The notes beneath the pieces are model-generated. The model did no database searches. It was not told where the DNA came from and saw nothing but the letters and a program-made list of their open reading frames with translations. The position numbers and the translations under genes were made by a program. Shown here piece by piece: positions 1 through 36,815 of a stretch of DNA of 36,815 nt. Numbering within the stretch: the stretch's first letter is position 1; each line of letters begins with the position of its first letter. Source of the DNA: a virus. Where the stretch lies: IMG/VR virus record IMGVR_UViG_3300044998_000754; one strand, given 5' to 3'.

Positions 1-127
1 GAGCTTCGGCGTGGTCCTGGGGGAGTCACACACGCCCTACACTTCGTCGCCGCCGGCTACGCCCCGGAGATGACCGGCATCGCCCGCAAGACGGACGGCA
101 CCATCCCAGGTCACCCTCTCCGGGCCG
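1..127. repeat. 127-bp terminal direct repeat, identical to 36689..36815 (circular-closure overlap)
   Basis: Base-by-base comparison of the two window ends: gagcttcggcgtggtcctgg...caccctctccgggccg is present at both. Confidence 0.95.
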
Positions 128-339
128 GCGAGCGCCTACGGCTCCGGGCCGACCGCACGCCGACGACCTCGTCCCGTGAGGAGGAGGCCCTCGTGCAGGC
201 CATGCTCTCCTACGGTCTCATCGTCACGGACCGTACGAGCCCCGACGCCGGTCACAACATCCGGCTCCCCTCGGACCCAACTCTCTCCATCGACCTGACG
301 AGCCAGCTCCGGCTCACGGACTTCGAGGTCCTACGATGA
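1..339 (+). CDS. 3' part of a junction-spanning CDS (continues from 36146..36688; about 293 aa in total), hypothetical tail-module protein
   Basis: The frame of the listed ORF 70..339 is the same frame as the open reading from ATG 36146, once the 127-bp overlap is collapsed. TGA at 337..339 overlaps the terS ATG (ATGA). Confidence 0.75.
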   Translation, partial: ELRRGPGGVTHALHFVAAGYAPEMTGIARKTDGTIPGHPLRAGERLRLRADRTPTTSSREEEALVQAMLSYGLIVTDRTSPDAGHNIRLPSDPTLSIDLTSQLRLTDFEVLR

Positions 340-782
340 GCCGGCCGAAGGCACATCCGGTCGGCAACCCCCGACACGCCGTGTCGAAGGAACCCAAGCC
401 GGTCGCTCCGGTCGTCTCGTCCGCCCCGCCACCGCCGGCACACTTCGACCGTGAGGCCGTCGAGCTGTGGGACATCCTATGGACGATCGGCGTCGGGGTC
501 TACGCCCAAGCACACGTCCCGACGATCCAACGATACGTCGAACTCCAGCAGCGCCGTCGGGAGTTCCTGGCGGTCATCGAGGCCGAAGGATGGCTCGTGA
601 CCGGCTCCCAAGGCCAGCCCGTGCTCCATCCGATCGCCCGTCAACTCTCCGATGTGGAGGCCAAGCTCACATCGTTGGAGGACCGGCTCGGCTTGAGCCC
701 CGAGGCCTCGCTACGGCTCGGCATCGCAACCGCCGAGGTCAAGTCACGGCTGGACGCCTTCCTGGAGCGTTCCGGCAACTGA
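336..782 (+). CDS. terS: Terminase small subunit, P27-family-like
   Basis: 148 aa. The C-terminal ...LEDRLGLSPEASLRLGI... pattern and its size and position upstream of the packaging genes are typical of P27-family small terminases. Confidence 0.7.
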   Translation: MSRPKAHPVGNPRHAVSKEPKPVAPVVSSAPPPPAHFDREAVELWDILWTIGVGVYAQAHVPTIQRYVELQQRRREFLAVIEAEGWLVTGSQGQPVLHPIARQLSDVEAKLTSLEDRLGLSPEASLRLGIATAEVKSRLDAFLERSGN

Positions 783-796
783 TCCAAGAAGCTCCA

Positions 797-835
797 CCCC
801 TCGGAGCGCCCACTCAACCACCGAGCGCCGAGGGG
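797..835 (+). terminator. Imperfect hairpin between terS and nrdJ (CCCCTCGG ... CCGAGGGG)
   Basis: 8-bp perfect outer stem with partial inner pairing. No U-tract, so function is uncertain. Confidence 0.3.
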
Positions 836-885
836 AGGGCAGAGCCATCCCTTGGTGCTCCCCGACGCCCAAGGAGGCACCTGCG

Positions 886-2847
886 ATGATCCAATGGGGA
901 CCGACCGGACAGGAGGTCTACGAGCGAACCTACGCCCGTGAGAAGGCCGACGGCTCACTGGAGACCTGGCCTGAGACCGTCGAGCGCGTCGTGGACGGCA
1001 ACCTCGCCCTGGTCCCTGAGGACCACATCCTCGCCGGCGAGCGTGAGGACCTCATCTCCCTCCTCCTCCACTTCGACGCCCTCCCCGCCGGCCGGCACCT
1101 GTGGACCTCCGGCGTTCCTGGTCGTCAGTTCGTTCGCAACTGCCACCGAGCCGGCTGGGGTCCGTCGCTGGCCGATCACTTCACGTTCACCTTCGATGAA
1201 CTGATGAAGGGAGGGGGAGTCGGAGCCAACTACTCCGCCGAGTACCTCGCCGCCCTCCCGTCGGTCGAGGGCATGGTGTCCGTGTTCTTCACGATCGCCC
1301 CAAGCCACCCCGACGCCGACGAGGTCCGCACCGCCGCTGCGCCGAACTTCACCGCCCGCTCCCTGGAAGGCTGGACCGGCTCTCCCCCGTTCGTGGTCGA
1401 GGACAGCCGTGAAGGTTGGGTCGAGGCTCTCGGCCACCTGATCGAGTCCGCCACCAAGCCAGGTCATCACATCATCGTCTACGACGTCTCCAAGGTCCGA
1501 CACCGAGGCTCCCCTCTCCGGGGCTTCGGCGGCCGAGCCTCCGGACCCGGTCCCCTCGTCACCGCCTTGAGCGCCGCCGCCGACATCCTGGCCGACGCTC
1601 TGGGCCAGCACCTGAACGGGCTGGAGGCCATGAGGCTCGACCACGCCGTGGCTCAGTGTGTGGTCGCCGGCAACGTCCGGCGCTCGGCCCGCATGTCGAT
1701 CATGCATTGGCGGGACCCTCTCATCTTCGACTTCATCTCCTGCAAGGCCGACGCCTCGGAGCATTGGACGACCAACATCTCGGTCGAGGTCGATGAGGAC
1801 TTCTTCACCTCCCTCAACCTTGGGGACCGTCACGCCCAGGCCGTCCACGAGGCCGTCATCGCCGGGATGCTCACCAACGGTGAGCCTGGGTTCTACAACA
1901 GCGCCCGAGCCTCGGTCGGAGAGACCGGAGACGTCCGCTCGACCAACCCGTGCGGTGAGATCGCTTTGGAGGAGTGGGAGTCCTGCAACCTCGGTCACGT
2001 CAATCTGGCCCACTTCCATGATGACCACGACGGTGCCATCAAGGCCTTCCGGCTCATGGCCCGGTTCCTCGTCCGAGCGACCAAGGCGGACTTGACCGAT
2101 CCGCGTCAAGCCGAGGTCGAGGCCCGCAACCGCCGCATCGGCGTCGGCTTCTTCGGGTTCCAGGAGTGGCTCGCCGGTATGGGCATCCGCTACTCCGAGG
2201 CTCCCCGCCGCATGGCGGTCGCCGCTCTCCTCCAGGACTTCCGTGACGCCGTCGTCTCCGAGGCCGACAACTACGCCGACGCTCTGGGCATCCCTCGGCC
2301 GATCAAGCACACCACGATCGCTCCGACCGGCTCGATCGCCAAGCTGCCCGGCAACACCGAGGGCATCCACCCGGTCTACGCCCGCTACTACGAGCGCCGG
2401 GTCCGCTACGCCGCGACCGACCCCAAGCTCCGGGCTCTGGCCGAGACCCACCAGATCGAGGACTGCATCTACAGCGCCGGCACCAAGGTCGTCGTGTTCC
2501 ATGTCCGGGACGCCCTCCTGGACCACGTCCCCGAGGACCTCGTGGAGCAGGCCGACGAGGTCTCCCCGGCCGCCATGCTCGCCGTTCAGCGGCTCGTCCA
2601 GGAGCACTACGCCGACAACGCAGTGAGCTTCACCGTGAACGTCCCGACGGACACGTCGCCCGAGGTCCTGGACGCCGCCATCCGTGAACATCTCCCACAC
2701 CTCAAGGGCACGACCGTCATGCCCGACGCCTCACGGCCACAAGCGCCATACACCCGCATCACCAAGGAGGCCTACGAAGCCGCCACGGACCACGAGGTCG
2801 GTCAGGCCTTCGATGAGTGCGCCCTGGGAGCATGCCCGGTCCGCTGA
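886..2847 (+). CDS. nrdJ: Class II (adenosylcobalamin-dependent) ribonucleotide reductase
   Basis: 653 aa. N-terminal YERTYAR...ETWPETVERVV and LPAGRHLWTSG are NrdJ-like. It has the catalytic STNPCGEIALEEWESCNLGHVNL motif and a C-terminal Cys pair (CALGAC). Strong RBS: aaggagg. Confidence 0.85.
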   Translation: MIQWGPTGQEVYERTYAREKADGSLETWPETVERVVDGNLALVPEDHILAGEREDLISLLLHFDALPAGRHLWTSGVPGRQFVRNCHRAGWGPSLADHFTFTFDELMKGGGVGANYSAEYLAALPSVEGMVSVFFTIAPSHPDADEVRTAAAPNFTARSLEGWTGSPPFVVEDSREGWVEALGHLIESATKPGHHIIVYDVSKVRHRGSPLRGFGGRASGPGPLVTALSAAADILADALGQHLNGLEAMRLDHAVAQCVVAGNVRRSARMSIMHWRDPLIFDFISCKADASEHWTTNISVEVDEDFFTSLNLGDRHAQAVHEAVIAGMLTNGEPGFYNSARASVGETGDVRSTNPCGEIALEEWESCNLGHVNLAHFHDDHDGAIKAFRLMARFLVRATKADLTDPRQAEVEARNRRIGVGFFGFQEWLAGMGIRYSEAPRRMAVAALLQDFRDAVVSEADNYADALGIPRPIKHTTIAPTGSIAKLPGNTEGIHPVYARYYERRVRYAATDPKLRALAETHQIEDCIYSAGTKVVVFHVRDALLDHVPEDLVEQADEVSPAAMLAVQRLVQEHYADNAVSFTVNVPTDTSPEVLDAAIREHLPHLKGTTVMPDASRPQAPYTRITKEAYEAATDHEVGQAFDECALGACPVR

Positions 2848-2865
2848 ACGAAGGAGGCCGACGAA

Positions 2866-4308
2866 GTGGACTACCCAACGCAAGGTGACCGTGTCATTGA
2901 GTTCACCGAGACCTTCCTCACGTTGGGAGGCTCCTTCGTCGGCCAACCCTTCATCCCGCTCCCGTGGATGAAGGACACCCTCCGGGACATCTTCCGGCTC
3001 GATCCCGAGACCGGCCGCCGCCAGCACCGCACCTACCTGCTCGGTGTTCCCCGCAAGAACGCCAAGAGCACCCTGGGAGCGGCCATCGCCGTCTACATGC
3101 TCTGCATCGACAACGCCGACCCCAAGCCGGAGGTCTACTCCGCTGCCGGCGACCGGGCTCAGGCCAAGCTCGTGTTCGATGAGGCCAAGAGGATGATCCA
3201 GTCCTGTCCGGAACTGGACGACATCTGCACCGTCTACCGAGATGAGATTCGCTGTCACCGGACCGGTGGACGCTACAAGGCCGTGTCCGCCGACGCCGGC
3301 CTGGCTCACGGCCTGAACCCCTCGTGCGTCATCGTTGACGAGTTCCACGTTCACAAGACGGACGAGCTGTACGTCGCCCTCACGACCGGGTCCGCCACCC
3401 GCAACCAACCGCTCACCGTCGTCATCACAACGGCCGGCCATGACCTGGAGTCTCCGCTCGGCAAGCTCTACGAGTACGGCCGCCGGGTCGAGTCCGGCGA
3501 AGTTGACGATCCATCCTTCGGCTTCCGCTGGTACGGCCCTAGGGACGGAGAGGAGTTCGATCCGTCCGATCCCGAGACCTGGAAGCGGTACAACCCGTCC
3601 TGGGAGATCATGAACGAGGACGACTTCCGGTCCGCCTGGAAGTCTACCCACGAGAGCCAGTTCATCCGCTACCGCCTGAACGGCTGGACCGCCGCTGAGT
3701 CGGTGTGGCTCCCTCACGGTGCTTGGGAGGCCTGCCGATCAGACGACCGCCCGCTGGCTCCTGGCGATGAGGTCATCCTCGGCTTCGACGGTGCTTGGAA
3801 GGGTGACTCCACCGCCATCGTCGCCGTCCGGCTGGACGACTTCCACCTGAACCTCGTCGGTCTCTGGGAGGCTCCTCCCGACGATCCGCACTGGCGGACG
3901 CCGGCCGAGGACGTCAAGGAAGCGATCCGCCAGGCGTGTCGAACCTACCGAGTCCGGGAGATCGTCTGTGACCCGTTCCGGTTCGAGCAGTCGCTCCTAG
4001 ACCTCATGGACGAGGGCTTCCCGATCATCGAGTACCCGACCAACTCACTCGCCCGCATGGTCCCGGCGACGCAGTCCTTCTACGACGCCGTCATGGACCG
4101 GAAGCTCACTCACGACGGTCATCCAGCCCTAGCCCGTCACATCGGCCACGCCGTCCTCAAGGAGGATGCGAAGGGAGCCCGCATCACGAAGGCCAGCAGA
4201 GCGAGCAGCCGCCACATCGACGCCGCCGTAGCCGCTGTCATCGGCCACCATCGAGCCCGCCAGTTCCGGGAGACGGTCGTGAGTGAGCCCCAGCTCTTGG
4301 TCCTCTGA
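2866..4308 (+). CDS. terL: Terminase large subunit
   Basis: 480 aa. Walker A-like GVPRKNAKST and Walker B-like CVIVDEFH, with a nuclease-type C-terminal half. It sits upstream of the portal gene. Confidence 0.9.
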   Translation: MDYPTQGDRVIEFTETFLTLGGSFVGQPFIPLPWMKDTLRDIFRLDPETGRRQHRTYLLGVPRKNAKSTLGAAIAVYMLCIDNADPKPEVYSAAGDRAQAKLVFDEAKRMIQSCPELDDICTVYRDEIRCHRTGGRYKAVSADAGLAHGLNPSCVIVDEFHVHKTDELYVALTTGSATRNQPLTVVITTAGHDLESPLGKLYEYGRRVESGEVDDPSFGFRWYGPRDGEEFDPSDPETWKRYNPSWEIMNEDDFRSAWKSTHESQFIRYRLNGWTAAESVWLPHGAWEACRSDDRPLAPGDEVILGFDGAWKGDSTAIVAVRLDDFHLNLVGLWEAPPDDPHWRTPAEDVKEAIRQACRTYRVREIVCDPFRFEQSLLDLMDEGFPIIEYPTNSLARMVPATQSFYDAVMDRKLTHDGHPALARHIGHAVLKEDAKGARITKASRASSRHIDAAVAAVIGHHRARQFRETVVSEPQLLVL

Positions 4309-4349
4309 GCCTCGCCCGTCCGCTGCCACCGAAGTTCCCGGAGGACTCA

Positions 4350-4493
4350 ATGCTCTCCTTCATCATCGGCCTCCTCGGCATCGTCGCCGTCGTCGCCGGC
4401 CTCTACCTCCTCGCCCCGCCTCTCACCCTCGTCGCCATCGGAGCGGGCCTCATCCGCCTCGCCATCCTCCGGGAGAAGGGAGATGACTCGTGA
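4350..4493 (+). CDS. Small membrane protein (47 aa, two hydrophobic segments)
   Basis: Translated by hand: MLSFIIGLLGIVAVVAGLYLLAPPLTLVAIGAGLIRLAILREKGDDS. RBS ggagga lies 5 nt upstream. Its stop overlaps the portal GTG (GTGA). It is below the length cut-off of the ORF track. Confidence 0.6.
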   Translation: MLSFIIGLLGIVAVVAGLYLLAPPLTLVAIGAGLIRLAILREKGDDS

Positions 4494-5704
4494 GACTCTC
4501 GACCTTCTTCGGGGCACATCGGAGCCAGGAGCACCGCTCCATGAGCTTCCAGGACTTGTGGGGGATGGGCTACGACGCCTCACACCACGGTACGAAGTCC
4601 GGCAAGCGCGTCACCTACGACACCGCCATGACGGTCTCCGCCGTCTACGGCTCGGTCCGCATCCTGAGTGACAACATCTCGACGCTCCCGCTCGACACCT
4701 TCCAACGCATCGACGGAACCCGCAGACCGTACCGCCCTCGACCGGAGTGGCTGAACTTCACCGACGGCCCGTACAACCGGATCGAGGTCCTCGGGCAGGT
4801 CATGGTCAGCCTCCTCCTCGACGGCAACGCCTACATCGCTACCTACCGGGACCGGTCCGGTCTCATCGTCTGGCTGGAGGTCCTTGACCCCAGGCAGGTC
4901 GAGCCCGAGAAGGTCGGGTCCACCATCCGCTACTCGGTCAACGGCCAACCGTCGGTCGATGCCCTGGACATCCTCCACATCACCGGCATGATGATGCCGG
5001 GAGCGGTCAAGGGCATCTCCCCGGTCACCGCCGCCCGCGAGACGATCGGCCTCGCCATCGCCGCCACGGCGTACGGCGCTGCGTTCTTCGGCAACGGAGC
5101 CGTCCCAGGCTCCGTGGTCGAGGTCCCAGGACAGCTCTCGGCCGACGGCATCAAGGCCCTCCGGGCCGCATGGGAGGAGCGGCACCGGGGAGCGGAGAAC
5201 GCTCACCGCCTCGCCGTCATCACCGAGGGAGCGAAGTTCTCCAAGCTCACGGTCGATCCGGAAGATGCTCAGTTCCTGGAGACCCGAGAGTTCCAGGTCT
5301 CCGACATCGCCCGCATCTACGGCATCCCTCCACACCTGCTGTCCGATGCCAGCGGCTCCACATCCTGGGGGAGTGGTCTGGCCGAGCAGAACACAGCGTT
5401 CGTCCAGCAGTCGCTCCGACCGTGGGTCGAGCGGATCGAGGCCGCCTTCACCTTCGCCCTTCACACCGAGGGCCGGCCCAGCAACACCTTCGTCAAGCTG
5501 AACGTGGACGGCCTCCTCCGAGGCTCCAACAAGGATCGCATGATGAGCTACCAGATCGGGCTCCAGAACGGTCTCTACACCATCAACGAGGTCCGAGCCC
5601 TGGAGGACCTCGGTCCGGTCGAGTGGGGAGACAGACCACTCGTCATCAACCCCCAGGCCCCAGGCACCAAGCCAGTCGTCATCTCCGAAGGAGAGCAACC
5701 ATGA
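4490..5704 (+). CDS. Portal protein, HK97 family
   Basis: 404 aa with the characteristic ...IARIYGIPPHLL... motif. It lies between terL and the prohead protease. The start could instead be ATG 4541. Confidence 0.9.
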   Translation: MRLSTFFGAHRSQEHRSMSFQDLWGMGYDASHHGTKSGKRVTYDTAMTVSAVYGSVRILSDNISTLPLDTFQRIDGTRRPYRPRPEWLNFTDGPYNRIEVLGQVMVSLLLDGNAYIATYRDRSGLIVWLEVLDPRQVEPEKVGSTIRYSVNGQPSVDALDILHITGMMMPGAVKGISPVTAARETIGLAIAATAYGAAFFGNGAVPGSVVEVPGQLSADGIKALRAAWEERHRGAENAHRLAVITEGAKFSKLTVDPEDAQFLETREFQVSDIARIYGIPPHLLSDASGSTSWGSGLAEQNTAFVQQSLRPWVERIEAAFTFALHTEGRPSNTFVKLNVDGLLRGSNKDRMMSYQIGLQNGLYTINEVRALEDLGPVEWGDRPLVINPQAPGTKPVVISEGEQP

Positions 5705-6372
5705 CCGCCCACCGCTGGGAGTCTCGCACCATCACCCGGCCCGTCGAGCTTCGGTCCGAGGGCTCCAAGCTTGTCGCCACCGGCTACGCCGCCGTGTTCG
5801 GCAAGCGGAGTCACAACCTCGGTGGCTTCGTGGAGGTCGTCGCGCCGACGGCCTTCTCCAAGACGATCAAGGAAGCCGACGTCGTCGCCCTCCGGGACCA
5901 CGATCCGAGCAAGGTCCTCGGCCGGGTCTCCTCCGGCACCCTCCGCCTGTCGGTGGACGAGGTCGGACTGGCCTACGAGGTCGACCTCCCCGACACGACC
6001 GACGGCCGAGACCTGGCGATCCTCCTGGAGCGCCGGGACATCATCGGCTCCTCGTTCGGCTTCCGAGTCACCGCCGACGGAGATGAGTGGACAGAGACCG
6101 AGGACGGCTTCCCGCTCCGGGTCCTCACCAACGTCGCCCTCCGGGACATCTCGCCGGTCACCTACCCGGCCTACCCGGACACCGAGGCCGCCCTCCGCTC
6201 CCTGGCGGAGGCCCGCTCCCTAGACCTCGACGCCGTGGAGCGAGCGGCTCGCAACAACGACCTCCGATCACTGCTCCAGCAGTCCGACACCACGAACGAC
6301 ACCGACGACGCCGAGGACGACCGGGCCGCCCCCATCGTCCGCCGGCACCAGCGTCGGTTCGTTCACCTCTGA
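5701..6372 (+). CDS. Prohead maturation protease, HK97 (S78) family
   Basis: Start taken at ATG 5701 (ATGA overlap with the portal stop) inside the longer listed ORF 5170..6372. Motifs: VVALRDHDPSKVLGR and IIGSSFGF. Confidence 0.85.
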   Translation: MTAHRWESRTITRPVELRSEGSKLVATGYAAVFGKRSHNLGGFVEVVAPTAFSKTIKEADVVALRDHDPSKVLGRVSSGTLRLSVDEVGLAYEVDLPDTTDGRDLAILLERRDIIGSSFGFRVTADGDEWTETEDGFPLRVLTNVALRDISPVTYPAYPDTEAALRSLAEARSLDLDAVERAARNNDLRSLLQQSDTTNDTDDAEDDRAAPIVRRHQRRFVHL

Positions 6373-6412
6373 TGGACCGGGCGGACCCCATCCATCGCAC
6401 ATCACCACACAG

Positions 6413-6432
6413 GTCCGTGAACCATCACGGAC
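6413..6432. promoter_or_regulatory. Operator-like palindrome, copy A (GTCCGTGAACCATCACGGAC)
   Basis: Matches 15 of the 16 fixed positions of GTCCG-N-GAA-NN-TTC-N-CGGAC. Lies in the protease-capsid intergenic gap, 35 nt upstream of the capsid ATG. Confidence 0.55.
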
Positions 6433-6466
6433 CGACGACCGCTCAGTCCAACCAAGGAGGACAACC

Positions 6467-7693
6467 ATGAGCACCCCACAGATCAAGGCTCTGTTCGAGG
6501 AGCGGAGCAAGGCCGCCCACGACCTCCGAGCCCTCTACGACGCCGCCGGCACGGAGGACCTGACCGCAGAGCAGGTCCAGACCGAGGAGCGCCTCCACGC
6601 CGTCATCTCCAACGCCGATGAGCGGATCAAGAACCTCCTCTCGGTCTCCGAGGGGGAGGAGCGCGCCGCCGAGGCCTGGAAGGACCTCGGGAACCGTGAG
6701 CCGGACGCAGCGCCCGCCGACGAGGTCCGGTCCGACGAGGACATCCTCCGGGCCGTCGCCCGTGGCGAGCAGCGGTACGCCGAGTTCGGCTTCGAGCAGC
6801 GCGGCACCGCCACCCTCATCAAGGGCACGGCCGCCATCGGCGGCAACACCGTCCCGACCTCGTTCTACGACACCCTCGTGGAGTCGATGACCGAGGTCTC
6901 CACCGTCCTGACCGCCGGTGCAACCGTTCTCCGCACGGCCGGCGGTGAGAAGATCCTCGTCCCGACCGCCACGGCGTTTCCGGAGGCCGCCCTCGTGGCG
7001 GAGAACGCCCAGATCGGGAACCAGGACGCTACCTTCGGGCAGAAGGAGCTCGACGCCTACAAGTACGCCTTCACCATGCAGGCATCGAGCGAGCTGCTGG
7101 CGGACACCGGCGTGGACCTGACGGAGTTCCTGGCCCGCCGTGGTGGCGAGGCCCTCGGCAACGCCGTCGGCACCGCCTCGATGACCGGCACCGGCTCCGG
7201 GCAGCCTCAGGGCATCTACGCCTCCTCGGGCGGTCTCGGGACCGTGGCCTCGGCGTCCGGCTCGGTGGCAGCGGGCTTCCGGTACGAGGACATCATCGAC
7301 CTCGTCCACAGCATCACCCGCCCCTACCGCAACGGCGCATCCTTCATCGCCGGAGACCACCACATCAAGGGTCTCCGCAAGCTCCGTGAGGGCTCCGGCA
7401 CCGGTCAGTTCCTGTGGCAGCCCGCCATCACGGCCGGCGAGCCCGACACCCTGGCCGGCTTCCCCGTCTACACCGACCCTGCGGTTCCGACCGCCACGAC
7501 CAACGGCTCCAAGGGCATTGCCTTCGGCAACTGGAAGCGCGCCGTCATGGTCCGCTTCGCCGGCCCGGTCCGTGTCGAGGCCTCGGACGACTTCCGGTTC
7601 GACTACGACGTGACGACCTGGAGGTTCATCCTCCGGTTCGACTCCGAAGTGGTCGATCCCGCCGCCGGCAAGGTCCTGACCTACACGACCTGA
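6467..7693 (+). CDS. Major capsid protein, HK97 fold
   Basis: 408 aa. Charged, coiled-coil-like N-terminal delta-type region followed by an HK97-like core, ending ...VRVEASDDFRFDYDVTTWRFILRFD. RBS aaggagg. Confidence 0.9.
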   Translation: MSTPQIKALFEERSKAAHDLRALYDAAGTEDLTAEQVQTEERLHAVISNADERIKNLLSVSEGEERAAEAWKDLGNREPDAAPADEVRSDEDILRAVARGEQRYAEFGFEQRGTATLIKGTAAIGGNTVPTSFYDTLVESMTEVSTVLTAGATVLRTAGGEKILVPTATAFPEAALVAENAQIGNQDATFGQKELDAYKYAFTMQASSELLADTGVDLTEFLARRGGEALGNAVGTASMTGTGSGQPQGIYASSGGLGTVASASGSVAAGFRYEDIIDLVHSITRPYRNGASFIAGDHHIKGLRKLREGSGTGQFLWQPAITAGEPDTLAGFPVYTDPAVPTATTNGSKGIAFGNWKRAVMVRFAGPVRVEASDDFRFDYDVTTWRFILRFDSEVVDPAAGKVLTYTT

Positions 7694-7697
7694 TCCT

Positions 7698-7752
7698 GGT
7701 GCTCAGTGAGCACCTTCTGGCAGATGGGGGAGGGCTCCGGCTCTCCCCCATC
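7698..7752 (+). terminator. Two tandem hairpins just downstream of the capsid gene
   Basis: GGTGCTC-agt-GAGCACC (7698..7714) and GATGGGGGAG-8 nt-CTCCCCCATC (7723..7752). There is no clear U-tract, so this may be an attenuator or a stability element. Confidence 0.45.
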
Positions 7753-7784
7753 ACCGTCCTCGTCCGTCCGACCAAGGAGCCAAC

Positions 7785-8372
7785 GTGGCCTACTGCACCA
7801 TCCAGGACGTCCGCTCCGTCCAGGGCCTCGATGACGTCGCCACCTTCCCGGACGAGGTCGTGGAGGCCGCCATCGCGCAGGCCGAAGAACTGATCGACAC
7901 CTACTGCGGCACGAGCTTCACGGTCAAGCCCTTCACGGTCACCGTTGACGGCACCATGTCAAGAGCGGTCCGCATCCCCGTCATGTACCCCAGGTCTCTC
8001 ACGTCCGTCACCGTCGACGGGGAGGTCGTCCCGACCGGCGACCTGGTGGACTGGAGGCTCCTCCCCGAGGGGATCGTCTGGCGGCCCGACGGCGTCTTCC
8101 CACACACCGAGCCGGGAGCCAACATCACCATCTCCGGCACGGCCGGCGTCACCGATGAGCCTCCCGCAGAGATCGCCGCCGCCACCCGCACGCTCACCAT
8201 CGGCAACCTCCTGCAACTGGAGAACCGGGTCCCGGATCGAGCCCTCGCCGTTCAGTCGGAGTTCGGACAGATTCAGGTCGCCCAGGCCGGCGGCCTGAAC
8301 CGGCCGACCGAGTACCCGTCGGTCAACGCCATCCTCAACCGACACCGGCACCGTCCCCCGGCATGTCCGTGA
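7785..8372 (+). CDS. Head-tail connector (gp6-like adaptor)
   Basis: 195 aa. The N-terminus MAYCTIQDVRSVQGL...EVVEAAIAQAEELIDTYCG is typical of gp6-like head-tail connectors. GTG start after the RBS aaggag. Confidence 0.65.
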   Translation: MAYCTIQDVRSVQGLDDVATFPDEVVEAAIAQAEELIDTYCGTSFTVKPFTVTVDGTMSRAVRIPVMYPRSLTSVTVDGEVVPTGDLVDWRLLPEGIVWRPDGVFPHTEPGANITISGTAGVTDEPPAEIAAATRTLTIGNLLQLENRVPDRALAVQSEFGQIQVAQAGGLNRPTEYPSVNAILNRHRHRPPACP

Positions 8373-8383
8373 CGGAGGTCGCC

Positions 8384-8827
8384 ATGACACCAACCTCCAC
8401 CATCGTCCCGGTCAAGGCCGGTCTCATCCAGGCCCTCCGGGGCCGGCCCGGTCTGTCCGGAGTCCTCATCACCTACGCCGACCCCGGCGACAAGGGACGT
8501 CGTGAGCAGATGTTCTGTACCGACGTCCGAAGGGCTGAGCAGGAGCCGGCATCGTTCAGGTCCGGCCGCAAGCACCGGGACGAGGAGTACGAACTTGACC
8601 TCGTCGTGGACTGCTCGTCCAAGACGAGCCCCGAGGCTACCGAGGCCCGATGCATGGAGATGGTGGCCGAGGTCGAGGACGAACTGGCCGAGGACCAGAC
8701 GGTCCGAGGCACCCCAGGAGTCCTCTGGGCCACGGTCACCGACCTCCGCCTGAGTACCCAGGAGACCGGCGACGGTCCGGTCTCCAGAGCCCTCGTCACC
8801 ATCACCGTGAGAGCGAGACTGACATGA
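8384..8827 (+). CDS. Neck / tail-completion-like protein (hypothetical)
   Basis: Start chosen at ATG 8384, preceded by ggagg; the listed ORF starts at 8363. Function is inferred only from size and position in the neck module. Confidence 0.45.
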   Translation: MTPTSTIVPVKAGLIQALRGRPGLSGVLITYADPGDKGRREQMFCTDVRRAEQEPASFRSGRKHRDEEYELDLVVDCSSKTSPEATEARCMEMVAEVEDELAEDQTVRGTPGVLWATVTDLRLSTQETGDGPVSRALVTITVRARLT

Positions 8828-9009
8828 CCAAGATGATCTACGGGGGAGGCCACGACTCGGTCACGGTCGTCCTCCCAGACCGGAGCCTCACGGTCGAACC
8901 CGGTGAGGCCGTCGAGGTGACCGCCGACGAGGCCAAGCTCCTCGCCACCCTTCCCGGCTGGAAGGCCGAGAAGCCAGCCACGCCCAAGCCCTCCAAGGAG
9001 ACCAACTGA
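8824..9009 (+). CDS. Hypothetical small structural-module protein (61 aa)
   Basis: ATGA overlap with the upstream stop and TGATG overlap with the next start. High GC3 in this frame. Confidence 0.5.
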   Translation: MTKMIYGGGHDSVTVVLPDRSLTVEPGEAVEVTADEAKLLATLPGWKAEKPATPKPSKETN

Positions 9010-9977
9010 TGGCATCCATCCTTGACAACGCGATCCTCGTCGGCAAGGAGACGACCTACGGCACCGCCGCATCGCTCACCCGAGCCTACGAGGGCAAGGC
9101 CGACACCTGGAAGCGGCAACAGGAGTTCCTCTCCTCGGTCGGCTTCCGTGGAGGCATGCATACCCAGCTCTCGACCCGGTCCGTCCCCGTCAACATGGGC
9201 GGGGAGGGTACCCTGGAGGTCGACGTCAACCGGACCGGCTTCGGGCTCCTGTTCCAGTCGCTCCTCGGCGGCGTGACCGGCCCGACGGTCGTGACCGGCA
9301 CGGCCTACAAGTCCACCTTCACCTCGACCGCCGCCGGCCCGAACGACTCGTGGACTGTGCAGGTCCAGCGCGTCGATGCCACCGGCACCGTTCGCAACTT
9401 CACTCACGTCGGCTCGGTCATCACCGGTTGGAGCCTCGCCCAGGAGGTCGGCGGCCTCCTGTCCGCCACGCTCAACTTCGACTTCGCAGACGTCGTCACG
9501 AACGTCTCCGGCGGAACGCCGACCTATGTGAACTCACTCCCCTACTCCTGGGTCCAGTCCTCGGCCACCTGGAACGGGGACCCGATCCACCTGACCTCCT
9601 GGAACCTGGAGGCTGACCTCGGGCTCAAGACGGACCGACGCTTCCTCCGGGGGAGCGCCGTCAAGAAGCGCCCGGTCCGAGCCTCGGTCCCGACCTTCGA
9701 GGGGACGTGCGAGATGGAGTTCGACTCGATGGCGCAGTACGACGCCTTCGTCGCCGGCACCATCGCCCCGCTCATCCTCACCTGGACCGGCCCCATCATC
9801 ACCGGCTCCACGCCCTTCGAGCTGAAGGTCACCATGCCCGCCGTGCAGTTCCAGGGCGACAGTCCCGAGGTCTCTCTGGACGAGATGCCCAAGCAGACGC
9901 TCCCCTACAAGGTCCTCTACAACGGCACCGACCCGGCGGTCACCATCGAGTACCAGAGCACCGACACCGCTCTGTGA
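9009..9977 (+). CDS. Putative major tail (tube) protein
   Basis: 322 aa. N-terminal ...GKETTYGT... resembles tail-tube families. Abundant-protein-type composition, and it lies upstream of the chaperones and tape measure. Confidence 0.55.
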   Translation: MASILDNAILVGKETTYGTAASLTRAYEGKADTWKRQQEFLSSVGFRGGMHTQLSTRSVPVNMGGEGTLEVDVNRTGFGLLFQSLLGGVTGPTVVTGTAYKSTFTSTAAGPNDSWTVQVQRVDATGTVRNFTHVGSVITGWSLAQEVGGLLSATLNFDFADVVTNVSGGTPTYVNSLPYSWVQSSATWNGDPIHLTSWNLEADLGLKTDRRFLRGSAVKKRPVRASVPTFEGTCEMEFDSMAQYDAFVAGTIAPLILTWTGPIITGSTPFELKVTMPAVQFQGDSPEVSLDEMPKQTLPYKVLYNGTDPAVTIEYQSTDTAL

Positions 9978-9991
9978 CGAGGAGGCTCCTC

Positions 9992-10396
9992 ATGCCACAA
10001 CCGACCGTGCAGGTCAGAGGAGCCCGTGAGCTTCGGCGCGCCATCCGCCAGGCCCAGGACAAGGACCTCAAGAAGGAACTGTCACGGGCACACAAGAGCG
10101 CCGCCGACATCGTGGCGAACGAGGCCAAGAGGATCGTCCCGCGAAGGTCCGGTCGTCTCCAAGGCTCGATCCGGCCCGGCGGGACCCAGACCTCTGGTGT
10201 CGTCCGGGCCGGCAAGGCCGCCGTCCCCTACGCCGGCGTCATCCACTTCGGCTGGCCCCGCCGCAACATCCGACCCAACACCTTCCTCTACGACGCCGCC
10301 GACGCTCGTGTTGACGAGGTCGTCGCCCAGTACGAGGAAGCCATCCGGGCCATCGGTGACCGGATCGCATCTTCCACACCAGGAGGCACACCGTGA
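9992..10396 (+). CDS. HK97 gp10-like head-tail joining / tail-completion protein
   Basis: 134 aa. ...RELRRAI...IVPRRSGRLQGSIR...VPYAGVIHFGWPRRNI... is the typical gp10-family pattern. RBS gaggagg. Confidence 0.6.
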   Translation: MPQPTVQVRGARELRRAIRQAQDKDLKKELSRAHKSAADIVANEAKRIVPRRSGRLQGSIRPGGTQTSGVVRAGKAAVPYAGVIHFGWPRRNIRPNTFLYDAADARVDEVVAQYEEAIRAIGDRIASSTPGGTP

Positions 10397-10614
10397 GCAT
10401 GAACTTCGATCCTGAGGACCTGACCTTGGACGAGGTCGAGGAAGTGGAGGAGTTCCTCGGGGCCTCGATCGACTCCGTCCTGACCGGCGACCGCCCGAAG
10501 GGCAGGGCGCTCAAGGCCATCGTCTGGGTCGCTGCCAAGCGGACGAACCCGGACATCACACTGGAGGAGGTCGGCAAGCTCAAGCTCTCGGAGCTGAACC
10601 TGGGGGAAGGGTAA
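10393..10614 (+). CDS. Tail assembly chaperone (gpG-like)
   Basis: 73 aa, acidic, immediately upstream of the tape measure gene. It ends just after a G5AA run. Confidence 0.65.
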   Translation: MSMNFDPEDLTLDEVEEVEEFLGASIDSVLTGDRPKGRALKAIVWVAAKRTNPDITLEEVGKLKLSELNLGEG

Positions 10615-10790
10615 GGACCTCCGACGATGCCGTCCGGATCAAGGCGCTCGTCTGCCGGCGCTTCGGCATCCCCTGGGGGGAGTACGGACGCTTGACCGTC
10701 CGTGAGCACCGGGTCCTACTCGACCTCCTCGCCCAGGAGGTGCAGGCCGCCAAGCATCCCCAACGCTCCGGCATGGAGCGAGTCGTCTGA
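10393..10790 (+). CDS. Tail assembly chaperone -1 frameshift product (gpGT-like)
   Basis: The -1 frame is open from before the G-run (10602..10606) to TGA 10788..10790, and encodes ...DDAVRIKALVCRRFGIPWGEYGRLTVREHRVLLDLLAQE.... This is the canonical G/GT arrangement upstream of the tape measure. Confidence 0.6.
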
Positions 10791-10801
10791 GAGGTCCAAC
10801 C

Positions 10802-12907
10802 ATGTCCGGGAAGTCTGCTTCCATCCTCGTCCGCATCCTCGGTGACGAGTCCAACCTGAACCGCTCTCTTGGCTCGGCCGAGTCCCGCCTGTCCTCGTTC
10901 TCCAACCGCATGAAGGCGGTCGGTGACAAGATGCGGAACGTCGGCAAGACGATGACGATGGGTCTCACGCTTCCGATCGTCGGAGCCCTCGGGCTCGGCG
11001 TGAAGTGGGCCGGCGAACTGGAGGACGCTCAGGCCGCATCGGTCGAAGTGTTCGGCAAGATGTCCAAGTCCATGGACCGCTGGGCCGACAACGCCGCCAA
11101 GAACTTCGGCATGGCGAAGGGGGACGCCCTGGAGTGGGCCAACCAGGTCGGCATCCGCCTCCGGGGCATCTCCAAGATGACCGAGAACGAGGCCGCCGGC
11201 TGGAGCCAGAACCTCGTCCAGCTTGCCGGCGACATGGCTTCCTTCTTCGGAGGCTCCGTCGAGGAGGCCGCCACGGCCATCAACTCGGCGCTGACCGGTG
11301 AGTTCGAGCCGATCAAGCGGTACGGCGTCATCATCAACGACGCCGCCCTCAAGGCCAAGCTGTTCGCCCTGACCGGCGAGGACGTCAAGGGAACCCTGAC
11401 AGCTCAGCAGAAGCAGCAAGCCACACTCGCCCTGCTCATGGAGCAGACATCGCTCGTCCAGGGGGACTACGCCCGCAACGCCGACGGTGCTACCAACGCT
11501 CAGCGAACGATGACGGCATCCCTCAAGGACGCCGCTACCACGCTCGGTTCGATCCTGCTTCCCTACGTCACCAAGGGAGTTCAGTTCGTCACCAAGCTCG
11601 TCAAGAGCTTCCAGAACATGAGCCCGACCCTCCAGAAGGTCGTCGTCATCGGAGCCCTGGTGGCGGCTGCGCTCGGACCGCTCATCTACATCCTCGGAAT
11701 GGTCGCCACGGCCATCGGCTTCATCGCCACACCTGTTGGTCTGGTCGTCGCCGCCATCGCCGGCCTGGTCGCCGCCTTCGTCTACTTCTACAAGACGAAC
11801 GAGAGTTTCAGGTCCTGGGTCCAGGACGTTGTCGCCGTCGTCCGGAAGAAGCTGGCCGCCGCCTTCGACTTCGTCCGCAACACGGTCATCCCGGCGCTCG
11901 GCAACGCCTTCACCTGGATCAAGGACGAGGTCATCCCGAAGGTCGTCTCGGCCTTCGAGACGATCGTGTCCAAGGTCCAGTCCGTGGCTTCCACGATCCG
12001 GTCCGTCTGGGACACCGTATGGAACGTCGTCTCGTCCTTCATCGGTTGGCTCAGCGAGCACGTCGGGCCGGTGTTCTCCGACCTGGTTGGGCTCATCTCG
12101 GCCGCGATGTCGAAGCTCGTTCCGATCGTGCGAGTCGGCTGGACGATCATCACGACGGTCATCCGGGCGGCCATCGGCTTCATCACCTCGCTCATCCGCT
12201 CGGCCGTCGGCGTCATCGCCCCGATCTGGTCGGCGCTCTGGAACATCATCCGGAGTGTTGCCGCCGCCGTCTGGGGAGCGATCCGCGGCATCATCGAGGG
12301 AGCCCTTCGCATCATCTCCGGCGTCATCCGGGTCGTCACCGGGGCCATCCGTGGTGATTGGTCCAAGGCCTGGGACGGCGTCAAGCGGATCGTCTCCGGA
12401 GCCTGGGATGTCATCAAGTCCATCGTCCGTGGCGGCGTAGACACCCTCGCCAGTCTGTTCCGAGGCATCCCTGGCCTCCTCTCCGGAGCCCTCAAGGGTC
12501 TCGCCAGACTGGTCTCTGCTCCGTTCCGAGCGATGGGGGACGCGATCCGAAGTGCATGGAACAACACCATCGGCGGCAAGGGCTTCTCGATCCCGGACAT
12601 CCCCGGCATCCCCGGACGTGGAACCAGGGTCGAGATTCCACGCCTCCACTCCGGTGGCATCTTCCGCCCAGGGATGGGAGCCCGTGAGGGTCTCGCACTC
12701 CTGGAGCGGGGAGAGACCGTCCTCACCGCCGCCCAGGCCGCAGCGGTCCGCAACGGACTCACCTCGGCCGGAGCTCCGACGGAGGTTCACGTTCACTTCC
12801 ACGGCCCGGTCGCCCGTGACTCGGAGCGATGGATCGTGGAGACCATTGAGCGAGCCGTCGCCAACGGACACCAAGTCCCCCGTCTCAAGAAGGTCGTGAG
12901 TGCATGA
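10802..12907 (+). CDS. Tail tape measure protein
   Basis: 701 aa. N-terminal TP901-type tape-measure core (AAKNFGMAKGDALEWANQVG...), long hydrophobic/glycine-rich central repeats, and the expected position. Confidence 0.9.
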   Translation: MSGKSASILVRILGDESNLNRSLGSAESRLSSFSNRMKAVGDKMRNVGKTMTMGLTLPIVGALGLGVKWAGELEDAQAASVEVFGKMSKSMDRWADNAAKNFGMAKGDALEWANQVGIRLRGISKMTENEAAGWSQNLVQLAGDMASFFGGSVEEAATAINSALTGEFEPIKRYGVIINDAALKAKLFALTGEDVKGTLTAQQKQQATLALLMEQTSLVQGDYARNADGATNAQRTMTASLKDAATTLGSILLPYVTKGVQFVTKLVKSFQNMSPTLQKVVVIGALVAAALGPLIYILGMVATAIGFIATPVGLVVAAIAGLVAAFVYFYKTNESFRSWVQDVVAVVRKKLAAAFDFVRNTVIPALGNAFTWIKDEVIPKVVSAFETIVSKVQSVASTIRSVWDTVWNVVSSFIGWLSEHVGPVFSDLVGLISAAMSKLVPIVRVGWTIITTVIRAAIGFITSLIRSAVGVIAPIWSALWNIIRSVAAAVWGAIRGIIEGALRIISGVIRVVTGAIRGDWSKAWDGVKRIVSGAWDVIKSIVRGGVDTLASLFRGIPGLLSGALKGLARLVSAPFRAMGDAIRSAWNNTIGGKGFSIPDIPGIPGRGTRVEIPRLHSGGIFRPGMGAREGLALLERGETVLTAAQAAAVRNGLTSAGAPTEVHVHFHGPVARDSERWIVETIERAVANGHQVPRLKKVVSA

Positions 12908-14856
12908 TCGTCAATCCAGTCCCCATCCGAGTGGAGTTCGCTTTCGGCTTCGGTCCGGGCTCGACCCCCGGACCGGGGGACTGGATCGACGTCACCTCCG
13001 ACGTCCTGACGGAGTCCTCCAACGAGGCCGTCACCGCCGTCACCGGCCGGACCGGTCGAGGAACCGGCATCTCGCCCGGAACCCTCACACTCACGCTGGA
13101 GAACACTGACGGCCGGTACAACCCTCGGAACACCTCCGGGCCGTACTACGGCCTGCTCGACATCGGCACACAGGTTCGCATCGTCTCCACGGTCTCCTCG
13201 GTCGACCGGGTCCGTTGGCGAGGCTACGTCTCCTCCGGCTGGCCGCAGACCATCACCTCACGCTGGCCGACGGTCACGATCCAGGCCCACGACATCCTCG
13301 GGCTCCTGGCGCAGACAGAGACGCCCGAGACGGCCTTCCACGCCGTCGTGCAGGACCAGGACACGGCACCATCCCATTGGTGGGTTCCTGGCCCGTCCGG
13401 CTGGACCGATCGTGTCACCGGCCGCATCTCCAAGAACACGTCACAGCTCGTGGAGTTCACCGACGTCGAGGTCACCAACGGTGCTGGTACCTCGTGGGGA
13501 GCGCCGGACGCGGACGGCTTCGGCATCGTGGAGCATCCGTCCGACAAGCTCACCGTCACCGGGTCCTCCCTGACGGTGCTGGCCCGAGTGAAGCTCCCGA
13601 CGACAGCCACCAGGTCGGCGCTCACGGGAACAGTAGACACGATCGTCATTCTCAGCCAGCACGAGATGAATGAAGCGGCCTACCCTTTCATCCTGTACGT
13701 CTACGGGACCGAGTTGGTGTGCATGGCTTGTTCCAGCACGTTCGCTCGGTCCATGACCGTGCTGGATGACTCGGTCAGTCTGATGGACGACAACCCCCAC
13801 ACCGTCATGGTGCATGTTCCGGCCGACTCCGGAGCGATCATGGTCTGGATCGACGGACGGCGCATCACCAACGTCAACCAGGTCGTCGTACCGTTCTCCA
13901 ACCCCACCACGATCGGCCCGCTCTACATCGGTGATGGTGGCCCGTTCGTGTTCGCCGGTCGACCGTTCCAGGGCATCCTCGACCAGATCGTCACCTGGTC
14001 AGGTCTGGCGACGGACGAGGCCGCCCTGACGATGCTCGCAGCCGAGACGCACGAGGCCGCCCGGCACGGCTGGGCCGGCCTGTTCCTCCACGAGCGGATC
14101 GAACGTCTCGTGAACGCTATGGGGCTGGAGGCCGACCTCGGGACCCTCGATGAGAGTGGCATCCTGACGCTCCAGTCCTACCGCCAAGGCCAGGCCCTGG
14201 AGCTTCTCCAGAACATCGAGAACACCGAGCAGGGACGAATCTGGGTCGATCGCACCGGCAAGCTCCGGTTCTCCCGACGGACCTGGGCCTGGGACGACAC
14301 CCGCTCCACGACGGTGCAACTCACCTTCTCCGACGATCCGGCGCTCATCGCTGGCGGAGCCCAGGAGATGCTTGAGGAAGGCACGGTCGTCACGGACGAC
14401 CCGCTGGACATCGTGAACGTGGCGGCCGTCAACTCCACCTTCGGCCGCCAACAGACGGTCGAGGATACCGCCTCGATCGCCAAGTTCGGCCGGCGCGGCT
14501 CGATCCAACTCTCTAACCTCCTCCACCCGACGGACCGGCAATCACGGGCGATCGCTGAGTGGCTCGTCCGTTCACAGAGCGAGCCCAAGGTCCGGGTCGA
14601 GCGCATTCGCTTCCGGGTCGAGGACAACCCTGACGTGCTCGGCCCGTTCGCCGCCGAGGTCGAAGAAGGATGGCTCGTCCGGGTCCGCAAGCCGGACGCC
14701 GACCTGGACCTCTACGGTCACGTCATCGGCATCGAACACGTCTGGACCTGGACCGGTTGGACCGTCACGCTCACCCTCGACTCGACCCGCACCGGCTGGA
14801 GCTTCTTCCGATGGGGGACCTCCACCTGGGGAGGGGGAGACGAGTGGGCCTTCTGA
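12904..14856 (+). CDS. Distal tail / minor tail protein with an internal LamG-like (concanavalin-type) insertion
   Basis: 650 aa. The N-terminus is typical of siphovirus distal tail proteins (...TLTLENTDGRYNPRN...). The central ...FAGRPFQGILDQIVTWSGLATDEAAL... is LamG-like. ATGA overlap with the tape measure. Confidence 0.6.
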   Translation: MIVNPVPIRVEFAFGFGPGSTPGPGDWIDVTSDVLTESSNEAVTAVTGRTGRGTGISPGTLTLTLENTDGRYNPRNTSGPYYGLLDIGTQVRIVSTVSSVDRVRWRGYVSSGWPQTITSRWPTVTIQAHDILGLLAQTETPETAFHAVVQDQDTAPSHWWVPGPSGWTDRVTGRISKNTSQLVEFTDVEVTNGAGTSWGAPDADGFGIVEHPSDKLTVTGSSLTVLARVKLPTTATRSALTGTVDTIVILSQHEMNEAAYPFILYVYGTELVCMACSSTFARSMTVLDDSVSLMDDNPHTVMVHVPADSGAIMVWIDGRRITNVNQVVVPFSNPTTIGPLYIGDGGPFVFAGRPFQGILDQIVTWSGLATDEAALTMLAAETHEAARHGWAGLFLHERIERLVNAMGLEADLGTLDESGILTLQSYRQGQALELLQNIENTEQGRIWVDRTGKLRFSRRTWAWDDTRSTTVQLTFSDDPALIAGGAQEMLEEGTVVTDDPLDIVNVAAVNSTFGRQQTVEDTASIAKFGRRGSIQLSNLLHPTDRQSRAIAEWLVRSQSEPKVRVERIRFRVEDNPDVLGPFAAEVEEGWLVRVRKPDADLDLYGHVIGIEHVWTWTGWTVTLTLDSTRTGWSFFRWGTSTWGGGDEWAF

Positions 14857-14868
14857 GACTGGAGCACG

Positions 14869-15399
14869 ATGACCTCACCATACGTTGACCCCAACACGAT
14901 CCACGTTCCTGGCAGCAACTCCCCGCCGGCATCGTGGGGAGCAGCGGTCCGGGATGGGCTGGAGTTCCTGGTCCGGCCGGCTGGCTGCATCGTCCGCCGG
15001 TCCAGCACACAGTCCATCGCTCACTCAACGTGGACGGTCGTGGCCTGGAACGGAACCGACATCCGGGACACGGACAACTTCCACACCGGGACCTCCGATG
15101 AGATCGTGGTCCCCTCGGGCCTCGGAGGGCTCTACACCCTCAACGGCTCCATCCACTGGACCGGCAACACGACCGGCCTTCGTGGAGTTCGCTACACGAT
15201 CAACGGGACCGGTGACAACCGCCTCGCCAACATCTCATCGAACGGATCGAGCGGCATCCCGACCGTCGTGAGCTTCTCCGCCGACGTCCTCCTGACGGCC
15301 GGCGACGTCCTCCGCTTCGAGGTCATCCAGACCTCCGGGGCCGCCCTCACCATCACTGCCGACACGAGGGTCGGAGTCCGCCTCGTGGCCGTGACCTGA
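14869..15399 (+). CDS. Minor tail protein, possible jelly-roll receptor-binding protein
   Basis: 176 aa, beta-rich (…VPSGLGGLYTLNGSIHW…LTAGDVLRFEVIQTSG…), last gene before the lysis cassette. Function is inferred. Confidence 0.4.
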   Translation: MTSPYVDPNTIHVPGSNSPPASWGAAVRDGLEFLVRPAGCIVRRSSTQSIAHSTWTVVAWNGTDIRDTDNFHTGTSDEIVVPSGLGGLYTLNGSIHWTGNTTGLRGVRYTINGTGDNRLANISSNGSSGIPTVVSFSADVLLTAGDVLRFEVIQTSGAALTITADTRVGVRLVAVT

Positions 15400-15426
15400 C
15401 CGCTTGCACCGAAGGAGAGCCTTGTC

Positions 15427-16224
15427 ATGACAGTCCTGAATCGGTCCGAGTGGGGAGCCTCGATCCCGACCGGACCGCCGATGCGGACACCGATCCCGAC
15501 CATCTTCATTCACCACTCGGTCACCCGTCCGTCGACCAACCCCGCCCGTGACTTCCGGGACATCGAGGCTATCGGCCGAGCCAGGTTCGGGCGCTTCTCG
15601 TACTCCTGGGTCGTTCACCCGAACGGCACGGCCGGCGAGGGAGCCGGGCTCACCGTCGGCGCTCACACCGGAGGCCACAACTCCACATCTCTGGGTATCT
15701 GCTTCATCGGCAACTACGAGCAGGACCGTCCGACGGCCGCTTCCCTCAACACGGCCGCCGACATCATCCGCTACCTCCAGGTCGCCGGCATCGTTCCCCG
15801 TGAGGTCGTCATCCGACCGCACCGTGACGTCAAGTCCACAGCGTGCCCAGGTCGTCACCTGGTAGCGGCCCTCCCGACACTCCGGGACCTGGTCGCTCGC
15901 CCGCTTCCTGGGCCGACGCCGGCCCCTCGACCGACCCCGCCGCCGGGCACCGATCTGACACGCATCAGTCAGGCCCTGGACGAGGCCTCCAAGCAGACGC
16001 TCCGGGTCGGGTCCCGTGGCGACGCCGTGAAGTGGGCGCAGGCCCTCGTGAACCAGAAGGTTCCATCGGCCAAGCTCGCCGTCGATGGTGTCTACGGCCC
16101 GAGCACGGCCGCCGCCGTCCGGCAGTTCCAGGAGAACGTACAGAGGTTCTTCCGGCTCTCCCCAAAGCAGTTCCCCGCAGACGGTGTGGTCGGGCCGTCG
16201 ACCTGGAAGATGCTAAGGGGATGA
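15427..16224 (+). CDS. Endolysin: N-acetylmuramoyl-L-alanine amidase (Amidase_2/PGRP) with a C-terminal PG_binding_1 domain
   Basis: IFIHHSVT, GAHTGGHNSTSLGICFIGNY and HRDVKSTACPG (zinc amidase motifs). The C-terminal GSRGDAVKWAQALV...VDGVYGPSTAAAVRQFQ...DGVVGPSTWKML is a peptidoglycan-binding repeat. Confidence 0.9.
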   Translation: MTVLNRSEWGASIPTGPPMRTPIPTIFIHHSVTRPSTNPARDFRDIEAIGRARFGRFSYSWVVHPNGTAGEGAGLTVGAHTGGHNSTSLGICFIGNYEQDRPTAASLNTAADIIRYLQVAGIVPREVVIRPHRDVKSTACPGRHLVAALPTLRDLVARPLPGPTPAPRPTPPPGTDLTRISQALDEASKQTLRVGSRGDAVKWAQALVNQKVPSAKLAVDGVYGPSTAAAVRQFQENVQRFFRLSPKQFPADGVVGPSTWKMLRG

Positions 16225-16228
16225 GCCG

Positions 16229-16537
16229 ATGCAAGCCGCTATCCCGACGATCATCGTTGACATCGGCTCGCTCCTCGTGTTCTTCGGTGTGGTCGTTGCC
16301 ACATCTTCGCTCCCACCGGTCCGGTGGCTCTGGCGGACCCTCGTGGCTGACCCGATCGGACGCTGGCTCGACCGCCGACACGAGGAGTCGCTCGGCCCGC
16401 TCGTCCTCTCCTTCGAGGAGCACACCGAGTACGTCCGCTACCACCTCGGCCCGAACGGGACGACCCGACCGATCCACGAACGCATCCGCCGCCTGGAGGA
16501 GGTGAGCGGCGTCCCTCGTCAGGAGGACGAGGACTGA
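16229..16537 (+). CDS. Holin-like membrane protein (single N-terminal TM segment)
   Basis: 102 aa. IPTIIVDIGSLLVFFGVVVATSSL is a TM segment, followed by a charged tail. Directly downstream of the endolysin. Confidence 0.5.
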   Translation: MQAAIPTIIVDIGSLLVFFGVVVATSSLPPVRWLWRTLVADPIGRWLDRRHEESLGPLVLSFEEHTEYVRYHLGPNGTTRPIHERIRRLEEVSGVPRQEDED

Positions 16538-16578
16538 CCCCTGTCCCCACGACCACGACGCTGGCCTATGAGTCCGGC

Positions 16579-16923
16579 ATGGAGCACCGCATCACCGACC
16601 CCATGACCGGCGGACAGAAGGGACAGAAGCCCGAGCAGATGTCCCTCCTCCCGATCGAGGCCCTCCAGGCCGTCGCCCGTGTCTACGCCTTCGGAGCGGA
16701 GAAGTACGACCGCCACAACTGGCGGAAGGGCTACGCCTGGCACCTGAGCTACGATGCCGTGCAACGACACCTCATGGCGTTCTGGGCCGGCGAGGACCTC
16801 GATCCGGAGTCCGGCGAGCCCCACCTGGCACACGTCGTGTTCCACGCCCTGACGCTCATCACCTTCATGGCCGAGCACCGGGACGGGGACGATCGCTTCC
16901 GACCAACACGAGAGAAGGACTGA
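16579..16923 (+). CDS. DUF5664 / dATP-dGTP diphosphohydrolase N-terminal-like (MazG-like all-alpha NTP pyrophosphatase) protein
   Basis: 114 aa. The pattern ...FGAEKYDRHNWRKGYAW...DAVQRHLMAFWAGEDLDPESGEPHLAHVVFHALTLI... matches my memory of that family's signature. Confidence 0.55.
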   Translation: MEHRITDPMTGGQKGQKPEQMSLLPIEALQAVARVYAFGAEKYDRHNWRKGYAWHLSYDAVQRHLMAFWAGEDLDPESGEPHLAHVVFHALTLITFMAEHRDGDDRFRPTREKD

Positions 16924-16926
16924 CCG

Positions 16927-17175
16927 ATGAGACGCCTCATCCGTACAGAGCCCGTCCGGCTCTACAGCATCGCCGTCGCCATCGCCGCCGTCGTGGCGCA
17001 CTACGCTCCCGAGGTCCCGACGGCGCTGTACCTCGGCGTCGTCGCCGCCGTGCTCGGGCTCGGGGAGACGGTGCGTAGCTCCGTGACGCCCAACCAACGC
17101 GTCATCGTCCACGCCGACGAGGTCCCCGACGGTGGGGACGTCGTGGTCTACAGCCGTGAGGCCGTCGAAGGCTGA
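16927..17175 (+). CDS. Small membrane protein (two TM segments), possible second holin
   Basis: 82 aa. ...VRLYSIAVAIAAVVAHYAPEVPTALYLGVVAAVLGLG.... Last gene before the late/early boundary terminator. Confidence 0.45.
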   Translation: MRRLIRTEPVRLYSIAVAIAAVVAHYAPEVPTALYLGVVAAVLGLGETVRSSVTPNQRVIVHADEVPDGGDVVVYSREAVEG

Positions 17176-17205
17176 CCGCCAGACAACCGATCCACCGCAT
17201 GAAGC

Positions 17206-17231
17206 GCCCTCCGGCCCAACGGCTGGAGGGC
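17206..17231 (+). terminator. Hairpin terminator at the end of the structural/lysis operon
   Basis: GCCCTCCGGCC-caac-GGCTGGAGGGC (11-bp stem with one mismatch) followed by the T-rich cttccttgcgttct. Confidence 0.65.
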
Positions 17232-17246
17232 CTTCCTTGCGTTCTG

Positions 17247-17266
17247 GTCCGAGAAATTTCACGGAC
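17247..17266. promoter_or_regulatory. Operator-like palindrome, copy B (GTCCGAGAAATTTCACGGAC)
   Basis: Matches 16/16 fixed positions. Ends 4 nt upstream of the -35 box of the early promoter. Confidence 0.65.
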
Positions 17267-17270
17267 AGGG

Positions 17271-17299
17271 TTGACAGAGGCGCGTGAAGCCTGTATCGT
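17271..17299 (+). promoter_or_regulatory. Early promoter: -35 TTGACA, 17-nt spacer, -10 TATCGT; drives a leaderless transcript
   Basis: TTGACA at 17271..17276 and TATCGT at 17294..17299. The ATG of the first early gene starts 7 nt after the -10 box (17307) and has no RBS. Confidence 0.7.
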
Positions 17300-17306
17300 T
17301 AGAGAC

Positions 17307-17504
17307 ATGGAAACGCAGCGCCTCACCAACTGCTACCTCATCACCGGCTTTCACGTCTTCGGCCGCCGGGTCACCGCCGTCCTCGGGGAGGGGGTCTGGG
17401 GCCGACCGGAGGACGCCCTGGCAGCCGCACGGTCCGGCAACTTCCCCGGCATCGCCATCAAGGATGTCCGGACCGGCGAGGTCTACATGGTCCCGACCCA
17501 CTGA
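17307..17504 (+). CDS. Hypothetical early protein (65 aa), probably leaderless
   Basis: METQRLTNCYLITGFHVFGRR.... The internal ATG of listed ORF 17199..17504 was chosen because the upstream part covers the terminator and promoter. Confidence 0.6.
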   Translation: METQRLTNCYLITGFHVFGRRVTAVLGEGVWGRPEDALAAARSGNFPGIAIKDVRTGEVYMVPTH

Positions 17505-17521
17505 GAGAGGGAGACACACCG

Positions 17522-17740
17522 ATGCACTGCATGACCACCGCCACGGTCCGCTCCGGCGGCCAGTTCCTCAACCTGGACCTGAACACCACCTGGAACCTGG
17601 TAAGTCTCGCCAGAGGTGAGGAGGTCGTCCTCACCGACGAGCGCCCCGTCAACGGCCGGCATCGCATCGTTCTGGACCGAGCCGGTCACCGAGTTCTGAT
17701 CCCCACGCACTACCTACGCACCGAGGAGGATGCACGATGA
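17522..17740 (+). CDS. Hypothetical early protein (72 aa)
   Basis: RBS gagggag upstream; GC3-rich frame; ATGA coupling to the next gene. Confidence 0.55.
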   Translation: MHCMTTATVRSGGQFLNLDLNTTWNLVSLARGEEVVLTDERPVNGRHRIVLDRAGHRVLIPTHYLRTEEDAR

Positions 17741-17958
17741 AGGCAACCGAGGCCATCGGCCGGACCGTCCGCTTCCCGACCCAGATGGGCGTCTCCCAGG
17801 GCCGGCTCGTCCGGGTCGGGGAGTGCGGTCACCCGCCGTGCAGGTTCGGGACGGACTGCTGCACCGTCCAGTTCCGGACCGAGCGAGCCGTCCACACCGT
17901 CAACTTCCACCGGTCGGACCTCCGGCTCGTGGAGGAGGACCAGGAGACCGACTCGTGA
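17737..17958 (+). CDS. Hypothetical early protein (73 aa), Cys-rich (CGHPPCRFGTDCC)
   Basis: ATGA overlap with the upstream gene. Four clustered cysteines suggest a small metal-binding fold. Confidence 0.5.
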   Translation: MKATEAIGRTVRFPTQMGVSQGRLVRVGECGHPPCRFGTDCCTVQFRTERAVHTVNFHRSDLRLVEEDQETDS

Positions 17959-18005
17959 CGCTCGGCGTCCGGGCCGACACGAGCACCGAACACCAAGGAG
18001 GAGAC

Positions 18006-18278
18006 ATGCCCGCCGTCACCGCACCCTCGACGGTCAACTACCGCCGGACGACCTCGATGAAGGCCAACGGCCGGAACCTGGAGCCGGGGACGGAGTTCTC
18101 CGTCCGAGGGCAGCGAGGCCGGTTCCGGTTCCTGGCCCTGGTCGAGCACCTACCGACCGGTCACACATGGATCGACGCCTACGGTGGGGATCGGGACCCT
18201 CGTGGTCGTCGCCAGTTCCGAGCCTTCCGTCCCGAGGACATCCGTACCGTCCATCGGACCAAGGAGCGGCGTCGATGA
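18006..18278 (+). CDS. Hypothetical early protein (90 aa)
   Basis: ATG 18006 follows the RBS aaggagg, inside listed ORF 17730..18278, whose upstream part is Arg/Pro-rich off-frame-like sequence. Confidence 0.55.
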   Translation: MPAVTAPSTVNYRRTTSMKANGRNLEPGTEFSVRGQRGRFRFLALVEHLPTGHTWIDAYGGDRDPRGRRQFRAFRPEDIRTVHRTKERRR

Positions 18279-18472
18279 GCCCCGAGGAACTGGACAGACT
18301 GGAGGCGTTCGCTCTCAGCCTGGTCACTTGTGGTGAGTACGCCGGCCGTAGGCAGATCGTGAAGCGCGGAGGGCCGCCCTTCATGACCGGCGACGAGATG
18401 GCGGCCGAGGGTCGTCGGCTCCTGGCCCTGATCGAGAAGCGCCGTTCCGAGGAACTTCACGGACCGGACTGA
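18275..18472 (+). CDS. Hypothetical early protein (65 aa)
   Basis: ATGA overlap with the upstream stop. MSPEELDRLEAFALSLV.... Confidence 0.5.
   Translation: MSPEELDRLEAFALSLVTCGEYAGRRQIVKRGGPPFMTGDEMAAEGRRLLALIEKRRSEELHGPD
18445..18464. promoter_or_regulatory. Operator-like palindrome, copy C, weaker (TTCCGAGGAACTTCACGGAC)
   Basis: Matches 14/16 fixed positions. Lies in the last 28 nt of CDS 18275..18472, just upstream of a terminator and the next promoter-like -10 box. Confidence 0.4.
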
Positions 18473-18482
18473 CCCACCCGAC

Positions 18483-18508
18483 AGCCCTCCCTCCAGACGG
18501 GGAGGGCT
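18483..18508 (+). terminator. Rho-independent terminator
   Basis: AGCCCTCCC-8 nt loop-GGGAGGGCT (perfect 9-bp stem) followed by ttcttct. Confidence 0.75.
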
Positions 18509-18530
18509 TTCTTCTGCCCGGTCGAATCTG

Positions 18531-18536
18531 TACCAT
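18531..18536 (+). promoter_or_regulatory. -10-like box TACCAT, 7 nt upstream of ATG 18544 (leaderless geometry)
   Basis: TAnnnT hexamer. No RBS lies between it and the ATG, and no convincing -35 box was found. Confidence 0.4.
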
Positions 18537-18543
18537 CGACACG

Positions 18544-19269
18544 ATGAGCACCACACTGACGGTCCCGGAGAACGTCGCTAGGTCGGTACGAGCCCAGCGG
18601 CAGATGATAGACGAACTGGACCGGGTTGACCTGGAGGAGTTCAGGTCAGCAATGCAGACCTGGTCCGTGACGGACCTGTCCAACGCCGGCACGGGCCTCA
18701 TCTCGTTCTACACCCGGCTCGATGAGACCAAGACGGACGTCCTCAAGGCCCCCGCCAAGGTCGTCGTCGCCCTCCGGTCGCACTTCCGGACGACCGAGGG
18801 AGACGTGGACTGGAGCGGAAGGTCCTGGGACTACCGGCAGACGGTCTCCGCCATGTACGAGGCCTCCGGCATCCCGCCGGACTCGGAGTCGAACATCCAG
18901 GCCAGTCTCCGCTACCACGTCGGGAACCTGCTGCGGGAGGTCGTTCCGGCCGAGCAGCTTGAGAGCGCCGGGCTCCTGACCAAGTCCCCCAAGGAGAGGA
19001 TGACGGACGTGCGCGCCGTCACGGCCGCTGTCCTGGCCGCCACGGACGTCGAGGTCGGCAAGCCGCCCAAGCCGGCCGAGGCCGTGAGCCGACAGGTCTC
19101 GGCGCTCTACACCGTGGCGGATCGTCTGGAGCACTCCCCGGAGGCCTGGGCCGCCCTGTCGGTCCGGCTCCTGGAGCAGTATGAGGACCGCCTGGAGGAG
19201 GTCATCGCCAAACTCCGAACGTCACTCAGTGTAGTCCAGACCGTCATTGACACCAAGATGAAGGACTGA
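18544..19269 (+). CDS. Hypothetical protein (241 aa), transcriptionally insulated by terminators on both sides
   Basis: Long GC3-rich ORF with no motif I recognise. Terminators at 18483 and 19273 flank it. Confidence 0.7.
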   Translation: MSTTLTVPENVARSVRAQRQMIDELDRVDLEEFRSAMQTWSVTDLSNAGTGLISFYTRLDETKTDVLKAPAKVVVALRSHFRTTEGDVDWSGRSWDYRQTVSAMYEASGIPPDSESNIQASLRYHVGNLLREVVPAEQLESAGLLTKSPKERMTDVRAVTAAVLAATDVEVGKPPKPAEAVSRQVSALYTVADRLEHSPEAWAALSVRLLEQYEDRLEEVIAKLRTSLSVVQTVIDTKMKD

Positions 19270-19272
19270 TGT

Positions 19273-19297
19273 AACCCTCAACCTCGACTTGAGGGTT
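19273..19297 (+). terminator. Hairpin terminator (AACCCTCAA-cctcgac-TTGAGGGTT)
   Basis: Perfect 9-bp stem, 4 nt after the stop codon at 19267..19269. Confidence 0.6.
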
Positions 19298-19334
19298 CAC
19301 GGAGCGTGGCGGACGTGGCACGGAGAGCGCGATC

Positions 19335-19440
19335 CAGTGTAGGAAATGCTTCAGAAACCATACACTCCGTATTTAGCATTAGTAGGACCCTACTAGTGTG
19401 TAATAGCGAGTGTATGGTTTCTGGAGCACTTCTTACACTG
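19335..19440 (+). repeat. AT-rich long inverted repeat (33-nt arms, 40-nt spacer containing its own small hairpin)
   Basis: Arms 19335..19367 and 19408..19440 are complementary at 30/33 positions. Two of the three mismatches are G-U compatible on the + strand. The local base composition is far less GC-rich than the rest of the genome. Confidence 0.8.
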
Positions 19441-19656
19441 ACCCGCTCCCAGCGCCACGATCACTACCGCCACGCCCAGGCCGGTGACCCACCTCCACGG
19501 AGAGGGCTCTAGAAGCCCGCCTCCGGCGCTCTACCCCACCCTCCGCTACCACCCCAGCCGGCCCCTCCCAGCGGCCCGGAGACGGCCGTCTAGAGGCCTC
19601 TCCGTCGAAGTCCCTCCGTCACGCCAACCCTGTCCCCATCCGGGCCGCCCTGGCCC

Positions 19657-19694
19657 ATGTCCTCCAGGACCCAATCCCCAACCCTGGAGGACAT
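19657..19694 (+). promoter_or_regulatory. RBS-sequestering hairpin in front of the exonuclease gene
   Basis: ATGTCCTCCAGG (19657..19668) pairs perfectly with CCTGGAGGACAT (19683..19694). The 3' arm contains the GGAGGA Shine-Dalgarno and ends 2 nt before ATG 19697. Confidence 0.55.
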
Positions 19695-19696
19695 CC

Positions 19697-20473
19697 ATGA
19701 CCACTCCGCAGGTCCCCACCATCAAGCGCCAGGGCTCGCGCTTCTACGTCCACCCGCTCACGGACCAGAAGGCCGTCGGCGTCACCTCGGTCCTGAACAT
19801 GCTCCCCAAGGAGTTCCTCAAGTTCTGGGCCGCCAAGGTCACCGCCGAGACCGCCGTGGACCAGTTCTCGACCCTCGCCAGCTTCGTCGCATCGGGCAAC
19901 CGAGAGGACGCCGTGGACTGGCTCAAGAGGGCACACTCCCGGAACACGGCCGGCGCTGCCGACGTCGGCGGTGACGTTCACGACCTGGTGGAGCTTCTGG
20001 CGCGGGGCCGACCGCTCCCGCCGGTCCATCCCGACGTCCAGCCCTACCTCGACCACTTCCGTGAGTTCCTGGACGTGTTCTCTCCGGACTTCATCTTCAT
20101 CGAGGAGACTGTGTGGTCGGAGACTCACGGCTACGCCGGCTCCTTCGATGCCATCGCCCGCATCGGCTCCGAGACGGTCATCATCGACTACAAGACGACC
20201 CGCTCCGGCGTCCACGCCGAGGTCGCCCTCCAGTTGTCGGCCTACGAGCGCGCTGACTACATCCTCCGCCCCGACGGGACCCAGGAGCCGATCCCGGACC
20301 TCGACGCCGCCGCCGTGCTGCACCTGCGGCCCGAGGGCTGGAAGCTCGTCCCGGTCCAGACCTCCGACGAGCTGTTCGACGTGTTCCTGGCCCTCAAGCA
20401 GGTCCATCGTTGGGACAAGGAGCTGTCCAAGGTCGTCATCGGTCAGCCGATCCGAGTGGAGGACGTCCGGTGA
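19697..20473 (+). CDS. PD-(D/E)XK exonuclease (RecB-type; the family annotated as Cas4-family exonuclease in actinophages, but with no Cys cluster here)
   Basis: 258 aa from the internal ATG with RBS ggagga. Motifs GSFDAIARIG...TVIIDYKTT and LQLSAY. The upstream part of listed ORF 19484..20473 is Pro/Arg-rich non-coding-like sequence. Confidence 0.7.
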   Translation: MTTPQVPTIKRQGSRFYVHPLTDQKAVGVTSVLNMLPKEFLKFWAAKVTAETAVDQFSTLASFVASGNREDAVDWLKRAHSRNTAGAADVGGDVHDLVELLARGRPLPPVHPDVQPYLDHFREFLDVFSPDFIFIEETVWSETHGYAGSFDAIARIGSETVIIDYKTTRSGVHAEVALQLSAYERADYILRPDGTQEPIPDLDAAAVLHLRPEGWKLVPVQTSDELFDVFLALKQVHRWDKELSKVVIGQPIRVEDVR

Positions 20474-20673
20474 GGCGTCTCCGACGCCTCGACCCCAAGT
20501 CCGCCGAGCTCCCGCCCGACGGCTGGATCGTGGGCTTCTCCGGCGACCCCAGGACGGTCCCCCCGTTCTGCTCGTGGTGCGGGACGTCGTGGACCGTGAC
20601 GCACCGGGACGGTCACCTTCTGTGCAAGAAGTGTGACTTGTTCGATCCCGACCCGAAGGAGTTGGTGTCGTGA
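20470..20673 (+). CDS. Small zinc-ribbon protein (67 aa)
   Basis: GTGA overlap with the exonuclease stop. CSWCG...CKKC forms a CxxC...CxxC pair. Confidence 0.5.
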   Translation: MRRLRRLDPKSAELPPDGWIVGFSGDPRTVPPFCSWCGTSWTVTHRDGHLLCKKCDLFDPDPKELVS

Positions 20674-21071
20674 CGCGCCGGGTCTACATCGCCGGTCCGA
20701 TGCGGGGGCGGCCGGAGTTCGGCTTCCCCGCCTTCGATGCCGCTGCCGCCAAGCTTCGAGCCCGTGGCTGGACCGTGTTCAGTCCTGCCGAGCGGGACCG
20801 AGCCGCCGGCTTCGATGAGCGAGACCTGACCGGTCACGAGCCTCTCCACACCTTGGAGAACTTCGATCATCGTGAGGCCATCTTGGATGACCTCCGCTGG
20901 ATCGTGATGAAGGCCAACGCCATCTACATGCTCGCCGGCTGGCAGACCTCCAAGGGAGCCGTGGCGGAGCGAGCCGTCGCCCTGGCGCTCGACCTGGACG
21001 TCCTCTACGAGTCCGACGGTGACGCCGCCATCTTGGCCCCCGACTCCATCCGCCGGAACCTCCCGGCCTGA
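20670..21071 (+). CDS. DUF4406 protein (nucleoside 2-deoxyribosyltransferase-like fold)
   Basis: 133 aa. VYIAGPMRG...FPAF...L...GWTVFSPAE...AIYMLAGWQTSKGAVAERAVALAL matches the DUF4406 signature as I recall it. Confidence 0.65.
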   Translation: MTRRVYIAGPMRGRPEFGFPAFDAAAAKLRARGWTVFSPAERDRAAGFDERDLTGHEPLHTLENFDHREAILDDLRWIVMKANAIYMLAGWQTSKGAVAERAVALALDLDVLYESDGDAAILAPDSIRRNLPA

Positions 21072-21083
21072 CGCCGAGAGCCG

Positions 21084-21103
21084 GTCCGTGAAGCTTCCCG
21101 GAC
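21084..21103. promoter_or_regulatory. Operator-like palindrome, copy D (GTCCGTGAAGCTTCCCGGAC)
   Basis: Matches 16/16 fixed positions. Intergenic, and embedded in a larger hairpin: GAGAGCCGGTCC at 21076..21087 pairs with GGACCGGCTCTC at 21117..21128. Confidence 0.6.
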
Positions 21104-21194
21104 AAACCTGTCCCCAGGACCGGCTCTCTGGCCCATAGAGCCCGTGAGGTCAATCAGTCCTCATCACCAACAGAGACCGCAGGAGGTCCACGAC

Positions 21195-21854
21195 ATGCCC
21201 ATCAACATCTTCGCCAACGCCGAGAAGCCGTCGGCACCGACGAGCACCGACATCGTCGGCCGCTTCCGGGCCGGCCGTCAGTTGCAGGGTCGTCCCATGA
21301 GCCTGACGACCTGGCGCATCACGACCGGCGATCCCGAGGTCGCCAAGGCCGTGGCCGACGAGTTCGGTGCGATCGAGGGTCCCCAGGAGTGGGAGACCAA
21401 GACGGAGGAGCGGCTGGAGGTCATCACCTTGACCAACTCCGTGGACGTCATCTTCCACCGTCCGGAGCACGTCTCGTCCGAGATGGTGCTCTGGGGGCGC
21501 AAGAAGAAGCTCCGGTCGTGTGACGGTGTCGTCCAGGCCGACGGCTCGCCCTGCGCCTGTCCGTCGGACTTCTCCGAGCGGGTCGCCCGAGCCGGCGACG
21601 GTTCGGCCTGCGAGCCCTCCGTCTCGTTCCTGTTCTCGCTGGCCGCACTTCCGGACCTCGGGCGCTTCCGCTTCCAGACTGGAAGCTGGACCGTCGCTCG
21701 TCAGATCGGTCAGGTGGAGGCCGCCCTCGTCGGCATCGGCGGCCCGGCCAAGGCCACCCTCCGGCTGGAGCGGCGGACCCGCAAGGACGCCGGCACGACC
21801 TACACGGTCGCCGTCGTGGACGGCATCGTTCCGGTCGAGGAGGCCCTGTCGTGA
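21195..21854 (+). CDS. Conserved-looking replication-module protein with a Cys cluster (function unknown; gp3-like RDF is only a speculation)
   Basis: 219 aa from ATG 21195 after the RBS aggagg. ...LRSCDGVVQADGSPCACPSDF...GSACEP.... Confidence 0.6.
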   Translation: MPINIFANAEKPSAPTSTDIVGRFRAGRQLQGRPMSLTTWRITTGDPEVAKAVADEFGAIEGPQEWETKTEERLEVITLTNSVDVIFHRPEHVSSEMVLWGRKKKLRSCDGVVQADGSPCACPSDFSERVARAGDGSACEPSVSFLFSLAALPDLGRFRFQTGSWTVARQIGQVEAALVGIGGPAKATLRLERRTRKDAGTTYTVAVVDGIVPVEEALS

Positions 21855-22052
21855 GCGCCAAGGCCAAGCTCTCCCCCGACCAGGTCGCCGCCATCCGCTG
21901 GGCCTACGCCGGCAACCCGCACCCCTCTCAGCGGGAGCCTCGCAGCCCGCTTCGGCGTCCACCCGTCACAGGTCAGTCGAGCCGTCCGAGGGCTCTCTTG
22001 GCCCGACGCCAACGGTCCCATCTTCCCGCACGCCCCGAAGGAGACACGATGA
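21851..22052 (+). pseudogene. Small HTH DNA-binding protein gene interrupted by a 1-nt frameshift near 21938
   Basis: Frame A gives MSAKAKLSPDQVAAIRWAYAGNPHPSQRE. The classic continuation LAARFGVHPSQVSRAVRGLSWPDANGPIFPHAPKETR* is in the +1 frame from 21939, and ends in an ATGA overlap with the next gene at 22049. Confidence 0.65.
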
Positions 22053-22216
22053 ACAGCTCCGCCGACAGCGCCACGATCAACGTGGAGGTCCCCGCCTCCA
22101 CCGCCACGATCATCGCTACCGGCTCGTCCGTGGTGGCCTACAGCGCCGCCGCCAGGGAGGTCCTCCGACTCGTCCGGCTGGCCTGGGCCGAGGTCAACGA
22201 GGAGATGGAGTCGTGA
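22049..22216 (+). CDS. Hypothetical protein (55 aa)
   Basis: ATG after the RBS gaaggag. It is in the same frame as the 5' part of the HTH gene, so the ORF track fuses them as 21851..22216. Confidence 0.5.
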   Translation: MNSSADSATINVEVPASTATIIATGSSVVAYSAAAREVLRLVRLAWAEVNEEMES

Positions 22217-22395
22217 CACAGACGGTCATCATCTTCTTCGTGCTCCTGCTCCTGGTGAGCCTCCTCGGCGGCTGGGCGCTCATGCTCACCGTTGCGCTCC
22301 TGGGCGGTTCGGTGTCGTTCGGTCACTCCGTCCTGGCCTTCCTTCTTCTCCGCACCCTCGTTCTTGGAACCCCATTCCGCAAGGAGTCCGACTGA
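22213..22395 (+). CDS. Small membrane protein (60 aa, two TM segments)
   Basis: GTGA overlap with the upstream stop. TQTVIIFFVLLLLVSLLGGWALMLTVALLGG...LAFLLLRTLVLG. Confidence 0.55.
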   Translation: MTQTVIIFFVLLLLVSLLGGWALMLTVALLGGSVSFGHSVLAFLLLRTLVLGTPFRKESD

Positions 22396-22760
22396 TGCAG
22401 ACCCCCGACCTGAACACCAACGCCGGTCTCCTGGAGGCCGCACGACACGACCTCGGCATCCTCGTCCAGATGCCGGCCCCTCCTCCCCCTCTCATCGACG
22501 TCACTGAAGCGATCGAGAAGGCCCACCGGGTCGTCTGGACGATCGACCCGTCCGCCGACGGGGAGAGCTTCGACGTCGTGTCCGACGAGTTCACTGCCAC
22601 CGAGGTCGGTGCTCTCGTGGACAAGCTCTACAGCTCCGGTCAGGAGGCCGTCTCGGCAGCCGGCCTCCTGTCCGACACGGACGTCTCGGACTCGGTCAAG
22701 GCGCTCGGTATGACGCTCGTCGTCATCGCCGGGCTGTTCGTGATGGCCTACATCGACTGA
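22395..22760 (+). CDS. Hypothetical protein with a C-terminal membrane anchor (121 aa)
   Basis: TGATG coupling at both ends. C-terminal LGMTLVVIAGLFVMAYI. Confidence 0.55.
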   Translation: MQTPDLNTNAGLLEAARHDLGILVQMPAPPPPLIDVTEAIEKAHRVVWTIDPSADGESFDVVSDEFTATEVGALVDKLYSSGQEAVSAAGLLSDTDVSDSVKALGMTLVVIAGLFVMAYID

Positions 22761-23200
22761 TGCCGAACCCCCAGAAGGCCAAGGGCACCCGCTGGGAGTC
22801 TGAGGTCGTCCGCTACCTCCGGAGTGTGGGCTTCGATGAGGCTCGGAGAGAGGTTCAGCGGGGAGCCCGAGATGTCGGTGACATCGGAGGCTTCCCGCTC
22901 TGGGCCATCGAGGCCAAGGCCTACGCCTCCGTCTCACACTCCGTGCTGGCGGACTTCGTGGCTCAGGCCAATCGTGAGGCCCGTCACGCCGGCAAGCCCT
23001 TCGGGATCGTCGTCATCAAGCGGCCACGTCACCGGACCGCCGACGGGTTCGTGGTGATGGACCTGGAGACCTGGACCCGGCTGGAACGACACCTACGAGA
23101 CACGGACGGAGATGCCAATGCAGTTGAGCGAAGTGCTCGCCAAGTTCGACGTCGTCGGCTCCGAGACCGACGGCTTCCTGGCCCGATGCCCGGCGCATGA
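22760..23200 (+). CDS. Holliday junction resolvase (PD-(D/E)XK, archaeal Hjc-like type common in actinophages)
   Basis: KGTRWESEVVRYLRSVGF...RGARDVGDIGG...WAIEAKAY.... The last 30 or so codons overlap the primase start. Confidence 0.65.
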   Translation: MPNPQKAKGTRWESEVVRYLRSVGFDEARREVQRGARDVGDIGGFPLWAIEAKAYASVSHSVLADFVAQANREARHAGKPFGIVVIKRPRHRTADGFVVMDLETWTRLERHLRDTDGDANAVERSARQVRRRRLRDRRLPGPMPGA

Positions 23201-25565
23201 CGACGCTCGGGCAAGCCTCCGCATCACGGCCACCGATGACCGCAAGGTCCTCGTGACCTGTCGAGCCGGCTGCTCGTTCCAGGACGTCCTCGCCGCCGCC
23301 GGCCTGACGGCGCGACAGTTGTTCGACGTCACGAACGATGTCGGAGCCTCGTTGGCACCGGCCGGTCCCCGTGCTGTCGTCTCGGGCGGAGCGGTCGCCC
23401 TCCTCAAGCTGTACCTCACGGAGGCCGCCGAGCGGTTCGTCGGCTCCCCGGCCGAGCAGTACGTCCTCCGCCGCTTCGGGCTCGCCGCCGAGGAAGCGGT
23501 CCAGGCCGGCCTCGGGTTCGACCCCGGCGACGGAGCCATCCCGTGCGAGTGGACGAGCAAGGCCTGGAACTTCGGTCCGCGGCTCGTCGTCCCCTTCCGC
23601 AGCTTCGACGGCGTAGCCCGTGGCGCTCAGGGCCGAGACCTGACCGGTCAGTCCCGAGCCCGTTGGGCTTCTCTCACGAACCCTCCGGACGCCGCATGGT
23701 CCAAGCTGGCCGTGTTCCGGCACGACGCCAACCTGGACACCTTCATCATCACCGAGGGACCTGGCGACGCCCTCACGGCCTTCGCCGCCGGCTACAACGC
23801 CGTCGCCGTTCGTGGGGCCGCCTTGTCATCGAACGAGGGTCTCGTCCGGGAGTTGGTCGAGGGTCTCGACGGGACTCGTGTCCTGGTCTGTGGTGACGCC
23901 GACCGGGCCGGCCAGGAGTTCGCCGGTTCCCTGTCGAGGTCTCTGGCCGACGCCGGTCTCTCCGTGTTCACGATGGTGGTCCCGTTCGGTGAGTCCGACC
24001 TGTCGGCCGCCTTCGAGTCCGACCCGGTCGGCTTCCCGTCCGCCCTGGAGGCTGCCGACCGTGACGCCGAGCCGCCGGTCCCGACCAGGGCTCGACCGCC
24101 GGCCCAGGAGAGTGACGACGACTTCGAGTTGACCGACCTCGGCAACGCCCAGCGGCTCGTCGCCTCCTTCGGTGCGGGGAACCTCCGGTACGTTGAGGAG
24201 TTGGGCTTCATGGTCCACTCGGCCGGGACCTGGGAGATCGACCGGCTTGACTCGGTCCGCACCGCCGCTCAGGACCTTGCCCAGGCCCTCGGTCGGGAGG
24301 CCCGCTCGATGATCGAGGCCGGCCAGGCCAGCCGGGACTCGGCCCTGGAGCAGCGCGGCAAGCGCCTCCTGGCGCACTCCAAGACGAGCCAGTCCACGAG
24401 AGCGATCGAGGCCATGATGAAGGAGGCCCGCTCCGTGAAGGGAGTGCGGGCCAGCATCGAGGACTTCGACCAACATCACCACCTCCTGGCCTTCACCAAC
24501 GGAGTCGTGGACCTCCGATCCGGCAAGCTCCTCCCCCATGATCGGGACCTGCTCCTGACCCGACGGATCGCACTTCCCTACGACCCGGACGCTCGTTGCC
24601 CTCGTTGGGAGCAGTTCCTCTCCGAGGTCTTCCCGAAGGACCCTGATCTTCCCGCCTTCATGCAGCGCCTCGTCGGCTACGGTATCACCGGAGACACGAG
24701 CGAGCAGGCCTTCGCCATCCTGTGGGGCCTCGGGGCCAACGGCAAGTCCGTGTTCACCGACACGCTCTCCTTCGTGTTCGACTCCATCACCACGACGACG
24801 CCGTTCACGACCTTTGAGCGCCGGCCCGCCGGCGGCATCCCGAACGACCTGGCGGCTCTCCGGGGCGCTCGTCTGGTGTTCGCTTCCGAGGGAGAGCAGG
24901 GAGTCCCGATGGCGGAGGCTACCCTCAAGAGGGTCACGGGCCAGGACCTCATCACGGCCAGGTTCCTCCGGCGGGAGTTCTTCTCCTTCCGGCCGACCTT
25001 CCTCATCTTCCTCGCCACCAACTACAAGCCTGCCTTCCGAGGTCAGGACGAAGGCTTATGGCGACGCGTGAAGCTCATCCCGTGGGAGCGGTACTTCGCT
25101 CCCTCGGAGCGGGACCCGAGGCTCGTCTACAAGCTCCGTGAGGAGGCCGCCGGGATCGCCGCCTGGGCCGTCCGTGGAGCCACGGAGTGGTTCGCCCGAG
25201 GGTTGCAGGAGCCCCCGTCCGTGGTCGGCGCGACCAAGGAGTACCGGGCCGGTACCGATGCTCTCTCCGGCTTCTTCCCCGGCGTCATCGAGGCTGCCGG
25301 CCCGGACGACGTGGTCCCGGTCACCGCCGTCTGGGGGGCCTACCTGAACTGGTGCGATGAGGAGAACCTCCCCGGTCGTGAGCGATGGACCCGTCGGGCG
25401 CTGTACGCCGCTCTTGAGGAGAGAGGGCTCGCCCGCCGACGTCGGGCCGACGGGACCTACTTCGCCGGGCTCGTTCTCCACGCCCGCCCAACTGTCCCCG
25501 ATCTGGACGCTCTGGCCCATGAACACCCGGACACCAACGACACGGCCGACGCGGCCAAGGAGTAG
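23112..25565 (+). CDS. Bifunctional DNA primase / SF3 (P4/D5-type) helicase
   Basis: 817 aa. Zn motif CPAHDD...CRAGC, TOPRIM motifs IITEGPGDALT and VCGDADRAGQE, Walker A ILWGLGANGKSVF, and a downstream VFASEGEQG. Confidence 0.85.
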   Translation: MPMQLSEVLAKFDVVGSETDGFLARCPAHDDARASLRITATDDRKVLVTCRAGCSFQDVLAAAGLTARQLFDVTNDVGASLAPAGPRAVVSGGAVALLKLYLTEAAERFVGSPAEQYVLRRFGLAAEEAVQAGLGFDPGDGAIPCEWTSKAWNFGPRLVVPFRSFDGVARGAQGRDLTGQSRARWASLTNPPDAAWSKLAVFRHDANLDTFIITEGPGDALTAFAAGYNAVAVRGAALSSNEGLVRELVEGLDGTRVLVCGDADRAGQEFAGSLSRSLADAGLSVFTMVVPFGESDLSAAFESDPVGFPSALEAADRDAEPPVPTRARPPAQESDDDFELTDLGNAQRLVASFGAGNLRYVEELGFMVHSAGTWEIDRLDSVRTAAQDLAQALGREARSMIEAGQASRDSALEQRGKRLLAHSKTSQSTRAIEAMMKEARSVKGVRASIEDFDQHHHLLAFTNGVVDLRSGKLLPHDRDLLLTRRIALPYDPDARCPRWEQFLSEVFPKDPDLPAFMQRLVGYGITGDTSEQAFAILWGLGANGKSVFTDTLSFVFDSITTTTPFTTFERRPAGGIPNDLAALRGARLVFASEGEQGVPMAEATLKRVTGQDLITARFLRREFFSFRPTFLIFLATNYKPAFRGQDEGLWRRVKLIPWERYFAPSERDPRLVYKLREEAAGIAAWAVRGATEWFARGLQEPPSVVGATKEYRAGTDALSGFFPGVIEAAGPDDVVPVTAVWGAYLNWCDEENLPGRERWTRRALYAALEERGLARRRRADGTYFAGLVLHARPTVPDLDALAHEHPDTNDTADAAKE

Positions 25566-25570
25566 ACACC

Positions 25571-25804
25571 GTGAGCTTCACGACCATCGCCCTCATCACG
25601 ATCCAACACCATCTCTCCGATGTCCTGGACCCCGACCTCTACGACGCCGAGGAGCTGACCGACGAGCTTCACGACCTCGTGATGGAGGCCGAGGATCGGG
25701 CTTGGGCCGCAGCCTCCCCGGAGGTGATGAAGCTCATGCAGGCCGAGTCGATCGACATCCAGGCCATCGAGGCCGTCCTCCGTCGTCACGGGCTCGACCG
25801 ATGA
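25571..25804 (+). CDS. Hypothetical acidic protein (77 aa)
   Basis: GTG start 6 nt after the primase stop. GC3-rich frame. Confidence 0.5.
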   Translation: MSFTTIALITIQHHLSDVLDPDLYDAEELTDELHDLVMEAEDRAWAAASPEVMKLMQAESIDIQAIEAVLRRHGLDR

Positions 25805-25818
25805 GGAGGAGGACCGCC

Positions 25819-26085
25819 ATGCTCGACAAGCTCATCTCCACCGTCGAGGTCCTCGGGCTCGGATCGGCGCTCTACCTGTCGATCACCAACTACGTCCTCC
25901 TCTTGTCTGCCGAGACGTCCAACATGGTCGCTCTGCACGGAGCCGCCGGGCTCGGGATGCTCGCCGTCACCGTCTTCATCCTGAGGTATCGAGCCGACCG
26001 CCTCGTCGCCACGGCCCGTTCCGAGGCCGAGCGTGAGGCTCAGGCTCATCTCGCCAGGCTCTGGAAGGAGTACGAGCAGCGATGA
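25819..26085 (+). CDS. Small membrane protein (88 aa, two TM segments)
   Basis: ATG after the RBS gaggaggagga. LGLGSALYLSITNYVLLL and LHGAAGLGMLAVTVFIL. Confidence 0.55.
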   Translation: MLDKLISTVEVLGLGSALYLSITNYVLLLSAETSNMVALHGAAGLGMLAVTVFILRYRADRLVATARSEAEREAQAHLARLWKEYEQR

Positions 26086-27890
26086 GAACGTTGACGGCCA
26101 CCGTGACCGGCGACGAGGTTCGCATCAGTGTGGTCGAGGACGTCCGGGACCTCGAAGTGTTGCTGTCCTGGGCGCTCCGGTTGGGAGCGGTCGCCCTCGA
26201 CGTCGAGACGACCGGACTGGACATCTTCGGACAGGACCGGCTCCGGCTCGTCCAGTTCGGGAACCGGTCCGAGAGCTTCGTCTTGGACGTCGAGCGGTTC
26301 CCCGCGCACCTCGACACCGTCGCCACGATCATCAAGGCGGTCCCCAGACTCGTTCTCCACAACGCAGCCTTCGACCTGCTGGCCCTCGACCGGGTTGGCG
26401 TCCTGGAACTTGACACGGTCTGGTCAAGAGTCATCGACACGAGGGTCCTCGCTCACCTCCTCGACCCTCGATCCGCCGCCGAGGGAGGCCCAGGTCACGG
26501 GCTCAAGGCATTAGCGGCCTATCACCTTGGCGACGACGCCGACCGGTACCAGGCGGAGCTTCATCAACGCTTCCGGACGCTCCGCCTCACCAGATCGTCC
26601 GGTTGGGCCGGGATCGAGACGACCGACGAGGCCTTCCTCCGCTACGCCGCCGTGGACACCGTCCTGACGGCCCGGCTCTACTACGCCCTCGGTCCGCTCG
26701 CCCGCCTCCAGCAGCTCGACCGGCTCGCCGCCTTCGAGTCACAGGTAGGCCTCGTCTGCGCCAAGATGCAGCGCACCGGACTCCTCCTCGACGTCCAGTA
26801 CGCCGAGGAGCTTCGGGCCTATTACGAGTCCGAGGAGACCGCCGGCCGTCAGGAGGCCGCATCCTTCGGGATCGAGAAGGTCAACTCGCCGGCCCAGGTC
26901 GCTGAGGTCCTCACGGCGCTCGGCGCTCCGTTGACCGAGCGGACGCCCTCGGGCGCTCCGAAGGTGGACCGGGCCGTCCTCACCGCCATCGCCAGCAGCC
27001 ACGGGCCGGCTGCTGCTCCGGCGGCCGCTGTGCTTCGGGCCAAGCAGGCCAACAAGTTCAGGACCTCGTATGTGGAGGTCACCCTCGCTCGGCGGGACTC
27101 GGCCGACCGGGTCCACCCGACGATCAACCCGCTCCAGGCCCGGACCGCTCGCATGTCGATCTCCGATCCGCCGCTCCAGCAGCTTCCGTCCGGCGACTGG
27201 AGGGTCCGCCGCATGTTCGTTCCGAGACCTGGGAGCCGGCTCATCTCGGTCGACTTCTCCCAGGTCGAGATGAGGGTCCTTGCCGCACTGTCCGGTGATG
27301 CCGCCATGACGGAAGCGATCGTGTCCGGCGAGGACTTGCACTCCACGGCCGCCAGGCTCATGTTCGGTCCGGACTTCACCGAGAAGGACCGGAAGCTCGC
27401 CAAGGTCGCGGGGTTTGCGAAGGTCTACGGCGGAGGAGCGGCTACCATCGCCCGCCAGACCGGCGTCACGACCGACGTCGCCAAGGCGGCCACCGAACGA
27501 TACGACCGGGCCTTCCCAGGCATCCGCCGGCTCGCCCGGCTCCTCCAGGAACGAGCCGAGTTCTCGGCCCTCGACGTCGAGACGCCAACCGGTCGGAGGC
27601 TGCCGCTGGACCGGGACCGGCTGTACGCAGCGGTCAACTACCTCGTCCAGTCCACCGCTCGGGACCTCCTGGCCTATGCCCTGGTCAAGATGGATGAGGC
27701 CGGGCTCTCGGATCATCTCCTGCTCCCCATCCATGACGAGGTCCTGGCCGAGGCCCCGGCCGACGAGGTCGAGGAGGTCGCCAAGGCCATCTCCGATGCG
27801 ATGACGATGGACTTCATGGGTATCCCGATCACGACCGACACCGAGGTCGCCCGAGGGTCGTGGGGAAGTCTCTACGGAGCGGACCGATGA
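26082..27890 (+). CDS. DNA polymerase I (family A) with a 3'-5' exonuclease domain
   Basis: Exonuclease motifs LDVETTGLD and HNAAFDL. Polymerase motif A DFSQVEMRVLA, motif B RKLAKVAGFAKVYGGG, motif C LPIHDEVL. Confidence 0.92.
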   Translation: MRTLTATVTGDEVRISVVEDVRDLEVLLSWALRLGAVALDVETTGLDIFGQDRLRLVQFGNRSESFVLDVERFPAHLDTVATIIKAVPRLVLHNAAFDLLALDRVGVLELDTVWSRVIDTRVLAHLLDPRSAAEGGPGHGLKALAAYHLGDDADRYQAELHQRFRTLRLTRSSGWAGIETTDEAFLRYAAVDTVLTARLYYALGPLARLQQLDRLAAFESQVGLVCAKMQRTGLLLDVQYAEELRAYYESEETAGRQEAASFGIEKVNSPAQVAEVLTALGAPLTERTPSGAPKVDRAVLTAIASSHGPAAAPAAAVLRAKQANKFRTSYVEVTLARRDSADRVHPTINPLQARTARMSISDPPLQQLPSGDWRVRRMFVPRPGSRLISVDFSQVEMRVLAALSGDAAMTEAIVSGEDLHSTAARLMFGPDFTEKDRKLAKVAGFAKVYGGGAATIARQTGVTTDVAKAATERYDRAFPGIRRLARLLQERAEFSALDVETPTGRRLPLDRDRLYAAVNYLVQSTARDLLAYALVKMDEAGLSDHLLLPIHDEVLAEAPADEVEEVAKAISDAMTMDFMGIPITTDTEVARGSWGSLYGADR

Positions 27891-28753
27891 GCCGGCCGAT
27901 CTACCGGGCCGAGGTCGAGGAGTGGCTTCCGGAAGGGTATGTCTATCTCTGGCACGGGCCGGTTCGGTACAAGACGCAGCGCCGGTCCGCTGTCGTAGCT
28001 CTGTGTCCGAACGGTCACACCTGGCGGTGTTGTCTCGACAACATCAAGAAGGGCCACCGTTGCGGAGAGTGTGCCGACCGGACCGCCACGGTCGACGAGG
28101 TCCAGTCCCTCATCCGTGAGATCGGGTACACCTACATCAAGCAGGAGGTCCGTGGCACCGGTAAGGCCCGAAAGACCTTCGTCTGGTCTCGATGCCCGAA
28201 CGGTCACACCTGGCGGTGTCGTCTCGACAACATCAAGAAGGGCCACCGTTGCGGAGAGTGCGCCCGCCAGCGCGGCCTCTCCAAGCTCCACTACTCCCTC
28301 TCGGACTTCCGGACCGGTTCCGCCGACCCCGCGAGACCGCTTCGGGTCTACATCTACCTCTGGGCCGGCGTCGTCAAGGTTGGCATCGGTCGCCCCGACG
28401 GATTCTGGGAGCGGCACGGAGCAACCCTCATCCACTCCATCACCGTCCCTGCCATCGTCGCTAGCGCCGTCGAGGAGATGCTCCTTCATCGACTACAGGG
28501 ACATCGCTACGGCCGGACCTCCAAGGTCACGTTCGGGTGCTCTGGTGCCGAGACGACCGAGTGGGCTCCGGCCGAGGCCTGGTTCTCCCAGGTCACGGAG
28601 GTCCATGCGATCCTCGACTGGGCCGAGCGCCCGGAGACCGCCGAGGCCTTCCTGGACAACATCCACAACCACACCATCGACCGGTTCTTCGGTCGCAAGC
28701 CCCCGACCGCTCCGGCGGACGTCGTCATCCCCACCAAGGAGAGGGCAGCATGA
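27887..28753 (+). CDS. Duplicated zinc-ribbon protein with a T5orf172/GIY-YIG-like C-terminal domain (possible homing-type nuclease or DNA-binding protein)
   Basis: Two copies of CPNGHTWRC-LDNIKKGHRCGECA, then ...LRVYIYLWAGVVKVGIG.... ATGA overlap with the polymerase stop. Confidence 0.5.
   Translation: MSRPIYRAEVEEWLPEGYVYLWHGPVRYKTQRRSAVVALCPNGHTWRCCLDNIKKGHRCGECADRTATVDEVQSLIREIGYTYIKQEVRGTGKARKTFVWSRCPNGHTWRCRLDNIKKGHRCGECARQRGLSKLHYSLSDFRTGSADPARPLRVYIYLWAGVVKVGIGRPDGFWERHGATLIHSITVPAIVASAVEEMLLHRLQGHRYGRTSKVTFGCSGAETTEWAPAEAWFSQVTEVHAILDWAERPETAEAFLDNIHNHTIDRFFGRKPPTAPADVVIPTKERAA
28004..28264 (+). repeat. Two 72-bp near-identical direct repeats (28004..28075 and 28193..28264) inside CDS 27887..28753
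   Basis: 69/72 identical, and all three differences are T/C transitions. The flanking coding sequence is not conserved between the two copies. Confidence 0.9.
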
Positions 28754-29058
28754 GCGCCGAACGCATCCTCACCCTGATCGAACACACCCGCAAGGACCTC
28801 GACCTCCTGGAGGCCAACGTCCGACGGGCAGCCTCCGTCCAGTGGGAGCGCCCAACATCCCGACGGACTTCGGCATCGGACATCAAGGCCCGAGGAGGTC
28901 ACCGGGACCCGACCGGCGACACCGCCGTGGACCCTGTGCGGCTCTCCGTCCGACGCTCGATCGTCCGGACCGACACTGAGATGGTCAAGGTCGCCCGCAC
29001 CGTCCGAGGGCTCGCCGGTCTGGTCGGGCATGCCGTCGGAACCTGGGAGAAGGGTTGA
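28750..29058 (+). CDS. Hypothetical protein (102 aa)
   Basis: ATGA overlap with the upstream stop. MSAERILTLIEHTRKDLDLLEANVRR.... I have no confident family assignment. Confidence 0.55.
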   Translation: MSAERILTLIEHTRKDLDLLEANVRRAASVQWERPTSRRTSASDIKARGGHRDPTGDTAVDPVRLSVRRSIVRTDTEMVKVARTVRGLAGLVGHAVGTWEKG

Positions 29059-29061
29059 CCG

Positions 29062-29081
29062 GTCCGAGAACCTTCACGGAC
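29062..29081. promoter_or_regulatory. Operator-like palindrome, copy E (GTCCGAGAACCTTCACGGAC)
   Basis: Matches 16/16 fixed positions. Starts 4 nt after stop 29058, upstream of the small basic ORF and the sigma factor gene. Confidence 0.65.
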
Positions 29082-29115
29082 CGGTCAAAGACACCGTCTC
29101 CGGTGCCGATAGGGA

Positions 29116-29121
29116 TAGCAT
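29116..29121 (+). promoter_or_regulatory. -10-like box TAGCAT, 6 nt upstream of ATG 29128 (leaderless geometry)
   Basis: TAnnnT hexamer. No RBS lies between the box and the ATG. Confidence 0.4.
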
Positions 29122-29127
29122 GACACC

Positions 29128-29304
29128 ATGTCGAAGAAGCAGCTCCCAAGAGACATCACCAAGGCCGCCCGAGACCAGGAGCGGCACTCCCGCCTCGCCG
29201 CTCTGGCCGACGGCCGGCGCACCAGGTCGGTCCGCTTCCGCCCGAAGCGCGGTCCAGGCTCCTACCGCCGGCGTCCGAAGCACCGTGGTCGGGATCATGT
29301 GTGA
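29128..29304 (+). CDS. Very basic 58-aa protein with an ArfA-like KxGxGSYxRxxKH motif
   Basis: Hand translation: MSKKQLPRDITKAARDQERHSRLAALADGRRTRSVRFRPKRGPGSYRRRPKHRGRDHV. Below the ORF-track cut-off. GC3-rich frame. Confidence 0.5.
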   Translation: MSKKQLPRDITKAARDQERHSRLAALADGRRTRSVRFRPKRGPGSYRRRPKHRGRDHV

Positions 29305-29338
29305 CAGACCGGTGCTAACATCTCGGCCGGATAGCGGA

Positions 29339-29362
29339 CCGGGGACGCTGCAACGTCCCCGG
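29339..29362 (+). terminator. Strong hairpin (CCGGGGACG-ctgcaa-CGTCCCCGG) between the small basic ORF and the sigma gene
   Basis: Perfect 9-bp GC-rich stem. There is no U-tract, so it may be an attenuator or a processing site. Confidence 0.45.
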
Positions 29363-29424
29363 CCCGACGGTCCAGGCACATCTCTCTCAAGCCCTTCCAC
29401 GAGCAATGAAAGCAGGTAGCCCCT

Positions 29425-30138
29425 ATGACCATCGACAACGATAGCCCTGATGCGTTCTCTCCTCAAGGTCAGTACCTTCCTCACGACGTTCTTCATCGTG
29501 AGGTCCGTGTTATCGCCCAGGCCGCTCTCCGCCGCCGGCCCCGGTCCGTCGGTCGAGCCCTGACGCTGAACGACCTCATCTCCGAAGGTTGGATCGCCGC
29601 CGACGAGGCTATGTCCAGGTTCGACCCGGAGAAGGGGGAGGCACTTCACTACGTCCGAGCCAAGGTCCGCCGCCGGCTCAACGACGTCCTCCGGCGTGAA
29701 GGACACACCGCCTCGGTCAGCGCCAGGACCCTGCACCGAGCGGCCGCCGGGGAGCTGAGCGAGGAGTCTCAAGCCCTGGTCGAAGCCTCGTCACCGACCC
29801 GTCGGGTCTCGATCGTTCCCGGCAACCCGGAAGGGCCGGTCGCTCCTGGCTCGATGCCCCAGGAGTGGCTCCCCTCTAGGGACGAGCCGACCATGGAGGA
29901 GATCGTCGCAGCCACCGAGGTCCGCTCGATCGTCCATCACCACCTCGACGTGCTGGCCGAGACCAGGCCCCAGCAGGCGGAGGCCGTCCGTCTCTCCTTC
30001 GGGATCGACGGTCCTGCCCTCTCTCGGCCCGAGATTGCGGACAAGCTCGGCACGACTGTGGAGAACGTGAAGAAGCTCCGCCAGCGTGGACTCGCTGCTC
30101 TCCGGGAGCAGGTTGCAGTCATCGCCCTCTGGGAGTGA
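29425..30138 (+). CDS. Phage-encoded sigma-70 family RNA polymerase sigma factor
   Basis: 237 aa. Region 2-like DLISEGWIAADEAMSRFDPEKGEALHYVRAKVRRRLND. Region 4-like AVRLSFGIDGPALSRPEIADKLGTTVENVKKLRQRGLAALR. Confidence 0.75.
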   Translation: MTIDNDSPDAFSPQGQYLPHDVLHREVRVIAQAALRRRPRSVGRALTLNDLISEGWIAADEAMSRFDPEKGEALHYVRAKVRRRLNDVLRREGHTASVSARTLHRAAAGELSEESQALVEASSPTRRVSIVPGNPEGPVAPGSMPQEWLPSRDEPTMEEIVAATEVRSIVHHHLDVLAETRPQQAEAVRLSFGIDGPALSRPEIADKLGTTVENVKKLRQRGLAALREQVAVIALWE

Positions 30139-31594
30139 ACACCGCCCGGTCCGGGTCGAACGTCCCTCGCCGGGACCCGGACGGTAGGACCGTCACCCGT
30201 TCCATGACCGCCCGGATCAAGGCCGGAGCGTGCTCCGAACGAAGGAGCAGGTCTCCCGGTTCATCGTCGTCCGCCGCCATGACCGGGTCGAGGACCGTGC
30301 TCAGATCAACCGGAGCGGGCTCCAGCCCTTCTAGCTCCTGGCGGAGTCCGCCGAGCCGTTCCTGGAGCCGAGAGACCTGCCGAGCGTACCGGTCTCCGGC
30401 GATGAGACCGTCCGCACGGTCGTCGTCCAGGTTCTCCAAGGCCTTCGTCACGACCTCGATCTCCGAGCGGATCGCTCGTCTCCTACCCTCGTCCTCCACG
30501 GCCTCGTCGTCGGCCACGATCCGAGCGATGGCGGCCAGGGCCTCGGGCTCGGCGTCTGGGTCGATGGCGGCTAGCTGGGCCGAGGTCCAGGATGCAACGA
30601 GCCGGTCGAGTGAAGGCATGGAGACCGAGATGTCGCATCCGATCCGGGAGCACCGGTACCGGCCTCGTCCGGAGTCCTTCGATCGGTCGCCATAGAGACG
30701 GGAGCCGCAGAGCCCGCAGTAGGCCACTCCTCGGAGCAGTGAGGGCTCACCTCGTCCGGCCCGACCTCTCCATGTCCGAAGGCGCTCTTGGAGCCGGAGG
30801 AAGGTGGTCTCGTCCAGCACCGCCTCATGGACCTGGACCGGTAGACCGTCCTCACTCACCACGACCCGCCGGGCATCCCGAGGGCCACCGTCAGGAACCC
30901 ACCCGGCCAGGTAGACCGACCGCAAGGTCCTGGTCAAGGACGTGATGGTCCACTCAGCTCCGTTCCGGCCGCGGTGTCCGTTGTCGTTCAGCCATCGGAC
31001 CTGCGAAGCAACCGAGGCTCCGCCGATGATGGTCTCAGCCACGGCCCGCACGATCGGTCCCTCCTTCTCGTCCACGACCAGACGTCCGGCCTCCAACCGA
31101 CATCCGAAGGGGACTCGCCCGCCCTGGAACCGGGGATCGTTCCTTCGGATCGAGGCCTTGGCCTCCTTCACCTTCTCCGACCGTAGGTCAGACTCCTGCT
31201 TGGCGAACGCTGCGAACAGAGAGAACACGGCTTGAGCGATCGGGGAGTCGGTGCTCAAGAACGGCTCCCCGACGGAGACGAGCTTCACGCCGGCCTCCTC
31301 CAGGGTCTCCACGATCTCCAGGGCTTCCCTGATCCCGCGCCGGGACAGTCGGCTGAGGTCTCGGACCACGACCCGGTCGACCCGTCCGGCTCGGACGTCT
31401 GCCAGCACCGCATCAAGTCCAGGCCGCTGGACCGAGACATCCCACCCGGACACTCCGATGTCCTCGTGGAAGCGAACGAGGTCCCAGCCCTGGGACTGGC
31501 AGAACGCTTCGATGCTGGCCCGTTGGCTCTCTGGGCTGGCCTCGGAGTCCTTCCGTCTGGACTGACGAACGTACCCTACCGCTCTCGGTCTCAC
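30119..31594 (-). CDS. int: Large serine recombinase (serine integrase)
   Basis: AVGYVRQS (catalytic Ser), RPGLDAVLADVRAGRVDRVVVRDLSRLSRR, a recombinase domain, the Zn ribbon CGLCGSRLY...YRCSRIGC, and a coiled-coil tail. GTG 31594 puts the Ser at residue 12; the maximal ORF extends to a TTG at 31669. Confidence 0.88.
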   Translation of the reverse strand: MRPRAVGYVRQSRRKDSEASPESQRASIEAFCQSQGWDLVRFHEDIGVSGWDVSVQRPGLDAVLADVRAGRVDRVVVRDLSRLSRRGIREALEIVETLEEAGVKLVSVGEPFLSTDSPIAQAVFSLFAAFAKQESDLRSEKVKEAKASIRRNDPRFQGGRVPFGCRLEAGRLVVDEKEGPIVRAVAETIIGGASVASQVRWLNDNGHRGRNGAEWTITSLTRTLRSVYLAGWVPDGGPRDARRVVVSEDGLPVQVHEAVLDETTFLRLQERLRTWRGRAGRGEPSLLRGVAYCGLCGSRLYGDRSKDSGRGRYRCSRIGCDISVSMPSLDRLVASWTSAQLAAIDPDAEPEALAAIARIVADDEAVEDEGRRRAIRSEIEVVTKALENLDDDRADGLIAGDRYARQVSRLQERLGGLRQELEGLEPAPVDLSTVLDPVMAADDDEPGDLLLRSEHAPALIRAVMERVTVLPSGSRRGTFDPDRAVFTPRGR

Positions 31595-31610
31595 CCCTCC
31601 GATCCTAGCC

Positions 31611-31652
31611 GGGGAGACGTCGCCACTGCCCAGGCAAGGGCAACGTCTCCCC
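31611..31652. repeat. 42-bp element with perfect 10-bp inverted arms (GGGGAGACGT ... ACGTCTCCCC), followed by the tandem octamer CCCCGTGT x2 (31649..31664)
   Basis: Read directly from the sequence. Lies immediately upstream of the probable int start. Candidate attP core or int leader structure. Confidence 0.5.
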
Positions 31653-31687
31653 GTGTCCCCGTGTGGCAATATAGACAGTGAGACCTA

Positions 31688-31712
31688 GGACTCCTTCTGC
31701 TTCCCGGAGGCC
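31688..31712 (+). repeat. 25-bp direct repeat, copy 1 (GGACTCCTTCTGCTTCCCGGAGGCC)
   Basis: 23/25 identical to 31964..31988. Lies 34 nt upstream of ATG 31746. Confidence 0.8.
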
Positions 31713-31745
31713 TCGGAACGTCCGTCAATCTTGTAGGGAGCTTCG

Positions 31746-31931
31746 ATGAGTCTCTTTGAGAACCCCGACCCCGACCCCGACCCCTTCCCCCGCCGGCCGG
31801 GGGAGAGCCACGCCGAGCTTCACCTCCGCCGGCTCCGTGAGGACCCCGACTACGCCGCGGCCGCCGTCGCCCTGTTCGGCCGAGACAAGGACGGGAAGGG
31901 GTACACCGTGTCCCCGTCTTCGGCTCTCTGA
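31746..31931 (+). CDS. Hypothetical protein (61 aa), divergent from int
   Basis: RBS gggag. Contains a (GACCCC)x3 run encoding DPDPDP. GC3-rich. Confidence 0.5.
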   Translation: MSLFENPDPDPDPFPRRPGESHAELHLRRLREDPDYAAAAVALFGRDKDGKGYTVSPSSAL

Positions 31932-31963
31932 CCTACGATCGCTCCCAAGGCTCCGGTGACCTT

Positions 31964-31988
31964 GGGCTCCTTCTGCTTCCTGGAGGCC
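31964..31988 (+). repeat. 25-bp direct repeat, copy 2 (GGGCTCCTTCTGCTTCCTGGAGGCC)
   Basis: Contains the GGAGG Shine-Dalgarno of the HNH gene (ATG 31995). CTCC...GGAG can pair within the repeat. Confidence 0.8.
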
Positions 31989-31994
31989 GGCCCG

Positions 31995-32342
31995 ATGCTC
32001 CCTCGCCCTTGTCTCGTTGACGGCTGCCCCGGCATCACCACCGCTGGCCGGAGCCGGTGCTCCGCTCACGAGAACCAGATGAACGCCGCCAAGCGCCGCC
32101 GCCGAGCGGCTGCTCCTGGTGACGGAGCCGCCGCCAGGTTGCGCCGCACCCTCAACATCTTCGGAGTGGGCACTTGTGCAGTCTGCTCGGTCCGTCTCCC
32201 GGCTCATCTCCTCGACGTGGACCACCTGGTCCCCCTCATCGACGGGGGAGGGGACTACGACCACAACGTCCGTCCGATCTGTCGCTCGTGTCACCGGGAG
32301 AAGACAGCGAACGAGGCCAGGGCCAGACGTCGGACGAGCTGA
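31995..32342 (+). CDS. HNH endonuclease
   Basis: 115 aa from the ATG after ggagg. CLVDGCPG...RCSAHE, then CAVC...DVDHLVPLIDGGGDYDHNVRPICRSCHREKT (HNH core). Confidence 0.85.
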   Translation: MLPRPCLVDGCPGITTAGRSRCSAHENQMNAAKRRRRAAAPGDGAAARLRRTLNIFGVGTCAVCSVRLPAHLLDVDHLVPLIDGGGDYDHNVRPICRSCHREKTANEARARRRTS

Positions 32343-32590
32343 ACGCCGACACGACCGGTCAGCCGTCCAGAAGTTCACAGGTTTGGGCCGACGGAAGCCC
32401 CGGCCCAGGTCCGTGCGCTCATTCTGAGTTGCGATTTGTTCTCGAGACTCCTTCTCGGACCCTCCGGTCGTTGCCGTTTGAGCCCGCTCCACCGCCTTGG
32501 GGAGCGTGTGGCTCCGGCCGCCCTGGAGGGTCCTGAACCCGTCCATCCGGGCCTGCACCGGTCCGCTGACACCGTCTGGAGCCTTCGATC

Positions 32591-32833
32591 ATGCCCATGT
32601 TCGACCCCGAGACCGGCCGCCTGCTCGATCGAGAGGCCCTCCGATCCCTCCAGGTCAACCCGAAGGGCCTGACCGTCCCTCGGCCCGTCATCCGTGACGG
32701 GAAGAAGGTTACCCCGGTCCTCGATCCCGCCACGGGCCGCTTCGAGGGCACGTCCGTAGAGCACGGCTCGGGCCGTGTTGACCAACACGTCCTCGCCCAA
32801 GCTGCGAGGGCCTCGACCTCACAAGGAGCCTGA
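32591..32833 (+). CDS. Hypothetical protein (80 aa)
   Basis: GC3-rich frame with ggag upstream. First gene after a 248-bp intergenic gap. Confidence 0.5.
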   Translation: MPMFDPETGRLLDREALRSLQVNPKGLTVPRPVIRDGKKVTPVLDPATGRFEGTSVEHGSGRVDQHVLAQAARASTSQGA

Positions 32834-32835
32834 AC

Positions 32836-33285
32836 ATGGCCTTCGCATCCTCGTACGTCAACGGCCGGACCTTGAGCGACATCCTCCAGGGAACGTCGAT
32901 CAACCTCGACACCAACACCATCAAGGTCGCCCTGTTCACCAACTCGGTCACGGCCGGCGACAAGAACGCCGTCGAGTCCTACGGCTCAGCTCCGTACAAC
33001 GCCAACGAGGTCTCCAGCGCCAACTACACGGCCGGCGGAGCCGCCCTGACCAACCCCGGCATCGCCACGCCGTCCGGCGGCAAGTTCGTGTTCGATGACA
33101 CGGCAGATTCGTTGGCCTGGAGCGATGTGACCTTCACGGCCCGCGGCTGCGTCGTCTACTCGGACACGGCCAGCCCCAAGCGAGTCCTCTGCGCCATCAA
33201 CTTCGGATCGGACCGGTCCGTGACCGCTGGGACCTTCACGATCACCTGGGACGCCACCAACGGCATCTTCTACGCGACCTACTGA
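32836..33285 (+). CDS. Hypothetical structural-type beta-rich protein (149 aa)
   Basis: MAFASSYVNGRTLSDILQG...IKVALFTNS...FTARGCVVYSD...TFTITWDATNGIFYATY. Tightly packed with the downstream fibre/esterase gene. Confidence 0.55.
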   Translation: MAFASSYVNGRTLSDILQGTSINLDTNTIKVALFTNSVTAGDKNAVESYGSAPYNANEVSSANYTAGGAALTNPGIATPSGGKFVFDDTADSLAWSDVTFTARGCVVYSDTASPKRVLCAINFGSDRSVTAGTFTITWDATNGIFYATY

Positions 33286-33307
33286 TCCCAAAGGAGAGGA
33301 GTGAGAC

Positions 33308-35842
33308 ATGCCGACCGTCACGACCGAAGTCTCACTCCTCACGGGCACCGACGACGCCACCTACGACAACAGCTCCTACACCGACAGCGCTAACACACAT
33401 TGGATCGGCGTCCGCCGCTCCAGCGGCGTCACGGTCGGGAACTGGGGAGGCTTCCGGTTCCGCATCCCGACGTCGGTGGACCCTTCCCGCATCACCTCGG
33501 TCAAGCTCTCCCTCTACAACATCACGGCCGGTAACACCGTTGAGGCCGTCATCCGGGTCGAGCAGTCCGCCGCCGCCGCTTGGTCATCGTCCGGCTCCAA
33601 CCGCCCGGACAACCGCTACAACGCCGTCGGCTCGTCCGGGGAGGTAGCGTGGAACTACACCTCATCGGTGGGCCGGGTCGAGTCGCCGGACATCTCGGCC
33701 CGCGTCATCTCGGCCCTGGCGAACATCGACCAGGGCTCGGACTACCTCGGCATCCTCATCGGTCCGTCCGCCGCCACGGTCTCACGACGAACGCAGTATT
33801 CGTCTCAGGACACGAGCACGGCCGCCAACCGACCGCTGCTCATCATCACGGAGGACGTCCCCGCCGAGGACGCCGAGGTCACGACGGTCGCTCCATCGGT
33901 CGCTGCCCAGACGCCCGACGACGTCGAGACGGGAGCCTGGACCGAGCACCTGGACGTCTCCTACCACGACGGGATCGGCTCCAGCACACGCCGCTCCTGC
34001 AACGTCTACGTCCCCTACGGGACGCCCCCGAGCGGGGGCTGGCCGGTCATCCTGTTCGTCCACGGAGGCTCCTGGATCGGCGGGAGCCGAAACTCCATCA
34101 CCTCCAAGCTCATCACCAGGTCGATCTCGGCCGGCTGGGCCATCATCTCGATCAGTTACAAGCTGTCGGACTGGAACGTCCTGCTCAACACGAACACCGG
34201 AGCCAACCGCCCGTCTCACACCCAGGACGTCCTCTGCGCTACCAAGTGGATCGCCGCGTCGGCCGCTGACACCTACGGGCTGAACCCGGACAAGCTCGTC
34301 GGGATGGCCTACTCGGCCGGCGCTCATCTGCTGCTGGAGGCCGCCCTCCTCATCGAGGACCCGGACCGCGACACCTACGTCATGGCCTACAACGGCGCTT
34401 CCGGAACGGAACGCCGTACCACCTACAACGCCTCGACGGTCCTGAACTTCACACAAGGTCGGACCGGCTTCCCATCGTTCCGAGGTCTGTTCCTCTGGGC
34501 CGGCCCGGTCCGGTTGTCGGAGCTGTACGGCATCCCGCTCGTTCAGTCGGCCGCCCGCGGCTACATCGGACAGCTCCCGAACAACTCCCTCTCCAACACG
34601 GCCACGGCCGGCGAGGGCAACCTGAACGACTTCATCACGGCCGCCTCGGGCAGCATCTACGACACCCGCTCCGAACGTGTCCCGCCGTTCCCGATCGCGT
34701 ACTGCGAGGACACCACGGACCTGATCGTCCCGCCCGACGCCGGACTCACCCCGCTACGCGCCGCCCTCGACGCTGTCGGCTACGACGTGTCCGCTGGCAA
34801 CGGAGTCGTCAACCCTGACGGCCTGTCCTACCGCAGCTACGCCGGCTCGGGCCACGACTGGCTCCTCGCCCAGAACGATTGGACCTTCTGGCGGAACTGG
34901 CTTGACGCCGTTCCACTCGGTGGCGAGGACGACACGGTCACGACCACGGCACCCTCGGCCGCCGCCAGCACCGGCTCCCCGACGGTCACCATCTCGGCCG
35001 AGGTCACGACCACGGCCCCCTCAGCCGCCGCCAGCACCGGCTCCCCGACGGTCGAGACCGGCTTCGGTGACGACGTCGATGTCACCGCTCCGATCGCCCA
35101 GGCCTGGACCGGCGACCCAACGGTCTCCATCTCCGCCGAGGTCACCACCACGGCACCCTCGGTCACCGCCGGCACCGGCGACCCAACGGTTGACGCCGGC
35201 TCCGGCGACACGGTCACCACCACGGCACCCTCGGTCACGGTCATCACCGCTGAGCCCTCCGTCTCCACGGCCACCGCCGGAGAGGCCGACCCAGCGGCCG
35301 CCGCCCTGGTCCTCGGGACCGGCGAGGCTACCGTCGTCGTCGTGGACGCCGAGGTCCTGACCGCTGCTCCGACGTTCTCCGTCACCGCCGGAGAGGCCTC
35401 CACCGCCGGCTCCACCGAGGTCACCGCCACGGCACCCTCGGTCGCCCTTGACCTCCCGGCTCCGTCGGTCTCCACGGCCGCCGCCGGAGAGGCTGACCCC
35501 GCTGCGGCCGGCTTCATCCTCGGCACCGGCACACCGACAGTCTCGGTCTCCTCCTCCGATGCGGTCACCGTGGCCGCTCCTGGGTTCGTGGCCGGCGTCG
35601 GCCTGGCGGACGCCTCGTCCGGAGCCTCGGTCGCCACCGCAGCACCGGCGCTCGTCGTCTCGGCCGACGCTCCGACAGTCGTGACCGACGCCGCCGTCTC
35701 CACCACGGCCCCGACGGTCACCGTCACAGCGCCGGCCCCGAGCACCGGCACCGGTCTCGTCCTGGTCACGGCCGCCAGACTCCTCCCTCCGTCCTGGAGC
35801 GCCGTTCTCGTCCCGACCTCACTCGCCCGCCTGAGGAGATGA
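33308..35842 (+). CDS. Large multidomain protein: DNRLRE-like beta-sandwich N-terminus, alpha/beta-hydrolase (esterase) domain, and an Ala/Thr/Ser/Val/Pro-rich repeat tail
   Basis: 844 aa. HGGSW oxyanion-type motif at 34061..34075. Nucleophile-elbow-like GMAYSAGA, with the Ser codon at 34313..34315. GSGHDW lies near the end of the domain. The C-terminal 300 aa are built from VTTTAPS-type repeats. Confidence 0.7.
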   Translation: MPTVTTEVSLLTGTDDATYDNSSYTDSANTHWIGVRRSSGVTVGNWGGFRFRIPTSVDPSRITSVKLSLYNITAGNTVEAVIRVEQSAAAAWSSSGSNRPDNRYNAVGSSGEVAWNYTSSVGRVESPDISARVISALANIDQGSDYLGILIGPSAATVSRRTQYSSQDTSTAANRPLLIITEDVPAEDAEVTTVAPSVAAQTPDDVETGAWTEHLDVSYHDGIGSSTRRSCNVYVPYGTPPSGGWPVILFVHGGSWIGGSRNSITSKLITRSISAGWAIISISYKLSDWNVLLNTNTGANRPSHTQDVLCATKWIAASAADTYGLNPDKLVGMAYSAGAHLLLEAALLIEDPDRDTYVMAYNGASGTERRTTYNASTVLNFTQGRTGFPSFRGLFLWAGPVRLSELYGIPLVQSAARGYIGQLPNNSLSNTATAGEGNLNDFITAASGSIYDTRSERVPPFPIAYCEDTTDLIVPPDAGLTPLRAALDAVGYDVSAGNGVVNPDGLSYRSYAGSGHDWLLAQNDWTFWRNWLDAVPLGGEDDTVTTTAPSAAASTGSPTVTISAEVTTTAPSAAASTGSPTVETGFGDDVDVTAPIAQAWTGDPTVSISAEVTTTAPSVTAGTGDPTVDAGSGDTVTTTAPSVTVITAEPSVSTATAGEADPAAAALVLGTGEATVVVVDAEVLTAAPTFSVTAGEASTAGSTEVTATAPSVALDLPAPSVSTAAAGEADPAAAGFILGTGTPTVSVSSSDAVTVAAPGFVAGVGLADASSGASVATAAPALVVSADAPTVVTDAAVSTTAPTVTVTAPAPSTGTGLVLVTAARLLPPSWSAVLVPTSLARLRR
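34937..35560 (+). repeat. Nested coding tandem/dispersed repeats (66-bp unit at 34937 and 35003; degenerate copies at 35141, 35213 and 35420; about 207-bp-period pair at 35261 and 35468)
   Basis: Direct reading: gtcacgaccacggcaccctcggccgccgccagcaccggctccccgacggtc is repeated 66 bp later with 2 changes. Confidence 0.8.
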
Positions 35843-35846
35843 CGCC

Positions 35847-36149
35847 ATGAACATCTCGGTTCTCTCGGTTGAGTTCCTGACGGTCGAGGTCACGGCTCTG
35901 ACCGATCCGACGGCCGGCTCTGTTGAGTTCGCTTTCACCACGACCGGCCGGCCCGGTCCATCGGACTGGGTCGCCGGTTCGTGGGATGGCGACCCGGTCG
36001 AGACCGGCCCGTATCACAGAGCCCGAGCCCGTGTTCTGGTTGGACCCGGATACCGAGAGCTGCCTTTGGGATCGGTCGCTGTCTGGGTCCGGACCTCCTC
36101 CGCCCCGGAGAACATCGTGAAGGTCGCTGGCAGTCTGGACGTCTCATGA
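35847..36149 (+). CDS. Hypothetical small beta-rich protein (100 aa), tail-module type
   Basis: RBS gaggag. ...VEFAFTTTGRPGPSDWVAGSWDGD...VLVGPGYRELPLGSVAVWVRTSSAPENIV.... ATGA coupling to the next gene. Confidence 0.55.
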   Translation: MNISVLSVEFLTVEVTALTDPTAGSVEFAFTTTGRPGPSDWVAGSWDGDPVETGPYHRARARVLVGPGYRELPLGSVAVWVRTSSAPENIVKVAGSLDVS

Positions 36150-36815
36150 GCAGGACCGTCAACAGCACAGATCGACCGGTCCCACCGCCGAGCCTGTCCG
36201 GCGTCCGTCTCTGGGACGAGTTCTCACCAGAGTGGAACGAGCCGGTCGCCAACCGCCGGTCCGATCCCGACAGAACCGCCAGACTCCAGGCCTGGGACGA
36301 CAGAGTCCGATGCCACCTCAAGGGTCCCTACCCCGGCGGCATCCCGTGGCAGCGTGTCGATGGTGTCCACTTCACTAGGGTCTGGTACGCCTCGCAGCGG
36401 CCAACGTTCCGGGACCCGTTCCCGTGCGTCCGGCTCCCACTTCCGTCTGTCGTCCGCCGCTACGGTGACCCGTCGGCGGACTGGACCGACGCCCAATGGT
36501 TCGGGATCGACCTGGAGCGCCGGGTCTACTACGAGGCCTCATCCATCGGCCCCGCCTTCCTCGGGTTCCCGCACCCGTGGCGCGCCGACAACATCAAGGT
36601 CTACGACCTGTCCCGAGACTGGCGCTCGCAGGATCGCTCCATCACCGGCTCCGGCGTCCCGATGCTCCCGATGGTCCCCCGTCCCGAGGAGCTTCGGCGT
36701 GGTCCTGGGGGAGTCACACACGCCCTACACTTCGTCGCCGCCGGCTACGCCCCGGAGATGACCGGCATCGCCCGCAAGACGGACGGCACCATCCCAGGTC
36801 ACCCTCTCCGGGCCG
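36146..36815 (+). CDS. 5' part of the junction-spanning CDS (continues at 128..339 after collapsing the overlap)
   Basis: Hand translation from ATG 36146 to the window end has no stop codon, and it is in frame with ORF 70..339 via the 127-bp identity. Confidence 0.75.
   Translation, partial: MSRTVNSTDRPVPPPSLSGVRLWDEFSPEWNEPVANRRSDPDRTARLQAWDDRVRCHLKGPYPGGIPWQRVDGVHFTRVWYASQRPTFRDPFPCVRLPLPSVVRRYGDPSADWTDAQWFGIDLERRVYYEASSIGPAFLGFPHPWRADNIKVYDLSRDWRSQDRSITGSGVPMLPMVPRPEELRRGPGGVTHALHFVAAGYAPEMTGIARKTDGTIPGHPLRA
36689..36815. repeat. 127-bp terminal direct repeat, identical to 1..127
   Basis: See the feature at 1..127. Confidence 0.95.

Follow-up and report, generated by a model that had tools for sequence, protein, structure and literature searches.

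What is the function of a 20-bp palindromic sequence which recurs in the few intergenic gaps of a phage genome? The DNA that we have analyzed, called the window here, is a stretch of 36,815 nucleotides from a soil-metagenome phage with 67% GC, which is seen in JGI and Logan assemblies (about 36.5–36.9 kb). An initial annotation had pointed out the sequence at positions 17247–17266, with four similar copies elsewhere, and had suggested that they are the operators of an immunity or early-late switch, comparable to the conserved inverted repeats (CIRs) which bind the repressor c of Streptomyces phage phiC31. A scan of the window with the pattern GTCCGNGAANNTTCNCGGAC gives the same five positions. 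No other match is found with up to three mismatches. The copies are the following:

6413 to 6432: dyad GTCCGTGAACCATCACGGAC, one mismatch, located after the protease gene and 35 nt before the capsid ATG at 6467, in the gap that separates these two genes.
17247 to 17266: dyad GTCCGAGAAATTTCACGGAC, perfect, upstream element of an early promoter cassette.
18445 to 18464: dyad TTCCGAGGAACTTCACGGAC, two mismatches, 80 nt upstream of the gene for a protein that we call c-like.
21084 to 21103: dyad GTCCGTGAAGCTTCCCGGAC, perfect, in the gap upstream of a gp3-like gene.
29062 to 29081: dyad GTCCGAGAACCTTCACGGAC, perfect, in the gap between a DUF7169 gene and a small ORF, which is followed by a sigma-factor gene.

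The assertion that such a pattern is not expected by chance has been upheld: about 1.3e-5 exact copies should be found in the window, given its base composition. Dinucleotide shuffles contain an average of 0.51 matches with up to three mismatches, and none of 100 shuffles has five or more. A search for repeated palindromes in the window which ignores the motif returns the dyad family as its sole result. The location of the copies is not random either. As had been noted, four of the five are intergenic, a result with a chance probability (at least four of five) of 3e-5, intergenic DNA being 5.2% of the window in a gene map corrected with third-position GC, Pfam and called genes. The fifth copy, at 18445, does form the last codons of an ORF (18167–18472), followed by a terminator hairpin and then by the ATG at 18544. 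Two of the copies are close to terminators:

17206 to 17245, plus strand: terminator-like GC hairpin GCCCTCCG...CTGGAGGGC with a T-rich tail, read from the sequence.
18483 to 18508, plus strand: intrinsic terminator hairpin, downstream of dyad 18445 and upstream of the c-like gene.

The first hairpin, which a strict terminator scan did not call, closes the lysis and late unit directly upstream of dyad 17247. The same order, terminator followed by dyad, is also present in two relatives, L010 and L137. Two of the dyads are part of larger symmetric structures: 21084 sits within a longer inverted repeat, GAGAGCCGGTCC...GGACCGGCTCTC, and 29062 within a longer palindrome, TTGACCGGTCCG...CGGACCGGTCAA.

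Relatives of this phage were gathered through homologues of its exonuclease and of the 241-aa protein encoded at 18544–19269. The conservation of the dyad could thus be checked: It is present in four relatives from metagenomes, which share 50–80% protein identity with the window. L010 has two copies, L011 (which is also L012) has one, L136 has five and L137 has two, both of them perfect. In these ten copies the core is invariant, while the flanks have diverged. In addition, L139 has an identical orthologous copy of site 18445, and its c-like protein is 93% identical. The dyad upstream of the gp3-like gene is also found in L011 and L012, and in L010, L136 and L137 a dyad cassette stands at the head of the operon that contains the c-like gene. 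The dyad motif is real and functional.

Alignment of the 15 copies from five phages modifies the motif as first proposed. Its inner 18 bp are the conserved core, invariant or nearly so, but the outermost G and C of the 20-bp version are weakly conserved. The core is TCCG[A/T]GAA[A/g][T/c]TTC[A]CGGA, which may be written as two half-sites, TCCG[A/T]GAA-NN-TTCACGGA, and it is symmetric except for position 6 versus position 15. The half-site 8-mer has eight occurrences overall, 1.15 being expected. An isolated half-site, TTCACGGA, is found at 19296–19303, in the short gap downstream of the c-like gene, and two more isolated half-sites lie within coding sequence, at 2681 and 24432.

Comparison with GenBank phages by megablast gives no close relative of the window, and a metagenome search for related loci with the sigma factor as query gives none. 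With the c-like family as query, 12 distant metagenomic loci are found, none of which contains the dyad. A scan of IMG/VR for the exact pattern gives only four single matches. In a similar scan of 185,579 species genomes, the matches listed are scattered single ones across unrelated phyla. We have treated both kinds of scattered match as chance. The public loci with the exact pattern have no protein in common with the window, except for one weak polymerase match. Phage genes common to these loci and the window are absent, so the matches listed do not indicate a host regulon.

Two cases found in these searches deserve mention. In a Planctomycetia MAG, CAVRDP01, the 20-bp pattern appears at no fewer than seven separate loci, that is, at least L016, L022, L034, L039, L041, L069 and L082. 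It would seem to be a family of genomic repeats in that organism, with no relation to the dyads. The other case is L138, a bacterial-looking contig with a lone, frameshifted fragment of a c-like gene (782–1249) and a near-dyad, GTCCGTAAAGATGCACGGAC, at 1533–1552, 280 nt downstream of it. The fragment may be a prophage remnant.

A repeated palindrome might act as DNA or as RNA. The second case, in which the dyads would be hairpins in polycistronic transcripts with a role in their processing, stabilisation or attenuation, appears to us most improbable. Every copy can form a hairpin, and two of them give a good fold, 6413 with -16.4 kcal/mol and 29062 with -20.3 kcal/mol (z about -4.8), but the three other sites in the window fold no better than shuffled sequences (z from -1.0 to -1.75). 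No compensatory change is found in the 15 copies: Each departure from the consensus breaks a pair, covariation is below that of shuffled controls, and one pair of columns is unpaired in 12 of the 15 copies. There is no Rfam match and no U-tract after the dyads. Since departures from symmetry are never compensated, the dyad is a DNA site and not an RNA hairpin.

The same follows from the position of site 17247, which belongs to a promoter:

17271 to 17309, plus strand: early promoter, with TTGACA (17271–17276), a 17-nt spacer, TATCGT (17294–17299), 7 nt and a leaderless ATG at 17307.

This promoter has 10 of 12 consensus matches and is the sole sigma-70-type promoter found by a consensus scan of the 36 kb. 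Together with the dyad it forms a cassette, dyad-NGGG-TTGAC-17-TANNNT-7-ATG, which is present at this site and in seven more copies in L010, L136 and L137. The dyad is located exactly 4 bp upstream of the -35 element in all eight. Variation is found in the spacer, and none in GGGTTG, in the dyad or in the TA...T of the -10 element. The dyad of these cassettes covers positions of about -60 to -41, and the centre of site 17247 is at about -50.5 relative to the inferred transcription start. Such a dyad precedes the start and is not transcribed from it, therefore it acts on DNA.

Some other features of these promoters may be described here. The early genes at 17307, 18544 and possibly 29128 look leaderless (TANNNT, 7 nt, ATG), whereas the ribosome-binding sites of late genes are strong (AGGAGG). 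Another inverted repeat, TTGAC...GTCAA, accompanies the dyad at 17271–17293 and 29053–29090 in the window and in the cassettes of L136 and L137. In most cassettes it is TTGACG-N6-CGTCAA, which overlaps the -35 element and the spacer; at 29062 the arms, TTGACC and GGTCAA, flank the dyad itself. L009, a more distant relative without the c-like gene, has three or four promoter cassettes of its own, at 2353, 4369, 5709 and 9753, with the structure CTCCGAGATTCTTTCGGTGCGACG-TTGGTT-17-TACATT-7-ATG. Their upstream dyad, CCGAGA..TTTCGG, resembles the half-site of the window with a different spacing.

The fixed structure of the cassette suggests another explanation. The dyad might be a cis element of a mobile promoter of about 60 bp, for example a contact for host RNA polymerase similar to an UP element, with no dedicated regulator, and the copies outside cassettes would be relics of decayed ones. 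The eight copies with fixed spacing to the -35 element agree with this, and so does the A/T-rich centre of the cassette dyads (GAAATTTC), as in UP elements. These cassettes also move. One of them, in L136, has the reverse orientation, towards a minus-strand gene within the tail-gene region, so we consider the cassette as a mobile unit; the asymmetry of the dyad (GAG distal, CAC proximal) flips along with it. Nevertheless, invariance is found in the G/C-rich arms (TCCG...CGGA) and not in the A/T centre, and the stand-alone copies have a centre which contains G/C. At 6413, 18445, 21084 and 29062 there is no recognisable -35 element, spacer or -10 element, and no sigma-70-like promoter is found close to 6413 by the consensus scan. 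The stand-alone sites retain the dyad without a trace of the rest of the cassette, therefore selection acts on the dyad itself. Stand-alone copies, moreover, precede regulatory genes (c-like, gp3-like and sigma factor). We consider the explanation by a cis element alone to be quite unlikely. The dyads are, very probably, operators to which a protein binds. The motifs of LexA, Rex, CRP/FNR and LacI-type regulators, parS and the -35 elements of ECF sigma factors have been rejected as a match, since they appear to differ from the dyad in spacing or sequence.

The gene content of the phage gives an indication of what is regulated. The gene order of the window is collinear with that of phiC31. Late proteins are related to their phiC31 counterparts (TerS 41% identity, TerL 51%, portal 50%, protease 46%, capsid 33%, tail tube 40%), and so are those encoded after the lysis genes (exonuclease 43%, gp3 38%, primase 47%, polymerase 44%). 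The genes of interest are:

15427 to 16224: lysin.
18544 to 19269, plus strand: c-like protein, 241 aa, whose start looks leaderless (TACCAT, 7 nt, ATG).
19697 to 20473: exonuclease.
21195 to 21854, plus strand: gp3-like protein, homologue of the recombination directionality factor (RDF), Pfam PF18897 (2e-17), 38% identical to phiC31 gp3.
29425 to 30138, plus strand: phage sigma factor with regions 2 and 4, encoded where phiC31 has gp12.
30119 to 31669, minus strand: large serine recombinase (integrase), 516 aa, with Pfam domains Resolvase (4e-32), Recombinase and Zn_ribbon_recom.

The integrase is 26% identical to phiC31 Int over 527 aa (E 2e-21). Its gene is convergent with the sigma-factor gene, and the plus-strand ORFs in 30135–31681 have been rejected as spurious: The stretch is occupied by the minus-strand integrase gene. 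The attP site is probably in a nearby gap, 31682–31745 or 32343–32590. Since a large serine integrase is present, the phage is, judging by its genes, a temperate siphovirus and a distant relative of phiC31. Two other genes are of some interest. A class II ribonucleotide reductase gene (886–2847; Pfam RNR_Alpha, Ribonuc_red_lgC) is found in an unusual position, between TerS and TerL, and just upstream of the packaging genes an 844-aa protein (33308–35842) has an esterase/lipase-type domain (BD-FAE, Abhydrolase_3).

Which protein binds the dyads? The initial annotation had named several candidates, the first of them encoded at 18544–19269, and this one is found in the slot that repressor c occupies in phiC31: lysin, c-like, exonuclease and gp3-like genes follow each other on the same strand. 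The family of this protein appears to be a remote homologue of repressor c. In an AlphaFold2 model (mean pLDDT 85), it is all-helical, with a long C-terminal coiled coil. The close family is small, with 12 clusters among 5.8 billion proteins. A profile search extends it to a broader family of 607 clusters, which includes "hypothetical proteins" adjoining the exonuclease in about 100 cultured phages of Arthrobacter, Microbacterium and Curtobacterium.

The relationship to repressor c is only apparent when families are compared. The protein has no relative in the PDB, either in a sequence search or with Foldseek, and a comparison of its single sequence with phiC31 c is not significant. When an alignment of 64 members of the c-like family is compared with one of 31 repressor c sequences by hhalign, they match with a probability of 84.6% and E 6.8e-6 over 124 columns; reversed-sequence decoys have E values of 0.8–0.9. 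The matching region, residues 38–161 of the window protein and 397–534 of c, is within the 42-kDa isoform covered by PF25746 (Phage_Repressor_c) and omits about the first 90 residues of that isoform. With a narrow alignment of 12 c-like members, the match to repressor c is not reproduced. The window protein does not match PF25746, but 13 of the 64 family members do so below the threshold, the best with 1.7e-5. Among the predicted viral structures in BFVD, the second-best match is an "immunity repressor" of a Streptomyces phage, with a low TM-score. The hhalign E value against those of the decoys, the sub-threshold matches to PF25746 and the second-ranked BFVD structure are the reasons to suggest homology at the family level. 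Such comparisons support the c-like family as a remote homologue of repressor c, below the Pfam cut-off for membership.

A dimeric helix-turn-helix (HTH) repressor had been proposed to bind the dyads. The part of this proposal which refers to the DNA is supported, since the dyad is very probably an operator, but a canonical HTH has not been detected. In fact, a search of about 50 ORFs with Pfam and PHROGs finds no HTH, repressor or DNA-binding domain besides the sigma factor. The most conserved helix of the c-like family, QASLRYHVGN, hardly varies, even among distant members, and the dyad is absent from the loci of the latter. This is awkward if that helix reads bases. Neither must the family consist of immunity repressors: c-like proteins are found in phages such as Arthrobacter phage Sue2, which has no annotated integrase, so the family need not have this function. 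In Sue2 (L140) we have observed inverted arrays of GTGACGAAAGTGAC which flank an A/T-rich, promoter-like stretch, at 22190–22300 and 36540–36650. One array is directly downstream of the c-like gene (gp27), the second is at 36.5 kb. These arrays could be the operator of that lineage.

The binder might therefore be another one, either a different phage product or a host transcription factor, with the dyads still being operators. This is rather unlikely in our opinion. The link with the c-like protein depends on synteny, remote homology and co-occurrence: The phages with a close c-like protein have the dyad, while L015, L008 and L009 lack both, and this co-occurrence is confounded with phylogeny. 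Candidates include the gp12-like sigma protein, DUF7246, DUF7169 and any of the small early ORFs which follow the cassettes. DUF7246 is common to all the relatives which bear the dyad, and in L010 a dyad is found at the 5' end of its ORF, but L009 and Sue2 also have DUF7246, and both are without the dyad. A centre at -50.5 would be typical of an activator or of an alpha-CTD contact and not of a repressor. As for the sigma factor, which is the only one with a DNA-binding domain recognised by Pfam or PHROGs, proteins of this type recognise -35 and -10 elements, which are asymmetric, and not dyads. As to a host factor, no regulon is apparent in IMG/VR or, among the matches listed, in the 185,579 species genomes.

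The comparison with phiC31 favors the c-like protein. The likeness to the CIRs which had been suggested holds in several respects: The genome is collinear, a serine integrase and a gp3-like factor are present, a putative homologue is in the slot of c, and the sites are placed in parallel. We have analyzed phiC31 (L153) de novo in the same terms. Its only repeated palindrome is the CIR, CCTACTCACGTGAGTAGG, with about 16 copies, 15 of them intergenic. One is 70 nt upstream of c, one is inside c, two are between the polymerase gene and the sigma gene gp12, and there are also CIRs in the TerL-portal and capsid-gp37 gaps. Thus both phages have a single conserved family of palindromes, of about 17–20 bp, in intergenic gaps of the early and late regions, with one copy upstream of the regulator gene (70 nt in phiC31, 80 nt in the window) and at least one before the sigma-factor gene. 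A serine integrase and a gp3 RDF are encoded in each of them, and the regulator gene, which follows the lysis module and precedes the exonuclease, is transcribed in the direction of the lytic genes (PMC4557955).

There are also clear differences. The operator sequences are unrelated, TCCGWGAANNTTCACGGA in the window and CCTACTCACGTGAGTAGG in phiC31, and the number of sites is five as opposed to about 16. The window protein has 241 aa and lacks the long N-terminal part of c, which has 683 aa. The gene of phiC31 c gives three nested isoforms with different N-termini, and there is no sign of them in the 241-aa gene. The early promoter of the window combines the dyad, in a cassette of fixed layout, with a host-type -35 element 4 bp further downstream and a leaderless start, while phiC31 has its own repeated intergenic promoter-like motif, GGGTTGCCGACT, at 10 sites, including 22668, 23033, 25055, 27585 and 29908. 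It is presumably the early-promoter consensus of that phage. One copy of GGGTTGCCGACT is about 40 nt downstream of a CIR.

Taking these results together, we lean towards a reading in which the dyads are the equivalent of the CIRs, the dispersed operator set of a minimal homologue of repressor c in a temperate phage similar to phiC31. The operators of the immunity or early-late switch proposed initially thus find support in the collinearity with phiC31, the integrase and RDF, the protein in the c slot, the conservation of the dyad and its fixed distance to a promoter. The c-like protein, which is predicted to oligomerise through its C-terminal coiled coil, would occupy the dyads as a dimer or a larger assembly, with one half-site (TCCGWGAA) per subunit and the centres of the half-sites 10 bp apart. 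It would hold the lytic genes off in a lysogen, or late in infection.

Each site would gate a function that must be silent in a lysogen. Site 17247 abuts the -35 element of the single strong host-type early promoter, which would be shut off. The site is centred near -50 and not over the core promoter, so the mechanism of this repression can only be inferred: The protein might oligomerise and spread over the promoter, form a loop with other sites or trap RNA polymerase. Site 18445, upstream of the gene for the presumed repressor itself, would serve for autoregulation. The sites at 21084, 29062 and 6413 would gate the excision factor, the phage sigma factor and the capsid gene, respectively, either by repression of local promoters or as roadblocks, with initiation or read-through being blocked.

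Similar arrangements are found in other phages. Multiple dispersed repressor sites have been described in phiC31 and mycobacteriophage L5 (PMC4557955), and the repressor gene of R4-like phages is flanked by lysis genes and early genes (PMC4557955, PMC10276819). The stoperators of L5 gp71 and of Streptomyces phage R4 resemble the proposed system in that one repressor acts on an early lytic promoter and on many short intergenic sites, and the prophage is silenced (PMC4557955, PMC10276819). Nevertheless, L5 stoperators are asymmetric 13-bp sites which are bound by monomers and oriented with transcription, while those in the window are symmetric dyads. In this respect the sites resemble those of lambda CI and Cro, which are dyads of about 17–20 bp with a dimeric repressor and autoregulation, as we propose for the window. 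On the other hand, the operators of lambda form clusters in two divergent control regions, where they overlap core promoters. The window has single sites distributed over 23 kb, no divergent cI/cro pair, and a promoter-proximal site which is upstream of the -35 element.

A more general proposal is possible, although doubtful. The 241-aa protein may represent a large, unannotated branch of the repressor c superfamily (607 clusters at 50% identity), a general regulator of early genes in actinophages with its own operator in each lineage. In the phages studied here, this operator would have been fused to a leaderless host-type promoter, as a cassette of about 60 bp which duplicates, inverts and moves.

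To our knowledge, the repressor c and CIRs of phiC31 are one of the few known immunity systems with dispersed operators, and they are confined to close relatives among Streptomyces phages. If our reading is correct, this type of system would have a much wider, minimal version, with a 241-aa protein and a different operator of 18 bp. A family which is annotated as "hypothetical" in hundreds of actinophage genomes would gain a testable function, which would help to assign metagenomic actinophages to lifestyles and immunity groups. The operator, the TTGAC-17-TANNNT promoter and the leaderless ATG would also provide a compact, regulated promoter part for high-GC actinobacteria.

Follow-up and report, generated by a model that had tools for sequence, protein, structure and literature searches.

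The low-GC palindrome at 19335-19440 of the window (the whole stretch of DNA that was analysed, 36,815 nucleotides, a complete phiC31-like genome of 36,688 bp) is probably the replication origin of this phage, predicted to be bound by the phage's own self-loading primase-helicase, PriRep. On the best reading, which is computational throughout, the element is an iteron-type origin of a known sort, in a phage group from which no mapped origin is known to us. Streptomyces genetics relies heavily on phiC31 and its relatives, and phages of Arthrobacter and Microbacterium that belong to the phiC31 supergroup have been sequenced in their hundreds. What is offered is a precise predicted origin here and in phiC31 (21667-21758, and again inside the 40428-40547 repeat), a candidate initiator named as the gp9a-type primase-helicase, and three wing residues on which the specificity of the origin appears to depend. 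If true, origins would become annotatable from sequence throughout the phiC31 supergroup, one could design phage replicons that are mutually compatible or incompatible, and infection-aborting cloned fragments such as the phiAAU2 'ald' might be explained; were the wing code true, origins and initiators of the P4/D5 family could be paired, predicted and re-programmed from sequence. The features concerned are as follows.

18544..19269, + strand: upstream gene of 241 aa, homologue of the phiAAU2 ORF II/'ald' (Aborting Lytic Development) region
19228..19235, + strand: outlying iteron copy AGTGTAGT, within the 3' end of the upstream gene (motif scan)
19272..19297, + strand: GC-rich, terminator-like hairpin without a T-run, after the stop codon of the upstream gene (fold)
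~19304..19475, no strand: whole imperfect palindrome including a GC-rich outer stem (inverted repeats and folds; outermost pairing weaker)
19335..19440, no strand: core palindrome, 106 bp, 52-nt arms, 83% complementary, 42.5% GC
19336..19343, + strand: iteron S1, AGTGTAGG (motif scan)
19345..19352, + strand: iteron S2, AATGCTTC, degenerate, its mirror partner being AGTGCTCC
19359..19366, - strand: iteron S3, inverted, reverse complement AGTGTATG (motif scan)
19368..19407, no strand: low-GC central spacer, 40% GC, candidate unwinding region (sequence and motif scan)
19373..19380, - strand: weak motif copy in the spacer, reverse complement AATGCTAA (motif scan)
19409..19416, + strand: iteron S4, AGTGTATG (motif scan)
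19423..19430, - strand: iteron S5, inverted, reverse complement AGTGCTCC (motif scan)
19432..19439, - strand: iteron S6, inverted, reverse complement AGTGTAAG (motif scan)
19491..19611, no strand: second GC-rich inverted repeat, 36-nt arms, 83% complementary, 49-nt spacer
19628..19658, + strand: 31-nt repeated motif ACCTGTCCCC..CTCTGGCCCAT, with further copies at 21106 and 25490
19657..19694, + strand: perfect 12-bp hairpin with the Shine-Dalgarno GGAGGA in its 3' arm, directly before the ATG at 19697
19697..20473, + strand: Cas4/RecB-like exonuclease (phrog_298, E = 1.6e-56)
23112..25565, + strand: primase-helicase PriRep (P4 family), with Toprim, D5_N, SF3-type helicase and C-terminal winged helix
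25281..25484, + strand: PriRep winged-helix domain, residues ~724-791 (AlphaFold model and Foldseek)

The palindrome is the biggest inverted repeat in the genome and is present there as a single copy. A repeat search places its arms at 19335-19386 and 19389-19440 with only 2 nt between them, and gapped palindrome alignment extends the symmetry out to 19314-19459 with a score of 62, far above all others in the window (runner-up 24). The preliminary description had noted arms of 33 nt (19335-19367 and 19408-19440), which on re-comparison by hand are indeed complementary at 30 of 33 positions, two of the three mismatches being G:T on the + strand (positions 8 and 17) and the third A:C; the palindrome is as reported there, but the symmetry is larger, with arms of 52 nt instead of 33. 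A hairpin within the spacer, TAGTAGG-ac-CCTACTA, is likewise present as described, and the region is poorer in GC than its surroundings (0.425 for 19335-19440 and 0.40 for the spacer at 19368-19407, against 0.67 for the genome). The 68-aa ORF that spans the site (19306-19512) is without a family match in PADLOC and NCBIfam scans, in line with the earlier view that no credible ORF lies here. The tip of the hairpin shares AGTAGG/CCTACT with the phiC31 CIR, a likeness taken as chance because these hexamers are not enriched in the window. Whole-genome GC skew shows no turn at the palindrome, nor elsewhere; with almost every gene pointing the same way, this speaks only weakly against an origin.

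The arms of the palindrome are built of short repeats. The iterons have the consensus AGTGYW and run as two direct and one inverted copy in the left arm and as one direct and two inverted copies in the right arm, around the 40-bp spacer of 40% GC. Genome-wide the motif A[AG]TG[CT][AT] occurs 25 times on both strands, and seven of these copies fall within the 106-bp element where 0.07 are expected. The window iterons are degenerate, in that each outer arm holds one clean and one weak copy; S1 aligns with the L183 iteron ATGTAGGA and with those of L219 and L096, AGTGTAGA and GGTGTAGAA, and S2 has AGTGCAGG as its counterpart in L183. The spacer carries TWAG repeats (TTAGCA, TTAGTA, CTAGT, ATAGC) along with the inner dyad TAGTAGG/CCTACTA. 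The anatomy is that of an iteron origin: at least two iterons lie on each side in opposed directions (+ strand at 19336, 19345 and 19409; - strand at 19359, 19423 and 19432), the DNA between the two sets is AT-rich (0.40 GC in the spacer vs 0.67), and the genome encodes a D5/SF3-type helicase with a predicted C-terminal winged helix.

Across relatives it is the plan of the element and not its sequence that stays constant. In some 47 of 125 related phages and prophages the exonuclease gene is preceded, at a distance of 50-200 bp, by a palindrome of low GC that is 83-174 bp long. Ungapped inverted repeats scoring at least 15 occur upstream of the exonuclease in 29 of 128 loci and in 0 of 128 coding-sequence controls, and a gapped scan puts 55 of 127 loci above the control maximum, the ~47 low-GC palindromes being those left of the gapped-scan loci after N-run artefacts and short GC terminators were dropped. 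The common plan is of two to three direct iterons with a period of 7-9 bp, a low-GC spacer of 63-88 bp, and two to three inverted iterons, and it is found across the supergroup of phiC31, Arthrobacter phages and Streptomyces prophages, ahead of the gene that opens the replication module. The spacers of 32 relatives average 0.46 in GC and 68 nt in length and share a loosely conserved core, TAAGAC..TAAGG..AATCC. The phiC31 palindrome at 21667-21758 lies upstream of gene 1, and the phiAAU2 fragment Y11761, annotated as aborting lytic development, contains a homologous iteron element. No element is seen at this position in L193, L173, L189, L202 and L201, and the lowest-GC windows of the first four of these yield no clear iteron array; strict exact-k-mer detection overlooks degenerate arrays, those of the window and of phiC31 among them, and so the k-mer failure in L193, L173, L189 and L202 does not amount to absence. 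A megablast search of 50,697 phage records found no close relative of this genome, the nearest exonuclease identity being ~58%.

The protein expected to read these iterons is PriRep. Pfam matches are to Toprim, D5_N and DUF5906, the score against the TIGR01613 'P4 family primase C-term' model is 260 bits where the cut-off is 108.7, and there is a sequence match to SaPI5 PriRep5 (7OLA) at E = 3e-4. An AlphaFold model of the C-terminal segment has an H-H-beta-beta topology at pLDDT 82-89 from a 6-sequence alignment, a shallow model because a homologue search with the PriRep C-terminus returned just five sequences. Best Foldseek matches of the segment are winged-helix DNA binders (RFX5, Orc1/Cdc6 and Fur/ArsR types) and the ASFV primase C-terminus, all at weak E values of 0.05-1. 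The hairpin of the wing is RRRRADGT, residues 775-782 (nt 25434-25457).

Iteron type co-varies with the wing residues R777, A779 and T782. A mutual-information scan over the 796 columns of the PriRep alignment, unbiased over columns and using 60 iteron classes of which 28 were set by eye, ranks 779 first, 782 second and 777 fourth, and the chance of wing residues clustering so is ~4e-4; of the IMG/VR PriRep loci, 80 of 304 were taken in. Among 32 loci with xTGAC arrays, G is the base before TGAC at all 14 loci with a wing Asn and at all 4 with Lys, Arg or Thr; A stands there at all 3 loci with Met and at 8 of the 11 with Ala, and the sole CTGAC locus has a wing Glu. In phiC31 gp9a the wing Asn is part of a KKKTNTG motif. 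The ATGAC arrays with Met or Ala fall in six separate clades of the PriRep core tree (a simple NJ tree), and the association of iteron and wing has a Fisher p of 2.6e-4 at the level of clades and 9e-7 at the level of loci. To judge from these alignments the iteron sequence co-evolves with the tip of the PriRep beta-hairpin wing, and such co-variation is strong if indirect support for specific recognition of the iterons by PriRep, and not for any effect that binding would have.

Of the three explanations in the preliminary description, it is the origin or cruciform for the primase-helicase that is supported, by virtue of the iteron, AT-rich and inverted-iteron anatomy and of the co-variation of the iterons with the PriRep winged-helix wing; the two that invoke RNA are not. 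PriRep winged helices would bind the iterons on both sides and two PriRep hexamers would assemble head-to-head. The AT-rich centre would then melt, possibly helped by cruciform extrusion of the unusually perfect palindrome, and the fused primase would begin bidirectional synthesis, as in SaPI Rep/PriRep and, reportedly, in the alpha protein of phage P4. Since the early operon, which includes the PriRep gene, follows directly on the element, binding of PriRep may, more speculatively, also damp early transcription in the manner of SV40.

A fuller version, possible and yet doubtful, makes the element both an origin and a switch of the early operon, with cruciform loading, autoregulation and a protein-DNA code that can be read. 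At the base before TGAC the wing tip would then specify G through Asn, A through Met or Ala and C through Glu, with Arg-x-small for the TGTAG type; the palindrome with its 52-bp arms would extrude as a cruciform that is the actual melting and loading intermediate; and PriRep occupancy would autoregulate the downstream early promoter, by analogy with SV40 large T antigen.

The alternative that survives best, itself rather unlikely, is a transcriptional control region only, in which the iterons are operators (for PriRep or another regulator) by which the first early promoter is switched or insulated, and replication starts elsewhere. The element is always found shortly before the gene that opens the replication module. 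In phiC31 this is gene 1, with which the gene numbering begins, and by the phiC31 annotation its orthologue here is the exonuclease at 19697..20473, likewise first in the early module; in this the placement of the palindrome before the replication genes is as it was first described. In phiC31 there are two copies of the element with 76% identity, 21649-21768 and 40428-40547, each before a copy of a promoter-like repeat, a placement that a transcriptional role fits equally well. Both adjoin the repeat CCGGGTTGCCGACTCCCTTAC, which precedes ~10 early genes. The copies of CCGGGTTGCCGACTCCCTTAC reportedly correspond to early promoters that have been mapped in phiC31 (Ingham et al. 1993). In each arm of the window palindrome there is also an operator-like dyad, AGTGTA-N19-TACACT, and 'Aborting Lytic Development' is the annotation of the homologous phiAAU2 fragment. 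Set against a purely transcriptional role, the co-varying protein is a replicative primase-helicase, acting through a winged helix like those of the SaPI Rep origin readers, and no sigma-70-like promoter was matched in a consensus scan of 18800-20000 (−35/−10 hexamers fitted by eye within the spacer have the wrong spacing). Further, a separate operator-like motif, GTCCGWGAA-NN-TTCWCGGAC, has five sites in the window, none in the palindrome, and appears to take the CIR-type operator role there; the phiC31 CIRs too lie outside the palindrome. The palindrome itself was rejected as a phiC31-type CIR operator, its motifs being confined to one locus where the CIR is a dispersed inverted repeat of 17-20 bp. 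Transcriptional control is in any case compatible with the origin, a dual role being that of SV40.

Further features lie between the palindrome and the exonuclease gene. The 31-nt motif at 19628-19658 may be an early promoter or part of a leader, and its statistics are circular because the pattern was derived from the very same copies. A hairpin sequestering the Shine-Dalgarno sequence, like that at 19657-19694, is present in the folds of nearly all relatives. For the second GC-rich inverted repeat (19491-19611), no counterpart at the same position was noticed in passing in the folds of related loci.

On the other side of the palindrome, the gene for the 241-aa protein is context, and its product is probably not the iteron binder. 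Matches by tblastn are confined to phages of Arthrobacter, Microbacterium and Curtobacterium, including the Y11761 'ald', and no Pfam, NCBIfam or PDB sequence match was found. The ald-like family has no match in any Streptomyces phage record, phiC31 included, despite the same element type there, and its absence from the hits in Streptomyces phages that share Liebe's AGTGAC iterons argues against the ald-like protein as the iteron binder. As a homologue of the phiC31 repressor the protein was rejected by BLASTP, which shows no similarity, and a weak PADLOC match to a ZorA tail was discounted. The element had been said to follow a terminator: the GC hairpin at 19272-19297 after the stop codon is there, and relatives have a GC hairpin in the equivalent place, but it is without the T-run and the terminator scan of 18800-20000 called none.

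Very unlikely is an action as RNA, with a ~50-bp stem on the + strand serving as terminator or insulator, RNase III site or structured ncRNA. The predicted hairpin is very stable, at -77.9 kcal/mol for the + strand and 9 kcal/mol better than the - strand in this genome (fold z-scores of -14.1 and -10.9 respectively), and the element has a terminator-like hairpin on one side and, on the other, the 5' leader of the early operon. Since no close relatives were found an alignment-based RNA covariation test was impossible, and a strand-asymmetry test took its place. Of 48 homologous elements, 30 fold better on the - strand and 18 on the + strand, with 94 vs 117 G-U pairs, and so the RNase III stem and the structured ncRNA of the preliminary description lose their support; its clue of G-U pairs favouring the + strand is true of this genome and does not hold in general among the homologues. 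Arm mismatches across related loci (28 G:T, 22 A:C and 58 other) lack a wobble bias, most of them not being wobble pairs at all. Pairing of the centre is not conserved and is weak in many relatives (a score of just 12.5 in phiC31), where the outer inverted iterons are retained, and the direct repeats of which the arms are made would be needless for a stem. At the gathering threshold the Rfam search gave no hit, and below it only microRNA-precursor look-alikes on both strands, at 20-34 bits vs cut-offs of 60-99. An intrinsic terminator was rejected, the element being AT-rich and 106 nt long without a T-run (U-tract) and the scan of 18800-20000 empty. Given no + strand bias in folding or in G-U pairs, the palindrome is under selection at the level of DNA and not as a structured RNA, an example of how a conspicuous 'RNA-like' hairpin may be an array of protein-binding sites in DNA.

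Least probable of all is a miniature mobile element, its remnant, or a binding site of the upstream ald-like protein, for which the foreign-looking low GC in a 67% GC genome, the MITE-like terminal inverted symmetry and the synteny of the ald-like gene with the element in Arthrobacter-type phages might be quoted, and against which stand the one copy in this genome, the lack of a flanking target-site duplication beside the palindrome, an IMG/VR 18-mer scan for arm copies whose six matches are all single-armed chance and which gave no related copy, a conserved syntenic position with a sequence that diverges with the phage, and the presence of the element in phiC31-type phages that have no ald-like hit.

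Returning to the predicted origin, among the closest known systems are the SaPIs, whose origin carries iterons of five or six nucleotides, 6-12 in number, about an AT-rich centre; the iterons, at least two per side in opposite directions, are bound by the C-terminal winged helix of Rep (PMC9371898). Shared with the window element are short penta- to octanucleotide iterons, at least two per side and opposed, the AT-rich centre, and an initiator of D5/SF3 helicase type with a C-terminal winged helix, which in SaPI5 is fused to a primase (PMC9371898). In contrast to the SaPI origin, immediately 3' of rep, the window element lies 3.7 kb upstream of priRep (23112), and because of this it is not a SaPI-type origin in the narrow sense. 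The host setting differs as well, being a high-GC actinobacterial temperate phage, and the window element, spacer included, is a near-perfect 106-bp palindrome for which binding and firing are predictions here.

With phage P4 the likeness is that PriRep scores above the curated cut-off of the TIGR01613 P4-family model. P4 alpha is reportedly a primase-helicase that binds iterons of eight nucleotides through its C-terminal winged helix (in work by Ziegelin et al. in 1993 and by Yeo et al. in 2002, PDB 1KA8), and P4 replication is said to use two iteron regions, ori and crr, which recall the two element copies of phiC31. The P4 iteron, reportedly TGTTCACC, differs from the AGTGYW of the window, and the window has one element copy only. 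SV40 and the papillomaviruses, with the SF3 helicases large T antigen and E1, also have palindromic arrays of short initiator sites that flank or enclose AT-rich DNA, an adjoining early promoter for the initiator operon and a proposed double-hexamer loading; being eukaryotic viruses with another origin-binding fold, they offer an analogy of mechanism and not a homology of DNA elements. The phiC31 CIRs and promoter-like motif belong to the same supergroup and the same intergenic neighbourhood as the palindrome, but the CIRs (CCTACTCACGTGAGTAGG) are dispersed in at least 9 copies and the promoter-like motif in ~11, whereas the palindrome, built of other motifs, has one copy in the window and two in phiC31. 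Lastly, the origins of lactococcal phages are also non-coding AT-rich repeat regions at an early/late gene boundary, and when cloned are reported to give 'Per', phage-encoded resistance (Hill et al. 1990; O'Sullivan et al. 1993). As a lead only, the 'ald' phenotype of phiAAU2 Y11761, which its authors reportedly assigned to the ORF 'ald', could also come from titration of an origin in trans.

The AT-rich inverted repeat at 19335-19440, in the non-coding gap before the exonuclease gene, is probably the replication origin of this phage and would be used by its primase-helicase, PriRep. Bases 1-127 of the window recur identically at 36689-36815, and so the assembly is complete and circular at 36,688 bp. 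It carries small terminase, tail and lysis genes together with a Gp3-like recombination directionality factor (RDF), a family A DNA polymerase and a sigma factor, and its gene order is collinear with that of phiC31, where the exonuclease is "gene 1" and lies directly downstream of the repressor gene c and gp54. A 653-aa ORF (886-2847) that immediately follows the small terminase gene, where a large terminase would be expected, matches class II (B12-dependent) ribonucleotide reductase domains. The products of 16579-16923 and 20670-21071 are, respectively, a protein with a dATP/dGTP diphosphohydrolase N-terminal domain (PF18909) and one resembling nucleoside 2-deoxyribosyltransferases (DUF4406); a link between nucleotide-pool enzymes of this sort and modified DNA bases is sometimes seen. 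The gene at 33308-35842, which has several internal direct repeats of 46-138 nt, encodes an 844-aa protein with a BD-FAE/esterase domain, possibly a tail or host-recognition protein rich in repeats. A 77-nt direct repeat of 94% identity (27999-28075 and 28188-28264) lies within ORF 27860-28753, whose weak treble-clef zinc-finger match means that the repeat may be a duplicated Cys-rich module.

Features of the window referred to in the text
18544-19269: gene for a 241-aa protein, upstream of the gap
19272-19297: GC hairpin after the stop codon, within the gap
19491-19611: second large inverted repeat, GC-rich, 36-nt arms 83% complementary with TCTAGA in each, between the palindrome and the exonuclease leader
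19628-19658, 21106-21136 and 25490-25520: 31-nt direct repeat AMCTGTCCCC-N5-GGNCNCYCTGGCCCAT
19657-19694: perfect 12-bp hairpin just before the exonuclease ATG, its 3' arm containing the Shine-Dalgarno sequence
19697-20473: Cas4/RecB-like exonuclease, after the 427-bp gap
23112-25565: PriRep, a Toprim-D5_N-SF3 primase-helicase
6413-6432, 17247-17266, 18445-18464, 21084-21103 and 29062-29081: 20-bp palindrome GTCCGWGAA-NN-TTCWCGGAC
minus strand: large serine integrase

The palindrome at 19335-19440 is as the preliminary description had it, with 33-nt outer arm segments complementary at 30 of 33 positions, two of the three mismatches being G:T on the + strand. Its GC content is 0.425 (0.40 in its centre) against 0.67 for the genome. 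A repeat search extends the symmetry to 52-nt arms with 83% complementarity and a 2-nt gap between them (19335-19386 and 19389-19440), and weaker symmetry continues outward to about 19304-19475. Its palindrome score of 62 is the highest in the window by a wide margin, the runner-up scoring 24, and no further copies of the arms were found elsewhere in the window. GC skew gave no signal.

No close relative was found in the phage collection, the best exonuclease identity being about 58%, and therefore 130 loci with exonuclease homologues were gathered from IMG/VR and GTDB genomes. When the best ungapped inverted repeat within 600 nt upstream of the exonuclease gene was sought, 29 of 128 loci scored at least 15, as against none of 128 coding-sequence controls, and a gapped palindrome aligner placed 55 of 127 loci above the control maximum. 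Once two N-run artefacts and the short GC terminators are set aside, the count falls to about 47 loci, with palindromes of 83-174 nt and GC 0.36-0.63 that end 50-200 nt before the ATG; additional loci have sub-threshold palindromes at the same place, and in some relatives the element was not seen at this position. Elements of this kind are present in Liebe, Attoomi, phiAAU2 and phiC31. The sequences cannot be aligned across the group, and it is the position and plan that are conserved. The second inverted repeat, at 19491-19611, has no counterpart seen at that position in the folded related loci, and the gap of one relative (L002) has a TCTAG-containing inverted repeat. The Shine-Dalgarno hairpin is found in most related loci, at positions -45 to -5 from the exonuclease start, with a C/T-rich loop (tGTCCc...GACa) and with its structure kept and its sequence variable in relatives of both the Arthrobacter and the Streptomyces type. 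It is a candidate element for controlling translation of the first early gene or stabilising its mRNA.

Short direct repeats with a 7-9 bp period build up the arms of the elements and occur as AGTGAC or GTGACG (phiC31, Liebe and many others), ATGACG, GGTGTAGAA or AGTGTAGA, AGTGCAG, or AGTGGTG. Two or three of these iterons lie on the left and an equal number, inverted, on the right, with 63-88 bp between the inner copies and a spacer (mean 68 nt, 46% GC) that holds a loosely conserved asymmetric core.

Iterons of the window
19336, + strand: AGTGTAGG
19345, + strand: AATGCTTC
19359-19366, - strand: AGTGTATG
19373-19380, - strand: AATGCTAA, a weaker copy within the spacer (motif scan)
19409, + strand: AGTGTATG
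19423-19430, - strand: AGTGCTCC
19432-19439, - strand: AGTGTAAG
19228, + strand: outlying copy (motif scan)

The motif A[AG]TG[CT][AT] has 25 matches in the genome, seven of them within the 106-bp element where 0.07 would be expected, and the left arm of the window element aligns well with that of a relative, L183 (CAGTGTAGGAAATGCTTCAGAAACCATACACTCC versus CATGTAGGAAGTGCAGGAACTACCTACATTCTC).

Recognition of the iterons by PriRep, which is common to the whole group, is supported by co-variation. In 80 loci with PriRep and 6 kb upstream, the exonuclease and element were located and the iteron type was compared with the PriRep C-terminus, and a motif equivalent to R775-RRRADG-T782 of the window was seen to vary with the iterons. 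Counted over 32 loci with clear xTGAC arrays, Asn at the A779 position goes with G-TGAC (14/14), Lys, Arg or Thr also with G (4/4), Met with A-TGAC (3/3) and Ala with A (8/11). One further locus, with Glu, has CTGAC iterons. In a neighbour-joining tree of PriRep minus its last 150 residues, ATGAC with Met or Ala falls in six separate clades nested among GTGAC/Asn clades (clade-level Fisher p = 2.6e-4). An unbiased scan of all 796 PriRep alignment columns for bias-corrected mutual information with iteron class (60 loci, 28 classified by eye) ranked residues 779, 782 and 777 first, second and fourth, and the chance of three of the top four columns falling within six columns is about 4e-4. An AlphaFold model of the PriRep C-terminus is confident over residues about 724-791 (pLDDT 82-89) and predicts a winged helix of helix-helix-beta-hairpin form, the tip of the hairpin lying at A779-D780. 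Its best Foldseek matches, with weak E-values of at least 0.05, are winged-helix DNA binders (RFX5, origin-DNA-bound Orc1/Cdc6, Fur/ArsR types) and the ASFV primase C-terminus. PriRep also scores above the curated cut-off of the "P4 family primase C-terminal" model and matches SaPI5 PriRep5 (7OLA) by sequence.

The 241-aa protein encoded upstream of the gap was also considered as the iteron binder. Members of its family came only from phages of Arthrobacter, Microbacterium and Curtobacterium, with no match in Pfam, NCBIfam or PDB and none in phiC31, and since phiC31 shares the AGTGAC iterons of Liebe this protein is an unlikely binder. It is homologous to the ORF II/'ald' (Aborting Lytic Development) region of the phiAAU2 fragment (Y11761, 311-788). 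The fragment so annotated has a complete iteron element inside it, and an origin cloned in trans could produce the aborted-lytic phenotype.

That the element is purely transcriptional in role seems unlikely. It does always precede the first gene of the replication module, and in phiC31 (NC_001978) the iteron region is duplicated (21649-21768 and 40428-40547; 120 nt, 76% identity), one copy upstream of gene 1 and the other between int and tRNA-Thr, each abutting and followed by a copy of a repeated promoter-like motif. However, the separate 20-bp palindrome is dispersed over five window sites (0.05 expected), one of them a short way upstream of the 241-aa gene, another abutting the 31-nt repeat before the RDF-like gene; it looks like a counterpart of the dispersed CIR repressor operators of phiC31, which argues that repressor control is exerted elsewhere than at 19335-19440. 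The 31-nt repeat may be a phage-specific promoter or leader comparable to the repeated phiC31 motif CCGGGTTGCCGACTCCCTTAC; one copy closely precedes the exonuclease gene, another the RDF-like gene, and the third falls within the priRep 3' end. A dual role for the element, by analogy with SV40, is plausible.

An RNase III stem or a structured ncRNA had also been put forward. The predicted folding energy of the element as RNA is -77.9 kcal/mol for the + strand (z = -14.1) and -68.6 kcal/mol for the - strand (z = -10.9). Rfam and ARAGORN gave nothing at curated thresholds, and a permissive Rfam search returned for both strands only microRNA-precursor look-alikes far under the cut-offs. A functional + strand transcript should give that strand an advantage in G-U pairs and stability, yet of the 48 homologous elements compared, 30 fold better as the - strand and 18 as the + strand, with 117 and 94 predicted G-U pairs on the two strands respectively; arm mismatches are G:T in 28 cases, A:C in 22 and other in 58. 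The centre hardly pairs in many relatives, phiC31 included, while the outer repeats stay inverted, and so the RNA readings are unsupported.

An origin for the primase-helicase, the first of the options raised in the preliminary description, is supported by the iteron anatomy, the co-variation of the PriRep wing and the match to SaPI origins. In these, six to twelve iterons of five or six nucleotides, at least two per side and in opposite directions, surround an AT-rich centre and are read by a self-loading Rep through its C-terminal winged helix; in SaPI5 that Rep is fused to a primase (PMC9371898). The description fits both the anatomy of the window element and PriRep, and it is on this fit that 19335-19440 is proposed as the origin. 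As envisaged, PriRep would attach to the mirrored iterons through its winged helices and load as two hexamers, on either side; the centre, 40 bp long and 40% GC, would open, and synthesis would be begun by the fused primase. Loading, melting and firing at the element are inferred by analogy. Speculatively, cruciform extrusion may be favoured here by the near-perfect symmetry of the whole element. The two phiC31 copies recall P4 ori and crr. Overall the element would be of a known kind, the iteron origin of a self-loading P4/D5-type primase-helicase, and what is new is its occurrence in the phiC31-like actinophage supergroup, its position relative to the initiator gene and the candidate wing-residue recognition code that accompanies it.

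Follow-up and report, generated by a model that had tools for sequence, protein, structure and literature searches.

A predicted two-module phage protein joins an ArfA-type tail to a different N-terminal module in an actinophage-associated clade

We analyzed a short open reading frame (ORF) in a 36,815-nucleotide stretch of viral DNA (IMG/VR virus record IMGVR_UViG_3300044998_000754), referred to here as the window. An initial annotation had described the product of this ORF as a tiny basic protein with an ArfA-like ribosome-rescue motif. We found that this description holds for the tail of the protein, and that the N-terminal 38 residues are a different module than the part of ArfA that recruits RF2. 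Judged from its sequence, the protein consists of two modules: a conserved N-terminal 38 amino acids, in which a long charged helix leads into DGRRxR(A/S)xxF, and an ArfA-type tail. The new element is the chimeric, actinophage-associated clade to which it belongs. The best explanation of these features, to which we give about even credence, is that the protein is a very basic, phage-made, ribosome-binding factor in which a tail for vacant mRNA channels and a release-factor-recruiting N-module would act together in ribosome rescue. The features discussed below are listed in Table 1.

The 58-codon ORF was confirmed as annotated, with an ATG start, a TGA stop at 29302-29304 and a translation identical to the one first quoted. 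The JGI annotation of the source contig does not list it as a gene, and it is uncalled in L008. A syntenic orthologue with 69% identity (P0001) is present in a related phage (L005/L006) and is called there as a gene; the body of the ORF aligned with this orthologue and the flanks did not. The dN/dS of the ORF was between 0.27 and 0.68 against six relatives, and was below 1 in all six pairs. The GC contents at the first, second and third codon positions were 0.69, 0.58 and 0.80, as in the neighbouring genes, a coding-frame pattern with GC3 greater than GC2. We also considered that this might be a chance ORF in GC-rich intergenic DNA and not a gene. That possibility could draw on the missing JGI gene call, on simple scans that found no promoter or Shine-Dalgarno motif, and on a 232-amino-acid antisense ORF that overlaps 29128..29304, but it does not account for the called, syntenic orthologue with its unaligned flanks, the dN/dS and GC3 values, or the 86 homologous clusters with six invariant residues. 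The conservation data effectively refute it already, and we give it next to no chance. Conservation and codon composition together indicate that the ORF is a real, conserved and selected gene.

Table 1. Features of the window in and around the 58-amino-acid ORF
Feature	Position	Strand	Properties and evidence
DUF7169 protein, upstream neighbour (context)	28747..29058	+	Pfam E=8e-16
Upstream hairpin, 12-bp stem, overlapping the DUF7169 stop codon	29055..29089	+	dG -23.6 kcal/mol, z=-3.8, 0/200 shuffles as good
58-aa ORF	29128..29304	+	pI 12.0; 20/58 K+R; orthologue, dN/dS, codon-position GC
Predicted charged N-terminal alpha-helix, aa 5-27, ending in conserved (V/L)xAL(R/A)D	29140..29208	+	AF2, conservation
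Linker D28-R38 (DGRRTRSVRFR; clade consensus DGRRQRAxTFx)	29209..29241	+	Invariant G29, R33; near-invariant F37
ArfA-type tail P39-G54 (PKRGPGSYRRRPKHRG)	29242..29289	+	Tail-only hhalign, Pfam ArfA, PDB profile matches
Downstream GC-rich hairpin, core 29339-29362	29330..29372	+	dG -25.7 kcal/mol, z=-3.8, 0/200 shuffles as good
Phage sigma-70-family factor, downstream neighbour (context)	29425..30138	+	Sigma70_r2 E=9.6e-8, r4 E=3.3e-5

The tail is the equivalent of E. coli ArfA N32-N47, with the KH motif and a loop of the KGKGS type, which reads RGPGS here. The E. coli ArfA sequence used in the original comparison proved correct; at full length it matched chain 3 of PDB 5H5U at 72 of 72 positions, including ...KKGKGSYMRKGKH.... 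By direct count, there are indeed eight identities in 13 gapless positions between KRGPGSYRRRPKH and KKGKGSYMRKGKH. The aligned residues (window protein/ArfA) include G42/G35, G44/G37, S45/S38, Y46/Y39, R48/R41, K51/K44 and H52/H45, and a six-frame translation of the window contains the pattern G.GSY.R a single time. In place of the central Lys of KGKGS, the window protein has Pro, as does 15% of the clade; the clade consensus for the tail is PKKGKGSYRRKxKH, compared to PKKGKGSYRRKKKH in canonical ArfAs. Residues 31-48 of ArfA fill the mRNA tunnel, and ArfA remains active when truncated at N47 and loses activity when truncated after M40 (PMC5378476). Because the window protein covers the equivalents of ArfA 31-51, the length of its tail suits the tunnel.

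Searches against the ArfA family, which had been proposed as a check, gave different results for the single protein and for its family. ArfA was the sole Pfam match of the window ORF (amino acids 36-52), at 12.8 bits compared to a gathering cutoff of 25.5 (E=0.081); the clade profile and some of the relatives pass. A missing significant match to the ArfA family had been named beforehand as a refuting result, and the window protein taken singly falls short in this respect. For all 15 relatives tested, ArfA was the best Pfam match (best E=1e-6). Nine relatives have precomputed PF03889 matches, and three were named ArfA by JGI. When the clade profile was compared to the PDB, the top six matches were all ArfA (E=0.0017-0.0068). 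Comparison of the clade to canonical ArfA with hhalign gave a probability of 96.9% (P=1.9e-10) over 47 ungapped columns, and the tail alone gave probabilities of 97-98% (P=1.7e-11 to 1.4e-13). The tail match had a z-score of 13 relative to composition-preserving (column) shuffles, none of 300 of which reached its score. We conclude that the resemblance of the motif to the ArfA tail, as originally proposed, is real and non-random (0/300 shuffles; family-level P of about 1e-11 to 1e-13), and that the C-terminal 16-20 residues appear to be a bona fide ArfA-type tail, with significance at the family level only. A convergent origin of such a short basic tail retains a low probability, given that the KH motif of BrfA is regarded as convergent (PMC8012679).

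These comparisons also bear on the alternative named in the initial annotation, a generic nucleic-acid-binding basic peptide that condenses DNA or RNA or acts as a regulator, whose likeness to the ArfA tail would be compositional or convergent and would imply no link to the ribosome. The basic composition of the protein (Table 1) and the subthreshold single-sequence Pfam match would fit such a peptide, as would the location of the gene among genes for replication (PolA) and transcription (sigma factor). But the tail match survived shuffling that preserved composition (z=13, 0/300), 14 consecutive consensus positions are in the order and spacing of ArfA, and the non-basic residues G42, G44, S45 and Y46 are 99-100% invariant in the clade and identical to those of ArfA. 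Outside of close relatives, the genomic neighbourhoods are unrelated, and adjacency to the sigma factor therefore carries no functional signal. With six positions unchanged throughout some 70 divergent relatives, we consider a generic basic peptide improbable.

The window protein is one of a family of roughly 70 small proteins, 42-84 amino acids long. A word-indexed search for homologues of the single ORF gave no match, and NCBIfam contained none for it. A single-sequence search of the PDB gave only a spurious match to an S27ae zinc ribbon (E=0.28). An exhaustive HMMER search, which replaced the word-indexed one, identified 14 full-length small homologues, and a profile search identified 86 homologues (clusters). 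Two other proteins from the HMMER search, P0002 (2,398 amino acids) and P0008 (371 amino acids), were rejected as repetitive and unrelated. In the 68 sequences that were aligned, G29, R33, G42, G44, Y46 and R48 are invariant. Lack of conservation among homologues had been named in advance as grounds for abandoning the ArfA comparison; the G.GSY.R positions are kept, with four of the invariant residues (G42, G44, Y46 and R48) falling in this motif.

All members of the clade end 7-16 residues after the invariant Tyr. They share a signature in which a protein of 42-84 amino acids has a helix ending in (V/L)xAL(R/A)(D/E)G, the invariant G29 and R33, F37, and then [KR]GxGSYxR. The window protein fits this signature, for which we use the working name DGRRxR-ArfA-tail proteins. 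A DNA pattern derived from the signature recovered 11 of 11 clade loci, and five of five true members in JGI metagenomes; it had no matches in IMG/VR. The clade was absent from 50,697 isolated phage genomes.

The N-terminal part of the protein is where the resemblance to ArfA ends. An AF2 model built from the 68-sequence alignment predicted a helix at amino acids 5-27 (pLDDT approximately 87-94), followed by an extended tail containing K51-H52. A Foldseek search of the PDB with this model found nothing (best E=9.8), as expected for a model that consists of a helix and a coil. Comparison of the N-terminal part to the N terminus of ArfA with hhalign gave a probability of 0.2%, and 44 of 200 shuffles scored as well. 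With HMM comparisons to the N termini of individual canonical ArfAs, 10 of 11 were no better than shuffles. ArfA residues P23 and F25 correspond to R30 and T32 in the window protein, and to R and Q/T in the clade, and we found neither the hydrophobic N-terminal minidomain of ArfA nor its mid-region (A18, P23, F25 and the beta-strand Q27-E30) in the window protein. The initial annotation had also pointed to an MS-basic-basic-Q start common to both proteins. This similarity did not hold up, because E. coli ArfA begins with MSRYQ and the N termini of the relatives are not conserved. Residues H21-E30 of ArfA lie in the A site (PMC5378476), from which, by register with the tail, linker D28-R38 would sit at the A site or decoding centre.

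The protein could instead be a very divergent but bona fide orthologue of ArfA, with an N terminus derived from that of ArfA and with RF2 recruited in the manner of ArfA, by beta-strand addition preceding the tail. The alignment of 47 columns is ungapped and places V/L23, A25, L26 and the invariant R33 of the clade on I16, A18, L19 and R26 of ArfA. In addition, one canonical-type protein (P0194) scored 6.7 bits against the N-module of the clade, with none of 300 shuffles as good, and the JGI name ArfA for three clade members would agree with orthology. On the other hand, the N-terminal part by itself is statistically like shuffles, G29 and F37 of the clade have no counterpart in ArfA, and P23 and F25 of ArfA have none in the clade. 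The 23-residue helix predicted by AF2 differs from the small, looped-back minidomain of ArfA (PMC8012679), there is no non-stop regulation (see below), and the window protein scores below the Pfam gathering threshold. We therefore judge direct orthology along the full length improbable. A by-eye register of the N terminus with ArfA (A25-L26 on A18-L19, and R33 on R26) was tested separately and had no statistical support; we kept it as a weak rival only.

The N-module is not confined to proteins with an ArfA-type tail. In 17 further proteins, it is fused to an unrelated basic tail of the type TDRKKxANRKACRGR (tail B); the DGRRxR segment is common to these proteins and the clade, with an hhalign probability of 98.8% (P=6e-17). 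The proteins with tail B had no significant match in Pfam or the PDB; there was a RemA-like match at E=0.64.

The gene looks, from sequence comparison, like a hairpin-bracketed insertion, or cassette, between conserved phage genes. As the initial annotation had it, the ORF lies just upstream of a gene for a phage sigma factor, and this was borne out by the Sigma70_r2 and r4 matches. Synteny of the upstream DUF7169 gene extends to L005 and to Arthrobacter phage Soondubu. Soondubu has the same junction between DUF7169 and sigma-like genes, with a gap of 159 nt and no ORF, and the only two inverted repeats in the interval 28900-29500 flank the ORF; the appearance of an inserted cassette rests on these two observations. 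No match came from comparing 27000-31000 to phages with Megablast, or from a tblastn search with the sigma factor. The hairpin reported at 29339..29362 is real, and in its extended form none of 200 shuffles folds as well. It lacks a U-tract and is probably a terminator; a simple terminator scan missed it because no T-run follows it. The upstream hairpin also has no U-tract and is probably a terminator or a processing element that bounds the cassette. Simple scans of 28700-29700 for sigma-70 promoters and intrinsic terminators found nothing, nor was a Shine-Dalgarno sequence found, and Rfam had no match on either strand of 28000-30500. By eye, there is a possible -10-like TAGCAT at a distance of 6 nt from the ATG; if this is a -10 element, the mRNA would be leaderless.

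The position of the downstream hairpin is informative about regulation. Its core begins 34 nt after the TGA and is outside of the ORF, unlike the hairpins of arfA and brfA, and regulation of the arfA type through a non-stop mRNA is therefore inapplicable. A non-stop mRNA of the ArfA type would carry its hairpin or RNase III site within the ORF and be repressed by tmRNA; we found instead an in-frame TGA at 29302-29304.

The nearest isolates are phages of Arthrobacter and Microbacterium, in agreement with the actinobacterial-type context proposed initially. A survey of bacterial genomes found arfA in 1 of 3,213 Actinobacteriota genomes and rqcH in none (PMC11633108), and the hosts likely have neither ArfA nor RqcH. 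The same survey found arfA in 0 of 2,376 Alphaproteobacteria genomes (PMC11633108). The suggestion that a phage-borne ArfA would itself be a novelty was not sustained: one is annotated in the GenBank records of each of J2-1 and RXM, gp30 of HTVC027P is transcribed, and the XM05 protein passes the Pfam ArfA threshold (36.9 bits, profile positions 10-44). A phage ArfA is not new, because canonical ones have already been annotated and one is transcribed; these are known from annotation (PMC8953757) or at the transcript level (PMC12753301) alone.

The function predicted from the tail, as we infer it, is sensing of a vacant mRNA channel. If the rescue mechanism outlined at the beginning is correct, the tail would, as in ArfA, thread into the 30S mRNA entry channel only if nothing occupies it; an empty channel would mark a ribosome stalled at the 3' end of a cleaved or truncated mRNA. 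The threaded tail would put the DGRRxR..F segment at the A site or decoding centre, with the helix in the inter-subunit space. The N-module would then most likely recruit or activate a class-I release factor, leading to hydrolysis of the peptidyl-tRNA and freeing of the ribosome. This role is modelled on ArfA, BrfA and ArfT, which do so with mutually unrelated N termini. Recruitment of a release factor by the N-module is something we purely infer, because the N-terminal part is unlike the RF2-binding region of ArfA and both P23 and F25 are replaced. With its own stop codon just past a tail of tunnel length, the protein would be made directly at the 'truncated, active' length, and would not be subject to the tmRNA-coupled non-stop control by which ArfA and BrfA of hosts are kept in check. 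A plausible benefit is that recycling of ribosomes would continue when mRNAs are cut during infection, either by host RNase-type defences or in phage-induced decay of host mRNA.

The same features could belong to a ribosome-binding antagonist, in which the tail plugs the vacant channel and the N-module recruits no release factor. Such a protein would keep tmRNA-SmpB or ArfB from reaching stalled ribosomes (for example, to prevent SsrA-tagging of phage proteins), or would occupy free 30S or 70S particles, with effects on initiation or on translation by the host. In favour of this reading, the likeness to ArfA is limited to the tail, F25 and P23, which contact RF2, are not conserved, and ArfA is able to bind ribosomes without RF2 (PMC5378476). 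Expression from a gene with its own stop codon and without tmRNA feedback would also suit an antagonist, as would the pairing of the N-module with a second kind of basic tail, which implies that the role of the N-module is not tied to the chemistry of ArfA. However, the characterised small proteins with channel tails (ArfA, BrfA and ArfT) all recruit release factors despite their unrelated N termini (PMC8012679), and blocked rescue would sequester ribosomes that the phage needs. Other phages encode canonical and presumably functional ArfAs, one of which is expressed in infection, which suggests that rescue itself is useful to phages. It seems unlikely to us, if less so than the alternatives above, that the protein is an antagonist.

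A broader proposal, which we hold tentatively and at less than even credence, is that the N-module is an unrecognised module of phage origin that engages the A site or a release factor and carries interchangeable channel-sensing tails (ArfA-type or TDRKKxANRKACRGR). The clade would then be part of a modular family of viral constitutive rescue factors or antagonists in Actinobacteria without ArfA or RqcH, plausibly directed against RNase-based abortive-infection defences. ArfA, BrfA and ArfT have each been thought to be narrow, lineage-specific inventions, and reviews predict more such small proteins that will be hard to find by sequence (PMC8012679). In the clade described here, the channel-sensing tail of ArfA appears to have been moved onto a different N-terminal module, and viruses bring the product into bacteria without ArfA. 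If the protein is a rescue factor, it would provide a compact, naturally 'pre-truncated' factor for studying stop-codon-free activation of release factors in actinobacteria; among these are the mycobacteria, in which drugs are aimed at trans-translation. It would also offer a concrete candidate for how a phage might counter mRNA-cutting defences. A protein that blocks rescue instead would be the first antagonist of this process from a virus.

Of the known systems, ArfA itself (PF03889; E. coli YhdL; PDB 5H5U/5MDV/5MGP/5U4I) is the natural reference. The window protein is similarly small (active ArfA is about 55 amino acids), and its tail, in the clade consensus, is nearly identical to that of ArfA in the KGKGS-type loop, the invariant Tyr and Arg, the KH motif and the tunnel-matching length. 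It differs from ArfA in its unrelated N-terminal 38 residues, where a long predicted helix replaces the looped-back minidomain, and in having neither of the RF2 contacts F25 and P23, the former of which is the RF2-specificity contact of ArfA. The gene also departs from arfA in that it ends in a stop codon of its own ahead of the hairpin, and has neither tmRNA-controlled non-stop expression nor a hydrophobic C-terminal extension; the protein is phage-encoded in an actinobacterial-type context, and scores below the Pfam threshold.

Canonical ArfAs of phages include those of Erythrobacter phage XM05 (42 amino acids), Citromicrobium phage RXM (g10), Pseudoalteromonas phage J2-1, Roseobacter phage CRP-212, pelagiphage HTVC027P (gp30), Salmonella phage Arash, and Pseudomonas phages pf16 and Y3. 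Like the window protein, they are phage-borne and short, with the same tail and their own stop soon after it, and they occur in host lineages without a detected chromosomal arfA, such as the Alphaproteobacteria. In contrast to the window clade, they keep the N terminus of the ArfA type (N-h-h-x-A-h-L-x-x-P-x-F-R-x-R). A group of 48-amino-acid proteins from Enterococcus phages (EF1 ASZ76726 and relatives; PHROG 37108, 'unknown function') is also tiny and phage-borne and has the same tail (KPKKGKGSYKRKPKHKGK); at 23.5 bits these proteins are just under the Pfam ArfA threshold. Their N terminus resembles neither that of ArfA nor that of the window clade, and they come from phages of low-GC Firmicutes.

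BrfA of Bacillus subtilis (YqkK, PDB 6SZS) is an RF2-dependent rescue factor of a Gram-positive bacterium that places a basic KH tail in the mRNA channel (PMC8012679). The predicted structure of the window protein resembles it in architecture only, with an N-terminal alpha-helix and an extended, KH-containing basic tail; there was no sequence similarity, and no BrfA chain was among the PDB matches of the clade profile at E<=10. BrfA does not have the KGKGSY motif, and brfA, unlike the window gene, has its terminator within the ORF and is expressed through a non-stop mRNA. ArfT of Francisella tularensis (about 40 amino acids) has no detectable sequence relationship to the window protein and a different tail motif. 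It is likewise tiny and basic, and its expression is not controlled by way of a non-stop mRNA. Its C-terminal segment is rich in Lys and Gly (KKGGSTNKK), and such tails can be combined with N termini that recruit RF1 as well as RF2 (PMC8327144).

Profile and sequence comparisons indicate that the small window protein is chimeric and carries an ArfA-type channel-sensing tail; it is phage-borne and belongs to an actinophage-associated clade. We found the ORF present just upstream of a sigma factor gene, with exactly the 58-aa translation that the initial annotation had given, and the strong hairpin described downstream of it is real and unusually stable. The E. coli ArfA reference sequence agreed with PDB 5H5U chain 3 at 72/72 residues, and therefore the reported ungapped identity of 8/13 between KRGPGSYRRRPKH of the window ORF and KKGKGSYMRKGKH of E. 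coli ArfA holds.

The window ORF is a gene. P0001, at 69% identity the nearest homologue, was called as a gene at the equivalent position in a related phage, in the order primase/helicase, PolA, a 233-aa protein, DUF7169, the small ORF, sigma factor, and serine recombinase. The body of the ORF could be aligned with this orthologue and the flanking intergenic DNA could not. dN/dS was 0.27-0.68 across six comparisons, with dS saturated, and GC by codon position (0.69/0.58/0.80) was as in neighbouring genes. The window is identical to a 36.9-kb JGI metagenome contig whose annotation has no call for the ORF, but that it is a non-gene is very improbable. A word-indexed homologue search gave no matches, and an Rfam search of the region matched no family. 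When 1.84 billion representatives were scanned exhaustively with HMMER, we identified 14 small proteins (42-84 aa) that aligned over nearly the entire query, and a profile built from these retrieved 86 clusters. Invariant positions in a 68-sequence alignment were G29, R33, G42, G44, Y46, and R48, the last four lying in the ArfA-type tail.

The connection between the tail of these proteins and ArfA is solid at the family level. ArfA was the sole Pfam match of the window ORF (aa 36-52, E=0.081), at 12.8 bits against a threshold of 25.5 bits. It was the best Pfam family for 15/15 clade members tested (best E=1e-6); nine relatives had precomputed PF03889 matches, and JGI had named three 'stalled ribosome alternative rescue factor ArfA'. 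The six best matches of the clade profile among 177,635 PDB sequences were all ArfA (E=0.0017-0.0068). The profile-HMM check proposed initially led to ArfA for the clade profile and the members tested, but left the single window sequence below threshold. Aligned by hhalign with canonical ArfAs (E. coli, 21 enterobacterial, and 8 phage sequences), the clade gave 96.9% probability (P=1.9e-10) over 47 ungapped columns, placing window 12-58 on ArfA 5-51. With the tail only (window 39-54 vs ArfA 32-47), P was 1.7e-11. The tail score was 42.8, compared to 8.4 ± 2.6 (maximum 21.2) for column-shuffled, composition-preserving controls, and 0/300 of these attained it. With a pI of 12.0 and Lys or Arg at 20/58 positions, the protein could also be a generic basic nucleic-acid binder, which is quite unlikely given these controls. 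Consensus tails were near-identical (PKKGKGSYRRKxKH in the clade, PKKGKGSYRRKKKH in diverse ArfAs). ArfA aa 31-48 fill the mRNA tunnel, and ArfA cut at N47 is still active while a cut after M40 is inactive (PMC5378476). The window protein covers the equivalents of ArfA 31-51, so the minimal tail is complete.

The ArfA-like motif proposed initially thus stands for the tail, but the N-terminus is unlike ArfA. In ArfA this part adds a beta-strand (Q27-E30) to RF2, makes a contact through F25, and provides an activating minidomain (PMC8012679; PMC5378476). Similarity between the N-terminal parts of the clade and ArfA had an hhalign probability of 0.2%, and 44/200 shuffles equalled the score. When the HMM of the clade N-module (aa 1-38) was run on eleven ArfA-type N-termini, 10/11 scored no better than their own shuffles; the sole weak exception was P0194 (6.7 bits, equalled by 0/300 shuffles). 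Where ArfA has P23 and F25, the clade has R30 and Q/T32, and nothing in ArfA corresponds to its invariant G29 and F37. We consider a truly orthologous, highly diverged ArfA unlikely. Regulation differs as well. For arfA and brfA, a hairpin or terminator within the ORF gives rise to non-stop mRNAs, which puts their translation under tmRNA control (PMC8012679). This does not apply to the window ORF, which has an in-frame TGA 34 nt ahead of the hairpin; in all clade members the stop codon falls 7-16 residues past the invariant Tyr. The coding sequence of the window protein already has the 'active truncated' length. The initial interpretation is right in part, since the protein has an ArfA-type tail; by N-terminus, regulation, and threshold, it is not a member of the ArfA family.

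The N-module was also found in 17/86 relatives (hhalign 98.8%, P=6e-17) that have a different, basic tail, which suggests an independent functional unit joined to alternative basic tails. In these tail-B proteins, encoded in phage-like contigs rich in ORFans, the N-module ...ALRDGRRQRAATF precedes a conserved TDRKKxANRKACRGR with invariant A-C-R; this tail matched nothing significant in Pfam and PDB. Another relative, P0200, has an ArfA-type tail minus KGKGS (RSAKDYRRKPKH).

The window looks like a complete, temperate siphovirus-type genome (67% GC) with class II RNR, TerL, portal, HK97-type capsid, endolysin, primase/helicase, PolA, DUF7169, sigma factor, and serine integrase. Among isolated phages, those of Arthrobacter and Microbacterium are closest to it, sharing 47-50% amino-acid identity in PolA and primase/helicase, and the host is therefore likely actinobacterial. 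The gap between DUF7169 and sigma factor is 366 nt, vs 159 nt at the equivalent DUF7169 to sigma-like junction of Arthrobacter phage Soondubu, where the small ORF is absent. There are only two inverted repeats within 28900-29500, one on either side of the ORF, and thus the gene looks like an inserted, self-contained cassette. The two flanking hairpins have the octamer CGGACCGG in common, and the two hairpins downstream of P0001 (locus L005) have the loop CUGGCAUC in common; such repeats may have arisen by chance in GC-rich DNA or may be what is left of cassette boundaries. Other family members have unrelated, phage-like surroundings (many ORFans, WhiB, L5 gp82-like genes, genes of roughly 2,000 aa, tape-measure size), so adjacency to a sigma factor has no general meaning. 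GC of the loci carrying the family is 49-73%.

Upstream of the ORF we saw, by eye only, a -10-like TAGCAT whose end lies 6 nt ahead of the ATG; a Shine-Dalgarno sequence is absent there, and a simple promoter scan found nothing. The spacing and absent Shine-Dalgarno would fit a leaderless mRNA. Leaderless mRNAs are common in actinobacteria.

Several other window genes were of note. The gene for the 653-aa class II (B12-dependent) RNR separates the small terminase gene (Terminase_4, which lies upstream on the permuted contig) from the large one, a location where a metabolic gene is unusual. An 844-aa protein with a central BD-FAE / alpha-beta-hydrolase (esterase) domain (aa 232-365) is encoded between an HNH endonuclease region and the terminase genes. 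In a 297-aa protein, a motif of about 50 aa (CPNGHTWRC.LDNIKKGHRCGECA) occurs twice in tandem; this protein has only weak matches, to treble-clef zinc-finger families (DUF4379, E=0.006); in L005 a different 233-aa protein occupies its slot. The sigma-factor and serine-integrase genes are convergent, their ORF 3' ends overlapping by about 20 nt, and the JGI integrase call (491 aa) is N-terminally shorter than the 516-aa ORF.

Features in the window and in related phage loci
Feature	Location	Strand	Remark
Window ORF	29128..29304	+	58 aa
Sigma-70-family factor	29425..30138	+	downstream neighbour of window ORF
Flanking inverted repeats	29055-29088 and 29335-29366		each z about -3.8; hairpin core of second 29339-29362
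Octamer CGGACCGG	29076-29084 and 29335-29343		
TAGCAT region	29110-29127		
Class II RNR	886-2847	+	
TerL	2866-4308		
297-aa protein	27860-28753	+	
Serine integrase	30119-31669	-	
844-aa protein	33308-35842	+	
Tail-B proteins	e.g. L033:5001-5183, L034:5001-5186		seventeen small proteins: P0193, P0195-P0199, P0201-P0211
Enterococcus phage EF1 protein	L001:1420-1566		48 aa
J2-1 ArfA	L018:283-438		
Canonical ArfA homologue	L024:217-441		Salmonella phage Arash gp99c; labelled 'ribosomal protein L2'
Canonical ArfA homologue	L020 about 301-435		Pseudomonas phage pf16; annotation is opposite-strand ORF only
Canonical ArfA homologue	L022 about 301-453		Ralstonia phage RsoM2USA; annotation is opposite-strand ORF only
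Canonical ArfA homologue	L021		Pseudomonas phage Y3

Canonical ArfAs in phages are already known, and a phage-borne ArfA is as such not new. A 42-aa protein of Erythrobacter phage XM05 scored 36.9 bits against Pfam ArfA, and ArfA is annotated in Pseudoalteromonas phage J2-1 and Citromicrobium phage RXM (PMC8953757). For pelagiphage HTVC027P gp30, which has an ArfA domain, transcription is high in both early and late infection (PMC12753301). We found no biochemical tests of these phage ArfAs in the searchable literature. The window clade itself was not found by tblastn among 50,697 isolated phage genomes or by a degenerate DNA pattern scan of IMG/VR. Among bacteria, arfA was detected in 1/3,213 Actinobacteriota and 0/2,376 Alphaproteobacteria, and rqcH in no Actinobacteriota (PMC11633108). 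Phages of alphaproteobacterial hosts with ArfA-domain genes include XM05 (L002), RXM (L019), CRP-212 (L023), and HTVC027P (PMC12753301), and outside Gamma- and Betaproteobacteria ArfA-type factors may reside mainly in phages. Canonical homologues are mis-annotated or unannotated in four GenBank phages (Arash, pf16, RsoM2USA, Y3). J2-1 ArfA keeps the ArfA N-terminus (…LFRTRVE…) and has no KGKGS loop (RDKTKYRRKKKH), and therefore some phage versions can do without the loop or replace it. In Enterococcus phage EF1 and 6 Enterococcus phages related to it (PHROG 37108), 'hypothetical proteins' of 48 aa have an almost perfect ArfA tail, KPKKGKGSYKRKPKHKGK, and score 23.5 bits, slightly below the Pfam cutoff. 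Their N-terminus is unlike that of both ArfA and the window clade, and they represent a third N-terminus/ArfA-tail combination, in Firmicutes phages.

Once the tail is anchored, the invariant DGRRxR(A/S)xxF segment would lie at the A site, in the position of the ArfA mid-region, and the charged helix would project toward the inter-subunit space. Our leading inference, with about even confidence, is that the protein would recruit or activate a class-I release factor, as ArfA, BrfA, and ArfT do with N-termini unrelated to one another. The main rival, a doubtful one, has the protein bind the same site but block tmRNA-SmpB or ArfB or modulate translation. In the AlphaFold2 model made with the 68-sequence alignment (mean pLDDT 79), aa 5-27 are predicted as one long helix (pLDDT about 90), and an extended tail comes after it. 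Sequence likeness of BrfA to the clade was undetectable in a PDB profile search; in its published description, a helix with an extended tail, BrfA is nearer than ArfA to this predicted layout.
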